This document shows, in pieces, positions 1-64,000 of a stretch of DNA of 64,000 bases (its first letter is position 1; each line of letters starts with the position of its first letter). The notes under the pieces are model-generated. The model searched no databases and was not told where the DNA came from. It was given only the letters and a program-made list of their open reading frames with translations. The translations under genes were made by a program, and so were the position numbers. This stretch comes from an uncultured Gammaproteobacteria bacterium (lineage in GTDB: Bacteria > Patescibacteriota > Patescibacteriia > Magasanikbacterales > JBBTQS01). The stretch spans positions 1,565-65,564 of the forward strand of contig CAZVIA010000004.1 in the NCBI GenBank assembly GCA_964627525.1. The letters run 5' to 3'.

Positions 1-170
1 TTGTTTTTGGCCTTCATAATATATGACGTAATGCTAACCAATTTCTTACATTTTGTCTACTTTGTCCAAACCACCCATATATAATAAAAATTAAATAAAC
101 AAACCACGCATACTGTTACATATACGTAGTTTTGTTTTAGTTCAACCCCTAAAACCCCAAACTCCCACAA

Positions 171-1580
171 CTAGTTCACACACAAAACACCATATCGATT
201 CAATCGATACACACCTCCTTGACCAGCAATTGCCATACCACCATCTTCCAAAGACAACACAGCATTTGCTGTATCAAAACCCGCCCCACCAAATGACCGC
301 TCAAACAAAATCCTGCCTTGAGCATCTATTTGACTCAACCACATTTGAGCACTGGTGTTTCCATATGATCTAGTTATGCCAGCTGTAAGCAAATCATTGC
401 CCACACGCCAATCCATTGCATTCACTGAATCATACATCAGACCGCCAAAGGTTTTTTGCCAAACAAAATATCCATCAGAATTAAGCTTGAGCATAAAACC
501 ATCATACTCATACCCATCACCGATTTTGATTTTGCCAGTAACAAAAAAATCCTTGTAAGCATCTTGTGCAACAGCACTTGCCATCTGGTAATCAACAGCA
601 GAATGAAATCTCTCCCACATAATTCCGCCGTTTGTGACAAATTTTGCAACAATAACCCGAGTCTTCAAACCAGGTTGCAGAATTGTGTTACCAACTGCAA
701 CATACTCTCCCTGACCCAAATGCGCGACATCAGAAAGCTGACCACCAGTTTCAACACCTAGCAATTTAGACCACTGCTGAATACCCATGGAATCAATTCT
801 ATAAATCCACGGCGAAGTAGTAACATTTTCCAACACTCCACTTCTGTTTCCAACAATAATAAAACCACCTTCATCATCTGCAACCACTGCGCGAGCTATG
901 TCATCCTTAGTACCACCGTAATCCTCTTCCCAATGCATTTCACCACTTACATCCATGAGCATAACCCAAGCATCTGCTTCACCAAGCCCTGATGAACGAG
1001 TGTAACCCACAACCATAAACTGATCTGCACCACCTTCTGTGTTTTGCACTTTAGAAACTGACCACAGCTTATCTATTTGAGTCCACCCAAACTCTTTTTC
1101 CCAAACCACATTCCCACTTGAATCCAATTTGGTTACACAAGAATTTTGATCATAATCAAATCCAGAAATCAGCTCATGACAAGAACTAATCACAATCAAG
1201 TTACCTTGATCATCTTCAGTCATTGTCAAAACTTCATCCAAGAATTGCTCGCTCAAATCCTTATGCCAGCACTGATAACTATTTTGCACCTCTTCAGATC
1301 CAAACACATCTTCCTTATCCAAAATAGATCTGGGAAAGCCCTCTTGCTCACCTTGCACACCAGTTCCACACTCACAAGGCTCAGCATTTTCACACGGCTC
1401 ACACCCAGCTCTAGAATTTTGCACACTTGCAACACCAAAAGAATAGTACACAACATCATCCATAACACTGTCATGCATTTGAGTTGCATATTCCGCAGTT
1501 TGCTGACAACCTGAAAATTGCCAACCCAACAAACCAAACACAAACCCCAACCACACCAAACTCAAAAAAGACTTTCGCAC
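171..1580 (-). CDS. Secreted lipoprotein with repeated beta-propeller-like (SBBP-type) units
   Basis: The N-terminus MRKSFLSLVWLGFVFGLLGWQFSGC is a lipoprotein-type signal with a lipobox Cys. About 40-aa units of the form D..G...W...FGG...D.A.AV..DGG.I.AG.T.S recur at least five times. Confidence 0.5.
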   Translation of the reverse strand: MRKSFLSLVWLGFVFGLLGWQFSGCQQTAEYATQMHDSVMDDVVYYSFGVASVQNSRAGCEPCENAEPCECGTGVQGEQEGFPRSILDKEDVFGSEEVQNSYQCWHKDLSEQFLDEVLTMTEDDQGNLIVISSCHELISGFDYDQNSCVTKLDSSGNVVWEKEFGWTQIDKLWSVSKVQNTEGGADQFMVVGYTRSSGLGEADAWVMLMDVSGEMHWEEDYGGTKDDIARAVVADDEGGFIIVGNRSGVLENVTTSPWIYRIDSMGIQQWSKLLGVETGGQLSDVAHLGQGEYVAVGNTILQPGLKTRVIVAKFVTNGGIMWERFHSAVDYQMASAVAQDAYKDFFVTGKIKIGDGYEYDGFMLKLNSDGYFVWQKTFGGLMYDSVNAMDWRVGNDLLTAGITRSYGNTSAQMWLSQIDAQGRILFERSFGGAGFDTANAVLSLEDGGMAIAGQGGVYRLNRYGVLCVN

Positions 1581-1708
1581 TTTTCGCTCCTATTCATATT
1601 TAATTCAATTAAGGGATTAAAATATCCTATCAACCAATTTGCGCACAGTCAATAGGATAAACTATGGATAAAGTGTGGTTAAAATTTTGTTGAACCTTAG
1701 CTCAAAAT

Positions 1709-2215
1709 TTACCCCCTCAACAAAACCTTTTGCAACTCGCCCAATCTTTTATAAAAACCAGCACTATGAATTGAGTTTAAACCTAAAGCACAAAAATCAT
1801 AATGATGCATCCACTCATGCAACAAAGTATTTAAAAAAGTTTTTGAAGCTAACATTTGCCCACGCACAGCAGTGCGATTTGTAATATAAATATATTTTGA
1901 CTTTGGGCGATAATAACCATATTGCTTCATCACAGTTCGCCCACCTCTTTTTTTGTGATATTGATTTGTATCACTAATTTTAACATTACAAATATCTATT
2001 TGTGCGAGATCGCAAAGTTCATCTAGCAAAGAAGTGCTGAATTTTTGGCGGGCGCGAGCGGAGCGAGCGCCCAAAATTTCTTCGCACAAAGCACAAACAC
2101 AATCATTCACTTCAAAAGCAACCGCTGTAATACGATTGCTTTTATTATAATTTCTTTTATTACTATTTAAGAAAAACATATCATAGGTCCAACTACCCCT
2201 TCCCACCACTTCCAT
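1709..2215 (-). CDS. SprT-like / DUF45-type zinc metallopeptidase-fold protein
   Basis: It has an HEWMHH (HExxH) motif followed by a conserved His/Ser region, as in the YgjP/SprT families. The N-terminal part contains Cys clusters. Confidence 0.4.
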   Translation of the reverse strand: MEVVGRGSWTYDMFFLNSNKRNYNKSNRITAVAFEVNDCVCALCEEILGARSARARQKFSTSLLDELCDLAQIDICNVKISDTNQYHKKRGGRTVMKQYGYYRPKSKYIYITNRTAVRGQMLASKTFLNTLLHEWMHHYDFCALGLNSIHSAGFYKRLGELQKVLLRG

Positions 2216-3137
2216 GAATTTTAATATGAGTTTTAACTTCTGCTTTCATCATTTCTCTGGATTTTTCCAACAACACCCTTGGATCAATAGATTTTTTATC
2301 TGAAAAAATTGTCTCACGCAAACCAGCTGCAAAAGCTAAGCGCAAATCAGTATCAATATTAATTTTTGCTACTCCCAACTTAATTGCACGCTTTTTTTGT
2401 GGAGTTGAAATACCATGCGCATTCTTCATCCAATCACAATCTTTTAACAAACCACACTGAGTGTGCAAACGATTTAATAATTTTTTACAAACACGACTTG
2501 CTCCATGCAACACCAAAGGAATTTTCACAACTTGAGAAATTTCTTTTAATCGCACCAAATCCAAAGAACCTGCAATTCCTGTTTGTTTAAAAGCTCCGTG
2601 TGCCGTACCAACAGAAATAGCCAAAGCATCACATCCAGTCAACTTCATAAACTTAACAACTTTTTCAGGATCAGTAAAAAACGCATCTTTATTTTTTACA
2701 CTTACCAAATCTTCTTTCCCAGGAATAGCACCCAACTCTGCCTCAACTGAAATTCCTTTTCTGTGTGCCAACTTAACAATTCCACGAACTGCTTTTACAT
2801 TTTTCTTAAAAGACAAATGCGAAGCATCAATCATTACAGAACCATACAACCCCGACTTAATCGCAACCTTCACCAAATCAATATTTTTTCCATGATCTAA
2901 ATGAAAAACAACTGGCACTTTAGATTTTTCTGCAGCCACTTTTGCAATCGCCCCTAAATAATCCATTCCAGCATAATTTATCGCACCCTCACTTGTCTGC
3001 AAAATCACCGGAGATTTTTCTTCATTAGCCGCTTCAATAATTGCCAAAGCTGTTTCTAAATTATTTATATTAAAAGCACCAACTGCATATCCACGCTTAC
3101 GAGCTTTTGGTAAAATATGATTTAAATTTTTCAACAT
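2193..3137 (-). CDS. fba: Fructose-bisphosphate aldolase, class II
   Basis: The N-terminal LPKARKRGYAVGAFNINNLE and FHLDHG motifs are typical of class II FBA/tagatose-bisphosphate aldolase. Confidence 0.85.
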   Translation of the reverse strand: MLKNLNHILPKARKRGYAVGAFNINNLETALAIIEAANEEKSPVILQTSEGAINYAGMDYLGAIAKVAAEKSKVPVVFHLDHGKNIDLVKVAIKSGLYGSVMIDASHLSFKKNVKAVRGIVKLAHRKGISVEAELGAIPGKEDLVSVKNKDAFFTDPEKVVKFMKLTGCDALAISVGTAHGAFKQTGIAGSLDLVRLKEISQVVKIPLVLHGASRVCKKLLNRLHTQCGLLKDCDWMKNAHGISTPQKKRAIKLGVAKINIDTDLRLAFAAGLRETIFSDKKSIDPRVLLEKSREMMKAEVKTHIKIHGSGGKG

Positions 3138-3162
3138 AAAATTTTCTGACCTGAAATAAATT

Positions 3163-4128
3163 TTAAATATTTTCAGCTTTCAAACGACCATATTTTCGCA
3201 ACATTCGTTGTAACCCAGAACGAGTTAACAAACCATCTTGTGGTCCGATTTTTGAAATTACACTTGAACTGTTTAAATTACCACGCAACATTGCTTCTGG
3301 AATATCTTTGTCATCCATTAAGGCACTCATAAAACCAACTGCATAAGAATCCCCCGCACCTGTTCGCTCAATTGCTTTTACTTTTTTATAAATTCCCATT
3401 TTCCAATAATTTACACCATCAAAAACAAACGAACCATTTTCCCCATCTGTAATCACAGCAATTTTTGGTCCAAGACGATACAAAGCACGCAACAAAGATT
3501 TTGTATCTTTTTTATTTCCAACTAATTTATGTGCTTCTTGTACATTTAAAAATAAAACATGTGTTACTGCACAAACTTTTTTAATCTCACCAACACCTTC
3601 CAAAAATTGATAAGTTCCAGGATTGTAACCCATCTTTGCCCCACACTTTTTTATATAATTAATTATTTGTTTATTATATTTTTTATGATCTTCACCAATA
3701 CTTGAATAATACATCCAATTTGTTTTTGCCAATTTTGGCAAACGATATTTTCTTGGCGCATGATAAACCAAAATTGTCCGATCTCCATGATAATTAATTA
3801 CAGTAGAAGCATTTGATTGCCCTTTTTTCAAAATCTCAACATACCTAGTATCTACATTCTCTTCTTTCAACTCTTTCATTATGGTTTTTCCAGACATATC
3901 TCCACCTAAAATTGTATGAAACCCTGTTTTAAAACCTAAACGCGCCATGCCAATCGCATTATTAATTGAATTCCCAGCAACTTTTTGTGCAATTGTATCA
4001 ACTGGAATCTTGCTTGGAAATTTTAATTTTAAATAGCAATCATTATCTACTCTACAAGTCACTGCTGCATTATTTACCTCAACAATTGTATCAATAGTTG
4101 AGTCCCCAATTGAAATTATGTCGTACAT
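3163..4128 (-). CDS. PfkB-family carbohydrate kinase (ribokinase/phosphofructokinase-like)
   Basis: It has an N-terminal IGDSTID-type motif and a C-terminal GAGDSYAVGF anion-hole motif, both PfkB signatures. It lies in a cluster with the aldolase and transketolase genes. Confidence 0.75.
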   Translation of the reverse strand: MYDIISIGDSTIDTIVEVNNAAVTCRVDNDCYLKLKFPSKIPVDTIAQKVAGNSINNAIGMARLGFKTGFHTILGGDMSGKTIMKELKEENVDTRYVEILKKGQSNASTVINYHGDRTILVYHAPRKYRLPKLAKTNWMYYSSIGEDHKKYNKQIINYIKKCGAKMGYNPGTYQFLEGVGEIKKVCAVTHVLFLNVQEAHKLVGNKKDTKSLLRALYRLGPKIAVITDGENGSFVFDGVNYWKMGIYKKVKAIERTGAGDSYAVGFMSALMDDKDIPEAMLRGNLNSSSVISKIGPQDGLLTRSGLQRMLRKYGRLKAENI

Positions 4129-4132
4129 AAAA

Positions 4133-5131
4133 TTATTTTTTCTTTAAAACTTTTTTCACAGCACTAATAATATTTTTTGATTTCATTCCATACTTTTCCA
4201 ACAACTCTTCTGGAGTACCTGACTCACCAAAACTATCATTAACACCAACTGGTACAATTGGAACTGGTCGTACTTGTGCCAACTCTTCACAAACCACACC
4301 AAACAAACCTCCAGCCATTTGATGTTCCTCAACAGTGACCACACAACCAGTTTTTCGCACAGAAGCTAATAAAGTTTTACGATCAAAAGGTTTGATTGAA
4401 GAACAATTAATTACTTCAGCACTAATTTTATTTTTTGCCAAAACATTAGCTGCAACTAATGCTTCATAAACCAATGGACCGCTCGCAATAATTGTTACAT
4501 CTTTTCCTTTTGCAAAAACTTGTGACTTACCAATTGCAAAACTAGTTTTCTTAGTAGTCATACAAGGGGTTTTTTCACGAGCAAAACGAATGTAAACAGG
4601 ACCATCTAATTTTACAGAAGCATGAATTGCTTTGCGAGTTTCTTCTTCATCACAAGGAACCAAAACTGTCATGTTTGGCAAAACTCGTGTAATAGCTACG
4701 TCTTCCAAAGCTTGATGAGTTGCTCCATCAGGTCCAACAGAAATTCCAGCATGAGCTCCAATAATTTTTACATTATTTTTTGCATAACAAATAGAAACAC
4801 GAATCTGATCCCAATTTCTTCCAGGAGAAAAAACAGCATAACTAGAAATAAACGGAATCATTCCTTCTTGTGCCATACCAGCAGCAACACCTGCCATGTT
4901 TTGTTCCGCAATTCCCATTTGAATAAATCTATTTGGAAATTTTTCCTTAAACCAATGTGAACGAGTGGATACAGTTAAGTCACAACACAACACCACTACG
5001 TTTTCATTTTTTTCTCCAGCTTCAACAACACCCTTTCCATAACCGTCGCGAGTCAAAACCATATCTGGTTCTGTAAAAATATTTTTTTTCAAATTTAATG
5101 ATGGATTTAATTTCATATTATTCGTGTTCAC
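4133..5131 (-). CDS. Transketolase, C-terminal (pyrimidine-binding plus C-terminal domain) subunit
   Basis: It shows the transketolase Pyr and C-terminal domains. The transketolase is split into two genes, as in archaea. Confidence 0.85.
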   Translation of the reverse strand: MNTNNMKLNPSLNLKKNIFTEPDMVLTRDGYGKGVVEAGEKNENVVVLCCDLTVSTRSHWFKEKFPNRFIQMGIAEQNMAGVAAGMAQEGMIPFISSYAVFSPGRNWDQIRVSICYAKNNVKIIGAHAGISVGPDGATHQALEDVAITRVLPNMTVLVPCDEEETRKAIHASVKLDGPVYIRFAREKTPCMTTKKTSFAIGKSQVFAKGKDVTIIASGPLVYEALVAANVLAKNKISAEVINCSSIKPFDRKTLLASVRKTGCVVTVEEHQMAGGLFGVVCEELAQVRPVPIVPVGVNDSFGESGTPEELLEKYGMKSKNIISAVKKVLKKK

Positions 5132-5978
5132 TTCTAATCTTACCTCCTAATGTGCGCAAATCATGCAAAGCCTGGCGAGTCTCTTCACCTGGTTTTGGTG
5201 GCTTGCCATGCCAATTAAAATCCCATTCCATATATTCAACACCTTTACCTGGAATTGTATGTGCAATTATTGCAACAGGTTTTTCATAAATAGCTTTTGC
5301 TTGGTCACATGCATCAACAATCGCACGAATGTTATGACCATCAACATCAATTACATGAAAACCAAATGCTTCAAATTTTTCTCGCAAAGGCTCAATTGCT
5401 TGTACCTCTTCAGTCATTCCATCAATTTGAATATTGTTACGATCTACTATTACAGTCAAATTATGCAAAGGTAAATTTCCAGCCATCATGAATGCTTCCC
5501 AAACCTGACCTTCTTCTAATTCACCATCTCCTGTTAAAACAAAAGTTTCCCATCTTGCATTTTGCATTTGAGCAGCCAAGGCGACACCAACTCCAACTGA
5601 AGTTCCTTGCCCTAAAGGCCCAGCTGCATTTTCAATACCTGGCAAAGAACGACGGTGAGGATGTCCTTGCAAACGAGTTCCTAATTTACGCAAAGTGTTT
5701 AATTCTTTTTTTGGAAAATACCCTGAATGTGCCAAAGCTGCATAATGTACTGGACAAACATGCCCATTACTTACTATCACACGATCACGTTTTTCCCACC
5801 AAGGATTTTTTGGACGATGATTTATAATATGAAAATATAATGCTGTAAAAACATCTGCCATTCCAAGTGGTCCAGCACTATGACCAGATCCTGCACTTAC
5901 TAACATTTTTATTAAATCCTGACGAATTGCATTTGCTGTTTCCTCAAGTTTTTTTACTTTACGATCATGTATGGGCAT
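5118..5978 (-). CDS. Transketolase, N-terminal (TPP-binding) subunit
   Basis: It has the GHSAGPLGMADV and GDGELEEG thiamine-diphosphate motifs. It overlaps the C-terminal subunit gene by 14 nt. Confidence 0.85.
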   Translation of the reverse strand: MPIHDRKVKKLEETANAIRQDLIKMLVSAGSGHSAGPLGMADVFTALYFHIINHRPKNPWWEKRDRVIVSNGHVCPVHYAALAHSGYFPKKELNTLRKLGTRLQGHPHRRSLPGIENAAGPLGQGTSVGVGVALAAQMQNARWETFVLTGDGELEEGQVWEAFMMAGNLPLHNLTVIVDRNNIQIDGMTEEVQAIEPLREKFEAFGFHVIDVDGHNIRAIVDACDQAKAIYEKPVAIIAHTIPGKGVEYMEWDFNWHGKPPKPGEETRQALHDLRTLGGKIRSEHE

Positions 5979-5981
5979 AAA

Positions 5982-6287
5982 TTATTTTTTACTTTTTACA
6001 CACGGATAACAAACATGCTTGTGTTTGCCAGTTACAATCATGATGTATTCCCAAGTACTTCCCAAAAAGAAAACACCAAATGCAATTATAAAAATCCAAT
6101 TTTGGATATACACTGAATAAGCTCCTAAAAACAAAGACCCAAAAGCAAAAACAGCATCTTGCTGTCGCTCTTTTTCCAAAAAAATTCCATATGCCATTAA
6201 GACCACACCCAACGCACCAAGCACCACTAAAACAATCTGCAAAACTGTTGGATCTGTTGTTTGAAATAATAATTGTTTTATTGTCAT
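5982..6287 (-). CDS. Small membrane protein (2-3 predicted transmembrane helices), unknown function
   Basis: The ORF is hydrophobic and sits 3 nt downstream of the transketolase genes. Confidence 0.4.
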   Translation of the reverse strand: MTIKQLLFQTTDPTVLQIVLVVLGALGVVLMAYGIFLEKERQQDAVFAFGSLFLGAYSVYIQNWIFIIAFGVFFLGSTWEYIMIVTGKHKHVCYPCVKSKK

Positions 6288-6365
6288 ATGGGACTATTAT
6301 AACACAAAACTAAAACACACTGGTTTGTTAAAACCAGCGTGTCTTTGTTTGCATAAATACACGCA

Positions 6366-7169
6366 CTAACCTGCAAAACTCAAACGATCCAATAGTGAAA
6401 TTACCTCACTTATTGACTGAACATAAACCCGCACATTTCGCCCTGCTCTAAGCACATCAGTTACATCCAAGTGCTCATAACAAATGCGCGTTTCCCATTT
6501 ATCCCACTTAGAACTACGATCTTCAACAGTTTGAAACACCAACTTTACATCTGCTGGCAAGCTGGACAAATCAAATCCGCAATCACTACAAATACACGCA
6601 AACCTTACTTTTCTATTGTAAGCATTTCTCTGTGTACTTGCATAAAGCACGCAATTCAGACCAAAACGCCAGTTTGTTGTATTGTGAAGCTTAAGCTCAG
6701 ATAGAGGACTAAGAGCATCACGCGTCACAACATAAAACAAATTCTGATGCATTTTCCCAAAAATTGCTGACACAATCTTTTGAACCTGCTTTCCAACCTC
6801 TTTTGTATCATGCCTACCATTGTGTTCACAAGCCAACAAACCACTACAACCACCTAGTAGATCATTAGTAAGTCCTCGAAAAACCGTAATTGGAACCCAC
6901 TGGTCTCCAAACGGAACAACACATGCGGCACGACAACAACCCAATTGTATATGAGTAGCAAGTCTGCGACGCAAAGCACGCAGTTCTTTAAACGTTCTTC
7001 CGTTCAACAAGCTTTCGGATTCAAGATGACCAAACCGACCAACAGTCAAAAGTGCTTTTGCAACAGCATGATCAACAGCTGTAAAATCTGTTTCAGTCAT
7101 ATCAAGCAAACCCTGTCTCACCACCTCTTCGACCAAAGGCAATTCAAACCTCTGTATTATTGATCCCAC
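6366..7169 (-). CDS. Hypothetical protein, Cys-rich, compositionally atypical
   Basis: A long ORF with no family I can recognise. Its G+C looks higher (around 43% by eye) than the flanking genes. Confidence 0.5.
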   Translation of the reverse strand: MGSIIQRFELPLVEEVVRQGLLDMTETDFTAVDHAVAKALLTVGRFGHLESESLLNGRTFKELRALRRRLATHIQLGCCRAACVVPFGDQWVPITVFRGLTNDLLGGCSGLLACEHNGRHDTKEVGKQVQKIVSAIFGKMHQNLFYVVTRDALSPLSELKLHNTTNWRFGLNCVLYASTQRNAYNRKVRFACICSDCGFDLSSLPADVKLVFQTVEDRSSKWDKWETRICYEHLDVTDVLRAGRNVRVYVQSISEVISLLDRLSFAG

Positions 7170-7483
7170 AGCTCCTCCCTTTCTTGGTCTGGGTGTTTTG
7201 GTAGATTTTTGATGGACACATTCCCAACCTCTTGAACCATTTGATTAGGCCAGTCCACCCGAATTAGCAATGCCGCACCTTCTTGATACTCATCACTCTC
7301 ACGATTTACACAAAGATACAGATTTGACCAAAGCCGAGACTTCCAAAGAAATTCCACTTTTGGGAAAAAACCATATGGCACATACATGCCATTTACATTT
7401 ATGGGAATTGGATCCCATAATATTTTTTTTACAAGATTGTTAAGGTACCCAAGAACTTGAGTAAGATTTATTTTCAAGCCCAC
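7157..7483 (-). CDS. Hypothetical protein (upstream partner of 6366..7169)
   Basis: The ORF overlaps the downstream gene by 13 nt, suggesting an operon, and has the same atypical composition. Confidence 0.4.
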   Translation of the reverse strand: MGLKINLTQVLGYLNNLVKKILWDPIPINVNGMYVPYGFFPKVEFLWKSRLWSNLYLCVNRESDEYQEGAALLIRVDWPNQMVQEVGNVSIKNLPKHPDQEREELWDQ

Positions 7484-7587
7484 CTCCTTTTGCTCGTGTT
7501 TGCACGAGATATCAACTTAGCATAATTAAAAAAACAAGTCAACCAAACCTGTTTTCTTGTGAAAAATTTTACAAAAACCCAAAAAAA

Positions 7588-8553
7588 CTATTCCAAAGTA
7601 TTTAAATATGAAATCGCAGACAAAGCAGCAGAAATTCCCATTCCAGTTGCAATACCAATTTGAAAATATGGAAAATCAGTTACATCACCTGCTGCAAAAA
7701 TTCCCGGACAATTTGTTTTGCACATACGATCAACGAGAATATTTCCTTTTTCTGTTTTTTCTGCACATTCAATAAATTTACTGTTTGGCAACAAACCAAT
7801 ATGGACCATCACACCTTGCACTTCCAACTTATGTTCAACACCTTCTTTGTCTTTATAATTTAAACCACTCACCATTCCTTCACCTTCAATACTTTGCGTC
7901 ATTGCTTCATACAAAATTTCAACATTTGGATGTGACTTTAACTTATCAATCAAAATTTGATCACCTTTAAAATCTGGGTACTTAGACAAAACATAAACCT
8001 TACTTGAAATTTCAGACATCATGATTGCAGATTCTAAAGCAGAATTTCCAGAACCAATAGTTGCAGTTATCTTACCTTTGAATAATGGTCCATCACACAC
8101 AGTACAATAAGTTACACCTTTGTGATACATTTCTTTTTCTCCAGGAACTTCCAAGTGTCTCGGCTTTGCACCAGTTGCAACAATCACTGCTTTAGACTCA
8201 AAAACAACTTCTTCTTCACCTCTTTTGCCTTTTACCACAAAACCACTTTTATCATCTCCACCATCTTTTTTCTCAACAGAAATCACATCAACATTATTTT
8301 CAATATCAACTTTATTAAATTCCAATTGTTCTTGAAATTTTTTGGACAACTCAACACCAGTGATTGATTTTGTTCCAGGATAATTTTCAACCTCACCAGC
8401 TGTTGCAACTTCTCCACCCAAATCTTTTGCCACAACCTTAAAATTAAGTTTTCTACGAGATGCATAAACCGACGCCGCTGTTCCAGCTGCTGACCCACCA
8501 ATAATTATTAAATCTAACATAGTATTAAAATAAATTCTGTTATAGCTTAACAA
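7588..8553 (-). CDS. trxB: Thioredoxin-disulfide reductase
   Basis: It has the GGSAAGTAA FAD motif and a CTVCDG redox-active CxxC. Confidence 0.85.
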   Translation of the reverse strand: MLSYNRIYFNTMLDLIIIGGSAAGTAASVYASRRKLNFKVVAKDLGGEVATAGEVENYPGTKSITGVELSKKFQEQLEFNKVDIENNVDVISVEKKDGGDDKSGFVVKGKRGEEEVVFESKAVIVATGAKPRHLEVPGEKEMYHKGVTYCTVCDGPLFKGKITATIGSGNSALESAIMMSEISSKVYVLSKYPDFKGDQILIDKLKSHPNVEILYEAMTQSIEGEGMVSGLNYKDKEGVEHKLEVQGVMVHIGLLPNSKFIECAEKTEKGNILVDRMCKTNCPGIFAAGDVTDFPYFQIGIATGMGISAALSAISYLNTLE

Positions 8554-9020
8554 AAAAACCCTACCAGCGCTAGTGCTAATGCATCTGCTGCATCATCTGG
8601 TTTTGGAATTTCTTTAAGACGCAATTGCATTTGAACCATTTTTTGCATTTGAATTTTTTCTGCATTTCCATAACCAGTTAAAGTTTGCTTAACTTGTTTT
8701 GGTCCTATCTCAACCAAACGCAATCCAGAATTTACAATTGTCAACAAAATTACTCCACGCGCATGTGCCACATTAATCCCTGTTGAAATATTTTTTGTAA
8801 AAAAAAGTTGTTCAACAACAACTAATTCTGGATTAAATTTTTTTATAATTTCTTTAAGTTCTTTTTCAATCAATTGCAGACGTTCAACAAACTTTAAATT
8901 AGGGTCAGTTTCAATACAACCATAAGTTATTGCCTTAAACTGATCACGACCACCTTCTTCCACTACACCAAATCCAACTCTTCCAAATCCTGGATCAATA
9001 CCCAACACTATGCGCCCCAT
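8547..9020 (-). CDS. ruvC: Crossover junction endodeoxyribonuclease RuvC
   Basis: The N-terminus is ILGIDPGFGRVGFGVV, and it has the RuvC fold motifs. Confidence 0.85.
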   Translation of the reverse strand: MGRIVLGIDPGFGRVGFGVVEEGGRDQFKAITYGCIETDPNLKFVERLQLIEKELKEIIKKFNPELVVVEQLFFTKNISTGINVAHARGVILLTIVNSGLRLVEIGPKQVKQTLTGYGNAEKIQMQKMVQMQLRLKEIPKPDDAADALALALVGFFC

Positions 9021-9030
9021 ATTTTAATTA

Positions 9031-9762
9031 TTAAACCGCATTAGTAAAATACTCCTGCACATCATCAAGCTCATCTACTGCTTCAAAAAAATTCTCTACT
9101 TTAGATTGTTCTGCTTCTGAAATTTTTTTAGTTTCTTTTGCTTTCCACTCTAAACCAGATTCTTCAATTTCAATTTTTTGCGCTTGCACAGCTTCAACAA
9201 TTTTTTGTAAATCAGAAACCACACCATACACTGCAACACCTTCATCTTCATCAACAATATCACTAACACCTGCATCAATCATGTTTAATTCAAACTCATC
9301 TCTAGAATTTAATTTTGCAACCTCTTCTTTATTAATATGCACACCAGCCAATCTTTCAAATTGCCATTGCACACTTCCAGGACCACCCAATGAGCCCCCG
9401 TGTTTAGAAAAAACATGTTTCATTTCTGCTGAAGATCTATTTTTATTATCAGTCACAACCTCCACCATTACACCAATTTGTCCTGGACCAAAACCTTCAT
9501 AAGTAATTGTCTCAAAAACCACACCACTTTTATCATCTCCTGTCCCGCGCTTAACAGCATTATCAATTTTATCTTTTGGCACATTACCTGCCTTAGCTTT
9601 TTCAATTGTTAAACGTAAACTAAAATTCATTTCAGGATCTCCACCACCTTGGCGCGCTGCCAGTGTTATTGCACGTAATAATTTCGTAAACAAATTACTA
9701 CGCTTTGCATCTGCTGCGCCTTTTTTGTGTTTTATTTTACTCCATTTTGAGTGGCCTGACAT
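9031..9762 (-). CDS. yebC: YebC/PmpR-family transcriptional regulator
   Basis: The N-terminus is MSGHSKWSKIKHKKG, and it has the ARQGGGDP motif. Confidence 0.9.
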   Translation of the reverse strand: MSGHSKWSKIKHKKGAADAKRSNLFTKLLRAITLAARQGGGDPEMNFSLRLTIEKAKAGNVPKDKIDNAVKRGTGDDKSGVVFETITYEGFGPGQIGVMVEVVTDNKNRSSAEMKHVFSKHGGSLGGPGSVQWQFERLAGVHINKEEVAKLNSRDEFELNMIDAGVSDIVDEDEGVAVYGVVSDLQKIVEAVQAQKIEIEESGLEWKAKETKKISEAEQSKVENFFEAVDELDDVQEYFTNAV

Positions 9763-9819
9763 ATTAAGCCTGACGTATTAAGACCGGGCAAAATTCGCCC
9801 CACAAATTTTGCCCTAGCT

Positions 9820-12800
9820 TTACTCTTTTACAAATCCTGTACCAGCTGGAATCCTTCGTCCAATAATCACGTTTTCTTTCAAACCTTCTAAGTAATCAAT
9901 CTTTCCTGTTACTGCAGCATTGATCAAGACTTTAGCAGTTTCTTGGAATGAAGCTGCTGACAAGAAACTTTGAGTAGACAAAGCAACACGAGAAATTCCC
10001 AAGAACAATTCATCAGCCAAAGCTGGTTTTTTAGATTTTTTCAAATCCAAGTTTGCCAAAAGAACTTGTGTTCGTTCAACAGTTTCACCTGGCAACAAAT
10101 CAGTATCACCAGCATCAGTAACCAACATACGAGAAAACATTTGTTTGATAATTACTTCAACATGTTTGTCATTCAATTTCTGTCCTTGTGAAGAATAAAT
10201 TTCCTGAATCTCTCTTAACACATAAACTTGCACAGCTTCTTTTCCTTTTAACTCATACAACTGATGAAGTTCCAAGTGTCCTTCTGTTAAAGCATCTCCA
10301 GTTGTCACTAAATCACCATTCTTAACAATAATTTTGTAACCAATTGGAATTACAAATTCTTTTTCATGCGTACCTTCATAAACCAAAAACATTTTACGTT
10401 TTTCAATTCTAATTGTACCTGCTGATGGAGATCTGTTTTCTTCACCTTCTGCAGTGACAAACAACATCTGATCTTTATCAACACTATCACCATCTTTTAC
10501 TTGCACATCATCTTTAACACGAACTTTATAAACTTGCTCATCAACACCTTCATACTGAACTTTAACAATTTTTTGACCACGTCGTCCTTCAAAAATTCTG
10601 CGACCACTTGGTGATTCAATTACACGCCCTTCTGCTGATTCAATTTGCACTGTTCCAGAAACATCTGTAACAAATGCTTTTTTCTTTGGCATGCGAGCCT
10701 CAAATAATTCTTCAACACGAGGCAAACCTTGTGTAATATCTTGACCAGCCACACCACCAGTATGGAAAGTTCTCATAGTCAGCTGCGTACCAGGCTCACC
10801 AATTGATTGAGCAGCAATAATTCCAACTGCTGTTCCCATTTCAACAGGTTTGTTTGATGCCAAATCAACACCATAGCATTTTTGACAAACACCCTTAGGC
10901 AAATCACACAACAAAACAGTTCGCACTTTAACTTCTTCAACTCCTTCAGCATCAATTTGACGAGACTGTTCTTCAGTAATCATGTCCCCAGCTCTTGCTA
11001 AAATCTTTTTGGACTTAGGTTTTTTCACATCTTCCAAAACATATCTACCACGGACACGTTCCATCAAAGTTTCTCCCATTACTTTTTCACTTTCTTCACG
11101 AGTGATTATAATTCCAGCTTCAGTACCACAATCTTCTTTCAAAATTACAACGTCTTGTGACACATCAACTAAACGACGAGTCAAATAACCAGCGTTCGCA
11201 GTACGCAAAGCAGTATCAGTCAAACCTTTACGCACACCATGACTTGAAATAAAGAATTCAAGAACTGAAAACCCTTCTTTAAAGTTTCCCTTAACAGGTA
11301 GCTCAATAATTTCACCAGCAGGGTTACTAACCAAACCTTTCATTCCAATAACCTGACCCAACTGACCCCATGATCCACGAGCACCAGATTCAATCATGGC
11401 ATGTACCGGACCATTTTGTTTAAGCACCTTGTTACTTTCTTTCAAAACACTATCTTTAACATCTGTCCAAATTCCAATAATTTTTGTGTATCTTTCATTT
11501 TGAGTAAGCAAACCTTCTTGATACTGTTCCTCAACTTCTGCAATTTTGAGATCTCCCTGACTAACAATATCTTTTTTCTCATGAACAAAAGGAAAATCAT
11601 CCATACCCAAAGAGTAACCAGATTTTGTTACATACTTAAAACCAAGTGCTTTCATTTTATCCAAAGTAGTAGAAGTTGTTCTTTCATCATATAACTCCAA
11701 AACCAAACGCACGATTTCTGCTAATTTTTTACCAGTCACAACTTCATTATACCAAGGCAACTTCTCTGGCAAAACACTATTAAATAAAATTCTACCAACT
11801 GTTGTAACTTTTCTTTCTTCCTCAAACGCAACTTCAATTGGTTCTTGCAAACTAATTTTTCTCATCTTATACGCAAGCTTAGCATCTTTAGGTGATGAAA
11901 ATCTTTTGATCTTTTCTTTATCTGCTTTTTCAACACTTGGGTTATCACTTGTTAGATAAAAACACCCAAGAGTAATATCTTGTTTAGGAGTAGCAATCGG
12001 GTTACCAGTAGCTGGTTTCAAAATATTTGTTTCAGCAGCCATCAAATTATTAGCTTCCCATTTTGCTTGTTCAGTCAAAGGAACATGCACAGCCATTTGG
12101 TCTCCATCAAAGTCAGCATTAAAAGCTGTACAAACCAAAGGATGAATTCTAATTGCCTTACCCTCAATCAATCTTGGTCTAAAAGCTTGAATACCAAGTC
12201 TGTGCAAAGTAGGAGCACGGTTTAACAACACACGTGCATCGTCATCCATAATTATTTCTTCCAAAATATCCCAAACCTCATCATGATCTGCTTCAATATA
12301 ACGTGAGGCACTTCTAATATTATGAGCATAACCTCTTTCAATAACTTTACTCATAACAAATGGTTTGAATAATTCCAACGCCATGCGTTTTGGCAAACCA
12401 CACTCACTCATGTTCATGTTTGGACCAACAACAATCACAGAACGACCAGAATAATCTGTTCTCTTACCAAGCAAGTTAGATCTAAAACGACCTTGTTTAC
12501 CTTTTAGGTTGTCTGCAATACTTCTCAACTTACGACGCTGTCCAGTTGAAGCTGTAACTGTTTTACTTCTACGCGCATCATTGTCAATCAAAGCATCAAC
12601 TGCTTCTTGCAACATTCTACGCTCGTTTCTTGTAATAACTTCTGGAGCATTTAAATCTAACAATCTTTTCAAACGATTGTTTCTATTAATCACACGCCTA
12701 TACAAATCATTTAAATCTGAAGTTGCAAAACGACCACCATCCAAAGCTACCATTGGACGCAAGTCTGGTGGAATAACAGGAATTGCATGTAAGATTGTCC

Positions 12801-13683
12801 AATGAGGTCTTATGTCATTTAAGCTCAAACTTTTTAACAACTTCACACGACGAATTAATTTATCGCGCTTTGCTGTTTTATTAGTTTTAATATCTTCCTC
12901 CAAAACTTCAATTGTTTTTTCAACATTTAATCTTTTCAATAAATACTCAATTGCCCCAGCTCCAATTTGTGCATCAAAAATATGCCCATATCGCAATGAC
13001 AATTCTTGAAAACCATTTTCAGACAAAAGTTTCAACGGAACAATTTCTTTTAACTCGCGCTCTGCATTTGAAAAATCATCTTCCAAAGAATCCATTTTCT
13101 CATCCATTTCCTTTTCAATGTTTTTAATATCTTTTGGACTTTCTACTTGAGCTTTCTTTTGCTTCAACTGATTCATTATTTGCTTGCGCTTGCTTTTGTA
13201 TTCATCCTTCAACTGATCTATTGTTTCTTTTTTCAAATCTTCATTAACATCAGTTACAATAAAATTCGCAAAGTAAATAACTTTTTCCAACATCTGAATT
13301 GATAAATCTAACACTGTTCCAATTTTTGAAGGAATTGATCGCAAAAACCAAATGTGAGTAACTGGTGTAGCTAATTCAATATGACCCATTCGTTCACGAC
13401 GAACCAAAGAGTGTGTTACTTCAACACCACATTTGTCACAAACTATTCCTTTGTAACGAACTTTTTTATACTTACCACAATAACACTCCCAGTCTTTTGT
13501 AGGTCCAAAAATTTCTTCAGCAAACAAACCACCTTTTTCTGGTTTTTGTGTTCTGTAATTAATTGTTTCTGGTTTTGAAATTTCACCATTGGACCAACTG
13601 CGAATAACTTCTGGAGAAGCAATACGCAAACGCATTGCATCAAATTCCATTGTGTGAAGATTGTCTTTTGTTAAGTTAGGCAT
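9820..13683 (-). CDS. rpoC: DNA-directed RNA polymerase subunit beta'
   Basis: It has the NADFDGDQM catalytic motif, a zinc-binding N-terminus and a 1287-aa length. Confidence 0.95.
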   Translation of the reverse strand: MPNLTKDNLHTMEFDAMRLRIASPEVIRSWSNGEISKPETINYRTQKPEKGGLFAEEIFGPTKDWECYCGKYKKVRYKGIVCDKCGVEVTHSLVRRERMGHIELATPVTHIWFLRSIPSKIGTVLDLSIQMLEKVIYFANFIVTDVNEDLKKETIDQLKDEYKSKRKQIMNQLKQKKAQVESPKDIKNIEKEMDEKMDSLEDDFSNAERELKEIVPLKLLSENGFQELSLRYGHIFDAQIGAGAIEYLLKRLNVEKTIEVLEEDIKTNKTAKRDKLIRRVKLLKSLSLNDIRPHWTILHAIPVIPPDLRPMVALDGGRFATSDLNDLYRRVINRNNRLKRLLDLNAPEVITRNERRMLQEAVDALIDNDARRSKTVTASTGQRRKLRSIADNLKGKQGRFRSNLLGKRTDYSGRSVIVVGPNMNMSECGLPKRMALELFKPFVMSKVIERGYAHNIRSASRYIEADHDEVWDILEEIIMDDDARVLLNRAPTLHRLGIQAFRPRLIEGKAIRIHPLVCTAFNADFDGDQMAVHVPLTEQAKWEANNLMAAETNILKPATGNPIATPKQDITLGCFYLTSDNPSVEKADKEKIKRFSSPKDAKLAYKMRKISLQEPIEVAFEEERKVTTVGRILFNSVLPEKLPWYNEVVTGKKLAEIVRLVLELYDERTTSTTLDKMKALGFKYVTKSGYSLGMDDFPFVHEKKDIVSQGDLKIAEVEEQYQEGLLTQNERYTKIIGIWTDVKDSVLKESNKVLKQNGPVHAMIESGARGSWGQLGQVIGMKGLVSNPAGEIIELPVKGNFKEGFSVLEFFISSHGVRKGLTDTALRTANAGYLTRRLVDVSQDVVILKEDCGTEAGIIITREESEKVMGETLMERVRGRYVLEDVKKPKSKKILARAGDMITEEQSRQIDAEGVEEVKVRTVLLCDLPKGVCQKCYGVDLASNKPVEMGTAVGIIAAQSIGEPGTQLTMRTFHTGGVAGQDITQGLPRVEELFEARMPKKKAFVTDVSGTVQIESAEGRVIESPSGRRIFEGRRGQKIVKVQYEGVDEQVYKVRVKDDVQVKDGDSVDKDQMLFVTAEGEENRSPSAGTIRIEKRKMFLVYEGTHEKEFVIPIGYKIIVKNGDLVTTGDALTEGHLELHQLYELKGKEAVQVYVLREIQEIYSSQGQKLNDKHVEVIIKQMFSRMLVTDAGDTDLLPGETVERTQVLLANLDLKKSKKPALADELFLGISRVALSTQSFLSAASFQETAKVLINAAVTGKIDYLEGLKENVIIGRRIPAGTGFVKE

Positions 13684-13694
13684 ATTTGTAGAAA

Positions 13695-16600
13695 TTATTC
13701 TTTATCTTTCTTTTCTGGCTCTGACTTTTTTTCTGGTGGATCAGAATCTTCTTCTTCCTCTTCTATATCTTCCAGATCTTCAAGACGTATGTACTGACCT
13801 TTTTGTTTTTTAAGTAACTCCACATCAAGACACAACCCTTTAAGCTCGCGCGTTAGAACGTGAAATGATTCTGGAATATTAATTTTTGTAATTGGCTCTC
13901 CTTTAATAATTGACTCATAAGCCTTACTTCTACCAGGAACATCATCAGATTTAATTGTCAAAATTTCTTGCAAAGTTTGCGAAGCACCATAAGCCTCCAA
14001 AGCCCAAACTTCCATTTCTCCAAATCTCTGACCACCAAACTGTGCTTTACCACCAAGTGGCTGTTGTGAAATCAAACTGTATGGCCCAATTGAACGTTGG
14101 TGAATTTTATCTTCAACCATGTGGTTCAATTTCAACATATATGTATAACCAACTGTTGTTTTGTGATCAAAAGCTTCACCAGTACGACCATCATATAATT
14201 GTGATTGACCATCAGCTGAAAAACCATTTTCCTCAAGCAATTCTTTAATCTTTGTTTCTGGAATTCCATTCAAAGGAGGTGTAGCAACACGGACTCCCAT
14301 TGAGTTTGCAGCCAAACCAATATGTGTTTCCAAAACCTGCCCAAGGTTCATACGAGAAATAACTCCCAAAGGACTTAAAATAATATCCACTGGAGTACCA
14401 TCTTCTAAAAATGGCATATCACCCGCTGGAACTACTTTTGAAATAACACCCTTGTTACCGTGACGTCCTGCCATTTTATCTCCAACTTGAATTTTACGAA
14501 GATCAGCAACAGTAACTTGAATTTGTTTAATCACTCCAGGCTGCAACTTGTCTCCTTCTTCTGCTGAAAAAACTTTTACATCAATTACTTTTCCATGTTC
14601 ACCATGTTCTAAGTATTTTGAAGAGTCACGAACATCACGAGCTTTTTCTCCAAAAATCGCTCGCAACAATTTTTCTTCTGCTGAAAGTTCAGTTTCACCC
14701 TTAGGAGTAATTTTTCCAACCAAGATGTCACCTGATTTTACTTCAGCACCAATTCGCACAACTCCTTCTGAATCTAAGTTTTTTAATTTTTCTTCACTTA
14801 CGTTTGGAATATCTGATGTTACAACTTCTGGTCCTAATTTTGTTTCTCGTACATCAATCACATAATCTTCAATATGAACTGAAGTGTATCTATCATCATG
14901 TACCAAACGTTCTGAAATAATTACAGCATCCTCATAATTGTACCCATCCCAAACCATGTATGCTACCAAAATATTTTGACCTAAAGCCAACTCACCATTT
15001 TCAGTTGAAGGACCATCGGCCATCACATCGTCTTTTTTAACTTTTTGACCGGTCTTTACAATTGGTCTTTGGTTAATTGATGTTGAATGGTTTGAGCGAA
15101 CAAATTTATTTAAGTAATAAGTTTTTTCACCAACTTTTTTTCCATAATCAACTATGATATGCCCACTATCAACTTCTTTTACTTTTCCGGTTGCTTCTGC
15201 CAAAATCACATGACCTGAATCTTTTGCAGCTGCATACTCAAGGCCAGTTCCAACCATTGGAGAGTCTGGAGAAATACAAGGCACTGCCTGACGTTGCATG
15301 TTTGTTCCCATAAGAGCACGCGTTGCATCATCATGTTCTAAAAATGGAATCATACCAGTTGCAATTGAAATAATCTGATTTGACGCAACGTCCATGTAAT
15401 CAATTTTATCTACATCTTCAAATCCCGGAACTCCGTGTTTTCGCACGGCAGTTTTTTCATTTATAAAATATCCATTTTCATCAATCGCAGTTGTCGCACT
15501 AACTGTTGTAGATTTTTCTTCTTGAAAAGCATTTAAATACTCAATCTCATTTGTAACTTTTGGTCGTCCATTTTCATCCTTAATAATTTTTCTATAAGGA
15601 GTTTCAATAAAACCAAAATCATTTACAATTGCATATGATGCCAAGTGACCAACCAAACCAATGTTCGGTCCTTCAGGAGTTGCAATTGGACAAATACGAC
15701 CATAGTGAGTTGTGTGTACATCACGAACATCAAATCCCGCACGATCTCTAGACAAACCTCCAGGCCCTAAAGCTGAAAGACGTCGCTTGTGTTCTAACTC
15801 TGCCAAAGGATTTGTTTGATCCATAAATTGTGAAAGCTGTGATGACATAAAAAACTCTCGCACAGCTCCAATAACAGGTCGCGCATTTATTAATTTACTT
15901 GGCGTCAAAGAATCCAACTCATAAGTACTCATTCTATCTTTAACAATTCTTTCCATTCTTGAAAGACCAACACGAAATCTATTTTGTACTAACTCACCAA
16001 TCGCACGAATACGACGATTACCTAAGTGATCAATATCATCCGCTTCTTCTTGAGTAACATTTAAACGAATTACTTCTTTAATAATCATTAACAAATCTTC
16101 CCTGCGCAAAATTCTTGTTTCACGAATATTTTTTCCCTCAAGATCTTCTGGAGTACTTTCAATTCCAAAACGTCCATTCATTTTGTATCGCCCTACCCTA
16201 CCCAAATCATAACGATCAAAATTAAAAAACATTGCATGAATAAGCGAACGCGCATTATCAACTGTTGCCAAATCACCTGGACGAATTCTTTTGTAAACTT
16301 CTTGCAACCCCTCTTCTTCATTTGCAGTGTGATCTTTTTTCAAAGTTGATTCAATATAATCAATTTGTGGATGAGTGTTAACCTCATTAAGTAACTCACG
16401 AAGTTGTTCTGTTTCTGAAAAACCAAATGCGCGCAACAACGAAGTGATTGCAATTTTTCTTTTACGATCAACTTTTGCCCAAAGCACATTATTGCTATCT
16501 GTTTCAATTTCAATCCAAGCTCCACGGTTTGGAATAATTTTTGCTCCATAGTGCCTTCTACCGCGTACATTTTCTGAAGTAAAAAATACACCAGGACTTC

Positions 16601-17018
16601 TAATCAATTGAGAAACAATTACACGTTCAATTCCATTTACAACAAAAGTTCCTCTTTCAGTCATCAGAGGAATATCACCAAGATAAACTTCCTGACTTTT
16701 TTCTTCTTTTGTTCTGTTGTTTACCAAACGAGCTTTTACACGAATAGGTGCCTCATAAGTAATATTCTTTTTTCTACAAGTCACTTCATCAAATTTTGGC
16801 TCATCAAAATAATATTCTTCAAAATAAAGTTCCAAATCACGACCTGTAAAATCGTTAATTGGTGAGACTTCATCAAACAATTCTTTGATTCCAGTTTCAA
16901 AAAACCATTTATACGAAGTTTTTTGGATTTGAGTAAGGTCTGGCAAATCCATAGCAGGAAGCATGTCTGTGAAAAACTTTCTGTCAGGAGCCAATTCTTT
17001 TGTTCTTTTAAATGTCAT
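13695..17018 (-). CDS. rpoB: DNA-directed RNA polymerase subunit beta
   Basis: RpoB motifs are conserved throughout the 1107 aa, and it sits immediately upstream of rpoC. Confidence 0.95.
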
Positions 17019-17325
17019 AGTTTTTATAAAACAAAAAACCTTCCCAAGTGATTTTGGGAGATCTTATGATGTGTAAGGGATTGATAATTTTACTAAATAT
17101 TGCAAGGGAGTCATGGGGTTGTTGATACCTTGCACGCAGTAATACTAATGAGAACCGCGAGTCCGGCGCTAGTATAGCTTACTTATCAACACATGTCAAA
17201 TTTTATGAGCTTGTCAAGGGTGTGTAAATTTTAGCTAATTTTAGCTAAATTCTAGGTTTTCTATAAAAATCCTAAAAACTTATGTACAACTTATCCCCAG
17301 AATAGTGCTTAAACAACCTAAAGAC

Positions 17326-17357
17326 TTGACAAAACCTAACAAATATGTTATATTTTA
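17326..17357 (+). promoter_or_regulatory. Sigma70-like promoter (TTGACA-N17-TATATT)
   Basis: A consensus -35 sits at 17326-17331, followed by a 17-nt spacer and a near-consensus -10. A second extended -10 (TGTTATAAT) lies at about 17413-17421 before a small ORF. Confidence 0.4.
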
Positions 17358-17428
17358 TTGTCTGGCGGAACAGTACAACCTTCATTGGCTACACTGAACC
17401 AAAAGAAAAAAGTGTTATAATCCCAGTA

Positions 17429-17590
17429 TATGAAGAATTTTTCCAAAAAAATCACAATTACTGGCGATGCAGATACTTTGAAAAAAACAAGAGCAGGTTT
17501 TCATAAAAAAACCCAAAAGCACGCTACAAATAAACAAGATCGCCAAAAAATCAAGCAAAATACTAAAAAAATGCTTGAAGAATCTCAATA
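17429..17590 (+). CDS. Small Lys-rich protein (53 aa), hypothetical
   Basis: The ORF runs from ATG to TAA and is preceded by an extended -10. It is not in the ORF track because it is under 60 aa. No homology is recognised. Confidence 0.25.
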
Positions 17591-17611
17591 AACCGCAAAA
17601 ATTAACAGAAA

Positions 17612-18035
17612 TAAACGCGGAGGGGAGAGGGTTGTGTCTTTAGCTTAATGCATTAGACATAATTTTGTGACTGTTGCAGGAATATTACGGCCATGGCTGC
17701 AATATTATCTACAGCACCACAGTTTGTACGACAGGACTTGGTTTTACCAAACACCATTGTACTCTCCCTCCACGTTTGCATCTGTTAAACTTGTCGCGCT
17801 TGACACTAACGTCGATTGTATCCATACTAAGGAGGCAACGGCGTTTTTTGTTTAATCTATTTATTTAAAATCTTCGTTTGAGGGCTGCGGATGAACATAT
17901 ACAACAGCCATACACAGGTTGAGACAGCAAAACTCTCTCCTCACTTTGATCCTTTGGATCAAGGTAGCTATCTCCCTATGCATGGCTATAACCGTATGAT
18001 GTTTTGTTCGCAGCCCTGATGCGGAGATTTTTTAA
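17612..18035. ncRNA. Two G+C-rich, ORF-free, stem-rich segments (about 17612-17775 and 17880-18035); candidate structured RNA(s) of unknown class
   Basis: In segment 1, gggagag at about 17625 pairs with ctctccc at about 17756. In segment 2, gggctgcg at about 17883 pairs with cgcagccc at about 18021, and acagccat pairs with atggctat. Both segments contain several internal hairpins, have no ORF of 60 aa or more, and are G+C-enriched relative to the flanks. Confidence 0.25.
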
Positions 18036-18064
18036 TTGATTTTTGCTATAATGAATCACGAACT

Positions 18065-20371
18065 ATGGCAAAACGCCGACGTCAAAAAAAGAAAGAGTCT
18101 TGGTGGGGGTCTGCACTAAATCCTGAAATCAAACGAGGGGTTGTAGCGGTCTTTTTGTTTATACTAGCAATACTTGCTGGCTTAAGCTTTTTTGGTTTAG
18201 CTGGACTGCTCGGACAATTTATTAACGACTTATTTTCTATATTATTTGGTGTTGCAAAATATGCAATGCCTATTTTACTTGTGATCTGGGCAATTTTAAT
18301 TGAACGTGAGGATGAATACGAGTATAGACCTACACATGTAATCGGAGTTATATTAACTGCTTTGTGTGTAACTAGTTTAATTCATTTGTTTTTAGGTGGT
18401 GAAGATAAAATTGCAACAGCTTTAATTGGACAAGGTGGTGGTTTATTTGGCCTAGCACTAAGTTATCCTCTGGGAATGGCTTTTGATTTTTGGGTAACAC
18501 TTGTAATCCTAGTTGCTTTGTTAATGATGGCTTTGTTGTTTTTGTTTAATACTTCCCTTACTGCAATCTTTGACACACAACTTTGGTTTATTGAAATTAT
18601 AAAACGCATTGGATCATGGTTTGTTCGCTTAATTGGAATAATTTTTAGAATTGATCGCTTAAGAGTTTTTGGTGCTTATGAGGATGGCGACGATGAATCA
18701 GGTTTTTCACAAAAACGTCTTGGAGAAAACAATGAAATGGAAGATGCTTTTGAAGATGAAGAAGATTATGATGAGGATGATGAAGAAGATGACTCTGAAA
18801 GTGGTCGCAAAAAAACTCCTCGCAAAAATCCTTTCAAACTTACAAGCATAAAAGGTTTGCCTCCTTTAGATTTATTATCTAGCAACTCAAGCAAACCAAC
18901 TTCAGGAGATATTAAATCAAATGCACAAGTTATAAAAGAAACACTAGATCACTTTGGAATTGAAATTGATTTAGGTGATGTGCGAGTTGGCCCAACTGTT
19001 ACTCAATATACAATTAAGCCTTTGCGTGGAACAAAACTATCTCGCATCACTGGTCTATCTAATGACTTGGCTTTGGAATTAGCAGCACACCCAATTCGTA
19101 TTGAAGCTCCAATCCCTGGTAAGTCTTTGGTTGGAATTGAAGTTCCAAATCAAAAAATTGCAATGGTAACTTTAAAAGAATTATTAAGTGCACCTCCTTT
19201 TAAGGAACGCGAACACAACATGATGGTTGCTCTAGGTAAAGATGTTGCTGGTCATGTGTGGTTTGCTGATTTGCCAAAAATGCCACACATGTTAGTTGCA
19301 GGTGCAACTGGTTCTGGTAAAACAGTTTGTTTAAACACAATTATTTTGAGTTTGTTATATCAAAATACACCAGACATGTTGCGATTTATTTTTGTTGATC
19401 CAAAAAGAGTTGAGTTAACAATGTACAATGGAATTCCACACTTGCTTACACCAGTAATCACAGATGTGAAAAAAACAGTAAATGCTTTGCGCTGGACTAT
19501 CAATGAAATGGAACGTCGTTTTGATTTATTATCTAAATGTAAAAAACGAGACATTGGATCATACAATAAAACTGCCAAAGAAAAAATGCCTTACATAGTT
19601 TTTGTTGTTGATGAGTTGGCAGATTTAATGGCAACAAATGCACGCGATGTTGAAGCTGGAATTGTTCGGTTAGCACAAATGGCTCGTGCAGTTGGTATTC
19701 ACTTGATTTTGGCAACACAAAGACCAAGTGTTGATGTAATTACTGGTTTAATCAAAGCAAACATTCCAGCAAGAGTTGCATTTTCAGTTGCTTCTATAAC
19801 TGACTCTCGCACTATTTTAGATTGTGCTGGTGCAGATAAATTATTAGGACGCGGAGATATGCTGTTCTTAAGCCCTTCTTTGTCTAAGCCAAAACGACTA
19901 CAAGGTGCTTTTGTTTCAGACCATGAATTAAAAGGTGTTTCTAGATTTTTGAAAGATGATTATGTGCCTGAATATGATGATTCAATAGTTGAAAAAGGTG
20001 GTGGGTCTAGTGCTGGCAGTGCTTCTGTTTTTGGTGGTGGTGATGATCATGATGATTTATTTGAAGAAGCTCGTGATTTAATTATTGAAGCAGGAAAAGC
20101 TTCTGCATCATTTTTACAAAGAAGATTAAGAGTTGGTTATGCTCGTGCAGCTAGAATTTTGGATGAATTAGAAGAAGCTGGAATTGTTGGTCCTGCTCGT
20201 GGAGCAAAACCTCGTGAAATTTTAATAACTGAAAAAGTTATTGCAGAAGAAGATATTGTTGAAGTTGAGGAGGTGGATGGTGAGGAAGAATATGAAGAAG
20301 AGGACGAAGGCGATGATATGGGCGAAAAATATGAAGAGGATGAGGAAGAGGACGAAGAAGATAAATTATGA
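18065..20371 (+). CDS. ftsK: DNA translocase FtsK/SpoIIIE
   Basis: It has N-terminal transmembrane helices, a Walker A GATGSGKTVCLN, a winged-helix gamma domain (FLQRRLRVGYARAARILDELEEAGIV) and an unusual Glu/Asp-rich C-terminal tail. Confidence 0.9.
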   Translation: MAKRRRQKKKESWWGSALNPEIKRGVVAVFLFILAILAGLSFFGLAGLLGQFINDLFSILFGVAKYAMPILLVIWAILIEREDEYEYRPTHVIGVILTALCVTSLIHLFLGGEDKIATALIGQGGGLFGLALSYPLGMAFDFWVTLVILVALLMMALLFLFNTSLTAIFDTQLWFIEIIKRIGSWFVRLIGIIFRIDRLRVFGAYEDGDDESGFSQKRLGENNEMEDAFEDEEDYDEDDEEDDSESGRKKTPRKNPFKLTSIKGLPPLDLLSSNSSKPTSGDIKSNAQVIKETLDHFGIEIDLGDVRVGPTVTQYTIKPLRGTKLSRITGLSNDLALELAAHPIRIEAPIPGKSLVGIEVPNQKIAMVTLKELLSAPPFKEREHNMMVALGKDVAGHVWFADLPKMPHMLVAGATGSGKTVCLNTIILSLLYQNTPDMLRFIFVDPKRVELTMYNGIPHLLTPVITDVKKTVNALRWTINEMERRFDLLSKCKKRDIGSYNKTAKEKMPYIVFVVDELADLMATNARDVEAGIVRLAQMARAVGIHLILATQRPSVDVITGLIKANIPARVAFSVASITDSRTILDCAGADKLLGRGDMLFLSPSLSKPKRLQGAFVSDHELKGVSRFLKDDYVPEYDDSIVEKGGGSSAGSASVFGGGDDHDDLFEEARDLIIEAGKASASFLQRRLRVGYARAARILDELEEAGIVGPARGAKPREILITEKVIAEEDIVEVEEVDGEEEYEEEDEGDDMGEKYEEDEEEDEEDKL

Positions 20372-21009
20372 AACAAGAGCTTTGTGTTCGTATAAAAGCT
20401 CTTAGAAAATCTACAGGAGTTACCTTACATGAACTTTCAGAAAAAACTCATATCCCCTTGCATCATCTTAGGGCATTAGAAAAATGCGAGTATCATAAAT
20501 TACCAGAAGGTGTTTACCGCAAAGCATTGGTTAAAAAAATTGTTAAAGCTTTGGACTCAAAACCAGAAAGTTTTGTGAGTGATTTGGTGACACATGAATG
20601 TGAAACAAGTTGGAAAGAATGTGTCACACAAAAAAAATTCAACTTATCAACATTAGCTCGAGGTGCAGTGATTTTTTTAATTGTTGCTTTGGTTGGAAGT
20701 TATTTAGGAATGCATTTATACGGATTACTACGCTCACCTATTTTGGAAATCCAAGTACCAGCAGAAGGTCAGGTAGTTCACAACCCAATAATTGAAATTA
20801 AAGGCAAAACAGATTCTGGTACAAATATTCATATAAACGGGATAGAAGTTCTATCTTCTAACTCGGGAATTTTTGAGCAAGATGTGGCTTTACACGAAGG
20901 AAATAATGAAATTCTAATTGTGGCGAAGAAAAAACTTGGAGCTACAACTGAAATTGTGCGGTCAATAATTTTTGACCCAAAAAAAATTGAACTTGCGCCA
21001 GAGAAATAA
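20368..21009 (+). CDS. RodZ-like protein (XRE-type HTH, single transmembrane helix, C-terminal domain)
   Basis: It has an N-terminal HTH (IKALRKSTGVTLHELSEKTHIP) and one transmembrane helix. Its start codon overlaps the ftsK stop as ATGA. Confidence 0.55.
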   Translation: MKQELCVRIKALRKSTGVTLHELSEKTHIPLHHLRALEKCEYHKLPEGVYRKALVKKIVKALDSKPESFVSDLVTHECETSWKECVTQKKFNLSTLARGAVIFLIVALVGSYLGMHLYGLLRSPILEIQVPAEGQVVHNPIIEIKGKTDSGTNIHINGIEVLSSNSGIFEQDVALHEGNNEILIVAKKKLGATTEIVRSIIFDPKKIELAPEK

Positions 21010-21080
21010 GCAATGTAAAATACAATAACTTAAGAGGAAGGAGGGCTAGCCTCTTTTTCTAATACTTTTAAATAAAATAT

Positions 21081-22193
21081 ATGTCAAAAACCAATACAGA
21101 ATTTGAAGCAAAAAACAAAGCAGCTGAAATCGCAATTGAACAAATCAAACAGCGATTCGGTGAAAATGCAATCATGAAATTTGGCGAAGCAAAATCATCT
21201 AAAGTAGATTCAATCCCAACTGGGTGTTTGTCTTTAGACATTGCATTAGGAGTTGGCGGAGTACCACGCGGTCGTATCATAGAAATTTTTGGACCAGAAG
21301 CTTCTGGAAAAACAACTTTAGCTCAACACGTAATTGGACAAGTTCAAAAACTAAATGGGATTGCAGCTTTTGTAGATGCAGAGCATGCACTTGATCCAGA
21401 TTATGCACGCAAGATTGGAGTGAACGTTGACGAGTTATTAATTTCACAACCAGACACTGGTGAGCAAGCTTTGGAAATTGTTGAAACTTTAGTGCGATCA
21501 AATGCAGTTGATGTTGTTGTAGTAGACTCTGTTGCAGCACTTGTTCCTAAAGCAGAAATTGAAGGTGAAATGGGAGCACACCATGTTGGATTACAAGCTC
21601 GGTTGATGAGCCAAGCTTTAAGAAAGTTAGCTGGAATTGTTAGTAAATCAAAAACAGTTGTAATTTTCATAAACCAAACTCGAATTAAAATCGGAGTTTT
21701 TTATGGAAATCCAGAAACAACAACTGGTGGAACTGCATTAAAATTTTATTCATCAGTTAGAGTTGAAGTAAGACGTTCAGCACAAATCAAACAAGCAGAT
21801 AAAATAATTGGAAACAGAGTTAAGGTTAAAATCGTAAAAAACAAAGTTGCACCACCATTCCGAACAACTGAATTTGATATCATGTATAACGAAGGAATTT
21901 CAATTGCTGGAGACTTGATTGAAACAGGTGTTGCGCACAAAGTTTTAACTAAATCTGGAAACAGTTATTCTTATGAAGATGAAAAATTAGGCGTAGGTCG
22001 TGAAAAAGCAAAAACTTATTTACGTGAAAATCCTAAGTTGATGGCAAAAATTCGTAAAGAAATTCTAGTGACCATTAATTTGGAAAACGAGGGGGTAGGA
22101 GTGGTAGATGAGGATGTTGAAGAAAAACCAAAGGAAGATTCAGAAGAGAAAGTTGAAGAAAAAATCAGTGGAAACAAAAAAAGCAAGGAGTAA
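21081..22193 (+). CDS. recA: Recombinase RecA
   Basis: It has the [13 protein letters not shown] Walker A and RecA core conservation throughout. Confidence 0.95.
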
Positions 22194-22220
22194 AAAATAC
22201 AGAGCATAAGACGCAAAATT

Positions 22221-22258
22221 ACAAATCATTGCCAAATTTTGGCAATGATTTGTTTTTG
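22221..22258. terminator. Bidirectional Rho-independent terminator (13-bp perfect stem)
   Basis: The hairpin is acaaatcattgcc-aaatttt-ggcaatgatttgt, followed by a T-run. It lies between the recA 3' end and the reverse-transcriptase fragment 3' end. Confidence 0.6.
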
Positions 22259-22280
22259 AATTTCATAAGCATCTGCATAC

Positions 22281-22793
22281 TTACACAAACCCAAATATTG
22301 TTTTTTGCGAAGTTATTTTTTGCTTAAGAATTTGAAGTAAAATTTCATGATCAATAGAATCAAAAAACTTTTTAATATCTATTTTTAAAGACCAGCAGAT
22401 ACGCGAATAATTTTTACTTGATTTACGAGCAAATTTATTTAATCTATTCACTGCAGCATGAGTACCTTTTCCAATTCTACAAGAGTAAGAATCATAAACA
22501 AAACCGGAATCAAACATTGGATACAAAATCCTGTGAATAGCATGATGAACTAATCTATCTCGCACACTGGCTTTATGAATTATCCTGTGTTTTGGATCGT
22601 GGATATGAAATTTGTAATAACCTCCATGTTGATATACTCCTGAAACCAATTCATCTCTCAAACAAAAAATATTATCTTCCAAATATCGTTCAAATAATTC
22701 AACACCTGGCTTGGTTCTCTTTCCCTTAGAAAAATCTTTCCAAGCTAAAAATAAATTATTTAAATTTGTAATCTTATTATATATGTCATCCAT
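22281..22793 (-). CDS. DGR/retron-type reverse transcriptase, N-terminal fragment (motifs 0-2 only, probably truncated)
   Basis: It has LFLAWKDFSKGKRTKPGV (RT motif 0), IHKASVRDRLVHHAI (motif 1), SYSCRIGKGTHAAV (motif 2a) and IDIKKFFDSIDHEILL (motif 2). The ORF then stops, with no YxDD motif or thumb, and only about 30 nt remain before the recA terminator. Confidence 0.6.
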   Translation of the reverse strand: MDDIYNKITNLNNLFLAWKDFSKGKRTKPGVELFERYLEDNIFCLRDELVSGVYQHGGYYKFHIHDPKHRIIHKASVRDRLVHHAIHRILYPMFDSGFVYDSYSCRIGKGTHAAVNRLNKFARKSSKNYSRICWSLKIDIKKFFDSIDHEILLQILKQKITSQKTIFGFV

Positions 22794-23127
22794 ATACGAA
22801 ACTTCTATATTTAAACTTACTTATGATGTGCTTAAAGAAATACATATTGCCAAAAGGTCATTTCTAAAATCAGAAAAATACACGCTTGGTGAAGTGCTTG
22901 AAAATTCCCTACTAAAAACACTTCTTGCAATTGTAAAGACAGGAAAAACAAAGCCCAAGTGGAAACTCCCAGTAATAGAAGAGGCACAGATTCATCTTGA
23001 AAAAACAAAAATACTTATGCGTCTAGCGATTGACCTAGATCAAATTAAAGGCAAACGAATAAATTATCTACGAGAACACACACAAAGAATAGGTCAGGAA
23101 TTGGGTGGGTGGAAACGGTCTTTATAA
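22783..23127 (+). CDS. avd: Avd-like four-helix-bundle protein (DGR accessory variability determinant / 23S-IVS protein family)
   Basis: It is about 114 aa. Its C-terminal IGQELGGWKRSL resembles the conserved ...LGG.I..L end of Avd/IVS four-helix-bundle proteins, and the helical heptad pattern fits. Its start codon overlaps the reverse-transcriptase start on the opposite strand. Confidence 0.6.
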   Translation: MSSIYETSIFKLTYDVLKEIHIAKRSFLKSEKYTLGEVLENSLLKTLLAIVKTGKTKPKWKLPVIEEAQIHLEKTKILMRLAIDLDQIKGKRINYLREHTQRIGQELGGWKRSL

Positions 23128-23131
23128 AAAT

Positions 23132-23158
23132 TTGCAACGCTGATTTGAGGCGTTGCAA
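23132..23158. terminator. Hairpin terminator (9-bp stem ttgcaacgc/gcgttgcaa) between avd and the template repeat
   Basis: The perfect inverted repeat is followed by a TCTCTTTT run on the + strand and an A/T run on the - strand, so it may act as a bidirectional terminator. Confidence 0.5.
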
Positions 23159-23167
23159 ATTCTCTTT

Positions 23168-23297
23168 TACACTCCCGACACGAAGCCGAACCATAACGCG
23201 AGTTCGTATTGTCATCCCAGTTCCAGCTCAACTTCGGTCCGTCGAGCCACAAGTTGAGGTACGCAAAGTTCTCGCGATTGTCACAATGGACAGAACT
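23168..23297 (-). repeat. DGR template repeat (TR)
   Basis: It is 130 bp and 90% identical to 23637..23766. At 11 of the 13 mismatches this copy has A on the minus strand where the other copy has G, T or C. Three AAC codons in the matched frame are among the varied sites. The copy is non-coding, and the overlapping ORF 23109..23300 is spurious. Confidence 0.75.
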
Positions 23298-23545
23298 TAA
23301 TTAGCCAAATTCCTCCCTTTTTCACCACAACTTCCACTTTTCATGGTTATTGTTGTATTTCATTCTGAATCTAAAATTCAATAGAATCTAACCGAAGTGT
23401 ATTTAAAACAAGCTCATCTAAGTACACTGCACAGTATGCTTAATAACTGCACATCTTTGTCATTTTGAGCAATTTCGGGGACAAAAATAAACAATTTATT
23501 ATTGTGCACTACCCTAATCTCAAACAAAGTATATCAAAAAAAGAA

Positions 23546-23573
23546 GACTCTGGCTTTGTTACAAGTCAGAGTC
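23546..23573 (-). terminator. Rho-independent terminator of the DGR target gene
   Basis: The inverted repeat gactctg...cagagtc is followed on the minus strand by a UUCUUUUUUU run. It lies about 60 nt past the target-gene stop codon. Confidence 0.45.
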
Positions 23574-23628
23574 AAAAAAAGGGAAAAGGGATAAGTATTA
23601 AAGAGTGAAGAGGGTCAAAGGGGTAATG

Positions 23629-24369
23629 TTACTTAATACACTTCCGACACGAAGCCGAACCATCACGCGAGTACGCATTGACATCCCAGTCCCAGCCCAA
23701 CTCCGGCCCGTCGAGCCACAAGCCGAGGCACGCAAAGTTCTCGCGATTGCCACAATGGACAGAACTGGGTAGATCCACGTAGTGATCTTGCAGAACCTTT
23801 CTATTCTGGGCAAACAATGCAAGACCCTCCATTGCATCAAGTCCGATTTCATTTTTTTCAAACTCTTTACGACAAGTTTGGACATTCTTTCCTAGATTGC
23901 GCTTACCATCTTGGCACCAAATCCAGTATACATCTTGTTTTTTGACTTGTTCTGGATTGAATGGTTCAAATGTAGAATTGTTTCCAGTGAACTTTACTCC
24001 TAGAAGTTCGCAGACTTTGACAAGTCCGCCGAATTTGAAGCTCTTTCCATCCTCACCTTTAGTACACGCGATGCGTGCATCTACTAGAACAAGTTTGTCC
24101 AAGTAGTCTGGGAGATCTTCAGAACGCTCTGGCTCTGGAGGAATGAACTCAAGGTACTCAGCAAATGTGCTATAACCAAGCACTTCTCCAAAACCACAAT
24201 CCCAGAGGAGTTTGGCTTGGTGTTCGCGGATGTTGCTTTGTTCTTCTGCAACAGTCTCTCCACGCAAAATGCGGATCACAGCTTCCAAGCCACCGAGTTT
24301 GGTGACCAAAGCTTTGACATGCCCAATGCGAAAATCATCGACCTTTTTCACAGAGTCTAGGTCGTGCAT
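23629..24369 (-). CDS. DGR target (variable) protein, 246 aa, with the variable repeat at its C-terminus; no signal peptide seen
   Basis: The ORF has a visibly higher G+C (around 45%) than its neighbours. The C-terminal variable repeat is Trp/Gly/Asp-rich, as in the C-type-lectin-fold variable regions of DGR targets, although the fold is not verified. Confidence 0.65.
   Translation of the reverse strand: MHDLDSVKKVDDFRIGHVKALVTKLGGLEAVIRILRGETVAEEQSNIREHQAKLLWDCGFGEVLGYSTFAEYLEFIPPEPERSEDLPDYLDKLVLVDARIACTKGEDGKSFKFGGLVKVCELLGVKFTGNNSTFEPFNPEQVKKQDVYWIWCQDGKRNLGKNVQTCRKEFEKNEIGLDAMEGLALFAQNRKVLQDHYVDLPSSVHCGNRENFACLGLWLDGPELGWDWDVNAYSRDGSASCRKCIK
23637..23766 (-). repeat. DGR variable repeat (VR), 3' end of the target gene
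   Basis: This copy is the partner of the template repeat. It encodes the C-terminal 43 aa (SSVHCGNRENFACLGLWLDGPELGWDWDVNAYSRDGSASCRKC) of the target protein and ends 5 nt before the stop codon. Confidence 0.75.
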
Positions 24370-24505
24370 CTTTCTCTCCTTTGGTCTATTTGACCATCAG
24401 TTTTACCTCTACCCGAGGCCTGGGTCTGCAAAGACTACAGACAATTTATACTAGCACTTTTTATGTAAGATGTCAAGTCTATTTTCAAAAAAGGCTCTTC
24501 AAAAC

Positions 24506-24787
24506 CTAAAACCGATTCCAAAATCCCTTATAAGCAATTGACCTGTGTCCAATTTTAAAAATTTTAACTTTTTTCTTTTCAATACGAAAAATTACCCTAT
24601 AGTCGCCCACACGTAATTTTCTATTATTTTTCAAAGATTTCCTCAATGGTTTGCCAAACTTTTCCGGTGCTACTAATAATTTTTCCTCAATTGATTTTTT
24701 AATTCTATCCTTAATTGATACACCTAATTTAGGTATATCTTTTTTAACAACTGACTCATGATACTCTATTTCATAACTCATACCCAT
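24506..24787 (-). CDS. relE: Type II toxin, RelE/ParE family
   Basis: It has a C-terminal VGDYRVIFRIE...KIGHR motif. It overlaps the upstream antitoxin gene by 10 nt. Confidence 0.75.
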   Translation of the reverse strand: MGMSYEIEYHESVVKKDIPKLGVSIKDRIKKSIEEKLLVAPEKFGKPLRKSLKNNRKLRVGDYRVIFRIEKKKVKIFKIGHRSIAYKGFWNRF

Positions 24788-24999
24788 ACACTATCATGAG
24801 GAATAAATTCTGCATTATTAGTATCACGTTTTTTAACAATAGTATCCCAAACTTCGTCTTCTTCAATTTCTACTGCTTTACAGATTAATTCCAAAGCTTT
24901 TGTAGCCAAAGGAACACCATCTCTTTCAGCAAGACGACCAAGAATTTTTTCCATTTCTTTGGGTAATGCAAGATTAATACGTTTTTTTAATGTAGGCAT
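24778..24999 (-). CDS. Ribbon-helix-helix (CopG/RelB-type) antitoxin
   Basis: The N-terminal KRINLALPKEMEKILGRLAERDG is an RHH signature, and it sits directly upstream of relE. Confidence 0.6.
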   Translation of the reverse strand: MPTLKKRINLALPKEMEKILGRLAERDGVPLATKALELICKAVEIEEDEVWDTIVKKRDTNNAEFIPHDSVWV

Positions 25000-25073
25000 A
25001 AATTTAGATTAACTTAATACAATTTAAGTGTAACACCTGTGTTACACCTTGTCAAACCAAAATATCAACCATC

Positions 25074-25637
25074 TTAATTAACCCTCTCAGCATAAGAACC
25101 ATCTTCAGTTTTCACCGCAACAACCTCACCTTCTTTAATAAAAACAGGAGCCATTATTTTCGCGCCCGTTTCCAGTTCAATTTCTTTCATTGCAGTACCA
25201 GACGCTGTGTCCCCTTTTGCTCCAGGAGGAGATGTTGTAACTTTTAATTTAACTTTATTTGGAAGCTCAATAGTGATTGCTTTTTCTTCATGAAAAACCC
25301 CAATTACTTTTTGTCCTTCTTTCAAAAACTTCAAAGCATCGCCGATCATTTCTTTATTCAACTCAATTTGTTCATAAGTTTCTCCATCCATAAAATGCAC
25401 AAAGTTTTCATCACTATACAAAAAATTTAAATTACGACGATCAACTTGCGCTGACTCAATAGCATTAGCATCATGAAAAGTTTGATCCATAGATGCACCT
25501 GTGCGAATATTTTTTAATTTAGTTTTAACAAAAGCCCCACCCTTACCAGGTTTCACATGCTGATAATTAGTTACGACAAATACATCTCCACGAAATTTAA
25601 CAATTGCATTTTTATGCAAAAAATCTATTGTACCCAT
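25074..25637 (-). CDS. efp: Elongation factor P
   Basis: It has the KPGKGGAFVKTKLKN motif, and its length matches EF-P. Confidence 0.9.
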   Translation of the reverse strand: MGTIDFLHKNAIVKFRGDVFVVTNYQHVKPGKGGAFVKTKLKNIRTGASMDQTFHDANAIESAQVDRRNLNFLYSDENFVHFMDGETYEQIELNKEMIGDALKFLKEGQKVIGVFHEEKAITIELPNKVKLKVTTSPPGAKGDTASGTAMKEIELETGAKIMAPVFIKEGEVVAVKTEDGSYAERVN

Positions 25638-25691
25638 ACTTTTAAAATATTAAATAATCAAAGGCAGACCCCAGAGGGCCTGCCTTAATTT

Positions 25692-25916
25692 TTATCTTGG
25701 AATATATGGCATTAGCGACATTTGCCGTGCCTGCTTTATTGCGGCTGCAACTTTTCGCTGATGCTTTGCGCACAAACCAGATCTTTTACGAGGAGCTATC
25801 TTCATGTATGAAGAAATAAATCTTCGTAAAGTCACTATATCTGAGTAATCAATTTCTTTTTGATTCACACAATAGTGACACATTTTCTGAGTTGTGGTTT
25901 TTTTCTTTTTCATCAT
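25692..25916 (-). CDS. rpsR: 30S ribosomal protein S18
   Basis: It has the CHYC...RRFIS...IAPRKRSGLCAKHQRKVAAAIKQAR motif. Confidence 0.9.
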   Translation of the reverse strand: MMKKKKTTTQKMCHYCVNQKEIDYSDIVTLRRFISSYMKIAPRKRSGLCAKHQRKVAAAIKQARQMSLMPYIPR

Positions 25917-25921
25917 AATTC

Positions 25922-26422
25922 TTAGAATGGAATATCCTCAACTTTAATTTCATCTTCATCAACTTGAGGAACACTAGGTCCTGTTGGAGCTACTATATCA
26001 TTAACTGGCTCATAAGAAGGTTGGTTTGAAGATGCCCCACCACTAAATCCACCAGCAGAAGGAGTAGAAGGAGCTGCTCCACCACCTGCAGAACGTGGCC
26101 CATCTAACATAATCATATCAGTTGCAATAACTTCTGTCTTATAACGACGAACACCGTCATTACCAGCCCAGTCACGAGTTTGCAAACGACCCTCAACATA
26201 CACACGCTTTCCTTTTGTTAAATATTGTCCACAAATTTCTGCCAACTTACCCCACGCTACAATATCATGATATTCAGGACGGTCTTGAAATTGTCCACTA
26301 CTATCTTTCCAACGAAAATTTGTTGCTACTGAAAAATTTGCTACTTGCTGACCACTTGGAATACTTCTTACTTCAGGGTCTCTTGTTAAACGGCCAATGA
26401 CCATTGATTTGTTTAAATCCAT
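25922..26422 (-). CDS. ssb: Single-stranded DNA-binding protein
   Basis: It has an OB-fold N-terminus, a Gly-rich linker and a C-terminal DIPF tail. Confidence 0.9.
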
Positions 26423-26434
26423 ATATTTTTTGTT

Positions 26435-27142
26435 TTACAAATTATCAGGAATAAAATCCTGCTCAAGCAAATCATCTAGCTTTTTATCTAATTCATCCAT
26501 GTCCAAAGGTTTTCTAATAACAGGTTTTTCATCAATTGGTGCAGGTTCTGAAACAACTTGTTCTGGTACCACAACTGGTTCTGGCTCTGTGACAACAGTA
26601 GGCTCTGGCGTTACAACAGGCTCTGGTATTTTAACTTCTTCAACAATAGGGGTGGCTGTCTCTACAGGAACAACTGGTTCTACAGGTGCTACTTTAATAG
26701 GCTCAACTGGTCTAACAATTGGCTTTTGCACCATATCATTTTTAACCTCTCTTGAACCCTGGTCTCTATCTCTGTGACCACCTCTTGTTGGTCGTTCACG
26801 ATCACGATCTTTTGTTACCAAAGTATTTGTTGTAAAAGCAAAAGCACGCTCATGACCTTCAACAGCCTGGCGCACCAAATGTCTCATCAACCCTTTGAAT
26901 CTTCCTAAAACAGAATTTAATTCATTTACTTTTTCACCTTCCATCTCACATTTACCCGCAATAAACCAAGCGAACTTGTTTGGTCCGATTGAATAAGCAA
27001 GACGTTGCTTGTTTAAATTAATAAATTGTATTTCTCCAGCGCCCTGACCTTCTAAAACAGTTTTTAACTCTGTTTGACGAGCCTCAAGCTCATCTTCAGT
27101 CATGCTACCTGGAAAAACAAATAACAGTTCGTACACAGTCAT
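26435..27142 (-). CDS. rpsF: 30S ribosomal protein S6 with a roughly 130-aa Pro/Val/Glu-rich C-terminal extension
   Basis: The N-terminal 100 aa are conserved S6, and it lies in rpsF-ssb-rpsR order. The tail contains PEPVV-type repeats. Confidence 0.85.
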   Translation of the reverse strand: MTVYELLFVFPGSMTEDELEARQTELKTVLEGQGAGEIQFINLNKQRLAYSIGPNKFAWFIAGKCEMEGEKVNELNSVLGRFKGLMRHLVRQAVEGHERAFAFTTNTLVTKDRDRERPTRGGHRDRDQGSREVKNDMVQKPIVRPVEPIKVAPVEPVVPVETATPIVEEVKIPEPVVTPEPTVVTEPEPVVVPEQVVSEPAPIDEKPVIRKPLDMDELDKKLDDLLEQDFIPDNL

Positions 27143-27231
27143 AACTTTCCTAATATCTTAGGTTGCAGTATCATAACATAATTGGTTTTTCAGTGCAAGT
27201 GACTTGTTTTAAGCTATTTTACCTTAATTTT

Positions 27232-28731
27232 ATGTTATCAAAAACTTTTACAGCCATTCCAAATGGTATGAATATCGCAAAAATTGAAATTGAAACAGAT
27301 ATGCGTGGTGGTTTTCCTTGTTTTACTATAGTTGGCCTACCAGATACAGCTGTTCAAGAGGCGCGCGAACGCATCAAAGCTGCAATCACAAATTCTGGTT
27401 TTGATTTTCCACACTCTTACAGAATAATTGTAAATCTTGCACCAGCAACTTTGCGCAAAGCAGGAACTATTTATGATTTGCCAATTGCAATTGGAATTTT
27501 ATTAAACTGTCTGAAAATCCGTATCCCTAATTTTGACAAAATATTTTTTGCAGGTGAACTTGCTTTGGATGGGTCTGTTAGGTTTACAAAAGATATTGTG
27601 CCAATACTTTTACAACTAAAAAAACTTTGTGCTCAAGAAATTTTTATTCCAGAAAAAAATTGTGCACACGCCTTAATTAATAATCATACAAAAATTTTTC
27701 CTGTAAAAAACCTTTCACAACTCATCGCCCATTTAAGCAATAATAAAAAAATTCAATCACTAAAAAAATCCCAAATTCAAAACTCAAACCAAATTCAAAA
27801 TCCTGAAAAAAACTTTTCTAAAAACAAAACTGAATTTGATTTTTCAGAAATCCAAGGACAGCAAACAGCAAAACGTGCTTTAGAAATTGCAGCTACAAGT
27901 GGACACAATATTTTATTTAACGGACCGCCAGGATCTGGAAAAACAATGTTAGCAAAAACTTTTTCAAGCATTCTCCCAAAAATGTCTGAACAAGAAATTG
28001 TTGAAACCACACACTTACATGCTTTGGCAGGATTATTAAATCACGATACTCCTTTTATAACTTCCAGACCAATCCGAACTCCACACCATAGTGCTTCTGC
28101 AAATGCTTTGATTGGTGGTGGAACAATTCCACGTCCTGGTGAAATTAGCTTGGCGCACAATGGAGTTTTATTTTTAGATGAACTTCCAGAATTTTCCAGA
28201 TCTGTTTTAGAAACTTTGCGACAACCACTTGAAGATGAGTATGTGACAATTGCACGACTTAATGGAAGCACAAAATTTCCCGCAAAGTTTATTTTATTAG
28301 CCAGTCAAAATCCATGCCCATGTGGTTTTGCAACTGACAAAGAAAAAAACTGTACTTGCCCGCGCGCAGCAATTGAACGTTACAGCAAAAAAATCTCTGG
28401 CCCTTTATTAGACCGATTTGATATGTGTGTTGAAGTTCCAAGAATACCAATCGCACAAATAAATGATTTAGCAAAACAAGAGACAAGTGAGATTATTAAA
28501 AATAGAATTTATCAGGCAAAAATTTTTCAAAAGAAAAATTTTTCCCTAGAAAAAAACCTCGCCTTAGACACTCAAACAAAAAAACTTCTTGAAAAAACCG
28601 CAGACAAAATGAATTTGTCTTTACGCGGATATTACAAAGTAATTAAAGTTGCACGAACAGTCGCTGACTTAGCTCAAGAAAAAAACATACTTAGACAGCA
28701 TGTTTTAGAAGCTTTGCATTATAAAACCTAA
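27232..28731 (+). CDS. comM: YifB/ComM-family Mg-chelatase-like AAA+ ATPase
   Basis: It has an N-terminal Lon-protease-like domain, a Walker A GPPGSGKTMLAK and a C-terminal ChlI-like region. The ORF track starts at 27163, but an internal Met at about 27232 is more likely because it avoids the rpsF promoter region. Confidence 0.8.
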   Translation: MLSKTFTAIPNGMNIAKIEIETDMRGGFPCFTIVGLPDTAVQEARERIKAAITNSGFDFPHSYRIIVNLAPATLRKAGTIYDLPIAIGILLNCLKIRIPNFDKIFFAGELALDGSVRFTKDIVPILLQLKKLCAQEIFIPEKNCAHALINNHTKIFPVKNLSQLIAHLSNNKKIQSLKKSQIQNSNQIQNPEKNFSKNKTEFDFSEIQGQQTAKRALEIAATSGHNILFNGPPGSGKTMLAKTFSSILPKMSEQEIVETTHLHALAGLLNHDTPFITSRPIRTPHHSASANALIGGGTIPRPGEISLAHNGVLFLDELPEFSRSVLETLRQPLEDEYVTIARLNGSTKFPAKFILLASQNPCPCGFATDKEKNCTCPRAAIERYSKKISGPLLDRFDMCVEVPRIPIAQINDLAKQETSEIIKNRIYQAKIFQKKNFSLEKNLALDTQTKKLLEKTADKMNLSLRGYYKVIKVARTVADLAQEKNILRQHVLEALHYKT

Positions 28732-28740
28732 TTAACCTAA

Positions 28741-30114
28741 CTACCTCACGTATTGAAATGGATTCATTTTGCGACCATTAACCATGACCTCAAAATGCAA
28801 ATGAGTTCCAGTTGAATATCCAGTTGTTCCCATCATTGCAATTACCTGCCCTTTTGTTACACGATCTCCTACTGAAACAAACAACTTACTTGCATGACCA
28901 TAACGAGTTACAATTCCATTTTGATGATCAATATCAATTGCCAAACCATAACCACCACGCCATCCAGCAAGTTTTACAACACCTGAATCTGAAGCATACA
29001 AAGGAGAATCATAATGACCATCAACATCAATTCCATGATGACGTGCGTGATAATATTGTGTAATCACATGTCCTGATGTTGGCCAAACCATTGCAGAGCC
29101 AGCTGAATACCTACTTGGCGGCGGAGGTGCAACATTACTATATGAATTTGGCGCATACACACGACTTGTAACAACTGGTGCAACATATTTTTTTGTACCA
29201 CCAGGAACAATAATTTTTTCACCAATCACAATATCACTTGCATCAGCCAATCTATTAAACTGAACTATCTCATTAACAGAATCTACATCATATTTTTTTG
29301 CCAACTTAATCAAAGTATCTCCACGCTTAACAACATGAGAAATTCCAGTGACTGGCAAAATTTTCAAAACATCTCCAGGGCGAATATAAGATCTACTGCT
29401 CAAATTATTTTCCCACAAAATACTCAAAGTGCTCACACCAAATTTTTCAGCAACAGTACTAATCACATCACCTTGTTGCACAACATAAGTTGTAACCTCA
29501 CGACGTGATGGAGTAACTTCTGCTCCAGGCATAATCATTGGAGCGCTCAAACCACCGCCCCCATATCCAATACCAGCCAACTCCTCAATCCCAAAATCAT
29601 GATCAGTTCCAGACGGCTCTGCCAAAGCACGCACACCATATGAAAAGGGATCATCACTAGACTGCGCAGTTGAAGTTGCATTGTGTTCAATTTGCTCAGC
29701 AGTTTCAATAATTATTTCATCACCATAAAACATCTCTTCCTCTCCTGGACCAACCACTTGCAACAAAATACTATTACTTCCAGCACCATAAACCGATGGT
29801 GTAAAAAACCTACTGTGTGGCATTACCAAAGAAATCACCAAAATAATAGCAACAGAACTTACAATCCAATTTTTTGCAGAAACTGTATAAATTTGCTCTT
29901 CAGTACTTCCAATTCTGCGCTCAATTTTACGACGAATACTTACATATTGCTTATACCCTCCAAGCAAAACATGGCGTACTGTCCATTTAAAAGTTTTTTC
30001 TAAATATATTCCAAATTTACGACCTGACCTAACCAAAAAACGCTTTCCCAAAACTAGGAACTTAAGTGTTTCTAATAAAACTTTATACGCAAAACGTTTC
30101 ATATTGTGATACAA
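28741..30114 (-). CDS. M23-family peptidoglycan endopeptidase with two LysM domains
   Basis: It has two LysM units (YVVQQGDVISTVAEKFGVS and HVVKRGDTLIKLAKKYDV) and a C-terminal HxxxD...HLHFE M23 motif. Confidence 0.8.
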   Translation of the reverse strand: MYHNMKRFAYKVLLETLKFLVLGKRFLVRSGRKFGIYLEKTFKWTVRHVLLGGYKQYVSIRRKIERRIGSTEEQIYTVSAKNWIVSSVAIILVISLVMPHSRFFTPSVYGAGSNSILLQVVGPGEEEMFYGDEIIIETAEQIEHNATSTAQSSDDPFSYGVRALAEPSGTDHDFGIEELAGIGYGGGGLSAPMIMPGAEVTPSRREVTTYVVQQGDVISTVAEKFGVSTLSILWENNLSSRSYIRPGDVLKILPVTGISHVVKRGDTLIKLAKKYDVDSVNEIVQFNRLADASDIVIGEKIIVPGGTKKYVAPVVTSRVYAPNSYSNVAPPPPSRYSAGSAMVWPTSGHVITQYYHARHHGIDVDGHYDSPLYASDSGVVKLAGWRGGYGLAIDIDHQNGIVTRYGHASKLFVSVGDRVTKGQVIAMMGTTGYSTGTHLHFEVMVNGRKMNPFQYVR

Positions 30115-30258
30115 GTTATACTATAAATCATTTAAGAAATCAAGGGTAGTGGATTTTAGACAAAGGTTGACAATCTAACGAGTTTTTCATATCATAACAC
30201 CAGTTTTTAATACAAATTTAAATATAAATTTTTAAGGAAATTTTTAAGGCAAAAATCT

Positions 30259-32253
30259 ATGAACCCAACTACATTATTATTCACCTTGGCCACAACTGCA
30301 TCTGTTATCGCAATTGTGTACGGCCTTTTGCTAGCACGTTGGATAATGAAACAACCAGCAGGTAGTGAAAAAATGATTGCCATTGCACGAGCAATTCAAG
30401 AAGGCGCAAAAGCATATTTAACACGACAATATAAAACAATTGCTTTGATTGGAATAATTATTTTTGTGCTGTTGTGGATTTTCTTAGGAGGAAAAATTGC
30501 TGCAGGATTTTTAGTTGGAGCAATTTTGTCTGCCATAGCTGGAATAATTGGAATGATTGTGTCAGTCCGTGCAAATGTTAGAACTGCTGAAGCTTCAAAA
30601 AAAGGCTTAAAAGCCGGTTTAAATGTAGCTATCAAAGGTGGTTCTGTCACAGGACTTCTTGTCGTGGGCTTGGCTTTATTAGGAGTAACAGTTTTTTATT
30701 GGATAACAAAAGATTTAACTGCTTTGATTGGACTTGGTTTTGGTGGTTCATTAATTTCAGTTTTTGCTCGTTTAGGTGGAGGAATTTATACAAAAGCTGC
30801 TGATGTTGGGGCTGACTTAGTTGGAAAAGTTGAAAAAGGAATTCCAGAAGATGATCCTCGTAACCCAGCTGTAATTGCAGATAATGTTGGAGATAATGTT
30901 GGAGATTGTGCTGGTATGGCAGCTGATTTATTTGAAACTTATGCTGTGACTTGTGTTGCTGCAATGCTATTAGGTTCAATTGTTTTTAAGAGTGCTGGCG
31001 AAAATGCTGTAATGTTTCCTTTGTTGTTAGGTTCAATTTCAATTGTAACTTCAATTATTGGAACTTTCTTTTTCAAGTTAGGAAAAAAGAAAAACATAAT
31101 GACAGCATTATATAAAGGATTAGGAGTTGCTGGTATTTTGGCTTTAATTATTTTTTATCCTGCAACACGCTGGTATTTCCCAGAAAGCACAAACACTATT
31201 TTTGGAGCAGCTGCTATTGGTTTAGTTGTAACTGCTTTGATGGTTTGGATTACTGAATACTACACATCAACTGAATATAAGCCTGTTAAGTCAATTGCAA
31301 AATCTTCTGAAACAGGACACGGAACAAACATTATTACCGGATTAGCTGTTTCAATGAAATCAACTGCTTTGCCTGTGTTGGTAATTGCAGCTGGAATGTT
31401 AGGGTCTTTTGAGTTGGCTGGAATTTATGGAGTAGCGATCGCTGCAATGAGTATGCTTTCTATGGCTGGAGTAATTGTTGCAATTGATGCTTATGGTCCA
31501 ATCACAGACAATGCTGGTGGTATTGCTGAGATGGCAGATTTGGATGAAAAAGTTCGCGGAGTAACTGATCCTTTGGATGCAGTTGGTAACACAACAAAAG
31601 CAGTTACAAAAGGATATGCAATTGCTTCTGCTGGTTTAGCTGCACTGGTTTTGTTTGCAGCTTATACTGAAGAGTTTGTAATTCGTGGTAAAGAATTAGT
31701 GTTTGAGTTGGGAGATCCTTATGTAATTGTTGGTTTATTTATTGGTGGGTTGTTACCATTTTTATTTGGAGCTTATGCAATGGAAGCTGTTGGAAAAGTT
31801 GCTGGACAAGTTGTTTCAGAAGTTCGTAGACAGTTTCGTGAAATTGCCGGAATTATGGAAGGTCGTGCAAAACCAGATTATGGTCGCACAGTAGATATTG
31901 TTACCAAAGGCGCTATTAAAGAAATGTTTGTACCAGCATTGATTCCAGTTATTGTGCCAATTGTTGTTGGATTTACTTTGGGACCTGTGGCTTTAGGTGG
32001 TTTGTTAGTAGGTTCAATTGTTACAGGAATTTTTGTAGCAATTTCAATGACAACAGGTGGTGGGGCTTGGGATAATGCAAAGAAGTTTATTGAAGAAGGA
32101 AATTACGGTGGTAAAGGGTCTGTTGCTCATGCTGCTGCTGTTACTGGTGACACAGTTGGAGATCCATATAAAGATACTGCTGGTCCAGCGATCAATCCAA
32201 TGATTAAAATCTTGAATATTATTGCGTTGTTGTTGGTTGGGCTTCTTGTGTAA
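30259..32253 (+). CDS. hppA: Membrane-bound proton/sodium-translocating pyrophosphatase
   Basis: It has the [20 protein letters not shown] and [13 protein letters not shown] signatures and is polytopic. Confidence 0.9.
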
Positions 32254-32280
32254 AATTATAAAAATTTAATTATAAATTTC

Positions 32281-32316
32281 AAAACCCACAGTTTGTTAAA
32301 CCGTGGGTTTTGTTAT
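32281..32316 (+). terminator. Rho-independent terminator after hppA
   Basis: The hairpin aaacccacag...ccgtgggttt is followed by a TTGTTATT run. Confidence 0.5.
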
Positions 32317-32390
32317 TGTCTCGGCATATAGCTCCGAGATGTAGCTGTTTGCTTATGAGTCAATCAATTTTTTTGAGGAAACCACACAAA

Positions 32391-32906
32391 TCAATCCAGA
32401 AGAGTGCTTGTGTCAAAATTCTTACCACGACCCTCTTTGAGTTCAATCCACGCATCAATGATAGCCAACACAATAGACATGTTTTTGGAGCCTGAAAACG
32501 AACTACCCATTGAAGTTTTGGAATAAATACTTGTTGTTCCATTTTTCTTCTTAGTAATAACAACAACATAAACTTCAACCTCTGTGTGATACTCACCATC
32601 ATGAGTTGATTTAGACCCTTTTATACGAAAATCAATAACAGAAACATTTTTTTGCCCCAAAATTGACTTGTACATATCAGCAAAAGTAGTCTTTTCTGGA
32701 AAATAAATACAACGACCTCTCTTTACACCCAAGTCCGAAGACAACAACCTAAAACCTTGGTGCATGACATTGGTGAACTCTTTGACAGAATAATCTTTAT
32801 GGGCTATCCGCACATAAACAGCAGGTTTTTTGTCAGCTTTGACCACACTACTTGAAGATGCACAATAACAAGTTTTGTGGTTTTTGTCAAGACCTTGTGT
32901 TGACAC
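32391..32906 (-). CDS. Hypothetical protein (171 aa)
   Basis: The ORF is in genome-typical composition, and no family is recognised. Confidence 0.4.
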   Translation of the reverse strand: MSTQGLDKNHKTCYCASSSSVVKADKKPAVYVRIAHKDYSVKEFTNVMHQGFRLLSSDLGVKRGRCIYFPEKTTFADMYKSILGQKNVSVIDFRIKGSKSTHDGEYHTEVEVYVVVITKKKNGTTSIYSKTSMGSSFSGSKNMSIVLAIIDAWIELKEGRGKNFDTSTLLD

Positions 32907-32958
32907 CCTAATTTAGATTTGCTACACTTTGCACGTAGTTTTTAATTTTATAAACATG

Positions 32959-34236
32959 AAAATTGAAGTAAAAAATCTTCCAAAATCAAAAGTTGAATTA
33001 GTCATAACTATTACAGTTGAGGAAATCAAACCCTATCTTGAAAAAGCCGCCAAGCACTTGTCTGATAACAAAGACATTAAGGGTTTTCGTCGTGGACATG
33101 CACCTTATGATAAGGTAATTCAGGAATTTGGTGAGATGGCATTGTATGAAGCTTCTTTGGAGCGAATTGTTCAGTCAACTTATTTTTCTGCTGTTAAGGA
33201 AAAGGAGTTGGATGTGATTGGAATGCCAGAAATTAATGTTACAAAAATGGCACCTGGAAATGATATTGAATATAAAGCTGTTGCTGCACTTTTGCCAAAA
33301 GTTGATTTGCCTAGTTTTGAAAAAATTAAAGTTGAGAAAAAAGAAAAAGAAGTTGAAGAAAAAGAAGTTGAAGATACTTTGGAAAATTTACGCAAGATGC
33401 AAGGAACTGAAGAAGTGAAGTCAGGTCCATCTACAAAAGAAGACAAAGTTGTGATTGACATGGATTTGTTGATTGACAATGTTTTGGTTGAAGGCGGACA
33501 AACAAAAGATCATGGAGTGTATTTAAATGAAAATTATTATGTTCCTGGCTTGCCAGAGCAATTGATTGGTGTGAAAAAAGATGAGGAAAAAGAATTTGAT
33601 TTAGAATTTCCTAAGGAGCATTATCAAAAACATTTGGCTGGAAAAAAAGTTCATTTTAAAGTGAAAGTGAAAGATGTTTTTGAAAGAAAATTTCCTGAAC
33701 TTAATGATGAGTTTGCAAAAAAATTAGGACAAGAAAACGTTGCGAAGTTGCGAGAAGTTTTAAAACAAAATTTGCAAGCTGAAGCTGATCGCAAAGAAAA
33801 CGAGCGTCAGGAAATTGAAATGCTGGAGGCAATTATTACTAAAGCAAAGTTTGAGGATATTCCAGATGTTTTGATTGATGCTGAAAAGCGTAGAATTTTT
33901 GCAGAATTAAAATCGCGCATTAGTGGAAGTGGTTTAACAATGGAACAATATTTAGAAGGTGTTAAAAAGACAGAGGCGCAGTTGATTGAAGAATATGCAG
34001 ACCAAGCAGATAAGCGAGTGAAAACAACTTTGGTTTTGCGTGCACTATCTGCAAAAGAAAATATTGAGGTTAGTGATGCAGAAGTTGAAAAAGAAGTTGA
34101 GGAAATGAAAAAGGTTTATGCAAAGCAACCTGAAGTTTTGAAAAACCTTGAGACACAAGACACGCGTGAATCTTTGAAAGTGATTTTGAGAAATCGCAAG
34201 GCAGTAATGTGGTTAAAGGAAAGGATTGTTAAATAA
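32959..34236 (+). CDS. tig: Trigger factor
   Basis: It has MKIEVKNLPKSKVELVITI and the GFRRGHAP PPIase-linker motif. The ORF track starts 10 codons upstream. Confidence 0.9.
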   Translation, partial: KIEVKNLPKSKVELVITITVEEIKPYLEKAAKHLSDNKDIKGFRRGHAPYDKVIQEFGEMALYEASLERIVQSTYFSAVKEKELDVIGMPEINVTKMAPGNDIEYKAVAALLPKVDLPSFEKIKVEKKEKEVEEKEVEDTLENLRKMQGTEEVKSGPSTKEDKVVIDMDLLIDNVLVEGGQTKDHGVYLNENYYVPGLPEQLIGVKKDEEKEFDLEFPKEHYQKHLAGKKVHFKVKVKDVFERKFPELNDEFAKKLGQENVAKLREVLKQNLQAEADRKENERQEIEMLEAIITKAKFEDIPDVLIDAEKRRIFAELKSRISGSGLTMEQYLEGVKKTEAQLIEEYADQADKRVKTTLVLRALSAKENIEVSDAEVEKEVEEMKKVYAKQPEVLKNLETQDTRESLKVILRNRKAVMWLKERIVK

Positions 34237-34302
34237 AGTAATTATTTATATAACACGTTGTTTTTTATACGCATGTTATATAAATAATTAAGTATTTTAA
34301 AA

Positions 34303-34333
34303 CCCCGAGTGAAAGTTATTCACTGGGGTTTTT
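34303..34333. terminator. Hairpin terminator after tig
   Basis: The hairpin ccccgagtgaa-agttat-tcactgggg is followed by a TTTTT run. Confidence 0.5.
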
Positions 34334-34368
34334 AAGTAGTGTTGAATGGATTTATTGAAGATAGTTTT

Positions 34369-34512
34369 TTATTTTTGTTTATAAGTTTTATCTGTTCTTC
34401 TTTTTATGTCTAACAAAACCAACACTCCTTTTATAATTTTTTCAATAATCTGCATTGCCACAGTGCGTTCTTTTTCATTTAATTTTTTTAAAAACTTTTT
34501 TATTTTATCCAT
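34369..34512 (-). pseudogene. RelE/ParE-like toxin remnant (47-aa ORF, apparently truncated)
   Basis: The ORF MDKIKKFLKKLNEKERTVAMQIIEKI...DIKRRTDKTYKQK begins 7 nt after the Phd/YefM stop. It resembles the N-terminal half of RelE/ParE toxins but stops before the conserved C-terminal R/Y catalytic region. Confidence 0.3.
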
Positions 34513-34518
34513 ACAAGC

Positions 34519-34749
34519 TTAGGCAAGTTCTTTCAAAGCCTTAAGTACATCTTTTGCAGGTACTCCTTCTGGATTAATTTCAGTAAAATCAACAACAGTT
34601 TCCCAAGTTGTTTTTTCATCAACCGGAACAATTTTAAAAATTGGACGAGATCTTTTTAATACCAAAAAACTTTCTCCTTTTTTCTCTATTTTGTCTGCGT
34701 ATTTTGTGAGTTTAAAACGCAATTCTTTTAAAGAAATTATATTTTCCAT
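34519..34749 (-). CDS. Phd/YefM-family antitoxin
   Basis: The N-terminal ISLKELRFKLTKYADKIEKKGESFLVLKRSRPIFKIVPV fits the Phd/YefM pattern. Confidence 0.5.
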   Translation of the reverse strand: MENIISLKELRFKLTKYADKIEKKGESFLVLKRSRPIFKIVPVDEKTTWETVVDFTEINPEGVPAKDVLKALKELA

Positions 34750-34882
34750 AAATTTATATTTAGCTTTTTGAAGTTATAACTTAAGTTTAAACTTTACTCA
34801 TGCAAATATCAAATTTATATTCAAAAAAGCCGCTAGTTAAAACGACTCTTTTGTTTGTTTATATAAATCCACACAATCTTCT

Positions 34883-36472
34883 TTATGATAGCAATGACCC
34901 ATACAACTCCTCCAAATCATACACATACACTGGCTCATTCAAACCATCATACACCAACTGACCACCACGATAATGTGCTTTTACAAAAGTCTTCATTGGT
35001 GGTAATGATTCCCAACCCAATTTTTTCTTTGCAAGATGACGCGCTTCTGCACCTGGATTTTGACCTGGCAACAATCTTCTAAAGTGAGGTCTTACAGGAT
35101 GTGATACATCTTCACCATTTGACTGACCACCACTCTTTGCCCTACTCTTACGCCTTGGTTCATCTCCAGTAACTGTAATGCGATACATTATATCAAGCAA
35201 AACATACTCAATCACATGCCAAATCTCTTCCCAATTAGATGACACATTTTTAATGTAATCAGTACTTTTATCAACTGTAAAACTTTCCACATCAAATACA
35301 CAACCATTCACACTAACCACATGAGGTGTTTGAGTTTTTACAATCAAACTAATTCCAACTTGTGGAAATTCACAAACTTGTTCTGGATAAAAAATCACTG
35401 AACGCATCCCTCTGAATTTCAATGCTGGCAAAGAAAATTCAACATGATCAGCTCCGGCAAAACGAAACCATCTATTTACTCCTAATCTAATTTGCTCTTG
35501 CATCATTATTTTTCTTTGTGCAATTAGGTCTGCATTTTCCTCAAACCAATCCAAATCTCTTTGTACTCTATTTCTTTTCACCAGAACCATATCATTTCTC
35601 TGACTAATCCAAGTAGTAAATTGAGGTTTGTGCTCTTCTCTTACAACAACACGACCTTTGTATTTTCCATATGCAGGTTTTTTAGCTTTAAGTGCACCAC
35701 TAAAAAAACTTTGTGCATGCTCTATAGCAGTCAATGTTCTGACAAAAATAACAGGAGCTTCACCTGCCTTAGCAATACCACTATCACTATAATTAGTGCC
35801 ATATACATCACAAATCAAACCAACCATTTCACCAACAACAGGATCTTTATCCACTACTTCTATCAAATTATCAAACCACCTTCTTGTATTTCTCATACGA
35901 GAATTTGGATTTGCCTCAAGAGAATTTGCAATTATTCCATAATAAATTGCCTCACACCTAACCAAGCTTTCATCTACATCGTTTCTTTTTGCAACTTGTT
36001 GCAAAATATCTGCATAATGATCAAACAATAGTAGTGCAAACTTAATTGACATTTCCAAGCTTAAACCAGCAACATGAAAAATAAAGTTACTAAGACTTGA
36101 AGTTGCAAAAGAAAAATAAGGTACATTGGTTTTTTCACTAACTATATCTTCTTCATCACCCTTGAATGCACACAAACCCTGGTGAGATATCCACAAAAAC
36201 ATATAAATATGTCGTCCCAAAATAATATCTATTGCTATTATTTTGAAAAGTATTTTCAATGTTTCTTGAAATTCTGTGGTAGGAGTTTCATGATCAAAAA
36301 CACGTGCCAACACTTCTTTGAATCTTACAATCTGTGTTTGAGCATCATTTGTTTTAAAAACATGTGCACTTAGCCTTCTTGCATACTTTGGATCTTTTCT
36401 TACTATGAAGTTCTGAGACAAAAGACCAACATCTTTACCACCACCTTTTTTGGGCTTGATTTTTCTAGCCAT
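34883..36472 (-). CDS. Large hypothetical protein (529 aa), function unknown
   Basis: The ORF is clean and preceded by promoter-like AT-rich DNA. It has a basic N-terminus and a C-terminal block HPVRPHFRRLLPGQNPGAEARHLAKKKLGWESLPPMKTFVKAHYRGG that I cannot place. Confidence 0.5.
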   Translation of the reverse strand: MARKIKPKKGGGKDVGLLSQNFIVRKDPKYARRLSAHVFKTNDAQTQIVRFKEVLARVFDHETPTTEFQETLKILFKIIAIDIILGRHIYMFLWISHQGLCAFKGDEEDIVSEKTNVPYFSFATSSLSNFIFHVAGLSLEMSIKFALLLFDHYADILQQVAKRNDVDESLVRCEAIYYGIIANSLEANPNSRMRNTRRWFDNLIEVVDKDPVVGEMVGLICDVYGTNYSDSGIAKAGEAPVIFVRTLTAIEHAQSFFSGALKAKKPAYGKYKGRVVVREEHKPQFTTWISQRNDMVLVKRNRVQRDLDWFEENADLIAQRKIMMQEQIRLGVNRWFRFAGADHVEFSLPALKFRGMRSVIFYPEQVCEFPQVGISLIVKTQTPHVVSVNGCVFDVESFTVDKSTDYIKNVSSNWEEIWHVIEYVLLDIMYRITVTGDEPRRKSRAKSGGQSNGEDVSHPVRPHFRRLLPGQNPGAEARHLAKKKLGWESLPPMKTFVKAHYRGGQLVYDGLNEPVYVYDLEELYGSLLS

Positions 36473-36590
36473 TGTCAGACCTCCTTGATTGTTTGCTACG
36501 CGGCTATTTGTTCAGGTGTTTAATTGTAATGTTCAGAACTCAATAGATTAGCATAGTTCCCAAAAAAGTCAAGACTGGTATAATACAAAC

Positions 36591-37448
36591 ATGTTAGTCG
36601 GATGTCATGTCTCAATTGCAGAAAATATTTTAAAAGCACCTAAACGCGCACATGATTTAGGTTGTGAGGTTTTTCAAATTTTCTCTCGCCCACCTCAAGG
36701 TGGTAAAGCAAAAGAAATTACCCCTGAAATTGCTCGTGAATTTAAAACTCAATGTAAAAAATATTCACAAAAAGAATGGATAATTCATACTCCTTATTAC
36801 ATTAATTTTGCTTCTGAAAATAATCGTGTTAAACATGGTTCAATAAATGTAGTTCGCGAAGAACTAGAGCGCGGATCTTTGTTAGGTGCAAAATATGTAA
36901 TGGCGCACTTAGGTTCTTTTAAAAACTTGGGGCGCGAAAAAGGCATGAAGCAATTAGTTGAAGGTTTGGGGAAAATGCTAAAAGGTTATAAAGGCAAAAC
37001 ACAGTTTTTAATTGAAATTGCCGCAGGTGCTGGAGAAATTATTGGAGATAGTTTTGAAGAAATTGCTGAAATTATAAATCACCCAACTTTAAAAAAATAT
37101 AAAATCGGCGTTTGTTTTGACACACAACATGCTTTTGCATCTGGTTATGATTTGCGCGATAAAAAATCTATAGAAAAAACTTTAAAAAATTTTGATAAAA
37201 TTTTAGGACTAAAAAAATTAAAAGCTATTCATTGTAATGATTCAAAAGTTGAACTTGGATCGCACAAAGATAGACATGAACACATTGGCGATGGTTTTAT
37301 TGGAGCAAAAGGTTTTCAAGCTCTTGTAAATTTTTTGAACTCTCCAAAAAACAAATCCCTAACCAAAATAAATTTTTATTTAGAAACTCAACACGATAAA
37401 GTTGAGCAAGACATAAAATTGCTTAAAAAATTTCGTGATAAAAAATAA
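36591..37448 (+). CDS. nfo: Endonuclease IV (AP endonuclease family 2)
   Basis: It has an N-terminal MLVGCHVSIA, a TIM-barrel AP-endonuclease fold and metal-ligand H/D/E positions. Confidence 0.85.
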   Translation: MLVGCHVSIAENILKAPKRAHDLGCEVFQIFSRPPQGGKAKEITPEIAREFKTQCKKYSQKEWIIHTPYYINFASENNRVKHGSINVVREELERGSLLGAKYVMAHLGSFKNLGREKGMKQLVEGLGKMLKGYKGKTQFLIEIAAGAGEIIGDSFEEIAEIINHPTLKKYKIGVCFDTQHAFASGYDLRDKKSIEKTLKNFDKILGLKKLKAIHCNDSKVELGSHKDRHEHIGDGFIGAKGFQALVNFLNSPKNKSLTKINFYLETQHDKVEQDIKLLKKFRDKK

Positions 37449-37464
37449 TCCTAAAAAATAAATT

Positions 37465-38256
37465 ATGCCAAGCAAACATGTGATTGCAGCCAGTCGTATT
37501 GCGCGTCAGGCCAGTGTACTTTTAAGAAAAAAATTTAAGCGAACTGGTATAAAAGTTCATCATTTAAAAGCCCACAATGAAATTGTTACTGCGGTTGACT
37601 TAGCTTCTAACAAATTAATCACTCGCGAACTCTTAAAAGCTTTTCCAACTTATGACATTGTTAGTGAAGAAGCAAAAAAAATAGACAACCCAAGTGAATT
37701 TGCTTGGTACATTGACCCTTTGGATGGCACAACAAATTATCGTTATGGAATTAGCCACTACGCAATTTGTATTGGTTTGTATGATGGTGCGCGTTCTGAA
37801 ATTGAAGCTGGTGTAATTGCAATCCCAGAACAAAATGAAATTTATGCTGTTGAAAAAGGTTGGGGCGCTCGCTTAAATAATAAAAAAATCCATGTTTCAA
37901 ATTACGACAAAATTAAAGGTGCAATGTTCATGGGTTGTGCTGGCTATTCAAACGAAGGTCGCAATTATTTTCAGAAAATTTTTATTGGGCTGTTTGAAAA
38001 AGGAATTAGAACTCGCGTGATCTCAAGTGCTGGTGCAGAACTTACAGCGGTTGCATCTGGCCAAGCTGATTTAACAATTTTAACAGACACAAAAGCTTGG
38101 GATGTTTTGCCGGGAGTTTTATTGATAAGAGAAGCTGGTGGAAAAGTTACTAATTTATTTGGAAAAAAATGGACTTTAGGTGATTCAACTGTTGTTGCCG
38201 CAAATCCTGTTTTGCACAAAAAAATAATGAGGGTTTTAGAAAAAATTATTTCCTAA
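37465..38256 (+). CDS. suhB: Inositol monophosphatase family protein
   Basis: It has WYIDPLDGTTNY and the downstream motif typical of IMPase/SuhB. Confidence 0.85.
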   Translation: MPSKHVIAASRIARQASVLLRKKFKRTGIKVHHLKAHNEIVTAVDLASNKLITRELLKAFPTYDIVSEEAKKIDNPSEFAWYIDPLDGTTNYRYGISHYAICIGLYDGARSEIEAGVIAIPEQNEIYAVEKGWGARLNNKKIHVSNYDKIKGAMFMGCAGYSNEGRNYFQKIFIGLFEKGIRTRVISSAGAELTAVASGQADLTILTDTKAWDVLPGVLLIREAGGKVTNLFGKKWTLGDSTVVAANPVLHKKIMRVLEKIIS

Positions 38257-38977
38257 CTAAAAAAACCTCATAAAGATTTTCACCTGGCACAACAATTTTT
38301 TGTATTGTAGAAAAACCAACACCTCTTAACAAAACCTTTAGCTCCTCATGCTCCAAAATAAAACTATAATAATTAAAAGTATGCAACTCACCTTCTAACT
38401 CACGACGTGACCGAACAATACGCTGACGATTTTTCCAATCATGCTCAACAATCCAATTTATTTTTGGATCACTACTTGGAATCTCCATTTCAAAAACCGG
38501 ACCACGATCATATTCATTTTGCGAAGTAATATCAACAAACATAATCCCACCAGGATTTAAAACTTCATACATACTTTGCAAACAAACAATCATTTTATTC
38601 AACTGATTTTCAATTGTAACTTTTTGATGCCAAGTTCCTAAATATGCAATTGTATTTCCCTGACAAACAATCGCATCAAATTTTTTTCCTGTTTTATGCA
38701 AAGATCCCCAACTCAACAAATGATAATTCAAATCCACACCAGACTTGTACAAATTTTCTTCTAATTTATTTATTGCCTCATGAGACTCATCAACACAATC
38801 AACACCAAAACCAGCGCGCGCTAAATCAATTGCTGGAAACCCAACGCCACGACCGCAATCTAAAACAGTTTTAACTTGATTTTCTTTAAGCAACTCAATA
38901 AGACTATTTGTATATTCTTCAGTATACAAATGTTTTAAAGTTTGATCCCAAAGTTTAAATACATTATCTTTTGGCAT
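38246..38977 (-). CDS. Class I SAM-dependent methyltransferase
   Basis: It has VLDCGRGVGFPAIDLA as motif I and D-loop conservation. Confidence 0.7.
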   Translation of the reverse strand: MPKDNVFKLWDQTLKHLYTEEYTNSLIELLKENQVKTVLDCGRGVGFPAIDLARAGFGVDCVDESHEAINKLEENLYKSGVDLNYHLLSWGSLHKTGKKFDAIVCQGNTIAYLGTWHQKVTIENQLNKMIVCLQSMYEVLNPGGIMFVDITSQNEYDRGPVFEMEIPSSDPKINWIVEHDWKNRQRIVRSRRELEGELHTFNYYSFILEHEELKVLLRGVGFSTIQKIVVPGENLYEVFLVRK

Positions 38978-39014
38978 ATGTTTTTGAATTTGCCTCCCAA
39001 AAAATTATACCCTA

Positions 39015-40151
39015 CTACCTAATAGACTTATACCCCTTTAAAATACCTTTTTTAGAATAAACCACTTGCCACAACTGATTTTTGCGAGCACGAAATGATC
39101 CAGCGCATGCTAACAAATAATATGTCCACATTCTGAAAAACCTATCACTATAATTTTCTTTTATTTCATCCCAACCTCCCACAAAATTTTCATACCAAGT
39201 CATTAAAGTTTTATCATAATTCACACCAAATCCATGCCAATCTTCCATTACAAACAAACCTTCTGCAGCTTCACAAACTTGTTTCATAGAAGGCAACATT
39301 GAGTTTGGAAAAATATATTTTCCAATCCAAGGGTCTGTATATTTTACAGATTTATTTCCACCAATAGTGTGTAACAAAAACAAACCACCATCTTTTAAAA
39401 CTTTTTCCACAACTTCCATGTAAGTTTTATAATTTTGCTCACCAACATGCTCAAACATTCCCAAAGAAACCACATGATCAAATTTTTCATTTACATCACG
39501 ATAATCTTGCAAACGAATTTCAACTGGCAAACCTTTACATCTTTTTTTACCTAATTCAGCTTGCTCTTTTGAAATTGTTATACCAACAACATGCGCACCA
39601 TATTTTTCTGCGGCAAATTTTGCAAAGCTTCCCCAACCACACCCAATGTCCAAAACTTTTTGTCCGGGTTGCAAATTAATTTTTTTACAAACCAAATCTA
39701 ACTTTGCTTCTTGTGCCTGATCAAGATTTTTTACACTTGTATCACCAACACCATCCCAATAACCACAAGTGTACACCATTCTTTTGTCCAACATTTTTTC
39801 ATACAAATCATTTCCAATGTCATAATGCACTTCACCAACCTCACTGGATTTTGATTTTGTCTGTGGATTAAAAAATTTTGCTCCTATATATAAAAGCGCG
39901 ACTTGAAATTTATTTTTGACTTTTTTATCTAATTCAGCTTTTAAAATCTTATTAAAAAACTCATCCACTTGTTCACAATCCCACCAACCATCCATATAAG
40001 ATTCACCCAAAGCCAAAGATCCACCACTTAAAACACGCTTATACAAATCTTCATTATGTACTTTTATATCCCAAGGTTGATTACCATTGATTTTTATACC
40101 AGCTAAGTCCAAAACACCTTGAACTGCTTTTTTATATTTATTTTGTTCCAT
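39015..40151 (-). CDS. cfa: Cyclopropane-fatty-acyl-phospholipid synthase family methyltransferase
   Basis: It has VLDIGCGWGSFAKFAAEKYGAHVVGITIS and the C-terminal CFA region. Confidence 0.8.
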   Translation of the reverse strand: MEQNKYKKAVQGVLDLAGIKINGNQPWDIKVHNEDLYKRVLSGGSLALGESYMDGWWDCEQVDEFFNKILKAELDKKVKNKFQVALLYIGAKFFNPQTKSKSSEVGEVHYDIGNDLYEKMLDKRMVYTCGYWDGVGDTSVKNLDQAQEAKLDLVCKKINLQPGQKVLDIGCGWGSFAKFAAEKYGAHVVGITISKEQAELGKKRCKGLPVEIRLQDYRDVNEKFDHVVSLGMFEHVGEQNYKTYMEVVEKVLKDGGLFLLHTIGGNKSVKYTDPWIGKYIFPNSMLPSMKQVCEAAEGLFVMEDWHGFGVNYDKTLMTWYENFVGGWDEIKENYSDRFFRMWTYYLLACAGSFRARKNQLWQVVYSKKGILKGYKSIR

Positions 40152-40205
40152 AAACTTTATTATTTAATATTTTTAGCACTTTTAGCGCCAAAACACCAAA
40201 CCTAC

Positions 40206-40478
40206 TTAAACCTTATCAATTCCTCCCTTATTCCATGGATTACATCGCAAAATTCGCCACACAATCAAGACCACACCTTTTAAAACCCCATGTTTTTTTA
40301 CTGCTTGCTTACCATATTCAGAACATGTTGGATAAAACTTACAATAACCATGTGGAAATGCTTTTTTGTAAAAACCATGATCTGGGGATAAAGTTTTTTG
40401 GTAAATCTTAATAAAAAACACCAAAATATTGCGCGGTAACTCAATTATTTTATTAATTATCCACATACTTATGCACAA
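40206..40478 (-). CDS. yidD: Membrane protein insertion efficiency factor YidD
   Basis: It has YQKTLSP...CKFYPTCSEYG...RILRCNPW...GG.D.V. Confidence 0.85.
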   Translation of the reverse strand: MCISMWIINKIIELPRNILVFFIKIYQKTLSPDHGFYKKAFPHGYCKFYPTCSEYGKQAVKKHGVLKGVVLIVWRILRCNPWNKGGIDKV

Positions 40479-40496
40479 CTGTGTATAACTTGTTAA

Positions 40497-40835
40497 TTAG
40501 CTAAAATTAGCAAACAAATCACTTAAATCTTGTTTTATCCCATTATAATCCACATCCAAAATCTGCTTTTGCACAAAAATTACATAATCATTTGATGTTT
40601 TTAATACACCATCCTTAACAAATTCACGCAAAACTTCCCTAATTTGACGTTTTTTTCTATTACGCTGAACAGCACTTTTATGCACTTTTTTACTAATTAC
40701 AATAGCAAACCTAGGTTCTTCAATCTCATTTTTCATGTATTTTAAGCCAAAAAACTTGCCTGACCTAGATTTACCAAGTTTCATGACTTGCTCAATTTCT
40801 TTAGTTTTTCGCAGTCTATTCTTAAATTTAAACAT
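40497..40835 (-). CDS. rnpA: Ribonuclease P protein component
   Basis: It is basic, about 112 aa, and has a FGLKYMKN...RNRKKRQIRE pattern. It lies between rpmH and yidD. Confidence 0.75.
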   Translation of the reverse strand: MFKFKNRLRKTKEIEQVMKLGKSRSGKFFGLKYMKNEIEEPRFAIVISKKVHKSAVQRNRKKRQIREVLREFVKDGVLKTSNDYVIFVQKQILDVDYNGIKQDLSDLFANFS

Positions 40836-40947
40836 ATTTTACTATTATTTAAACTCTCACCCTTATTCACTTATTATAAGTATAACAAAACCCGGACAAA
40901 ACCGGGAACTGATAATCGTTATTTTAACAACTTAAAAACCCAACAAC

Positions 40948-41085
40948 TTAAGCTGCTAATTTTTTTCGAGCTTTTGTACGACGTCTTTTTAACACTCTTT
41001 TTCCTGCTTTTGAATCCATTCTTGCACGAAAACCATGTGTTTTAGCTCTTTTTCTATTCTTTGGCTGGTAAGTTCTTTTAGGCAT
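40948..41085 (-). CDS. rpmH: 50S ribosomal protein L34
   Basis: The 45-aa [48 protein letters not shown] is under 60 aa and absent from the track. L34 is unmistakable. Confidence 0.85.
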
Positions 41086-41178
41086 ATCAATAAAACAGAA
41101 AAAATATACCACACCTAGATTTTAATTACAAGCGCAATTTTACAAAAACAATCCACACTCCTTCCCCACCTTACCCAC

Positions 41179-41187
41179 TTTATCCAC
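41179..41187 (+). promoter_or_regulatory. Consensus DnaA box (TTATCCACA) in the dnaA promoter region
   Basis: The 9-mer is a perfect match about 60 nt upstream of the dnaA start. Confidence 0.5.
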
Positions 41188-41243
41188 AACCCAATCAATG
41201 TTAGAATAGCCATACTAGATATATCACTACAAATACACTGATT

Positions 41244-42677
41244 ATGACTAAAGAACAAATCTGGCAATTAGTTTTAGCTGAAATAGAGCTCGGAATAAGT
41301 AAACCAAACTTTACAACATGGTTTCGTCAAACAGGGGTTAGTTTGTTTGAAGATGGAAATGTTGTGATTTGTGTACCAAATACCTTTACAAAGTCATGGT
41401 TGGAGAAAAAATATCACAGTTCTATACTAAGTTCACTTGAAAGAGTTAGTGGAACTCCGATTCAGAAAATTTTATATAAAGTAGAAGTAATTAAAAAACA
41501 ACCAATTATTGAGCAACCTGTTATTGATTTAAATAATACTTCAATAAATCCTTCTACAAACACAACAACCTCTGATGCTGACAAAAACACTGAAAAACAA
41601 CAAGAACACAGCATAATTCAACCACGAATCATGCCAAACAGAGACACAATGAACTCTGGCATGAATTCAAAATATGTTTTTGAAACATTTATTGTTGGAA
41701 AAAACAATGAATTAGCACATGCAGCAGCTCAAGCAGTTTCAACACGTCCAGGTGAAGCATATAACCCTTTATTTATTTATGGTGGTGTTGGTCTTGGAAA
41801 AACACACTTACTACAAGCAATTGGAAACAAATTACTACAAGAAGATCGCATAAATAAGGCAATTTATGTGACTTGTGAAAAATTTACAAATGATTTTCTT
41901 AATTCTGTTAGAACTGGTAATGCAAAAGAATTTAAAAACAGATATAGAAATGTGGATTTACTAATTATTGATGATATTCAGTTTATTGCTGGAAAAGAAC
42001 GTACCCAAGAAGAGTTTTTCCATACTTTTAATGAATTACACCAATCTACAAAGCAAATTGTACTTTCTTCAGACCGTCCACCAAAAGCAATTGAGTTAGA
42101 AGAGCGTTTAAAATCAAGGTTTGAGTGGGGAATGATTGCAGATGTTGCTAAACCAGATTTAGAAACAAGAGTAGCTATTTTAGAATCTAAGTGTAATGCA
42201 AAAGGTTTTAAATTAGACAGAAACTTATTACATTTAATTGCAGATGTGGTTCAAAACAACATTAGAGAGCTAGAAGGTGCTTTAAATAAAGTAGTTGCAT
42301 ATCATGAACTTAAGAAAATTGCACCTAGTACTGAAACACTTAGTGAGATTTTGTCTAATGTTCAATCATCTAAGAAATTACAACCTTGCACACCAAGCGA
42401 AATAATAGATATTGTTGCAGAATTTTATGGAATTCAAATTAAAGAAGTTTTAGGACCTAGTAGAGAAAAAAGATTAGCATTTCCAAGACAAATTTCTATG
42501 TTTTTGTTGAGAGAATATTTAAGTTTATCTTATCCAGCAATTGGAACTGCTTTAGGTGGACGTGATCACACAACAGCAATCCATGCTCACACAAAAATTT
42601 CAACACAAATTCAAGAAAATCAAAGACTAAAACAAGAGATTGAAGCTTTAAAAACAAAAATTGCTTCACAAGAATAA
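41244..42677 (+). CDS. dnaA: Chromosomal replication initiator DnaA
   Basis: It has the AAA+ Walker A GGVGLGKTHLLQAIGN and a C-terminal DNA-binding domain. Confidence 0.95.
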   Translation: MTKEQIWQLVLAEIELGISKPNFTTWFRQTGVSLFEDGNVVICVPNTFTKSWLEKKYHSSILSSLERVSGTPIQKILYKVEVIKKQPIIEQPVIDLNNTSINPSTNTTTSDADKNTEKQQEHSIIQPRIMPNRDTMNSGMNSKYVFETFIVGKNNELAHAAAQAVSTRPGEAYNPLFIYGGVGLGKTHLLQAIGNKLLQEDRINKAIYVTCEKFTNDFLNSVRTGNAKEFKNRYRNVDLLIIDDIQFIAGKERTQEEFFHTFNELHQSTKQIVLSSDRPPKAIELEERLKSRFEWGMIADVAKPDLETRVAILESKCNAKGFKLDRNLLHLIADVVQNNIRELEGALNKVVAYHELKKIAPSTETLSEILSNVQSSKKLQPCTPSEIIDIVAEFYGIQIKEVLGPSREKRLAFPRQISMFLLREYLSLSYPAIGTALGGRDHTTAIHAHTKISTQIQENQRLKQEIEALKTKIASQE

Positions 42678-42938
42678 TATTACAAAGTGGTAAAATAAGG
42701 GAAATCATCAGTGTATAAACTGTTAATTACATAGTTATAAATTGTGAATGGTGTACCACATATCAACACCCTAGTGGGTATAACACAAAATTCATCCACA
42801 CAACCTCACAGTTTATTAAAAAATTTTGCACAGAGATTTTTAACTAAAATTAAAAGAGAATTAGGGTTTTCCCCATAATCCACAGGTACTACTATTACTA
42901 CTACTAAATAAATACAAATAATAATATTTTATATAGTT
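42678..42938. promoter_or_regulatory. Candidate oriC between dnaA and dnaN (imperfect DnaA boxes plus an AT-rich unwinding stretch)
   Basis: A TCATCCACA box lies at about 42792 and a TAATCCACA box at about 42876. More than 80% A/T stretches run 42800-42860 and 42900-42935. The position is canonical. Confidence 0.4.
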
Positions 42939-44057
42939 ATGTTGTTCACAAGTACAAAAGAAAATTTAATGCACGCTCTACAAAACGTAAGTGGAGCAGC
43001 AGGTAAGAATATTAATTTACCTATACTTAACAATGTTTTGATAAATGTTGAGGATAGTGTTGTAACATTAACTACAACTAATTTGGAGATGGCAATTAAA
43101 AATGATTTAAGAGCTAAGATTGAGGATAAAGGATCTTTTACGGTTCCAGCAAAAACTTTAACTGAATATGTTCAACTGGTTTCTGGTGATCAAGTTGTTG
43201 TTAAGTTGGATGAAAATGAATTGATTGTAACTTCAGGTAGAAGTAAAACAAAAATTAAAGGTGCGATAGCAGATGAATTTCCAATTGTTCCTAATACAGA
43301 ATCTCAAACAAAATATTTAGTTAAATTGGTGGATTTAAAAGAAACTTTAGGAAGGGTTTTGTTTGCTTGTTCTAAGAGTGAAGTGCGACCTGAATTGTCT
43401 GGAGTGTTTTTTCAGTTTAATAAGGTTGAGGGGAATTTGGTTTTAGCTGCTACAGATAGTTATCGTTTGGCTGAAGCAACAACAATGCTTTCAAACAAAG
43501 ATAATATAGAGCAATTAAATTGTATTATTCCTCATAGAACTTTGTTTGAATTAGCTAGGGTTATGAGTTCTCAAGTTGAAGTTGAAAATGTTGAAATTAT
43601 TATTGATGAAGTGCAAGTTGTGTTTGTGATTGGTGGTGTGACTATTACTTCAAGAAAAATTGAAGGAAATTATCCTGATTACACTCAAATTATTCCAAAA
43701 GAAGAAAAAACTAAAGCAATGTTTTTAACAGATGCTCTAATTAAAGAAGTTAAGGCAGCGAGTTTGTTTGCAAGTCAGGGAATAAATGCTGTTGCTCTTG
43801 ATTGTAATTCTGAAGAAGGTAATATTGGTATTTCATCTACAAGTACACAATTAGGTGAGCATGCCTCTGCATTGACTTCAGAGGTTGTAGGAGAGGAAGG
43901 AAGTACATTATTGAACTTTAGGTATGTTTTGGATGGTTTAGGTGTGTTACAGAGCGATGAGGGGGAGATAAGGTTGAATGGTACAACTGCTCCAGTGGTT
44001 TTTGCACCAAAAGATAAAGATAATTTCTTATATATAGTGATGCCAATTAGGCAGTAG
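42939..44057 (+). CDS. dnaN: DNA polymerase III beta sliding clamp
   Basis: It has three-domain clamp length and conservation, and follows dnaA. Confidence 0.9.
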   Translation: MLFTSTKENLMHALQNVSGAAGKNINLPILNNVLINVEDSVVTLTTTNLEMAIKNDLRAKIEDKGSFTVPAKTLTEYVQLVSGDQVVVKLDENELIVTSGRSKTKIKGAIADEFPIVPNTESQTKYLVKLVDLKETLGRVLFACSKSEVRPELSGVFFQFNKVEGNLVLAATDSYRLAEATTMLSNKDNIEQLNCIIPHRTLFELARVMSSQVEVENVEIIIDEVQVVFVIGGVTITSRKIEGNYPDYTQIIPKEEKTKAMFLTDALIKEVKAASLFASQGINAVALDCNSEEGNIGISSTSTQLGEHASALTSEVVGEEGSTLLNFRYVLDGLGVLQSDEGEIRLNGTTAPVVFAPKDKDNFLYIVMPIRQ

Positions 44058-46937
44058 TTATTTTATTGTAACTGTAATTGATTCTGTTATTGTTTGTGAT
44101 TGTGTTTTGTCTGAAGTTATAAATGACAAAATATAATCCCCTTTTTCTGATTCACTCCATTTAAAATGTTTTTGTTCTTCAGGTTCGCTAGTTGTAAAAA
44201 TTGTTTTTTGTGTACCGTCTTTTGTTGAGATTGCTGTAATGTCATTTATTTTACTTGGTTGAAAAACATTAAAACCAATTGTTAAAGGAAAACTTGATGC
44301 ATAAAAACTCGCACCATTTTTAGGTGAAGACCATGTAATTTCTGATGGAGGTGGTGGTGCATCTAAAGTAAAATTAATTTCATTACTATACCCAACATTT
44401 CCTTTGTCATCATAGGCGCGTGCTGTAAGTTTGTGTTTTTTGTTTTCTAATTCTCGTGCATAATAAGTTAATTCAAAAGGATATGAATTTGTTGTGTAAA
44501 CTTGTTCATCATCAATAAAATATTTTACTTTCGCAATTCCGCGTGGAGCTGAAGCTTGGATTTTTGCAATTATGTTTCTTGAATCAAAAACCGCATTGTT
44601 TGATGGAAATGTAAAATTAATTTTTGGGGCAAGTTTTTCATCGTGAACATCATCTTTTTCAGTTGGTGGAAGATCTAACACAACTTTTTCACCTGATTCA
44701 ACTAATTTGTCAATCCATGTTTGAACTGCATTTTCCCATTCATTATATTGAGCGTCATCTTCAGGGTTTTTTGGTTCAGATCCATTTGGATTATCTTTTT
44801 TCACATAATGCAAAATTGAATGTGGTTGCAAATAAGTTCTTTCTTCAATAAATTCTTCTGGTGTTGAAGATGTGGCAAGTTTGCCAGAAATTTTATCAAC
44901 TAGTAAGGTGATTTTTCCTGAATCTGTTCCGCGAAGAACTGGTTTTTTAGATTTGTTTTCAGGTGCTTCTGGAAAACTTTCTACAGGTTTGCCAGCTAAT
45001 GCTTTTTGCATAAAACCATTCCAAATTGGAGCAGCAGCAATAGAACCACCAGCACCATTCATTGGTGTGTTGTCATTATTTCCAGCCCAAACACCTGCAG
45101 CTAATTGTGGTGTATATCCTAAAGTCCAACCATCTCTATAATCATTTGTTGTTCCTGTTTTTGCAGCTACTTGTCTACCAGGTAAAGTTAGGTTTGAACC
45201 AGATCCAAACATGTATGAGCGTGCATTATCATCAGATAAAATATTGCTAATTGTATAGGTGTGTTCTTTATCTATTGCACGGTGTTTTTTCTCATCCCAT
45301 TCAAATAATTCTTCACCGTCTTTGTCTTCAACAGACAAAATAAATGTTGGCTCATGATAAACACCTTCGTTTGCAAGTGTTGCATAAGCATTTGTGTGCT
45401 CTAATAATTTTACTTCTGCTCCACCTAAAACCATAGACAAACCAAAACGATCTCTGTCTTGTAAAGTTGTATAACCAAACCTTCCAGCAAAACTTACCAT
45501 GTCATCAACACCAACTAAGTACAACATTTTTACAGCTGGAATATTTAATGAACCTTGCAAAGCTTTGCGAACTGTAATTGGACCACGTTCTTTTTGGTCG
45601 TAGTTGTGAGGAGTGTATGAATCTTCTGTTCTTGAATCAAAATTTGTCACAACATCATAAAGTATTGTGTCTGGTGTATATTCTTTTTCAAAACCAGCTG
45701 TGTAAACAAATGGTTTAAAAGATGAGCCAGGTTGTCGTGATCTCATTGCTACATTAACTTGGCCGTCTGTTTCTTCATCAAAAAAATCTTTTGAACCAAT
45801 CATTACTAACACCTGACCATTTGAAGGATCAATTGCTGTTAAGGCTGCATTGCCAATATTGTATAAGTCTGAAGCTTTGTCTAAGAAAGTTGTGATTGAT
45901 TTTTCTGCTGCTGTGTGAAGATCAAAATCAAGTGTGGTCATAACTTTTAGTCCACCGGTTTCAACAACTTTTTCACCAAATTGTTCTGTAAGTAATTCTT
46001 TAACATGTAAAACAAAATGAGGGGCATCTATTCCAGTTAGTCTTTCTTTTAATTCTAAAGGCTCTGCTTGTGCTTTGGTTTTTTGATCTGCTGTAATATA
46101 ACCTTCGCTATACATTCTTGAAATAACAAAGTCACGGCGCTCTTGCATCTCATCTATGTTATTTAAATAAAATGTTGGAGCTTGTACCATTCCAGCTAAA
46201 GTTGCTGCTTCAGGTAGGTTTATGTCATGACTAGATTTTCCAAAGTAAGCTTGGCTTGCTGATTCAATTCCATAGTTTGTTGAGCCGTATGGAATTTCGT
46301 TAAAATATAATTTTAGGATTTCTTGTTTTGTGTATTTGCGCTCAAGTTGTAATGAAAGGATTGCTTCTTTAATTTTTCTGTTAATGGATTTTTCTGTTCC
46401 TACGATTGCGTTTTTAACAAGTTGTTGTGTAAGTGTTGAAGCACCACCTCTGCCAGAATCTAAATGTAAAAAGTTTGAAATTGCAGCGCGGATGATTGAA
46501 GTAAATCGCACACCTTTGTGTTCATAAAATTTTGAGTCCTCTACTGCGATCGCTGCGTTAACTGCGTAAGATGGAATGTCCTCTAATTCAACAATTGTTC
46601 TTTTCTTTTCTGAAAAAATTTCATACAACAAGTGTTCGCCAGTTTTGTCGTAAATTTTTGTGCTTTCAGCAACTTGTCTGTTTCCTAATTTGTTTGGATC
46701 TGGAAGGTCGCGACTAATCCATGCTGCATAAATTGTAATAAAAGAAAAAAGTAAAATGCAAAAAATTACTCCATAAGAAATTAGTTTTTTCCATGTAAAT
46801 TTTTTGCGCACTAAGCGTTTTATTTTTTTGTGTGCAAATTGTGCGTGTTGTGCGGTTGTGCGAGTTTTACTTGATCTACTTGTGCGAGAAACACGATTTT
46901 TTCTGTGGCCAGTGCCACGATGTCTTGATGTTGGCAT
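44058..46937 (-). CDS. Class A penicillin-binding protein (PBP1A-type transglycosylase/transpeptidase) with a long C-terminal beta-rich extension
   Basis: It has a transmembrane anchor, the GT51 motif EDSKFYEHKGV, a transpeptidase SxxK region and an extra tail of about 250 aa. Confidence 0.85.
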   Translation of the reverse strand: MPTSRHRGTGHRKNRVSRTSRSSKTRTTAQHAQFAHKKIKRLVRKKFTWKKLISYGVIFCILLFSFITIYAAWISRDLPDPNKLGNRQVAESTKIYDKTGEHLLYEIFSEKKRTIVELEDIPSYAVNAAIAVEDSKFYEHKGVRFTSIIRAAISNFLHLDSGRGGASTLTQQLVKNAIVGTEKSINRKIKEAILSLQLERKYTKQEILKLYFNEIPYGSTNYGIESASQAYFGKSSHDINLPEAATLAGMVQAPTFYLNNIDEMQERRDFVISRMYSEGYITADQKTKAQAEPLELKERLTGIDAPHFVLHVKELLTEQFGEKVVETGGLKVMTTLDFDLHTAAEKSITTFLDKASDLYNIGNAALTAIDPSNGQVLVMIGSKDFFDEETDGQVNVAMRSRQPGSSFKPFVYTAGFEKEYTPDTILYDVVTNFDSRTEDSYTPHNYDQKERGPITVRKALQGSLNIPAVKMLYLVGVDDMVSFAGRFGYTTLQDRDRFGLSMVLGGAEVKLLEHTNAYATLANEGVYHEPTFILSVEDKDGEELFEWDEKKHRAIDKEHTYTISNILSDDNARSYMFGSGSNLTLPGRQVAAKTGTTNDYRDGWTLGYTPQLAAGVWAGNNDNTPMNGAGGSIAAAPIWNGFMQKALAGKPVESFPEAPENKSKKPVLRGTDSGKITLLVDKISGKLATSSTPEEFIEERTYLQPHSILHYVKKDNPNGSEPKNPEDDAQYNEWENAVQTWIDKLVESGEKVVLDLPPTEKDDVHDEKLAPKINFTFPSNNAVFDSRNIIAKIQASAPRGIAKVKYFIDDEQVYTTNSYPFELTYYARELENKKHKLTARAYDDKGNVGYSNEINFTLDAPPPPSEITWSSPKNGASFYASSFPLTIGFNVFQPSKINDITAISTKDGTQKTIFTTSEPEEQKHFKWSESEKGDYILSFITSDKTQSQTITESITVTIK

Positions 46938-47025
46938 AGATTATTGTAACTTTGTTTGGTGTTTGACAACAGGTTATGTAGTGTTGACAGATTTACCTAA
47001 ATATGGTAATATATAGCAAGTTTAA

Positions 47026-47538
47026 ATGCAATATATGAAGCACCAGATGGAAATAATTGAACATATTTTGATGCGCAGTTTTTGTGTAACTTTAGCCATT
47101 TTAGTGGCTGGATTTTTCATTTTTTCACCTGCGATAGCTGATGCTCAAACAGTGTTTGGTGCTCACTTTACATCATACACTGAAAAACCAAATTTGGCAC
47201 GAGGCTTGCCTTTATCACAAGGTGTTAGAGATCGTATCAATAAAAAGTATAAAGTTGGAGCTACAGCTTATTCAAGTGCTCCAAATCAGACAGATGACTC
47301 TCCTTTTTTGAGTGCAAATCAAACTTATGTTTATGATGGAATGATTGCAGCAAATTTTTTGCCGTTTGGGACTCTTGTGAAAATCCCATCTATTTCTGAA
47401 ACTAAAATTTTTCGCGTGGATGATAGAATGAATTCACGTTATTACAAAAAAATTGACATTTGGATGCCAGATCGCGAAAGTGCAATCCAATTTGGATACA
47501 AAAATTTAGAGATTGAAATTGTTGGAAGACAATTATAA
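47026..47538 (+). CDS. 3D-domain (MltA-like / YuiC-type) cell-wall protein
   Basis: It has a signal/transmembrane segment and a C-terminal GATAYSS...DDSP...FGT...VDDRM...IDIW 3D-domain pattern. Confidence 0.6.
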   Translation: MQYMKHQMEIIEHILMRSFCVTLAILVAGFFIFSPAIADAQTVFGAHFTSYTEKPNLARGLPLSQGVRDRINKKYKVGATAYSSAPNQTDDSPFLSANQTYVYDGMIAANFLPFGTLVKIPSISETKIFRVDDRMNSRYYKKIDIWMPDRESAIQFGYKNLEIEIVGRQL

Positions 47539-47574
47539 ACAATTAATTGAAAAAATATTTAACCACATACCTCC

Positions 47575-47665
47575 TTCGGCACGCTCGACCGCCCCAGCGT
47601 GGCGGTCTTCGCTATGCGTTCGCTTTCGCTCGTCCGGCGGTAAAGCCGGACACCATGCTCGCTCC
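47575..47665. other. G+C-rich segment with two 7-bp GC-clamp hairpins (gaccgcc/ggcggtc and gtccggc/gccggac)
   Basis: The composition contrasts sharply with the AT-rich surroundings. It sits between the 3D-domain gene and tRNA-Cys, and the overlapping 81-aa ORF is probably spurious. Confidence 0.3.
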
Positions 47666-47798
47666 AGCTCTCGAATACCTCAGGTAGGTATATGGTTAAC
47701 AATATTTTACAAACAATTGTTTATAAAAATAGTGACGAGGAGTTGTACAAGCACATGAGCAAACAAACAGGAGTGAAAGCTATGTATTATTTTTTTGA

Positions 47799-47868
47799 GG
47801 CACCGGTGGGAATCGAACCCACGATAAAGGCTTTGCAGGCCCCTGCCTTACCACTTGGCTACGGTGCC
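47799..47868 (-). tRNA. tRNA-Cys (anticodon GCA)
   Basis: It has a manual cloverleaf: acceptor GGCACCG/CGGUGCC, D-loop AGUGGUAA, anticodon loop CUGCAAA and T-loop UUCGAUU. No CCA is encoded. Confidence 0.85.
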
Positions 47869-48233
47869 AATTTTTTTGTAATCCAGTAATCAAACAATAT
47901 CAAATCTAGGGGGAAAAGAAAAGAGTCTTGGGGTAGAATGTGCCTAATTCATGGCCATCTTATCTCCAAGACTCTGATGTTGGGTGCTGTGCTGACAAGT
48001 AGATGGTTGGTGGGAGCTTGTACGAGAATGCTTTTACCCACCATGCTACGTTGTGTAGCCCGTCTCACACCCCTTCTGACTTGCTTGCGGGCCAGTACCC
48101 GAAGTGTGGCGCTTCAAAATGGTTCTGGTGTGTACCAAAATTCACACAAATGCCAACACAGCATGTATTTTTATATCATTTTTGTTGAGATGTGTCAAGC
48201 GAATGTGGTATTCTGTCAATATAACAACCAAAT

Positions 48234-50924
48234 ATGACACCTGAAAAAATACGAAATAAGTTTGTGATATTAGATGGAAATGCGATTATTCATCGTGCTT
48301 ATCATGCACTTCCGCCTCTGACAAGCAAAAAAGGCCAAATGGTAAATGCTGTTTATGGTTTTGGAACAATTTTAATTAGAATTTTAAAAGAATTAACCCC
48401 AACTCATGTTGTGGTAACTTTTGATTTGGCTGGGCCAACTTTTCGTCATGAAAAATACGAAGATTATAAAGCCACTCGTGTAAAAGCAGATGATGAGTTG
48501 TATGAGCAGATTCCGCTGATTCATGAGTTGGTTGAAGCTTTTAATATTCCAATTGTTGAAAAGAAGGGTTTTGAAGCTGATGATTGTATTGGTACTTTGG
48601 TGAAAAAAGTTGAGCGCGGTGGTAAAACCGATGTTGTGATTGTTACAGGTGATTTAGATACTTTGCAATTAGTTGATGATCATGTGACGGTTTATACAAT
48701 GCGAAAAGGCATGAGTGATATTGTTGAATATGATCGTGCTGAAGTTGCAAAGCGGTATGATAGTTTGACTCCAGAGCAAGTGATTGATTTTAAGGCGTTG
48801 AAAGGTGATGCAAGTGATAACATAAAAGGTGTGAAAGGTATTGGTGAAAAAGGTGCGATTGATTTGTTGAAAAATTTTAAGAGTTTGGATGGAATTTATA
48901 AGGCAGTTGATTCTATTGATGCTGATTCTGGCAAAACTGGCGCTAGTGGCAAAACTGAAAAAATTAAGCCAGCTACTTTGAAAAAATTAATTGACAGTCG
49001 CAAAAGTGCATATGAATCTCAGGAATTAGCAACTATTGTTTTAGATGTTCCAATTAGTCGTGGGTTAAAAGATTTTATTCGTAAGCCAGTTAATGAAAAA
49101 GCTTTGTTGGAGTTGTTGCAAGAATTAGAATTTACTTCTTTGTTGTCTCGCATTCCTGGAATGAAAAATAAAATTGTTGTAGCAAAGAAAAAAAATGTAA
49201 AAATTGTTGAGTTGGGTCAAGGTGATTTGTCTGGGGTTTTTGGGAAAATTGAAAAAGAAGATGAGGTGGGTGTGGTTTTGCAAACAACTGATGAGGGAAA
49301 TTTTTTGGATAAAGAAATTTTAGGGTTGGCAATTGTGAGTGCGCGAAATAATTGGTATGTTTCTGCAGAAGTTAAAGGTTGGGAAAAATTGTTGAGTGCG
49401 AAAACTCGTTATTGTGTGCATGATTCAAAAGAGTTTGTAAAAGTTTTGTGGGAAAATGGTGTTGTTGAACCGAAAAATATTTTTGATGTGATGATTGGTT
49501 CTTATTTATTACATTCAGAAAGTCGTGCGCATGGTTTGGATGCTTTGGCTTTAAAATATTTGGGTGAGAAAATTGAGAAGTCGGACAAGCAGGCGAGTTT
49601 GTTTGGAAAGCCAAAAGAAAATGTTGTGGCAGAGGCAGGTGCGGTTTTTGGAATTGCAAAACATGTTGATAAGGAAATGGAAAAAGTTTTGGTGTGGGGT
49701 TTGTATGAAAAAATTGAAGGGCCATTGGTTGAGGTTTTGGCGCGCATGGAACGTCATGGAATTGCGATTGATTCTGGGCTATTGGCGAGTTTGGCAAAAA
49801 AAGTTGATGCGCGTTTAGGAGAATTGGAAAAACAAATTCATAAACATGCGGGTAAAGATTTTAATGTAAATTCTTCAGCGCAGTTGCGTGATATTTTGTT
49901 TGAGGATTTGGGGTTGCCAACTCAAGATATTAAAAAAGGTAAGACAGGTTATTCAACTGCGGCAACTGAATTGGCAAAGCTCAAAGGTTTTCATCCGATT
50001 ATAGAATTGATTGAGGAGAATCGTGAACTGACAAAATTGAAAACAACTTATATTGATGTGTTGCCAACTTTGACTCATGAAAAAACGAAACGCATTCACA
50101 CAACTTTTAATCAAACTGTAACTGCAACTGGACGTTTGTCTTCTTCAGAGCCAAACATGCAAAATATTCCAACGCGCACTGAAGAGGGTCGCAAAATTCG
50201 CGATGCTTTCGTTGCTGGGTCTGGTTGTACTTTGGTGGTTGCTGATTATTCCCAGGTTGAATTGAGGATAGTTGCTTCTTTGGCAAATGATGCTGGGATG
50301 ATTGAGATTTTTGAGAAAGGTGAGGACATTCATAAATCAACTGCAGCAAAAATTCAGGGCGTGGCTTTGGATAAAGTTACTTCTGACATGCGTCGTAAAG
50401 CCAAGGAAGTTAATTTTGGGGTTTTGTATGGAATGGGTTCATTTGGTTTGGCGGCGCGTACTGGAATTTCTAGAGCTGAAGCACAAGAGTTTATTGAAAA
50501 ATATTTTAATGCGTTTAAAGGTGTTAAAAAATATATTGATGAGACAATGGATTTGGCAAAGAAAAAAGGATATGTTGAAACAATGTTTGGTCGGCGCAGA
50601 TATATTCAAGATATTGGTTCAAGTAATTTTCAAGTGCGAGCTGCAGCAGAGAGAATGGCAATTAACCACCCTGTTCAAGGGACTGCAGCTGATTTGATGA
50701 AGTTAGCAATGATTGAAGTTGATAAATTTATTATTGATGAGAAATTGGAAGACAAAGTAAAAATGTTATTGCAAGTTCACGATGAATTGGTTTTTGAGGT
50801 TAAGGATTCTATGGCGGAAAAAATTGCAAAGCAAATTAAGGAGATTATGGAATCTGTGATAAAATTGCGTGTGCCAGTTGAGACAGATGTTGGTATTGGT
50901 AAAAGTTGGGGTGCTGCAAAATAA
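48234..50924 (+). CDS. polA: DNA polymerase I
   Basis: It has a 5'-3' exonuclease N-terminus, a polymerase domain with RRKAKEVNFGVLYGM and HDELVFE, and 896 aa. Confidence 0.95.
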   Translation: MTPEKIRNKFVILDGNAIIHRAYHALPPLTSKKGQMVNAVYGFGTILIRILKELTPTHVVVTFDLAGPTFRHEKYEDYKATRVKADDELYEQIPLIHELVEAFNIPIVEKKGFEADDCIGTLVKKVERGGKTDVVIVTGDLDTLQLVDDHVTVYTMRKGMSDIVEYDRAEVAKRYDSLTPEQVIDFKALKGDASDNIKGVKGIGEKGAIDLLKNFKSLDGIYKAVDSIDADSGKTGASGKTEKIKPATLKKLIDSRKSAYESQELATIVLDVPISRGLKDFIRKPVNEKALLELLQELEFTSLLSRIPGMKNKIVVAKKKNVKIVELGQGDLSGVFGKIEKEDEVGVVLQTTDEGNFLDKEILGLAIVSARNNWYVSAEVKGWEKLLSAKTRYCVHDSKEFVKVLWENGVVEPKNIFDVMIGSYLLHSESRAHGLDALALKYLGEKIEKSDKQASLFGKPKENVVAEAGAVFGIAKHVDKEMEKVLVWGLYEKIEGPLVEVLARMERHGIAIDSGLLASLAKKVDARLGELEKQIHKHAGKDFNVNSSAQLRDILFEDLGLPTQDIKKGKTGYSTAATELAKLKGFHPIIELIEENRELTKLKTTYIDVLPTLTHEKTKRIHTTFNQTVTATGRLSSSEPNMQNIPTRTEEGRKIRDAFVAGSGCTLVVADYSQVELRIVASLANDAGMIEIFEKGEDIHKSTAAKIQGVALDKVTSDMRRKAKEVNFGVLYGMGSFGLAARTGISRAEAQEFIEKYFNAFKGVKKYIDETMDLAKKKGYVETMFGRRRYIQDIGSSNFQVRAAAERMAINHPVQGTAADLMKLAMIEVDKFIIDEKLEDKVKMLLQVHDELVFEVKDSMAEKIAKQIKEIMESVIKLRVPVETDVGIGKSWGAAK

Positions 50925-50944
50925 TTTAAGGAAGTTGGAAAATC

Positions 50945-51895
50945 ATGTTTATATTTTTATATGGCAAAGACTCTTATCGTAGTCGTTTGCATTTAGAAAA
51001 AATTAAAAATAAATTTAGCCAAGAGCGCGATCCTCATGGGATGAATGTTGTAGTTGTAAATGCTTTTGAGGAGAATTCTGTTTTTATTAAAGAGCAAGTT
51101 TTAGCGTCTCCTTTTTTGGCGGAAAAAAGAATGGTGGTTTTGCGAAAAATTTTTGAGGCGGAAAAAGATTTTCAAAATTGGATGCAAGAAAAACATGGGG
51201 ATTTATCTGGGCGTGATGATTTAATTTGTGTGGTTTGGTCTGAAAAAGATTCAGTGAAAAAAAGTGAGTTGTTTAATTTGTTGAGTGCAGAAAAGTTTGC
51301 TCAAAAATTTGAATTACCTAAAGGTAAAAAATTGGAAAATTGGATTTTGGGATTGGTTCAGGAATTTGGTGGTGAAATTAATAGTGTGGCTTTGGCAAAA
51401 TTAGTAAATTCTTTTGAAGATGATTTGTGGCAGTTGGCAAATGTGATTCATCAATTGGTAATGTATTGTGACAAGCGTGCGATCACAGATAAAGACGTTG
51501 ATTTATTTGTAAAAGAAAAAGTTGACGATGCTATTTTTGCTTTGATGGATGCTTTAACACAAAAAAATAAAGCGCGTGCATTGCAATTGTTACATCAGCA
51601 GTGGAATTTTGGTTCAGAGCCAGGGCAAGTTTTTGGAATGATAGTAAGGCAGTTTAAAATTTTGACGGATTTATATTCTTATCGTCTTGCGAATCCAAAC
51701 TCAACAGAAAAACAAATTGCAAATTCAATTGGGTTACATCCTTTTGTTGTGAAAAAAACTTTACCAATGTTGCGTTCATATAATTTAAAAAATATTGCGC
51801 AAATTCAACACATACTTTTAGAAATTGATCGTAAAATCAAAACAGGAGCTGGTCAAATGACCGAGCTCCTGGATTGGTTGGTTGTGGCAGTCTAG
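50945..51895 (+). CDS. holA: DNA polymerase III delta subunit
   Basis: It has the N-terminal LYGKDSY motif and an AAA+-like delta fold with matching length. Confidence 0.7.
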   Translation: MFIFLYGKDSYRSRLHLEKIKNKFSQERDPHGMNVVVVNAFEENSVFIKEQVLASPFLAEKRMVVLRKIFEAEKDFQNWMQEKHGDLSGRDDLICVVWSEKDSVKKSELFNLLSAEKFAQKFELPKGKKLENWILGLVQEFGGEINSVALAKLVNSFEDDLWQLANVIHQLVMYCDKRAITDKDVDLFVKEKVDDAIFALMDALTQKNKARALQLLHQQWNFGSEPGQVFGMIVRQFKILTDLYSYRLANPNSTEKQIANSIGLHPFVVKKTLPMLRSYNLKNIAQIQHILLEIDRKIKTGAGQMTELLDWLVVAV

Positions 51896-51897
51896 TA

Positions 51898-52389
51898 CTA
51901 CACTCTAAGAATTGGGTCAAAGCGTGCTACAAACTCAAAATCAATATAGGGGTTTGTTGTAGCGAACAATTCTTCTTGGAAGTTCAAGAAATTTTTGAGT
52001 TTTGCAGCGACACTAGTGGCGGTTCTGTAAAAAACAGTATAGCTGTCACTGGCTTTCAGGCAAGTAAGAGCAAGAACATACCCTCTCCAACAATGCACCT
52101 TCCACTCAACATAATCTACCATTTCAGGTAAGAGCTGTCTGGTCATTTCATAAGTGATAGGATCACCATTCGCACGCCGCTCATCACTTCTATCGTCTCT
52201 AAAAGAAAGGATCTCTTCGTTTTTTACCAAAAACTCAATCCAGCTTTTTGAATCTCCAGGACTGTCTTTTGGATCAGTAGAAAAAAAAGAACTTATTGCA
52301 CAGTGCAGGGCACTTATTTGGTTGTTGAGATAAGCCTTCATAACCCCAAGAACCATTTTTTGCTGTTCAGTCAGTTCTTGTTTTGCCAA
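51898..52389 (-). CDS. Hypothetical protein (163 aa)
   Basis: The ORF has no recognised motif and a somewhat higher G+C than its neighbours. Confidence 0.4.
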   Translation of the reverse strand: MAKQELTEQQKMVLGVMKAYLNNQISALHCAISSFFSTDPKDSPGDSKSWIEFLVKNEEILSFRDDRSDERRANGDPITYEMTRQLLPEMVDYVEWKVHCWRGYVLALTCLKASDSYTVFYRTATSVAAKLKNFLNFQEELFATTNPYIDFEFVARFDPILRV

Positions 52390-52460
52390 AATAACCCTCC
52401 TTTTTGGCAGGTGTTATAAAATAGATCCCCAATGTCGTGATTTGCTCTGTCTTGTGCTCC

Positions 52461-52724
52461 TTAAGCCAAACTATTCGCCTTTGTCATCACTTTGGACTTT
52501 TGGCGATTAGCTTTGTTTGCTTTGATCACATTAACCTTAGCAGCTTTATCTGAAGCTTTTTGGATTTTCTTAGCTAGAGCTATTGCCTCTGCTTTATCTC
52601 CACGCTCAATAGCTTTGTCAGCTTGCTTCATTAAATACTTCAAGTTTTTCTTGATTGAAGTATTGTGAGCGCTAAGTTTTTTTGATTTTCGCAATTCTTT
52701 CATTGCGGAAGGTTTGTTCGGCAT
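52461..52724 (-). CDS. rpsT: 30S ribosomal protein S20
   Basis: It is basic, Ala/Lys-rich and 87 aa, with the S20 pattern. Confidence 0.85.
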   Translation of the reverse strand: MPNKPSAMKELRKSKKLSAHNTSIKKNLKYLMKQADKAIERGDKAEAIALAKKIQKASDKAAKVNVIKANKANRQKSKVMTKANSLA

Positions 52725-52769
52725 AAATATTGTTTTTAGTGTGACAAAAATATAGCAAAAGCGTGAAAA

Positions 52770-53855
52770 TTAGTCAAGTAGCTTGTTTTGACTACCACTT
52801 GCCATCTCAAGTTTATCATCAAATTTTTCTAGACGTTTTTCACCTTCTGTAAAACTTTTATTAGCATGAGTTAAATGTCCACCTAAGACTCTGTATTGTT
52901 CTGAAAACTTATCAAAGTCACCTCTCAATCGTCCCAAGTGATTTAAAATCTCTTTTGCACTTGATTCAACTTCCATTCCTTTTAATCCTAATAAAATAGT
53001 TTGTAAATAAGAATAAAAAGAATTTGGAGAAACAGGAATTACTCGTTTGTCCAAAGCATAAGTCATCAGACCTTCTCCTTCTTCATCTTTTATAATTATT
53101 TCGTAATAAACATTTTCAGCAGGAATATACATTAATGCAAAATCTAAAGTACCTTCATCTGGCAAAATATATTTTGTTGCAATTTCATCAATGCGTTTTT
53201 TAACATCTTTTGAAAACTCTTTTTTGTGTTTGCGCTGGTCTGGCTCATCTGCCTCAATCATTTTTTTGAAGTTTTCTAAAGGGAATTTTGCATCAATTGG
53301 GATTATAACCCCGTCTCTTAACTGTATAATGGCATCAACCACTTCTCTGCTTTTAAAAATATGCTGAAGTTTAAAATTTTTGTTTGGAAGAATTTGTGCT
53401 AATAAATCCCCAAGAAAAAGTTCACCTAAAGCACCGCGAAGTTTTGGAGAGCGAAGAATTTCTTGTAAAGAAGAGATGTCTTTTCCAACATCATAAATTC
53501 TTTTGTTTGCTTCTTCTAGTTGTGTAAGTTTTGAAGTAACACCAACATATGCTTTTGAAGCATGGTCTAATCTTGATCCAATATTTTTTTGCGACTCTTG
53601 TAATAAGCGTGCATTATTATGAAGTTGTTTATTGATTTGTTCTGTTGTTGAGCTAAGTTGATTATAAAAAAGTTGTTTTTGTTCTGAAACTGATTTTGAT
53701 AGATTATCAATGTTTTGTTCTAGTTTGATAACTCTTTCATCGTCTTTTTGGTGTTCAAAACCTTGTAATTTTTTGTTAATAAAGTATAGTATTGAAGAAA
53801 TACCAATCACTAAAACAACAATTATTGTAAAAATAAATCCAAGTTGTGATTCCAT
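52770..53855 (-). CDS. rmuC: DNA recombination protein RmuC
   Basis: It has an N-terminal transmembrane helix, a coiled coil and a C-terminal RmuC nuclease-like domain (RGALGELFLGDLL...IPIDAKFPLENF). It probably starts at the internal Met of the 380-aa track ORF. Confidence 0.8.
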   Translation of the reverse strand: MESQLGFIFTIIVVLVIGISSILYFINKKLQGFEHQKDDERVIKLEQNIDNLSKSVSEQKQLFYNQLSSTTEQINKQLHNNARLLQESQKNIGSRLDHASKAYVGVTSKLTQLEEANKRIYDVGKDISSLQEILRSPKLRGALGELFLGDLLAQILPNKNFKLQHIFKSREVVDAIIQLRDGVIIPIDAKFPLENFKKMIEADEPDQRKHKKEFSKDVKKRIDEIATKYILPDEGTLDFALMYIPAENVYYEIIIKDEEGEGLMTYALDKRVIPVSPNSFYSYLQTILLGLKGMEVESSAKEILNHLGRLRGDFDKFSEQYRVLGGHLTHANKSFTEGEKRLEKFDDKLEMASGSQNKLLD

Positions 53856-53976
53856 ATAGTTTTTGTTTAATGTTTTAGGGTTAGTCAAATATACCACAAA
53901 AAAGAAAAACACTAAAAATTTGAAATATTGTATAGGGGATTAGAGATTAAATTATTGTACGACACCAGAAACATTT

Positions 53977-54048
53977 GCCTTTGTAGTTTAATGGATAAAA
54001 CAAATCCGTCCTAAGGATAAGATGTGGGTTCGATTCCTACCAAGGGCA
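53977..54048 (+). tRNA. tRNA-Arg (anticodon CCU)
   Basis: It has a manual cloverleaf: acceptor GCCUUUG/CAAGGGC, anticodon loop GUCCUAA and T-arm GUGGG-UUCGAUU-CCUAC. Confidence 0.8.
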
Positions 54049-54179
54049 CAAATAACTTTTTTAGACTTCCCTACTCTTCAGTGGGGTGGGGATATAGACC
54101 AAAAGACCTGTTTTGAGGTAGGGCATAGAGAGTAGGGGATGAAAAACCATGCTTATTTTTAATAAATAAGATAATAGTG

Positions 54180-54205
54180 TTTTGTATACACAGGTCTATA
54201 CAAAA
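54180..54205. repeat. 26-nt dyad-symmetric motif TTTTGTATACAC-N-TATACAAAA, copy A (copy B is at 58999..59024)
   Basis: It is a near-perfect palindrome, and both copies lie in long ORF-free regions followed by DnaA-box-like 9-mers. Confidence 0.4.
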
Positions 54206-54231
54206 TAGCTACTTATTAACAAGTTATCCAC

Positions 54232-54260
54232 TTGACACAACATTGATTGGTTGAGATAAT
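54232..54260 (+). promoter_or_regulatory. Sigma70-like promoter (TTGACA-N17-GATAAT)
   Basis: It is a consensus -35 and a good -10, about 30 nt downstream of motif copy A. Confidence 0.35.
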
Positions 54261-54611
54261 AAGATAACGTAATTACTTAAATAAATTTGCCCATGATTTA
54301 AAAACCTTGTACAACTTAGCAAGTACTTTGGAGTGCGGTGCTTATTGGGGAAGTTGAAAGGTTGAAGGTCAGAATTTTTGAAAGATGCTTATATGCTATC
54401 TGAGTTTGATGTTTTGAAAAGTTTCACATGTATGGAATTTTTGCATGGGAGTGCACGAAGTCCTCTTTTAATTGACTAAATATAGATTGTTTCTAGTTTC
54501 GTAAAATATTTTACAGAAGAGTTTAATAAGGGTTTGGCAAAGGTTGGGTAAGAGTTTGGTAAAAGTTTACTAAATTTTTATAATCAAGTATAATTTGCTC
54601 ATTCAATATTA

Positions 54612-54683
54612 GGGCTCATGGCTCAATGGTAGAGCGCCTCAATGGCATTGAGGAGGTTGTGAGTTCAAATCTCACTGGGTCCA
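54612..54683 (+). tRNA. tRNA-Ala (anticodon GGC) with G3:U70
   Basis: It has a manual cloverleaf: acceptor GGGCUCA/UGGGUCC with the G3-U70 alanine identity pair, anticodon loop AUGGCAU and T-loop UUCAAAU. Confidence 0.85.
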
Positions 54684-54685
54684 CT

Positions 54686-55753
54686 ATGTTAAAAATCGGA
54701 ATTATTGGTTTGCCAAATGTTGGGAAATCAACTTTGTTTAATGCTTTAACAAAAAGTAAGCAAGCAGATGCGCAAAATTATCCATTTTGTACCATTGAAC
54801 CAAATATGGGTGTTGTTGAAGTACCTGATGAACGTTTGGAAAAATTAGGTGAAATAAGTAAGTCAGAAAAAATTATTCCAACTACAGTTGAGTTTGTAGA
54901 TATTGCTGGTTTGGTTAAGGGTGCTTCTGAAGGAGAAGGTCTTGGTAATAAGTTTTTGTCGCACATAAGAGAAGTTGATGCAATTGCGCAAGTGGTGAGA
55001 ATTTTTTCAGATAAAAATGTTACTCATGTTCATGACACAATAGATGCTGAACGTGATCTTGAGGTTATTAATTTAGAATTAGCTTTGGCGGATTTGGAAA
55101 CAATTAATAAACAAAAAGATCGTTTGGAAAAAGAAATGAAAGCAGGTACAAGTAGAGAGTTAGAAAAAAAGAAAAAATTAATTGACTTGTTGTGTGAAAA
55201 TCTTGTGCAAGGAAAACCAATTAGGGATTTGGAAATAGAAGATTTGGATGATAAAAAATATTTGAAAAGTTTGCACTTGCTTACAAATAAACCAATGATG
55301 ATAATTGCGAACACAGATGAAATTAATGACACACTTCCAAATTTTCCAGAAAAATATAAAGTTGTGCAGGTTTGTGCAAAGCTTGAACAGGATTTATCTG
55401 AAATGACTGAACAAGAAGCAAAGGAATATTTAAGTGAGCTTGGTATAAAACAAACTGGCTTAGATAAGGTTATTAAAATGGGTTATGATTTATTAAATTT
55501 AATTACATTTTTAACTTCAGGTGAAAAAGAAACTCGCGCGTGGACTGTTCAGTGCACTGCTTTGGCTCCACAAGCTGCTGGAGTAATTCACACTGATTTT
55601 GAAAAAGGTTTTATTAGGGCAGAAATTGCAGACTATGATGATTTTGTAAAATTAAATGGTTGGGTCGGAACAAAAGAAAATGGTAAAATGCGTTTAGAGG
55701 GAAAAGAATATGAAATTAAAGACGGGGACGTTTGTTATTTTCGTGTAGCATAA
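54686..55753 (+). CDS. ychF: Ribosome-binding ATPase YchF (Obg-family GTPase)
   Basis: It has the G1 motif MLKIGIIGLPNVGKSTLFNALT and a C-terminal TGS domain. The true start is the internal Met, because the track ORF 54626.. is an artefactual extension through the tRNA. Confidence 0.9.
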   Translation: MLKIGIIGLPNVGKSTLFNALTKSKQADAQNYPFCTIEPNMGVVEVPDERLEKLGEISKSEKIIPTTVEFVDIAGLVKGASEGEGLGNKFLSHIREVDAIAQVVRIFSDKNVTHVHDTIDAERDLEVINLELALADLETINKQKDRLEKEMKAGTSRELEKKKKLIDLLCENLVQGKPIRDLEIEDLDDKKYLKSLHLLTNKPMMIIANTDEINDTLPNFPEKYKVVQVCAKLEQDLSEMTEQEAKEYLSELGIKQTGLDKVIKMGYDLLNLITFLTSGEKETRAWTVQCTALAPQAAGVIHTDFEKGFIRAEIADYDDFVKLNGWVGTKENGKMRLEGKEYEIKDGDVCYFRVA

Positions 55754-55760
55754 ATTTTTT

Positions 55761-56480
55761 ATGGAAAAAATTGAACTTACCCATCATGAAGGTATGGGTA
55801 CTTCTAAGGATACTATTCGTGAAGCAATTTTTGGTTTGGAAGATGGAATTGTTTCAACTTTGGGTGCGGTTGTTGGTATTGCGGTTGGTACACAAAATCA
55901 ATACATAGTTGTTTTATCTGGAATGGTTGTGATTGCTGTTGAAGCTGTATCCATGGCAGCTGGTTCTTATATTTCTTCAAAAACTGAAAGAGATATAAGT
56001 TTGCGCTGGTTAAAAGAAGAAGAATGGGAAATTGAACATGATCGTGAAAGAGAAGTTGAGGAGTTGCGTGAGTGGTATACAGAAAGAGGTTTTAATAAAA
56101 AAGAAGTTGAGATGTTGTTGAATAGGGTTACTTCAGATAAAAAATTATGGCTTGAGGAAATGGCGCATTATGAATTAAAAATTTTTCCAGATGATTTAGA
56201 ACAGCCAACGCGTAATGCGTGGATAATGGGATTGGCTTATATTGTTGGTGGTATTGTTCCAATTACAAGTTTCTTTTTATTGCCTATTGAAACAGCAATT
56301 TGGAGTGCTGTTGGGTGTAGTGCAGTTGCTTTGTTTTTAGTAGGTGCTGCAATTACAAAATTAACTTATCGTAATTGGTTGCGAAGTGGGCTTGAAATGG
56401 TTACAGTTGCAATGGGGGCTGCAGTGGTAGGATTTCTTATTGCGCAATTAGCAGAATTTCTCTTACCACTCTTGCATTAG
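55761..56480 (+). CDS. VIT1/CCC1-family iron/manganese transporter
   Basis: It has an N-terminal IREAIFGLEDGIVSTLGAVVG and the transmembrane pattern of the VIT family. Confidence 0.8.
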   Translation: MEKIELTHHEGMGTSKDTIREAIFGLEDGIVSTLGAVVGIAVGTQNQYIVVLSGMVVIAVEAVSMAAGSYISSKTERDISLRWLKEEEWEIEHDREREVEELREWYTERGFNKKEVEMLLNRVTSDKKLWLEEMAHYELKIFPDDLEQPTRNAWIMGLAYIVGGIVPITSFFLLPIETAIWSAVGCSAVALFLVGAAITKLTYRNWLRSGLEMVTVAMGAAVVGFLIAQLAEFLLPLLH

Positions 56481-57624
56481 GTCTGGAGTAAATTAAATTA
56501 CCTTGTTCAGATAAATGTTTAGAAAATTTTTGTAAAAGTTTTTCAGGAAGTGGTGCAATTTGTTTTGCGCCACTTTTTTTGATTGAAAATTTTATTGATT
56601 CAGGGACAATTAAAACAATTTGTCCGTTTTTTTCTAGAGCACTTAGTAAGTTTGGTATGGTTTTATTAAATAGATTTGTTAAATCAGAATTGATTTTTCT
56701 AAAGTCAGTTTTGTGTGTTGGGCGTGAAGGTCCAAGATAACCTTCTGCAATAATTGCATCTTGTTTTTCAGTTGAAAAAGGAAAAGTTGCGTCGTGTTTG
56801 AATAATTCAACTTTTTCAGAAATATTATTAAACCACATTTGGTCTTTTAACCAATCAATATTTTTTTGTGAATCAGAAATTGCTTTTGCACTAAAGTCTG
56901 AACCTTTAATTTTTTTAACACCCAAACGCATTGCTTCAGTTAAAACTGTTCCACTGCCACAAAAAGGATCTAATAATTTTGTTTCAGTTTGCACATTACC
57001 TAAGTTTAAAATTATTCGCGCAAGTTTTGGTGGTAAAATACCAGACTTATCGTCACGTTCCGGCCTTCCAAAATCAACTCTATTCCACAATTCAAAATTT
57101 TGAACAGATTTAGTAAAACCAATATGTACTTGCTTTTCATCAAAAACCAACACAAACTCCGCGCCTTTTTTTAATAAATTGTTTTTATCTACTTGAACTG
57201 ATGTGAGTGCTCTGTCTTCATTAAAAACTATTCGCGAAGACACACCTTCTTTTTTTAAAAGTTTCTTCATTGTAAAAGCAACTTTTTTTAATTGGGGTAA
57301 TTTGGTTTCAGATAATTGGTAAGGACTTAAGCCAATAATGTTTTTATTATCTTGTTTTTCATTTGAAATATATAATTCAGATAATAACTCGGGTTTTAGT
57401 AAGTTTAAAGAAATTGTTTTAAATATTTCGCCTATTTTTATTGTGCCACCTAATTTATTTTGTAAATATAATAAATCTAACTTTTCTTCAGTGTTAATTA
57501 ATAATATTTCTTCAGAAGTTTGATAATCAAATTTAGTTTTTCCTAAAATGTTTTTTAAAACAACAAAAATTTCAGCAATAGAAATTGCTGGGTGAGTTCC
57601 TAAAACAAAAAAATAAGTTTTCAT
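56437..57624 (-). CDS. Putative RNA (guanine-N2/adenine-N6) methyltransferase, UPF0020/THUMP-associated class
   Basis: It has the LDPFCGSGT motif IV/I arrangement typical of RlmL/Trm14-like methylases. The start is taken as the internal Met that forms an ATGA overlap with the lspA stop. Confidence 0.55.
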   Translation of the reverse strand: MKTYFFVLGTHPAISIAEIFVVLKNILGKTKFDYQTSEEILLINTEEKLDLLYLQNKLGGTIKIGEIFKTISLNLLKPELLSELYISNEKQDNKNIIGLSPYQLSETKLPQLKKVAFTMKKLLKKEGVSSRIVFNEDRALTSVQVDKNNLLKKGAEFVLVFDEKQVHIGFTKSVQNFELWNRVDFGRPERDDKSGILPPKLARIILNLGNVQTETKLLDPFCGSGTVLTEAMRLGVKKIKGSDFSAKAISDSQKNIDWLKDQMWFNNISEKVELFKHDATFPFSTEKQDAIIAEGYLGPSRPTHKTDFRKINSDLTNLFNKTIPNLLSALEKNGQIVLIVPESIKFSIKKSGAKQIAPLPEKLLQKFSKHLSEQGNLIYSRPNARVVREILLIAQ

Positions 57625-58067
57625 AAGACGTTTTTTTCTTCTTGCTTGCGAACAGCAATAAATAACCAAATAATTCCAACTATAATTACTATGTCTGCTA
57701 AGTTTCCAACTAATGAACCAACTTTTATGTAGTCTATTGTTGTGTGGTACACAAGTCTGTCTACGACATTACTAAAACCACCTACTAAAATATAAATTAA
57801 AGGTTTGGCAAAATAGATTTTTTTTTCGTACAAAAATTTTATTGTTATTCCAGCAATTCCAAGTACCACAGCTAAAGATAAAATTATCAAAACCATTTCA
57901 GGAACATTTAACCAAATAAAAAGATTTTTGTTTTGCAGTGTTTCAATGCCAAGTGGTCCAAAAGAAAATAACGAGGTGCCTTGGGCAAGCCCCGCTATCT
58001 TCGATTTAATAATTTGATCTATAATAAAAATTATTCCACCAGTTCTTATAACTTTTGTTAAAGTCAT
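57621..58067 (-). CDS. lspA: Lipoprotein signal peptidase (signal peptidase II)
   Basis: It has four transmembrane helices and GGFSNVVDRL / NLADIVIIVG motifs resembling LspA catalytic regions. Confidence 0.7.
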   Translation of the reverse strand: MTLTKVIRTGGIIFIIDQIIKSKIAGLAQGTSLFSFGPLGIETLQNKNLFIWLNVPEMVLIILSLAVVLGIAGITIKFLYEKKIYFAKPLIYILVGGFSNVVDRLVYHTTIDYIKVGSLVGNLADIVIIVGIIWLFIAVRKQEEKNVL

Positions 58068-58069
58068 AA

Positions 58070-58444
58070 TTAAATTTCCTGTGTCAAAGTTTTTTTGCAA
58101 GCAACACAAGCACCTGATGTTGGGCGAGCGCGTAAACGATTTTCAGGAATAGGTTCTTTGCAATACTTACAAATACCATAATCACCTGCATCAATTTTCT
58201 TTATTGAACTATTGATGTCACGTAATTCTTTTTCTAAAGTTTCTTCTAAGCGCAAATTAGTTTCATAAGTTGCAACCTCTTCTGCATTTTCCTCTTCTTT
58301 ATCTCCGTAATCTGGAAATTTTGATTTAAAATCATCTTCACTAACTCGATTAGCAAATTTTGACAATTCTTTTTCAATTTTTTGCTTTTGTTCAAGCAAA
58401 CCTTGTTTAATCTCCTCAATTAAATCTTTTGATATATCAGTCAT
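58070..58444 (-). CDS. DksA/TraR-family C4 zinc-finger protein
   Basis: It has an N-terminal coiled coil and a C-terminal CKYCKEPIPENRLRARPTSGACVAC. Confidence 0.7.
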   Translation of the reverse strand: MTDISKDLIEEIKQGLLEQKQKIEKELSKFANRVSEDDFKSKFPDYGDKEEENAEEVATYETNLRLEETLEKELRDINSSIKKIDAGDYGICKYCKEPIPENRLRARPTSGACVACKKTLTQEI

Positions 58445-58489
58445 ATTATTCTGGTTATGAATTGATTGTATCAGAAATTTGAGTAAAAC

Positions 58490-58900
58490 AAAAGAGCTCA
58501 GACGAGACCCTAGGTTATAGTTTTGGCTGTGCTGAGCTCTGTTTCAGATACTTCTGATCCAGAGCCGATGGTGAACTCTATGTACTTACGTTACGCAAAT
58601 ACGTACAGGCCACCATCAGGACTAGAATACCCCGAAGAATCCGATGTTGTAATGAACTTCTTCACCATTCAAACGTGTTGATCCAAGCGCTCTCTACCCG
58701 TAGGGAAAGCAATAGGACACATGGAGAGTTGTTTCGTATCAAACTACAGACCGCAGATGACACTAGACTTTTATTTTGGTTTTAACCTCCGATGAATAGT
58801 AAAAAAGAAGAGGATGATTCGATCGAAATACGTCTTAGTTTTTCCAGCACCTCCTTTATTTTTTAATGCTGCAAAATGCGTACTCGTAGTTAAAAGATCT
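58490..58900. ncRNA. Long ORF-free, G+C-enriched, stem-rich region; candidate structured RNA (class undetermined)
   Basis: About 740 nt (58445-59184) have no ORF of 60 aa or more in any frame. Inverted repeats include agagctcag...ctgagctct and gaagaa...ttcttc. I could not match RNase P, tmRNA or SRP motifs by eye. Confidence 0.2.
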
Positions 58901-59051
58901 GTGTATATTATAGCACAAAAAAGTGGTTTTGTCAACTTTCTGTGGAAAAGTCTTTTTTGAAGCTAAATTAAGCTAAAAATTTTTCTTTTTCAAAAAAATT
59001 TTGTATACACCTGTGTATACAAAATAGTGTTGATTTTCTAAAATTCACTAT

Positions 59052-59095
59052 TTATCCACACATATCCACAGGTTTGTCCACAGACTGTGGACAAC
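59052..59095. promoter_or_regulatory. Cluster of four DnaA boxes (TTATCCACA, ATATCCACA, TTGTCCACA and inverted TTGTCCACA)
   Basis: The boxes lie within 44 bp, and one is a perfect consensus. They sit immediately downstream of motif copy B at 58999..59024. Confidence 0.5.
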
Positions 59096-59184
59096 TTGGA
59101 TAATTTTAAAAAAAATTGTTTAAAATAAGCAAAAACCACACGAACGTTATGTAAGTGTGGCTTGCGTTGGGTTGCGAGCAAGTC

Positions 59185-59544
59185 TTAGTACAGCAAGTGC
59201 TTTGCAAGTGTGACTGCAGCTGCAAAAGCAAAGATCCATGTAGAGCAAAACACCACAACATGTGGCTTGAACACATGTTTCCAAGGTACTTTTGCTCCGC
59301 CTCGGATCCAGTGGTTTGTGCCCCCAACATCATACATGATGCAGCTCAGAGCAATGACTGCACCAATCGGACCTGCTACACCAAATGACCAAAGTGTGAT
59401 CATCTCGAAGTTTTTGGTACTCATGGTCTCCCAAGGTACACCATAGCTTCCAGATGCCGCGTAGGAAAGCCATGCACCAAGAGCAACTGCTCCAAGGGCA
59501 GAAACTACAATGACCAAAGCCTTGATTTGTTGCCGAATTGGCAT
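59185..59544 (-). CDS. Small membrane protein (about 4 transmembrane helices), hypothetical, compositionally atypical
   Basis: It is a 119-aa hydrophobic ORF whose G+C is visibly higher than its neighbours. It is the longest frame among several overlapping spurious ORFs. Confidence 0.4.
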   Translation of the reverse strand: MPIRQQIKALVIVVSALGAVALGAWLSYAASGSYGVPWETMSTKNFEMITLWSFGVAGPIGAVIALSCIMYDVGGTNHWIRGGAKVPWKHVFKPHVVVFCSTWIFAFAAAVTLAKHLLY

Positions 59545-59772
59545 GTTTTCCTCCGTTTCTGGGGTTTTCTAGCTTCTGCAACCAGCAGACGCTAAGATAG
59601 CATACTAGCATAAATAAAGTATTTTGTCAAGTGATAATTTGGTTTATTTAGCTAAAATAAGCAAAAAACTGGCACTTAGGCCAGTTTTTTGCTTGAAAAA
59701 TATTTTTTTCAACAGTAGGTTCAACACTGAATTCAACAATAAATTTAGCAGTAAAATTAATTTTTTACAAAA

Positions 59773-62046
59773 TTAATCCTTTTTTCTGAAGAAACCACGT
59801 TTTTTATCTCTTGGTCCTGAATTGCGGTCTCCTCCGCTATTTCTGCGAGGGCCACCACCACCGCCGCCTCTGCGATCATCGCGAGGGCGAGGGGGTCTTT
59901 CTTCATAACCTTCTGGTTTAGGTAATAATGCCTTTATAGATAAGTTAACACGACCAAGATTATCAATTTCTTTTACTAGAACATCTACCTTATCACCCAT
60001 TTTTAGTTCATCTGAGGGGTGTTTTACGTGTTTCCATGCAATTTCAGAAACATGTACTAGTCCATCTTTGCCAGGCAAAAGATTAATAAAAGCACCAAAA
60101 TCTTCAATTCTCACAACTTCACCAGTATATTTTTCACCTGCTTCAACTTCTTTTACAATATTTTGCACTATTTCAACTGCTTTTTCCATTGCTTCAGCAT
60201 CATTGCTAGTAATTATTACACGACCATCTTGTTCAATATCCATTTCAACACCAGTTTCATCAATAATTCCATTGATAACTTTACCACCTTGGCCAATTAC
60301 ATCACGAATTTTTTCTGGATCAATAGGAATAGTCACAATTCTTGGTGCAAATTTAGACATTTCTTTTGCTGTAGAAATACCAGCTTCCATTTGCTCAATT
60401 ATATGCAAACGAGCTTCAAGACCTTGTTCAAAGGTTTTATTAACAATATCAGCATTAATTCCATGAGTTTTTGTATCCATTTGCATTGCAGTGATACCAT
60501 CGCGAGTTCCAGTGATTTTAAAGTCCATACCACCTTTACCATCTTCTAAGTCTTGAATATCAGTCAAAACTTTCCACTCACCAGAATCATCACTAGCCAA
60601 GCCCATTGCAACACCTGCAACGTGTTTTTTAATAGGAACACCAGCATGCATTAGTGCTAAACTTGAACCACAAGTTGAAGCCATTGAACTTGAACCATTT
60701 GACCCAAAAACTTCTGACACAACACGAATTGTATATGGGAAATCTTCTTTATCTGGGATCAATGGATCTAAAGCACGTTCAGCTAAAGCACCATGACCAA
60801 TGTCACGACGACCAGGGCCACGCATAGGTTTAGCTTCACCAACAGAAAAACCAGGGAAGTTATAATGATGCATGTATCTTTTCTTTTCATCTAACTCCAT
60901 TGTGTCTATGATTTGTTCTGCGCTTGGAGAAGCAAGTGTTGTTACAGATAAAACTTGAGTTTCACCACGCATAAACATTCCAGAACCATGTACTCTTGGA
61001 AGCAAGCCAGTTTCAACTACTAATGGGCGAACTTCTGTTAAGCTACGTCCATCAACACGTTTTTCGCTTTTTAAAATCATTTTTGTAACCTCAGCTTCTA
61101 CAAGTTGTTTGATTTTTGATTTAACATAAGAAATTAATTCTTCATCAATTTCTTGTGCTTTCAAATGTTCTGTTAGTTTTTCAGACAAAGCCTTGAAAGC
61201 TGCTTTGCGTTCAGACTTACTTGTTTTTGGAGAATCAAATAAATAAGTATCAACTACACTATGAATAAATTCTTGTGAAATTTTTTCAACATTAGCTTTT
61301 TCTTCTAATGCTTTTTTCTGTTCATCATTTAATTCAACTAAAGTTTCTGCATCGCGTTTTTCAACACCAACAGCTTTTACAACTTCATCAATTAATTCTA
61401 AAACAGGCTTAGCACTTTTGCGCGCCAAATCAATTGATTGCAAAACTGTTTCTTCAGAAGACTCTTTAGCTCCAGCTTCAACCATTGTTACTAATTCATC
61501 TGTACCAGCAACAAAAATATCAATTTCAGATTCTTTGAGCTCAGGCTGAGTTGGGTTTAAAATTAATTTGTCACCAACTTTACCAACACGAATACCAACT
61601 AATGGTCCGCTCCAAGGAATTTCTGAAATACTTAAAGCAATAGATGCAGCAATTAAACCAACTACATTAGGATCATTTTCTTTATCCCATGCCAAAATAG
61701 TGATAACTACTTGAACTTCATTACGCATTGAACTATCAAATAAAGGCCTAATTGATCGATCAATTTGACGACCAGCTAAGATTGCCTCTTCGCTAGGACG
61801 GCCTTCTCTTTTAATAAATCTAGAACCTTTGATTTTTCCAGCTGCATAATATTTTTCCTCATAATCAACCATTAAAGGGAAAAAATCAATTCCTTCACGA
61901 GTATTTTCACTCATTACAGCTGTGGCTAACACAACAGTTTCGCCATATTGTACAGTACAAGCGCCATGTGCTTGATGTGCATACCTTCCGTGCTCAACTT
62001 TGAGCTCGCGCCCTCCCCATTCTTTGGAGAAAGTTTTTATTTCCAT
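59773..62046 (-). CDS. pnp: Polynucleotide phosphorylase
   Basis: It has two RNase PH domains, KH and S1 domains, and an Arg/Gly-rich C-terminal tail (RRGGGGGGPRRNSGGDRNSG). Confidence 0.95.
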   Translation of the reverse strand: MEIKTFSKEWGGRELKVEHGRYAHQAHGACTVQYGETVVLATAVMSENTREGIDFFPLMVDYEEKYYAAGKIKGSRFIKREGRPSEEAILAGRQIDRSIRPLFDSSMRNEVQVVITILAWDKENDPNVVGLIAASIALSISEIPWSGPLVGIRVGKVGDKLILNPTQPELKESEIDIFVAGTDELVTMVEAGAKESSEETVLQSIDLARKSAKPVLELIDEVVKAVGVEKRDAETLVELNDEQKKALEEKANVEKISQEFIHSVVDTYLFDSPKTSKSERKAAFKALSEKLTEHLKAQEIDEELISYVKSKIKQLVEAEVTKMILKSEKRVDGRSLTEVRPLVVETGLLPRVHGSGMFMRGETQVLSVTTLASPSAEQIIDTMELDEKKRYMHHYNFPGFSVGEAKPMRGPGRRDIGHGALAERALDPLIPDKEDFPYTIRVVSEVFGSNGSSSMASTCGSSLALMHAGVPIKKHVAGVAMGLASDDSGEWKVLTDIQDLEDGKGGMDFKITGTRDGITAMQMDTKTHGINADIVNKTFEQGLEARLHIIEQMEAGISTAKEMSKFAPRIVTIPIDPEKIRDVIGQGGKVINGIIDETGVEMDIEQDGRVIITSNDAEAMEKAVEIVQNIVKEVEAGEKYTGEVVRIEDFGAFINLLPGKDGLVHVSEIAWKHVKHPSDELKMGDKVDVLVKEIDNLGRVNLSIKALLPKPEGYEERPPRPRDDRRGGGGGGPRRNSGGDRNSGPRDKKRGFFRKKD

Positions 62047-62194
62047 ATATTCTTTCTTAATTATTTCTTAAATTAATTTTTTAGTTAATAAAAAACAGGA
62101 CTTGCCTTTGCGCTTGTCCCGAGGTAGTGAAGTGCAAGCTTTTTGCAGTCCATATATCTCAGGGCAAACTACGTTATTTTATTTCATCGTCATA

Positions 62195-62803
62195 TTATGT
62201 TTTTTTAGTAGTACGCCTTTTTGGTTTAGTAGTTCTACGTGTATTTTTTTGCTGACTTTTTGTGGGGTCTTTTATTAAAAACTTTTTGTGATCGTCAGAT
62301 AAGTTTGTATAACTATCTACTTCTTCAACTAAACGACTTGAAGTTGTCTCCCTAAAACTCATCACCTCAACTTGGCGTCCTTTATTTTGCAAGTACTCAA
62401 CCAAAGGTAAATAATCACCATCACCAGAAACCAAAATAATAACATCTAAAACTTCTGCCATTCTAATTGCATCAACTGTAATTCCAACGTCCCAATCTGC
62501 TTTTTTATTTCCACCAAAATAAGTTAACAAATCTCGCTCGCGAGTTTCTAAACCAAGATTATACAAAGCTTCAAAAAATGGTTTTTCTTCACCAGTTTCA
62601 GTTCTAACAACATAAGCAATCGCGCGGATCAATTTACGATCACCAACACCTTCTTTTACAATGTTTCCAAAATTTACTTTTGATCCAAATAAATTACGCG
62701 CACTATAATATAAGTTTTGTACGTCAATAAAAACACCTACACGCTGGTCAGGGTGCTTTAATGGATTTGGATCTGCAATTACTTCGTTTTTACGAGTTGT
62801 CAT
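62195..62803 (-). CDS. NYN-domain (LabA/YacP-like) protein with a basic tail
   Basis: It has VFIDVQNLYY...ITVDA...ILVSGDGDYLPLV, the NYN/PIN-like pattern. It is inserted between rpsO and pnp. Confidence 0.7.
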   Translation of the reverse strand: MTTRKNEVIADPNPLKHPDQRVGVFIDVQNLYYSARNLFGSKVNFGNIVKEGVGDRKLIRAIAYVVRTETGEEKPFFEALYNLGLETRERDLLTYFGGNKKADWDVGITVDAIRMAEVLDVIILVSGDGDYLPLVEYLQNKGRQVEVMSFRETTSSRLVEEVDSYTNLSDDHKKFLIKDPTKSQQKNTRRTTKPKRRTTKKT

Positions 62804-63116
62804 TTTCTTGAGCTTCAGGTTTTTCTTGTGGAAAATCTTCTAAAGTTTTTGCTTGTTTAAGTTTCAAGCGTTTAACAATATCTTCCCAAGATTTTTTGTT
62901 TTCCTGAAGTAAATAATTTAATAAACTTCGTCTTTCACCAACTTTTCGCAACAAACCACGACGAGATGAGTGATCTTTTTTATGTTGCTTTAAATGCTCA
63001 GCCAAATCATTTATCTCATAAGTGAGAAGGGCAATTTGTACTTCGCTAGATCCAGTGTCACCTTCGTGAGTCTGGAATTTTTTTATAACATTCTCCTTTT
63101 GTTTTTTAGTTAACAT
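62790..63116 (-). CDS. rpsO: 30S ribosomal protein S15 (with a C-terminal extension)
   Basis: It has GDTGSSEVQIALLTYEINDLAEHLKQHKKDHSSRRGLLRKVGERRSLLNYL. Confidence 0.9.
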   Translation of the reverse strand: MLTKKQKENVIKKFQTHEGDTGSSEVQIALLTYEINDLAEHLKQHKKDHSSRRGLLRKVGERRSLLNYLLQENKKSWEDIVKRLKLKQAKTLEDFPQEKPEAQENDNS

Positions 63117-63200
63117 ATTTGTGCATTATATTCACCAAGGAAGTGCAACGCACTCATCGCGTTCCTCGGACCTTTCGGTTGATTTATGCGCTTACTATAA

Positions 63201-63232
63201 CAAAAACAAGCTAATCTGTCAATAGACTAGCT
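63201..63232 (-). terminator. Hairpin terminator after the gene at 63255..63545
   Basis: The hairpin aacaagctagtc-tattgac-agattagcttgtt on the minus strand is followed by a UUUUGUU run. Confidence 0.4.
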
Positions 63233-63254
63233 TGTTTTGCTTTATTTTAGGGGT

Positions 63255-63545
63255 TTAAGCTTGTTTTTCAGCGTCAACAGTAGCTTGTCCTTCAGCTAAT
63301 TCTGCTTCAAGATCCACTGTTTTTTCAGCTTCTTCCTTATTTCTTGCTGATTCTCTTTCAGCCGCAGCTTCATTTTTGTCAAAAGTAGCTTGTCCTTCAG
63401 CCATTTCAGCTTTAAATTCTTTTTTAGAAAGAGATCCTTCTGCTTCTACTTTAGCTTTTTCTTCAGCTAGAGTAGCTTGCAATTCTTCTTCTGTAATCAC
63501 CTCATTAGGTACTCGTTTTTTTTCTCCACCAAATAATCCAAACAT
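63255..63545 (-). CDS. Small acidic repeat protein, hypothetical
   Basis: The 96-aa ORF has internal repeats AEMAEGQATFDKNEAAAE and AELAEGQATVDAEKQA. Confidence 0.35.
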   Translation of the reverse strand: MFGLFGGEKKRVPNEVITEEELQATLAEEKAKVEAEGSLSKKEFKAEMAEGQATFDKNEAAAERESARNKEEAEKTVDLEAELAEGQATVDAEKQA

Positions 63546-63682
63546 ATATTTTATTAGTTAAATAGTCATTTATTGACTTAATTATTTATAAATAAATACT
63601 ATCACAGGTTGGCACTTGACAGCAAGTCTAATTTATACTATTATGAATAGCCAACAATTTGGCAAAGGAGGGAAGAAGGAAA

Positions 63683-64000
63683 TGGGTAAGCTACTTCAGT
63701 TTAGATCAAAAAAAGATACCACCCCAACAAAGGGGTGTAAAAACAATGATCTTGCAGATATTAGACACCGGTATAATGTTCAACAGTGGAGAGAATATCT
63801 TTCAATGGCAGGGTGGCTAAGTTCACGCCCAAAAGGAGATGTAGCACAGTTGCACTTTGCTGGTTTTCGTAAGTTAAGACATGCTTTTGGTTTTGGTCAT
63901 TACCTGATTGGATATACCCGATGGGTGCTTGAGGTAATTATTGGTTTTCCAGATGACGCACCCCCAAAGTACATCATTGATGCAAATGCTTTGCTTTGGG
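63683..64000 (+). CDS. Hypothetical protein, 5' partial in window (runs off the end)
   Basis: An RBS-like aaaggagggaagaagg precedes the ATG. The ORF is open to the window edge. Confidence 0.4.

Follow-up and report, generated by a model that had tools for sequence, protein, structure and literature searches.

The locus described here raises the question of whether a diversity-generating retroelement (DGR) with every outward mark of its class is still able to diversify its target. An earlier note had read the locus, which lies in a window of 64,000 nucleotides (the whole stretch of DNA analysed) from a Patescibacteria genome, as a complete working DGR. We find that its repeats and accessory gene are those of a DGR and that its reverse transcriptase (RT) gene is a pseudogene. 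It is a genuine chromosomal DGR of the CPR/Patescibacteria type that carries an RT deletion, and is most likely a recently disabled relic. The features on which this reading is based are collected in Table 1.

Table 1. Features of the DGR locus, in positions of the window
Feature	Coordinates	Strand	Evidence or remark
15-bp hairpin	22221..22253	not assigned	
RT C-terminal remnant QYLGLCKYADAYEIQKQIIAKIWQ*, 24 codons, different frame	22229..22300	-	tblastn; alignment with four full-length RTs
RT pseudogene, 5' part, 170-aa ORF	22281..22793	-	RVT_1 profile; alignment to full-length relatives
avd, 114 aa, intact, full length	22783..23127	+	PF22296 bAvd
13-bp hairpin between TR 3' end and avd stop codon	23129..23161	not assigned	
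Template repeat (TR), non-coding	23168..23297	-	repeat search and own alignment
Structured RNA leader, four helices, immediately 5' of TR	23302..23393	-	covariation in 20 family members
VR 3' flank with stop codon, hairpin and T run	23538..23636	-	identity to remote paralogous target L095 ends at 23538
Variable repeat VR1, codons 202-244 of target gene	23637..23766	-	repeat search, alignment, codon table
DGR target gene, 246 aa, N-terminal helical part and C-terminal C-type-lectin-like domain (predicted) bearing VR	23629..24369	-	

A repeat search and our own alignment define TR and VR1 as two 130-nt copies with 90% identity; no homology was found past either end of the pair, and no third copy was found within the 64-kb window. 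There are 13 differences over the 130 positions, with coordinates and count as first reported, and at 11 of the 13 the non-coding copy has A on the minus strand (binomial P = 2.3e-6, with 28 A in the 130-nt template). At these 11 sites VR1 has G (nine sites) or T (two sites); C, which had also been named among the replacing bases, occurs at none. The codon table bears out the claims that the repeat occupies the 3' end of a 246-aa gene, ending 5 nt upstream of the TAA, and that three template AAC codons are varied (216 to GGC, 227 to GAC and 233 to TAC); AAC 211, AAT 208 and AAT 231 are kept. Of the 11 A changes, all but one alter the encoded amino acid. The variable part of VR1 spans 23664-23750 and is followed by an invariant 3' end (23637-23663). 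A second VR sequence, VR2, recovered from other assemblies, shows the same bias more strongly, with 17 of its 18 mismatches at TR adenines (P = 6.6e-11), while TR itself is identical across all assemblies that cover it.

The two mismatches between TR and VR1 that do not involve a template A fall at repeat positions 103 (T>G, 23664) and 124 (G>A, 23643). Both had been put forward as IMH/IMH* determinants, a proposal that survives in part: the fixed G/A difference at position 124 is common to VR1 and VR2 and behaves like a candidate IMH/IMH*-type feature, whereas the change at position 103 is private to VR1. An ordinary tandem-like duplication followed by point mutation, with no retro-homing, would account for the existence of the repeat and nothing further. 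It is effectively refuted, its probability being negligible, by an adenine bias that is confined to one strand and one direction in both VRs, by the non-coding status of one copy and the in-frame position of the other at a gene 3' end, by the adjoining Avd and RT remnant, and by 65 relatives with the same architecture.

The C-terminal domain of the target protein is predicted to adopt a C-type-lectin-like fold, as in known DGR variable proteins, and VR1 would accordingly lie within the coding sequence of one of the variation-tolerant folds (C-type lectin or Ig). The 99 nt that form the VR 3' flank recur with 100% identity in the remote paralogous target L095 and contain the hairpin GACTCTG..CAGAGTC (23546-23573), followed by the T run; contigs L002 and L087 stop exactly at 23538. 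The flank is the terminator of the target gene and also a candidate homing determinant.

On the other side of the element, the RNA leader of TR is defined by an alignment of 20 family members, in which 19 of 23 pairs show compensatory changes, pairing holds in 95% of the cells (slid controls: ~45%) and covariation scores 0.80 (controls: at most 0.17). Rfam RT-16 (RF03019) matches at 23296-23431 with 38 bits (E = 3e-4), short of its gathering score, which is 50, and the match did not recur in 24 relatives; it was consequently kept only as a lead. The leader resembles RT-16 and the other RT-n motifs in being a structured RNA beside an RT gene, and it spans the full RT-16 model, but the family's own consensus structure is the better-supported description. 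Weinberg et al. 2017 speculated that DGRs are served by RT-n motifs besides RT-10. The 13-bp hairpin at the opposite end of TR looks like a bidirectional terminator that would end the TR RNA; in relatives the equivalent place between TR and avd is taken by a G+C-rich hairpin whose sequence differs.

The claim of an Avd-like ORF close to TR holds: the ORF lies within 400 nt of TR and its product passes Pfam PF22296 (bAvd) at 44.1 bits (cut-off 40), although its score for NF033474 (DGR Avd), 52.4 bits, is under the cut-off of 80. The protein is collinear with the Avd of the related locus L003, and the element therefore possesses its accessory gene. The start of avd overlaps that of the RT gene by 11 nt, and avd runs against TR and RT on the other strand, an orientation that is normal for the related CPR DGR family and no anomaly.

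The RT gene is the exception. An RT-motif ORF within 400 nt had been reported and is indeed present, passing the RVT_1 threshold (41.6 bits), but it encodes only 170 aa, matches only positions 8-97 of the 205 in the profile and lacks the catalytic core. It comprises residues 1-165 (the fingers, with motifs 1-2 through FFDSIDH), then five out-of-frame codons and a stop. Relative to full-length relatives, motifs 3-7, the catalytic palm YxDD and the thumb are missing; GLPIGNLTSQ, YxRYxDD, LHPxK and GxDFLGY are all absent, the first two being present in relatives, so that no intact DGR-clade RT with YxDD and the [IVL]GxxxSQ motif is encoded. A tblastn search with the frameshift-corrected L003 RT located the C-terminal remnant (residues 312-333, E = 7e-4), and the gene has undergone an out-of-frame internal deletion of ~410 nt with its junction at ~22298. 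The 15-bp hairpin beyond is a bidirectional terminator common to recA (+) and the RT remnant (-). That the 170-aa ORF is nonetheless a working RT in a complete, autonomous DGR is extremely improbable: beyond motifs 1-2 and the profile match, the ORF spans under half of the RT domain, and the out-of-frame remnant directly behind the stub refutes this reading from the sequence itself. RT activity from such a product is not expected from established polymerase biochemistry. Neither the missing part nor any other RT was found within the 64-kb window, and in a set of 5.8 billion proteins the nearest further RT is only 70% identical.

The deletion is not readily dismissed as an assembly artefact, or as a minority haplotype in a population whose RT is intact. 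The G9-G10 run that relatives have inside the deleted segment could hamper sequencing, and contigs near the locus are fragmented; the same junction is nevertheless found in nine contigs that differ in sample, assembler and archive. Every one of the nine public assemblies in which the locus is present has the deletion, and the identical 170-aa product occurs in at least seven samples (ENA, JGI, Logan, NCBI). Source samples are SCRA20-1 (SAMN11854485-93), SUTE22-1 (SAMN10231901 and SAMN10231923) and SRR9166041. In a 15-billion-protein collection covering these samples, no RT N-terminal ORF extends beyond residue 165. We consider such an artefact very unlikely. The odd contig L101 (P0011) agrees with the RT stub, after which come 110 nt of unrelated sequence and no RT continuation, and was set aside as uninformative. 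Two further RT matches on long ENA contigs (P0115 and P0117) were rejected as a second RT of this genome, as they belong to an unrelated dataset.

Comparison with ~65 Patescibacteria relatives shows the same order of VR, TR, reversed avd and RT. Across the 65 loci, VR and TR are separated by ~440-470 nt and TR and RT by ~340-430 nt, with the reversed avd between; each locus has 5-28 TR/VR mismatches, and 94.6% of the 1143 in total fall at a template A, A>G being the commonest change and T>G the commonest that does not involve A. The order, spacing and divergent avd/RT starts of the window are as in L003. By the definition of B3 taken from the text of Wu et al. 2018 (PMC5758913), the element is a CPR-type B3 cassette in a Patescibacteria host, as judged from its relatives and from base composition (GC 35%). 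The same text assigns the B3 architecture to 90% of CPR DGRs. [quoted passage not shown] That text also describes several non-A changes as frequent in CPR DGRs, notes multiple targets and reports that more than half of the candidate DGRs were discarded for premature stops or truncations; in the passages of Wu et al. 2018 drawn on here, decayed copies are common yet are given no individual description. From intact B3 elements the locus differs in its RT, which is an internally deleted pseudogene.

The prototype DGR, that of Bordetella phage BPP-1, has the order mtd-avd-TR-brt. Unlike that phage-borne element, the one in the window is chromosomal, carries avd on the opposite strand between TR and RT, has a terminator hairpin directly after TR and encodes a non-functional RT. 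Its conserved structured RNA lies 5' of TR, in contrast to the spacer/RT-10 element of BPP-1, which lies 3' of TR (PMC5737381).

A separate observation concerns the RT genes of the relatives, which contain a length-polymorphic poly-G tract (G9-G10) within the segment that is deleted here. In many CPR DGRs, poly-G tracts, which are called hypermutable, occur within the RT gene or just upstream of it, and their position suggests that targeted hypermutation may itself be stochastically switched on and off. No published report of poly-G tracts in or near CPR DGR RT genes was found in the searchable literature, and this side observation is possibly more important than the locus itself.

Whether the VR has changed since the RT was lost bears directly on the present state of the element. 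Over 12.7 kb, the haplotypes on contigs L086 and L087 depart from the window sequence only at 14 positions, which all lie inside the VR, and they share the identical RT deletion. Taken at face value, the VR would have changed after the deletion, and an RT from elsewhere would be needed; this argues against a relic. The locus could then be a satellite whose TR RNA and Avd are used in trans by an RT encoded elsewhere, with both targets slowly diversified, and the RT may come from another DGR of the family or from a mobile element. In keeping with this, Avd, TR, its leader and the VRs are all intact, the leader structure and loop sequences are kept across the family, making recognition by a paralogous RT-Avd plausible, and two RT loci are frequent in related genomes (L009/L021, L012/L047, L011/L044). 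A further point against the relic reading is that the 64 kb examined leave room for a second DGR in this genome.

The distribution of VR2, however, points the other way. Only two VR sequences occur among all public assemblies, each seen again in several samples and stable across them, as expected for frozen alleles. Exact-pattern scans of the metagenome_contigs collection with the VR 5' junction and the VR 3' flank gave 0 hits each, and these samples are evidently missing from that collection. VR2 is present in the remote paralogous target, and some assemblies have it at the DGR locus as well; VR1 and VR2 differ at 14 positions, 13 of them template-A sites, and possibly derive from two paralogous loci rather than one. 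In the one sample with both targets assembled, the remote paralog has the same VR2 with flanks identical over ~290 nt, and contig L091 is a hybrid of the paralog and DGR-adjacent sequence. Paralog-specific SNPs lie at 23827, 23829, 23833 and 23869. Gene conversion or mis-threading by the assembler could on these grounds explain the presence of VR2 at the DGR locus, and we have downgraded the two alleles as proof of diversification after the deletion. Treponema denticola, in which one DGR serves TvpA and its paralogs, is an example of a multi-target system. The two targets of the present element differ from it in carrying the same VR with identical flanks, a pattern better accounted for by gene conversion or a collapsed assembly than by independent homing.

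The search for an RT partner likewise gave little encouragement to a role in trans, since no second RT was found in the 64-kb window. A DGR of the L003/L004 type, whose RT is 70% identical to that of the window, is found in the same samples; it was rejected as a second locus of this genome on GC content (42.7% versus 35.3%) and tetranucleotide correlation (r of 0.85 versus at least 0.97 for self), which mark it as another organism's. We regard a satellite element as rather unlikely. A satellite combined with shuffling of VRs between the paralogous targets by gene conversion would give two 12.7-kb haplotypes with the same dead RT that differ only at 14 VR positions, and is a doubtful proposition as well.

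The chromosome also has a third paralog, 1.4 kb to the left of window base 1, and its VR is decayed and frameshifted, a sign that the entire DGR system is eroding. Together with VR2 in the remote paralog, it indicates that the DGR was formerly active on several targets.

Returning to the relic reading, the history of the locus can be proposed as follows. While the RT was intact, the TR RNA would have been copied by RT-Avd into adenine-mutagenised cDNA, which would have replaced the VR in at least two targets, the adjacent gene and the remote paralog with the same VR flanks; TR is the master copy for the last 43 codons of a protein with a C-type-lectin fold. The ~410-nt deletion in the RT gene would then have disabled autonomous mutagenic homing, probably recently, since no additional decay is visible in the Avd ORF, in the 165-codon stub and the tail of the RT, or in either VR. 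With homing disabled, the present VRs are most likely frozen records of past activity. The locus is no longer able to act alone, and action with an RT supplied in trans is possible.

The locus passes the quick tests for a DGR, namely an adenine-specific TR/VR pair, an ORF with an RT domain and Avd, and yet can be non-autonomous; claims of DGR function therefore require a check of the catalytic core of the RT. It also shows, as a dated snapshot, how a DGR decays in a reduced CPR genome: the RT was lost first, and what persists is avd with TR, its RNA leader and two clean VRs, beside an older paralog with an eroded VR. Were the RT in fact supplied in trans, TR/Avd modules could persist as clients of another element's RT.

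The reading of this locus as a diversity-generating retroelement (DGR), put forward in an earlier note, is partly supported: the cassette is genuine and of the CPR type, but its reverse transcriptase (RT) is dead through an internal deletion. Repeat search and alignment recovered the template repeat (TR) and the variable repeat (VR) at the same coordinates as before (see table), each 130 nt long, with 90% identity and 13 mismatches; homology did not extend beyond the limits of the copies, and a third copy was absent from the 64-kb window. Read on the minus strand, the template carries A at 11 of the 13 mismatches (binomial P = 2.3e-6 for a template composition of 28 A in 130 positions), and it is very unlikely that the pair is a plain duplication. 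The VR base at these sites is G in nine cases and T in two, but never C, which had also been listed. The VR comprises 43 codons and ends 5 nt before the stop of the target gene, template AAC codons 216, 227 and 233 are all altered within it, and all but one of the 11 A changes are non-synonymous, confirming the original TR/VR observation. Both non-A mismatches had been taken as IMH-like. This appears to hold for G>A at repeat position 124, which is common to the window VR (VR1) and a second VR sequence (VR2), but T>G at position 103 is private to the window VR.

Coordinates of the features discussed (window positions unless a contig handle is given)
Feature	Position	Strand	Remarks
TR	23168-23297	minus	non-coding copy
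VR (VR1)	23637-23766	minus	coding copy; codons 202-244 of the 246-codon target ORF, 23629-24369(-)
TR leader RNA	23393..23302	minus	92 nt, four helices conserved across 20 members of the family; just 5' of TR
Hairpin	23129-23161		13 bp; directly 3' of TR
avd	22783-23127	plus, opposite to all other parts	full-length; Pfam bAvd and NCBIfam DGR-Avd profiles
'RT' ORF	22281-22793	minus	170 aa; RVT_1 profile positions 8-97 of 205
recA terminator hairpin	22221-22253
ParE toxin/ribbon-helix-helix antitoxin pair	24506-24999	minus	directly upstream of target gene
Remote target paralog P0002	L095:8001-8777		ENA ERZ23499079 scaffold_74
Third target paralog P0003	L104:3496-4209		1.4-2.1 kb left of window base 1
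Poly-G tract, five-assembly locus	L096:3049, L097:3049, L098:1633, L099:3049, L100:3049
Upstream G run, distant relatives	L053:3970, L054:3982, L058:3460, L059:3977, L062:3971, L063:2159, L067:823, L072:3977, L076:3978, L081:3969, others

Scanning GTDB representative genomes yielded 80 loci from Patescibacteria. A TR/VR pair was identified in 65, all with the same order: target gene with VR, 400-550 nt, TR, 340-430 nt containing avd on the opposite strand, and RT. Wu et al. (2018, PMC5758913) assign 90% of CPR DGRs to the 'B3' architecture, which differs in avd/TR order and orientation, describe non-A changes as frequent in CPR DGRs, and state that more than half of candidate DGRs were discarded for stops or truncations. 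The reversal of avd is therefore a family trait. The 65 pairs have 5-28 mismatches each, and 94.6% of the 1143 mismatches fall at template A (A>G 58%, A>T 21%, A>C 15%), with T>G the most frequent non-A change. The window pair matches this spectrum and is therefore typical, including its excess of A>G and its one T>G.

Several related genomes carry two loci of this family (L009/L021 on one contig, JACQSK010000005.1; L012/L047, OZ246408.1; L011/L044, CAYHWG01), in one case ~15 kb apart. Three relatives have their DGR immediately downstream of 23S-5S rRNA genes (L006:84-1999, L068:1-265, L082:1-414), and the 23S gene of L003/L006 contains group I introns with LAGLIDADG ORFs. A toxin-antitoxin pair adjoins the target gene in the window, and toxin-antitoxin genes (PemK, PhdYeFM) also occur near the DGR in relatives L102 and L103.

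The TR is flanked by two RNA elements. The leader, found at the same position in L006-L031, has 23 pairs with compensatory changes in 19; 95% of cells are paired, compared with ~45% when the partners are slid, and its covariation score is 0.80 against ≤0.17 for controls. Rfam RT-16 (RF03019) matches it over its full length at a sub-threshold score (38 vs 50 bits), and the motif was not found in 24 relatives; that RT-n motifs possibly serve DGRs was proposed by Weinberg et al. (PMC5737381). On the 3' side, ~25 relatives each possess a G+C-rich hairpin of their own, which lies 10-25 nt beyond TR between runs of A and T and is predicted to act as a bidirectional terminator in the interval separating TR from the 3' end of avd; its position implies that the TR RNA would not be co-transcribed with RT. 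With a leader 5' and a hairpin 3', the TR thus appears to be transcribed as a separate RNA made up of leader, TR and terminator.

In profile searches, Avd is full-length and scores 44.1 bits with Pfam bAvd, over threshold, and 52 bits with NCBIfam DGR-Avd, under that model's strict cut-off; the RT ORF matches less than half of the RVT_1 profile. The closest relative, L003 (70% identical), has the same layout with a full RT, of which (by tblastn) residues 1-154 match window 22820..22359 and residues 312-333 match 22300..22235 in a different frame (E = 7e-4). Alignment with four full-length relatives shows an internal deletion of ~410 nt: the window gene retains residues 1-165, up to and including FFDSIDH, together with its final 24 codons (QYLGLCKYADAYEIQKQIIAKIWQ*), which run into the recA terminator hairpin, and has lost GLPIGNLTSQ, Y[IL]RY[AT]DD, LHPxK, GxDFLGY and the thumb. 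It is very unlikely that the 170-aa product is functional, and no other RT was found in the 64-kb window. An assembly artefact is likewise very unlikely, because the exact 170-aa product is present on nine contigs (ENA, JGI, Logan, NCBI), all 99.6-100% identical in the junction region, and a collection of 5.8 billion protein clusters contains no ORF running past residue 165, the next relative there being 70% identical. One 602-nt contig (L101, ENA ERZ23499185 scaffold_201512) matches the RT stub (window 22910..22419) and continues into 110 nt absent from the window, pointing to a chimera or a rearrangement. A synonymous SNP in the stub (window 22536, Ile86, ATT to ATC) marks a third haplotype in contigs L093 and L094, which do not reach the VR.

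The deletion also removed a poly-G tract that is found in the RT genes of close relatives. In the ~30 closest (L006-L050; e.g., L003 about 5020-5035), a G7-G12 homopolymer lies between RT motifs 2 and 3, and the RT is called as two separate ORFs; none of the best 120 RT matches in the protein search exceeds 252 aa. Of 24 loci scored, six have both halves in the same frame, and the remaining two frames account for 13 and five. Five independent assemblies of one locus are 99.94-99.97% identical, and their sole indel is the tract length: G10 (in frame, 338 aa), G9 in three, and G8. Clusters at 90% identity mix full-length and split RTs with identical N-termini. Among 55 G/C runs of ≥7 in 566 kb of relatives' loci, 32 are at the internal RT site, 16 upstream of the RT start and seven elsewhere. 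In more distant relatives, where the internal tract is absent, a run of G8-G11 precedes the conserved RT N-terminus by 20-125 nt, within the region of the divergent avd and RT starts; in those examples that were read, the frame of an upstream ATG does not match that of RT across the run. TR/VR pairs are still adenine-specific where the consensus RT is out of frame. The tract, of which no description was found in the searched literature, looks like a hypermutable on/off (phase-variable) switch, or may be a slippage requirement, for the DGR RT.

Evidence on past activity comes from other assemblies and from paralogs of the target. L086, a 71-kb scaffold from another sample, has the same RT deletion and differs from the window at 14 positions over 12,741 nt, all inside the VR (23664-23747); its VR2 has 18 mismatches to the TR, of which 17 fall at template adenines. 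At face value, VR2 represents diversification after RT loss. However, L086's sample also contains P0002, a remote target paralog with a different N-terminus. It is carried by a 128-kb scaffold whose composition matches (GC 36.2%, tetranucleotide r 0.97), with no RT, avd or TR within 8 kb. P0002 and L086 share 100% identity over ~290 nt, starting 60 nt before the VR, running through VR2 and stopping 99 nt past the stop codon (including the flank with the terminator). Several public contigs, among them L002 and L087, stop precisely at 23538, the point at which similarity to the remote paralog breaks off, and L091 (window 23868..22259) joins paralog-type SNPs (23827, 23829, 23833) to VR2 and then the DGR spacer, reflecting either gene conversion between paralogs or a chimeric assembly. 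These observations weaken the case for diversification after the deletion; VR2 at the DGR-adjacent locus may be real, a gene conversion product, or mis-threading by the assembler. Two conclusions are secure: the window TR has given rise, through adenine mutagenesis, to two different VRs, and the targets of the element number at least two. A third target paralog, P0003, is on the same chromosome (L104 5604-7354 is 100% identical to window 1-1751); in its VR-like stretch there are 11 non-A differences as well as indels leading to a premature stop, and it is therefore a decayed former target. A G9 run lies ~110 nt past its stop (L104:4322), though G/C runs of ≥7 are absent from the 64-kb window.

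Only VR1 and VR2 were found in all public assemblies, each in several samples, a better fit to frozen alleles than to ongoing hypermutation. Continued low-level service of the cassette by an RT encoded elsewhere seems rather unlikely: two such loci are frequent in related genomes, but the only co-occurring candidate tested is another organism's. The DGR has probably been disabled recently and is now non-autonomous, its VRs being records of past activity.

Follow-up and report, generated by a model that had tools for sequence, protein, structure and literature searches.

Internal deletion of the reverse transcriptase gene in a chromosomal DGR cassette of a probable Patescibacteria genome, most likely a recently disabled relic

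The reverse transcriptase (RT) gene of a diversity-generating retroelement (DGR) cassette located beside recA was gutted by a real internal deletion of about 0.4 kb, and this chromosomal cassette is most likely a recently disabled relic. The cassette was analysed within a 64,000-nt stretch of DNA, referred to as the window, and all positions are those of the window unless a contig is named. The host, probably one of the Patescibacteria (CPR), is of low GC content (35.3% in the window), and its DGR is chromosomal. The element is a DGR by its template repeat/variable repeat (TR/VR) signature, its Avd protein, the placement of its VR, and the affinity of its RT N-terminus; the complete RT that is required of a DGR was lacking. 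The finding in the window is ordinary gene decay, which left a degenerate DGR. We infer that the cassette no longer works and has only begun to decay.

The N-terminal RT ORF occupied positions 22281..22793 of the minus strand, with an ATG start, a TAA stop (22283–22281), and a product of 170 aa, exactly as the earlier note on this DNA had stated. Codons 1–165 were homologous to the RT1–RT3 region of DGR RTs, and codons 166–170 (IFGFV) were the C-terminal remnant of the gene read out of frame, past the deletion junction. The N-terminal third to half of a DGR RT was all that the ORF held. Its residues 68–162 corresponded to positions 8–97 of the 205 positions of Pfam RVT_1, with a score of 41.6 bits (cut-off, 29.6). 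A family profile of 330 positions, built from 115 full-length RT ORFs of related loci, was run without filters on all stop-to-stop ORFs in the six reading frames of the window. The ORF at 22820..22284 matched profile positions 4–169 with 250 bits. The end of the match at position 169, with RT4–RT7 gone, bore out the previous claim that the RT is without its catalytic part.

RT3, DIKKFFDSIDH, was located inside the 170-aa ORF, and the loss began at RT4. By the standard RT1–7 numbering, the stretch KIDIKKFFDSIDH is RT3, or motif A, which holds the first catalytic Asp. The ORF was without RT4 (the DGR-typical IGxxxSQ), RT5 (YxDD), RT6, RT7, and most of the thumb, and no IGxxxSQ, YxDD, or thumb was found downstream in frame. 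The motif content given in the earlier note was therefore correct as to the missing YxDD and thumb, but not as to the start of the gap, which opens at RT4 since RT3 is present in the ORF. When compared with a complete DGR RT, composed of RT1–7 and a thumb, the gene retained only profile positions 4–169 and 305–328 of 330. The RT N-terminus grouped with DGR RTs, and its best homologues, L007, L010, and L177, adjoined avd and a TR/VR pair. The NCBIfam models for group II, Drt, and retron enzymes scored far under their cut-offs against the RT ORF.

The remnant of the RT C-terminus was found at 22226..22297 on the minus strand. It was composed of 23 codons, YLGLCKYADAYEIQKQIIAKIWQ, and a TGA stop codon, and its frame is +1 with respect to that of the N-terminal ORF. 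These codons (22297..22229) were matched by family profile positions 305–328 through 22312..22229, with an E-value of 0.023 among the six-frame ORFs of the whole window. With tblastn, residues 115–136 of the C-half of L007 were aligned to 22300..22235 with 54.5% identity (E-value, 1.6e-4). The sequence YLGLCKYADAYEIQKQIIAKIWQ and its stop codon aligned with the C-termini of L007, L010, L178, and L045. In the window, tblastn with the C-halves of the relatives gave no match besides 22300..22235, and the six-frame profile search gave two adjacent pieces in different frames and no other match. The possibility that the remainder of the RT lies elsewhere in the window was rejected, as tblastn and the unfiltered six-frame profile search gave only the 23-codon remnant. 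Recoding or an alternative genetic code was rejected as well, because the ORF ends in TAA and RT4–7 were absent in every frame.

The deletion junction was located at 22296..22299, where the minus strand reads ACAA followed by TATTT. To the left, ACAA belongs to the K-T codons of the N-half, and to the right, TATTTGGG belongs to the Y-L-G codons of the tail. Microhomology across the junction was at most 1–2 nt, and the DNA homology to L007, the closest relative, ended at 22297. About 135 codons (about 405 nt), corresponding to profile positions 170–304, were missing. The RT lesion is an internal deletion in which both gene ends were retained, not a 3' truncation. The truncated RT proposed previously was thus right in the loss of the catalytic part and wrong in its form, as the C-terminal 23 codons and TGA persist in the +1 frame. 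A single deletion of about 0.4 kb fused codon 165, just past RT3, to the last 23 codons in the other frame, and took RT4 (IGxxxSQ), RT5 (YxDD), RT6–7, and most of the thumb. With RT4–7 and most of the thumb removed, the locus is therefore unable to make an active RT.

A terminator-like hairpin was located at 22221..22253, with a perfect 16+16-nt palindrome of 15 pairs that scored on both strands. The distance between the RT stop codon and this recA hairpin was 27 nt, in line with the short gap of about 30 nt estimated before. The ancestral RT stop codon, which follows IIAKIWQ in the C-terminal frame, was located within the palindrome, and the hairpin was therefore once common to recA and the RT gene.

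The closest homologues of the RT were from Uhrbacteria, Magasanikbacteria, and other Patescibacteria. The best 120 database matches to the 170-aa ORF were all 129–252 aa in length, and the best 120 matches to a C-half query were all 123–241 aa. In these relatives, a single RT gene was broken at about profile position 183, in the RT3/RT4 interval, by a frame-changing simple repeat, and the database ORFs are half-length because the repeat shifts the frame at this position. A G9 or G10 tract was found in L007/8, L010–12/L094, and L093 (L007 5028–5036, L010 5590–5598, L093 3547–3556, and L094 3590–3598). A (GA)6–25 tract was found in L022, L048, L049, L068, L075, L076, L098, L102, L104, L115, L116, L170, and L177–179. 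The protein tails of the repeat-bearing relatives ran into GGG... or ERERE..., beyond which RT4 was read in the wrong frame.

Sixteen distinct repeat-bearing elements were represented by DNA, with four in frame and 12 out of frame. The gain or loss of one repeat unit reopened the frame through RT4 in every out-of-frame case tested, and the same one-unit restoration applied to L177 and L178, as judged from their reading frames. The related RT genes that had no repeat (131) were in frame. L177, from an NCBI MAG, and L178, from a Hainich groundwater assembly, were the same element, identical over 4,270 nt save for the tract, which was (GA)13.5 in L177 (1740–1766) and (GA)8.5 in L178 (3031–3047); both were out of frame, in different frames. 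Among the closest matches (at least 206 bits), none was full length, compared with the one-third expected from random phase, and this count was cross-checked by an exhaustive search. The out-of-frame state seems to be the usual consensus among the closest relatives. From its sequence, the RT3–RT4 repeat tract seems to gate the RT, either as a slippage-prone switch or as a recoding site. For the split relatives, the idea that the C-half is translated independently was rejected, as there was no usable start codon after the repeat in L010 and L178. No run of seven or more G or C was found in the window, where the position of the tract (about profile position 183) falls within the deleted segment. 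The ancestor of the window RT probably came from a clade with RT genes that would be gated by a slippage-prone G or GA repeat. The searched literature gave no description of a DGR RT that is frameshifted or interrupted by a repeat, and term look-ups in PMC5758913 and PMC8144416 returned no frameshifted, repeat-interrupted, or internally deleted RT genes.

Loss of the RT with avd and neighbouring parts kept recurs in CPR DGRs, as L060 and L045 were affected likewise. In L060 (403–1248), avd was kept and the RT stopped at profile position 159, followed by unrelated genes; the RT of L060 was thus truncated independently. In L045 (4510–7869), a Paceibacterota DGR, the RT was split at about profile position 177 by a 3.3-kb insertion. 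As read from its translations, the insertion would encode an IS1595-like transposase and a Dam-like DNA methyltransferase with a DPPY motif, and its third, small ORF may encode a nuclease. Other defects were observed in otherwise complete relatives. A single in-frame stop was located in L031 (about 957–961), L062 (about 4360–4367), and L127 (about 1996–2003), and a frameshift with no repeat in L092 (about 4459–4474). An alternative genetic code, sequencing error, or a pseudogene are possible explanations of these four. In L007 (82–2480), a 5S rRNA gene and the 3' end of a 23S rRNA gene were located just upstream of the DGR, and the rRNA region also contained two LAGLIDADG endonuclease ORFs farther upstream.

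On the minus strand, the order of the cassette was the target gene with VR1, a 330-nt spacer, the TR, a hairpin of 13 pairs, the inverted avd, the RT ORF, and the convergent recA. The recA gene (21081..22193, plus strand; Pfam RecA, 7.4e-134, and RecA_C) converges with the RT gene and is a neighbour outside the DGR. The accessory gene avd (22783..23127, plus strand) encodes 114 aa that matched Pfam bAvd PF22296 with an E-value of 3.1e-11 and 44.1 bits, above the cut-off of 40, so that the Avd accessory protein of a DGR was present. The NCBIfam model DivGenRetAVD NF033474 gave 5.5e-14 and 52.4 bits, under its own cut-off of 80. The avd gene was divergent from the RT gene, and their start codons overlapped by 11 nt (22783–22793). 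An inverted avd directly upstream of the RT gene recurred in the relatives, and this arrangement is therefore the normal layout of the clade and not a rearrangement. The TR was parted from the RT gene by the antisense avd, in a layout conserved in the relatives. The 13-pair hairpin at 23129..23161 separates the avd stop codon from the TR, immediately 3' of the latter, and may terminate avd, form a structure on the 3' side of the TR RNA, or do both.

The TR (23168..23297, minus strand) was 130 nt in length and contained 28 adenines, 27 of which were located at codon positions 1–2 of the target reading frame. VR1 (23637..23766, minus strand) was located at the 3' end of the target gene and ended 8 nt ahead of its stop codon. 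When VR1 was compared with the TR, 13 of 130 positions were mismatched, 11 of them at TR adenines, which upholds the adenine specificity reported previously. The target gene (23629..24369, minus strand) encodes 246 aa, and no sequence match to its product, C-type-lectin and Ig folds of the variable domain included, was obtained with Pfam, NCBIfam, or PDB. At 24506–24999, just ahead of the target gene, an ORF for a ParE/RelE-type toxin (93 aa) and a small one upstream of it (73 aa) overlapped by 10 nt; this couple is probably a toxin–antitoxin pair.

Three paralogues, P0276, P0277, and P0278, were found by a homology search with the target protein. P0277 (L181 3496–4209) was located 1.4 kb left of window position 1, and L181 5604–7354 corresponded to window positions 1–1751 with 100% identity. 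P0276 (L180 8001–8777) was located on scaffold_74 (128.5 kb) from the same sample as L001, and P0278 (L185 2325–3161) was located between ftsZ and ftsA, in the same Logan run as L004. The three paralogues probably belong to the same genome as the window, because one overlaps the window, the samples or runs are shared, and the GC contents are similar (36–39%, compared with 35% in the window). For P0277, the assignment was made by the 100% overlap; for P0276 and P0278, by shared samples or runs and similar GC; and for P0276, additionally by a VR that matched the TR of the window.

The VR of P0276 (VR3) had 18 mismatches with the TR, 17 at adenines and one at a non-adenine. One non-adenine difference, at the 3' (IMH-like) end, was common to VR1 and VR3. 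In the VR of P0277 (VR2), 15 differences were located at adenines and 15 substitutions at other bases, in addition to indels and a premature stop, and the VR of P0278 (VR4) had 14 adenine and 20 non-adenine mismatches. By these patterns, VR2 and VR4 are old fossils, and the last rewriting of VR1 and VR3 from the TR came long after the divergence of the paralogues. The cassette has therefore served at least one remote target, P0276 on scaffold_74, which was written recently.

When the window was compared with L001, a 71-kb scaffold from another sample, the two were identical over 12,513 nt except for 14 differences, all within VR1 and 13 of them at TR adenines. This 'second allele' of VR1 was, base for base, the VR of P0276. 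The stretch shared with the scaffold_74 paralogue covered 23538..23826, and all 14 differences were located within 23664–23747. The flanks, 23748–23826 (79 nt) and 23538–23663 (126 nt), were 100% identical between the target and P0276. An 84-nt variable core was thus placed between identical flanks, and the two genes were 8% different farther upstream. The identical flanks suggest gene conversion. Contig L005 was a hybrid that contained the paralogue's four upstream SNPs and the downstream sequence of the window locus, and contig L184 stopped exactly at the end of the stretch shared by the two loci. Therefore, gene conversion or mis-phasing suffices for the second allele and no RT is needed, as independent retrohoming would not yield identical changes at 17 sites. 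The second allele was rejected as proof of retrohoming after the deletion, since it is the VR of P0276, and L005 and L184 are hybrid or broken at the shared flanks. The phasing of VRs to loci on short-read contigs is unreliable around the VRs here.

The earlier note had offered a broken assembly as one explanation of the short ORF; a collapsed repeat or a chimeric join would then hide an intact RT gene. In short-read assemblies of the locus, chimeric joining does occur at the VR-flanking repeat, as seen in at least one contig (L005). At the RT gene, however, the exact 170-aa product adjoined recA on six contigs from independent assemblies, namely ENA SCRA20-1 (two samples), ENA SUTE22-1, JGI 3300009374, JGI 3300009375, and Logan SRR9166041, all with the identical junction. 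Four of the six were 100% identical to the window over their full length, and two differed only in or just upstream of the VR. Because the junction recurs in this way, and its sides, which share so few nucleotides, leave no flanking repeat for a de Bruijn graph to collapse, the junction is no assembly artefact, and such an origin is judged very improbable. The missing part of this RT lineage was also absent from the contigs and proteins of the searched collections. The other member of the 90% cluster of the RT ORF was a single 129-aa N-terminal fragment on a 602-nt contig. The next-best N-half among 5.8 billion proteins had 70% identity (L007), and the next-best C-half, that of L007 itself aside, had 60%. 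The best match of the GTDB genome scan had 60% identity and that of the metagenome scan had 65%, and the genome of the window was not among the matches of either scan. No intact allele of the RT lineage was found in the 90% cluster or in the N-half and C-half protein searches, and the deleted allele is the only one seen in public data. It is extremely unlikely that the 170-aa product is functional, whether paired with a second RT half encoded elsewhere or acting as a fragment that binds RNA or Avd. Its 165 homologous codons are open, with the 250-bit profile score given above, and in many relatives the annotation shows the N- and C-halves as ORFs of their own. However, the halves in those relatives are contiguous and are split only by the frame change at a simple repeat, and the C-halves are without a usable start codon; these are single genes with a frameshift and not two-subunit enzymes. 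Moreover, about 92 kb of the genome yielded no C-half, and the ORF ends in five junk codons read out of frame.

In another explanation, which is considered unlikely, the cassette is still diversifying, and an RT encoded elsewhere, in a second DGR, a phage, or a plasmid, uses the TR RNA and Avd in trans, which would have made the local RT gene dispensable. Such complementation is mechanistically possible by analogy with the Bordetella phage DGR, in which avd, TR, and brt remain functional if they are provided in trans; remote targets are also known (PMC5758913). In agreement with it, avd, the TR, and the VR 3' ends are intact, VR1 and VR3 are almost free of non-adenine changes, and the TR of the window already serves a remote VR on scaffold_74. 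The adjacent target also occurs with two VR sequences in backgrounds identical over 12.5 kb, and 13 of the 14 differences are located at TR adenines. Against this last point, the second sequence is the VR of P0276 from the same sample, flanked by the identical 79-nt and 126-nt stretches. L005 is demonstrably a two-locus hybrid, and L184 ends at the edge of the shared stretch. The 17 identical substitutions are not expected from independent retrohoming, and gene conversion or mis-phasing, without an RT, fits them. The search for a full-length RT proposed in the earlier note, which covered about 92 kb of the genome, did not find one. No second RT was found in the 64-kb window (tblastn and six-frame profile), in 6.7 kb past its right end (L175), in about 5.6 kb past its left end (L173 and L181), or in the 16.8 kb that surround the remote target on scaffold_74 (L180), the flanks searched amounting to about 12 kb. 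The nearest RT on record, that of L007/L008 with 70% identity, was rejected as the trans RT. Its GC content is 42.7%, compared with 35.3% in the window, its context beside a 23S/5S rRNA operon is different, and it was not found in the SCRA20-1 samples, which contain the longest contigs of the organism. The absence of decay in avd and the TR is predicted by trans-complementation, but is equally expected shortly after a recent deletion. A broader version, in which the TR, avd, and VR form an RT-less satellite written by an RT elsewhere and the deletion is the permanent end of a repeat switch that was normally reversible in the ancestor, is likewise doubtful.

The preferred reading, a cassette disabled by the deletion, is in line with the state of its parts. 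The deletion looks evolutionarily recent, because both RT remnants are open and well conserved and the TR and avd are intact. The element would have worked until recently, as the TR, Avd, and two VRs with almost adenine-only mismatches are intact.

When compared with the DGR of Bordetella phage BPP-1 (mtd-VR, avd, TR, and brt), the window element shares the TR/VR pair with adenine-restricted mismatches, the TR adenines at codon positions 1–2, the VR placed 3' in the target ORF, a DGR-type RT, and an accessory gene of the Avd family. It differs in that the RT is without RT4–7 and most of the thumb, avd separates the TR from the RT gene and is located on the opposite strand, the element is found in the chromosome, beside recA, and the target protein has no match among known families. 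CPR DGRs were surveyed in PMC5758913 and PMC8144416, which pick loci with a complete RT, unlike that of the window. As in other CPR DGRs, the family RT is compact (about 330 aa) and the targets are uncharacterised, some of them remote from the cassette. Treponema denticola isolates have kept DGR target genes with no TR or RT (PMC4891356, Table 1). The window resembles them in the natural loss of the diversifying machinery with persisting targets, whereas its loss is at an early stage, in which the TR and avd are intact and both RT ends remain. The RT tracts of the relatives resemble the contingency loci of Neisseria, Haemophilus, and Campylobacter, in that a homopolymer or dinucleotide tract is located inside the gene, one unit more or less flips the frame, and the tract length varies between otherwise identical copies. 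Unlike those loci, the gated gene is the RT of a hypermutation cassette, and its switching is predicted from sequence. In the window, unlike in the relatives, the tract is deleted.

For annotation, the DGR is real, and 'pseudogene remnant' is the proper label for the short ORF, which should be left out of counts of active DGR RTs. In DGR surveys, VR 'alleles' on short-read contigs should be treated with caution, since they can be swapped between paralogous targets with identical flanks. Caution also applies to a large CPR clade whose RT is routinely called as two half-length ORFs owing to the internal repeat tract, and pipelines that require a full-length RT will overlook these repeat-interrupted CPR elements. 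If the cassette were an RT-less satellite, one RT could be common to CPR DGR cassettes. The repeat-gated RT genes of the relatives are more interesting than the deletion in the window and most deserve follow-up. If their repeat tract is an on/off switch, it would be a means of gating targeted hypermutation of a kind that the searched literature does not describe.

Follow-up and report, generated by a model that had tools for sequence, protein, structure and literature searches.

The sequence analysed here is a 64,000-nucleotide stretch of DNA (the window), which is AT-rich (35.3% GC, 0.353) and densely packed with housekeeping genes: rpoBC, ftsK, recA, efp, ssb, rpsF/R, dnaA/N and polA. RecA relatives at 77–81% identity are annotated as Ca. 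Magasanikbacteria, Ca. Nomurabacteria or Patescibacteria group, the closest RecA matches reaching up to 85%, and because the annotated relatives belong there the host is taken to be a CPR/Patescibacteria bacterium. Use of an alternative genetic code is unlikely, as the long housekeeping ORFs remain intact under table 11. A DGR locus lies in this region with recA on one side and, on the other, a ParE/RHH pair adjoining efp. Read along the minus strand, a promoter-like site and a ribosome-binding site precede the target gene with its VR, which is followed by a terminator-like hairpin, the TR, a strong hairpin, avd on the opposite strand and an RT ORF. The individual features are as follows.

24448..24476, minus strand: sigma-70-like promoter (TTGACA, 17 nt, TAGTAT, with TG), a consensus match only (10/12 in a consensus scan)
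24374..24381, minus strand: ribosome-binding site AAGGAGAG, 5 nt before the ATG of the target, from reading of the sequence
23629..24369, minus strand: DGR target gene, 246 aa, an ORF with 10 close homologues, 569 profile matches and an AlphaFold2 model
23637..23766, minus strand: VR, 130 nt, the last ~45 codons of the target, from the TR/VR alignment; variable positions at 23664-23747, 3' invariant end at about 23637-23663
23546..23573, minus strand: terminator-like hairpin with U run just past the target (fold z = -3.9)
23168..23297, minus strand: TR, non-coding, GC 0.515, from the TR/VR alignment and the A-masked pattern
23129..23161, no strand assigned: hairpin of 13-15 bp directly following the TR and likewise located 3' of the convergent avd (RNA fold z = -5.6)
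22786..23127, plus strand: avd, 113 aa, its start overlapping the RT start divergently (Pfam bAvd, PHROG)
22281..22793, minus strand: RT remnant, a 170-aa ORF (RVT_1 model positions 8-97 of 205; similarity to the RT of the sister cassette L008)
22226..22297, minus strand: last ~22 codons of the RT (YLGLCKYADAYEIQKQIIAKIWQ and stop), now in the +1 frame (BLASTP to the C-half of the L008 RT; DNA alignment)

The strong hairpin at 23129..23161 probably terminates both transcripts, that on the TR side and that of avd.

The original prediction that the 246-aa ORF is a DGR target is correct. VR and TR are 90% identical over 130 nt, with 13 mismatches, 11 of which are located at TR adenines; these comprise nine A>G and two A>T changes, accompanied by one T>G and by one G>A in the 3' invariant end. 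By analogy with the Bordetella system, the latter would represent the usual kind of IMH/IMH* difference. Setting this difference aside, VR carries a single non-adenine change and the last homing event therefore appears to have been recent. The A-masked TR/VR pattern matches twice in the window against zero matches expected, and avd is recognized by both Pfam bAvd (44.2 bits, cutoff 40) and the PHROG 'Avd protein of DGR' (2e-13). RT relatives that bear names are assigned to Uhrbacteria, Magasanikbacteria or Patescibacteria. The target ORF encodes the variable protein of a DGR belonging to a Patescibacteria-restricted (CPR) clade.

The RT gene at the locus is internally deleted. Residues 1–166 of the ORF correspond to DGR RT motifs 1–3, being 70% identical to the L008 RT, and are followed by four out-of-register codons and a stop. 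The RT tail, YLGLCKYADAYEIQKQII, is encoded in the +1 frame and aligns with residues 116–136 of the L008 RT C-half (57% identity, E 2e-8, BLASTP). The internal loss amounts to ~0.4 kb and removes motifs 4–7, including motif 4 (GLPIGNLTSQ), YxDD and motifs 6–7; no YxDD-containing RT was detected in any frame of the window. Truncation of the RT 3' end by recA was considered and rejected because the RT's own C-terminal codons persist, in another frame. An assembly error is likewise discounted, as the 170-aa ORF recurs in four other assemblies obtained from different samples. Since the RT lacks motifs 4–7, the cassette is non-autonomous: the local RT is non-functional and the locus constitutes a non-autonomous DGR derivative with intact TR, avd, VR and target ORF.

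Simple-sequence tracts were encountered in related RT genes. Among the best 120 of 569 homologues of the RT N-half, all are 129–252 aa in length and none contains an in-frame motif 4 or YxDD; these reading frames stop shortly past a tract situated between motifs 3 and 4, which is either poly-G (translated as GGG) or (GA)n (translated as ERER). Tract length is G9 in L008, L009 and L011 and G8 in L010, where an in-frame length would be G7 or G10. The tract is G10 in L023 (OZ246408.1, a 1.0-Mb single-contig assembly), G9 in L025 and L026 and (GA)7 in L024. In every tract case examined at the DNA level, an intact C-terminal RT half with YxDD follows the tract in a different frame. In addition, L009 and L010, which originate from different samples, differ by one G in the tract as the sole difference over 7,468 nt.

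The combination of tracts with an out-of-frame YxDD half would suggest phase variation or slippage-dependent RT expression, and no report linking DGRs with poly-G or (GA)n tracts was found in the literature searched. A broader reading of the locus can be built on this, in which the RT is held out of frame by a hypermutable, phase-variable tract and concerted conversion between target and paralogs leaves a G+C excess in the targets, both phenomena being apparently undescribed. The RT would be off in the bulk of the population and on in rare slipped variants or via slippage during expression, targets and dispersed paralogs would co-evolve by cDNA- or paralog-mediated conversion, giving rise to the G+C excess over host and RT/avd, and the RT-deleted cassette of the window would represent a frozen end-state that is still reshuffled from a paralog. 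We offer this reading tentatively, as one that is possible but short of being favoured.

The target protein is composed of a paralog-specific helical N-terminal part of ~90 aa followed by a DUF5701-related C-terminal domain of ~155 aa. A word search recovered 10 close homologues and a profile search 569 representative clusters (E<=1e-3), which for the most part comprise proteins 190–300 aa in length. No Pfam family matched the target itself at E<=1, including FGE-sulfatase, DUF1566, Lectin_C and DUF5701, placing it below every Pfam threshold. DUF5701 (PF18959) was matched by 9/87 of the profile-search relatives over their C-terminal half, the best at 2.3e-26, while the close homologue P0010 scored 26.4 over its C-terminal half against a cutoff of 27.4. 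Since only relatives match and the target has no Pfam matches, the relation of the target to DUF5701 holds at the superfamily level only. No mention of DUF5701 was found in the literature searched. PADLOC and PHROGs returned no match for the target, so that assignment as a defence-system or phage-structural protein is unsupported; the PADLOC matches of a relative, P0011, are generic kinase matches.

Structure prediction yielded a confident AlphaFold2 model, with a pLDDT of 90.5 for the full-length target and a pLDDT of 96.0 and pTM of 0.91 for the domain alone (residues 86–246), in which the VR forms the last four beta-strands. Searches with Foldseek against PDB and BFVD gave no match at E<=0.001 and retrieved no solved DGR variable protein. 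Among PDB matches with >=110 aligned columns, the C-type lectin is the sole recurring fold, none of these matches being significant. The best is the Bd2740 C-terminal domain (8oks; E 0.05, probability 0.91, TM 0.61 by target length), and further matches consist of snaclecs (EMS16, rhodocetin, ZK002) and BDCA2 at TM 0.45–0.49. Within the VR, scaffold columns conserved across the family (L200, S203, A213, L215, P222, L224 and G237–R241) alternate with columns of >3 bits entropy, as is expected of a diversified surface. Thus, the domain probably adopts a divergent C-type-lectin-like fold, judging from the model, and its variable surface may serve in ligand binding. The fold that had been proposed from the sequence is probable: the model is confident and only C-type lectins recur in the PDB search, but no structural match reached E<=0.001.

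It is rather unlikely that the C-terminal domain is instead a distinct alpha/beta scaffold (DUF5701), separate from C-type lectins and independently recruited by DGRs. The missing Foldseek match at the above threshold in PDB and BFVD, the rmsd of 8–9 Å to the best matches and the lack of Pfam matches to FGE-sulfatase, DUF1566 or Lectin_C would all agree with such a scaffold, as would a profile search of PDB sequences, from which nothing meaningful emerged beyond spurious MHC matches, and a VR ending in GSASR, not the usual GFR-type motif. However, every match spanning at least 110 columns is a C-type-lectin fold, with the probability and TM-score of the top match given above, and the position of the VR at the extreme C-terminus together with the alternation of scaffold and hypervariable columns resembles known C-type-lectin variable proteins.

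The window TR is associated with more than one target. The VR of P0002, located on L003, departs from the window TR at 17 adenines and at the shared IMH-like 3' G>A but nowhere else, and P0002 is a second target of the window TR or of an identical TR copy. L003 originates from the same sample as L017, a sequence with a recA identical to that of the window, and its GC is the same; P0002 is therefore probably in the same genome as the window, as sample, composition and TR match indicate. From codon ~80 (nt 241) up to the stop, identity between the two genes is 82–97% in each 60-nt block, and a further 88 nt past the stop are identical, the hairpin at 23546..23573 included, while their 5' parts are unrelated. 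Two additional paralogs, P0003 and P0004, are single-gene GC-rich islands in a DNA-repair/sigma-factor interval and an ftsZ/ftsA interval; both are older, with VRs that have accumulated changes at non-adenine sites, and one of them is frameshifted. The sister lineage likewise has a remote target that is matched by its local TR, with an L004/L005 VR whose 16 mismatches are all located at adenines. No relatives of the target emerged when JGI metagenome contigs and IMG/VR were scanned, and a scan of metagenome contigs for the A-masked TR/VR pattern gave no extra VR alleles and no second TR.

Comparison of L017 with the window revealed 7,113 nt that are identical except for 14 positions, all of which fall within the VR and 13 of which are at TR adenines. 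These differences were initially taken as proof of current activity, an argument which has been withdrawn since the L017 VR (allele B) is identical to that of P0002 on L003. Two VR alleles, from different samples, exist at the locus in at least five assemblies. Gene conversion between the paralogs can account for both without RT activity after the deletion; alternatively, mis-phasing by the assembler could have produced the match between the L017 and L003 VRs as an artefact.

DGR components work in trans in the Bordetella phage system. The locus might accordingly still be diversified by a full-length RT encoded elsewhere in the genome, acting in trans on RNA of the local or an identical TR and on both VRs. 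The 14-position VR difference between strains that have the RT deletion in common and show no other difference over 7.1 kb is in keeping with such a supply, as are the intact TR, avd and target and the low number of non-adenine differences from the TR, one in the local VR and, beyond the shared 3' G>A, none in the remote VR. We nevertheless regard an RT acting in trans as unlikely. Neither the window nor the 16.8 kb surrounding the paralog yielded a second RT, and the nearest other RT among 5.8 billion proteins is only 70% identical. Just two VR alleles occur in the at least five assemblies, one of them equal to the paralog VR, which fits conversion better than independent random mutagenesis, and the VR of the sister lineage does not vary among four samples.

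The N-terminus of the target is well defined: an in-frame TGA stands 10 codons ahead of the start codon, the intervening codons offer no alternative start, and the AAGGAGAG ribosome-binding site further fixes the position. No signal peptide, lipobox or TM helix was identified in the target by a heuristic hydropathy check, and the same heuristic found no hydrophobic stretch in the target or its nine closest homologues. The maximum Kyte-Doolittle 19-residue mean of the target is 1.05, compared with 1.96–2.03 in two membrane-anchored proteins of the window, and the longest uncharged run in its first 45 residues is 4 aa. Two fusion architectures place the domain in the cytoplasm: in P0011 it forms the C-terminus of a 1007-aa Ser/Thr kinase without a TM-like segment, and in P0048, an MFS transporter, it is located beyond the last TM and a KKKK motif. 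The target would thus be soluble and most likely cytoplasmic, on the basis of hydropathy and of these two fusions. The claim that no signal peptide or TM segment is visible at the N-terminus is upheld by the heuristic check, and the view that the protein looks cytoplasmic is plausible, with support at the level of the family.

A cytoplasmic-looking target lacking a recognizable domain is the rule in CPR DGRs and has already been reported there and in cyanobacteria. Targets of CPR clade 2 are typically devoid of TM or other recognizable or conserved domains, although whether they are truly non-membrane proteins was left open (Roux et al. 2021, PMC8144416), and most cyanobacterial variable proteins are predicted to be cytosolic (Vallota-Eastman et al. 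2020, PMC7517822). It is improbable that the target is exported or surface-exposed in the absence of an N-terminal signal and, in the manner of classical DGR targets, helps an episymbiotic CPR bacterium to attach to other cells or to its host. The majority of cellular DGR targets are binders anchored in the membrane (Roux et al. 2021), the C-type-lectin-like structural matches are all extracellular binders, and the target contains nine cysteines, of which C120, C152 and C166 are invariant among the ten closest homologues and which could imply disulfides and hence an extracytoplasmic life. A surface role is at odds with the hydropathy of the target and its close homologues, in which signal peptide, lipobox and TM are lacking, with the occurrence of the domain in a TM-less kinase and at the cytoplasmic end of an MFS transporter, and with the genomic context, in which no secretion or pilus genes adjoin, the neighbours being recA, parDE-like genes and efp.

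Per-gene computation confirmed that the target and TR are G+C-richer than the RT, avd and housekeeping genes, as had been noticed from the sequence. With a GC of 0.464 and a GC3 of 0.449, the target is the strongest compositional outlier of the window, in which the 43 other ORFs of >=150 aa have a GC of 0.352 and a GC3 of 0.222 (sd 0.046, maximum 0.366). Corresponding GC and GC3 values are 0.342 and 0.237 for avd and 0.288 and 0.199 for the RT remnant. Amino-acid composition is ruled out as the cause, because the target simulated with host codon usage has a GC3 of 0.222±0.024 and reaches only 0.314 at maximum in 10,000 simulations. Adenine depletion is also eliminated, coding-strand A (0.275) not being below T (0.260). 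The excess extends over all three parts of the gene, with GC3 values of 0.467 in the 5' part, 0.349 in the core and 0.660 in the VR.

The same compositional order was observed in other cassettes:

Window cassette: target GC 0.46, host GC 0.35, RT GC 0.29
L011 cassette: target GC 0.52, host GC about 0.42-0.47, RT GC 0.32-0.37
L023 cassette: target GC 0.60, host GC 0.43, RT GC 0.37-0.41
L024 cassette: target GC 0.69, host GC 0.65, RT GC 0.54-0.57
L025 cassette: target GC 0.65, host GC 0.46, RT GC 0.39-0.43
L026 cassette: target GC 0.68, host GC 0.53, RT GC 0.44-0.48

Target GC exceeds that of the host, which in turn equals or exceeds that of avd/RT, in 6/6 cassettes from hosts of 35–65% GC, 4/5 of the other targets (all but L023) belonging to the same family by conserved motifs read by eye. 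The L008/L011 sister cassette has the same VR-TR offset as the window (469 nt), a likewise inverted avd and the same GC mosaic, and its RT and TR are 70% and about 78% identical, respectively, to those of the window. Shared offset, inverted avd and RT identity indicate that target, TR, avd and RT descend as a unit. The GC mosaic is clade-wide, not the product of a local graft, and since the excess recurs across hosts of 35–65% GC it provides no evidence of recent transfer in the clade. The excess might stem from GC-biased gene conversion between paralogs that evolve in concert, from an A>G bias in the mutagenesis (for the VR only) or from selection on expression. No account of such a mosaic was found in the DGR papers searched for composition terms; the term 'GC content' is absent from the text of Roux et al. 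2021 (PMC8144416), and Wu et al. 2018 consider GC of the whole DGR only, a deviation of which is used as a sign of transfer.

The original prediction attributed the mosaic to a foreign target/TR module grafted onto native RT and avd, a proposal that is unsupported in light of the homologous L008/L011 cassette and the recurrence of the mosaic in all six cassettes. Recent acquisition of target and TR from a GC-richer donor would explain why target GC3 and TR GC (0.515) stand apart from RT and avd GC3 values, which match those of the host (0.222), and it could draw on the occurrence of family members in higher-GC hosts, on paralogs that, within AT-rich genomes, stand as GC-rich islands of one gene each at four housekeeping loci unrelated to one another and on the use of atypical GC as evidence of DGR transfer (Wu et al. 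2018). Yet the homology to L008/L011 extends to the whole cassette, the direction of the mosaic is the same across host GC of 0.35–0.65, which random transfer would not always yield, and avd/RT are below the host, and so not native-like, in L011, L024, L025 and L026; in the window they look native because the host itself is AT-rich. A graft is thus very improbable.

The window element is a degenerate DGR of a kind already known, for which the Patescibacteria/CPR 'clade 2' DGRs, reportedly described by Paul et al. in 2017, provide the closest setting. Like these, it is cellular and not viral, its RT relatives are Uhrbacteria, Magasanikbacteria or Patescibacteria, its target is without TM, signal peptide or recognizable Pfam domain and there is more than one target per TR; it is unlike them in the internal RT deletion and in a target family tied to DUF5701 and to kinase and MFS fusions. 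Cyanobacterial variable proteins (PMC7517822) are also mostly predicted to be cytosolic, with dispersed paralogs of varying VR/TR homology, and consist of single C-type-lectin domains or of a C-terminal C-type-lectin domain on an N-terminal Ser/Thr kinase, an architecture comparable to that of P0011. In contrast, they belong to another phylum and another RT clade, the window protein is without a kinase and the cyanobacterial FGE-type C-type-lectin domain has no detectable sequence relation to the window domain. The DGR of Bordetella phage BPP-1 (Mtd, Avd, TR, Brt) shares with the window a C-terminal VR derived from the TR, adenine-specific changes, Avd, VR and TR 3' ends that differ by one base in an IMH/IMH*-like manner and a hairpin downstream of the VR. 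Unlike the target, Mtd is a trimeric phage tail-fibre tip exported with the virion, and the BPP-1 genes are co-oriented whereas in the window avd is inverted, overlapping the RT start, and the RT is non-functional. The C-terminal domain of Bdellovibrio Bd2740 (8oks), a C-type-lectin variant matching Mtd (PMC10769870), is the best structural match of the model but has 10% sequence identity at an rmsd of about 8–9 Å, and it is a surface-fibre tip that is not diversified by a DGR.

Combined, these observations are best explained by a soluble Patescibacteria DGR target residing in an RT-deleted cassette, in which paralog conversion has probably occurred and the GC excess is a trait of the clade, a reading to which we assign a probability of roughly 60%. 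The last ~45 residues, forming four beta-strands, would have been rewritten from the TR by adenine-specific mutagenic retrohoming to produce a variable binding surface, carried by a DUF5701-related C-type-lectin-like domain that follows an N-terminal helical part differing between paralogs. Internal loss of ~0.4 kb from the RT gene has left the cassette no longer autonomous in the window genome, with gene conversion between the target and P0002 presumably responsible for the two VR alleles at the locus. The GC excess would be a conserved trait of target genes in this DGR clade, avd and RT being conversely AT-shifted.

The kinase and MFS fusions, together with a confident structural model, provide concrete handles on the question raised by Roux et al. 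(2021) as to whether such targets are truly non-membrane proteins, and the clade-wide mosaic calls for caution in GC-based inference of horizontal transfer in DGRs. If RT genes of this clade are indeed universally interrupted by tracts, surveys which require an intact RT ORF would under-count or mis-annotate CPR DGRs, and targeted hypermutation would itself be gated by a stochastic switch.

In most cassettes, adenine substitutions in the variable repeats (VRs) show a strong bias towards A>G, this change accounting for 9 of 11 in the window VR (23637-23766), 15 of 17 in L003 (the locus of target homologue P0002), 18 of 22 in the sister cassette L008 and 14 of 15 in L025, a further cassette of the clade. 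As a consequence of this bias, VRs are GC-richer than their template repeats (TRs), with values of 0.585 and 0.515, respectively, in the window. Two LAGLIDADG ORFs are also observed upstream in L008.

The VR of the target homologue P0005 was compared with the TR of the L008/L011 sister cassette, and all 16 differences occur at adenines, indicating that a second, remote target belongs to the L008/L011 DGR as well. The local and remote target N-terminal types are swapped in this lineage relative to the window lineage. In AT-rich hosts, two further GC-rich target paralogs were observed as single-gene islands whose VR-like ends have drifted, one of the two being frameshifted. Conservation among target paralogs extends about 65 nt past the stop codon.

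Remote VRs and dispersed target paralogs
L004:8594-8719, P0005 VR
L005:6087-6212, P0005 VR
L021:2325-3161, paralog between ftsZ and ftsA
L019:3496-4209, paralog with a DNA-alkylation-repair gene on one side and a sigma-factor operon on the other

The only genome with target relatives in the species-representative collection is MAG CAZKMQ01 (L012, L013, L014), which carries three target paralogs and a Patescibacteria-type DGR, with about 42% GC; its label, 'uncultured Gammaproteobacteria bacterium', looks taxonomically doubtful.

PemK-type toxins border the P0005 paralog (L004, L005, L007), and a ParE-toxin/ribbon-helix-helix antitoxin pair with a GC of about 0.29 lies directly upstream of the window target gene, flanked by the DGR on one side and efp on the other. 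Two short window ORFs are also GC-rich (GC 0.44-0.48, GC3 0.43-0.45), far above the genome; neither has a Pfam or credible Rfam match. Unrecognised RNA genes and small foreign islands are both possible readings of these ORFs.

Window features
24506-24999 (-), ParE/ribbon-helix-helix pair
47938-48237 (+), short GC-rich ORF
59185-59544 (-), short GC-rich ORF

The start codons of avd (+) and the reverse transcriptase (RT) gene (-) overlap divergently by 8 nt in the window (22786-22793), leaving no intergenic promoter space, and avd is similarly inverted in L011, L024, L025 and L026.

In RT genes of the Patescibacteria DGR clade, a tract of poly-G (G8-G10) or (GA)7 breaks the reading frame between motifs 3 and 4; in the window RT the equivalent site is deleted.

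RT tracts
L008:5028-5036
L010:3087-3094
L023:4661-4670
L024:4545-4559
L025:6590-6598
L026:6548-6556

Past the tract, the RT C-terminal half is present with YxDD intact but in a different frame, and none of the best 120 of 569 homologues of the window RT N-half reads through the tract. The literature searched yielded no match for an RT-interrupting tract in DGRs. Over 7.5 kb, a single G in the tract is the sole difference between two samples of the sister cassette (L009 and L010). The tract may represent phase variation or slippage-dependent RT expression.
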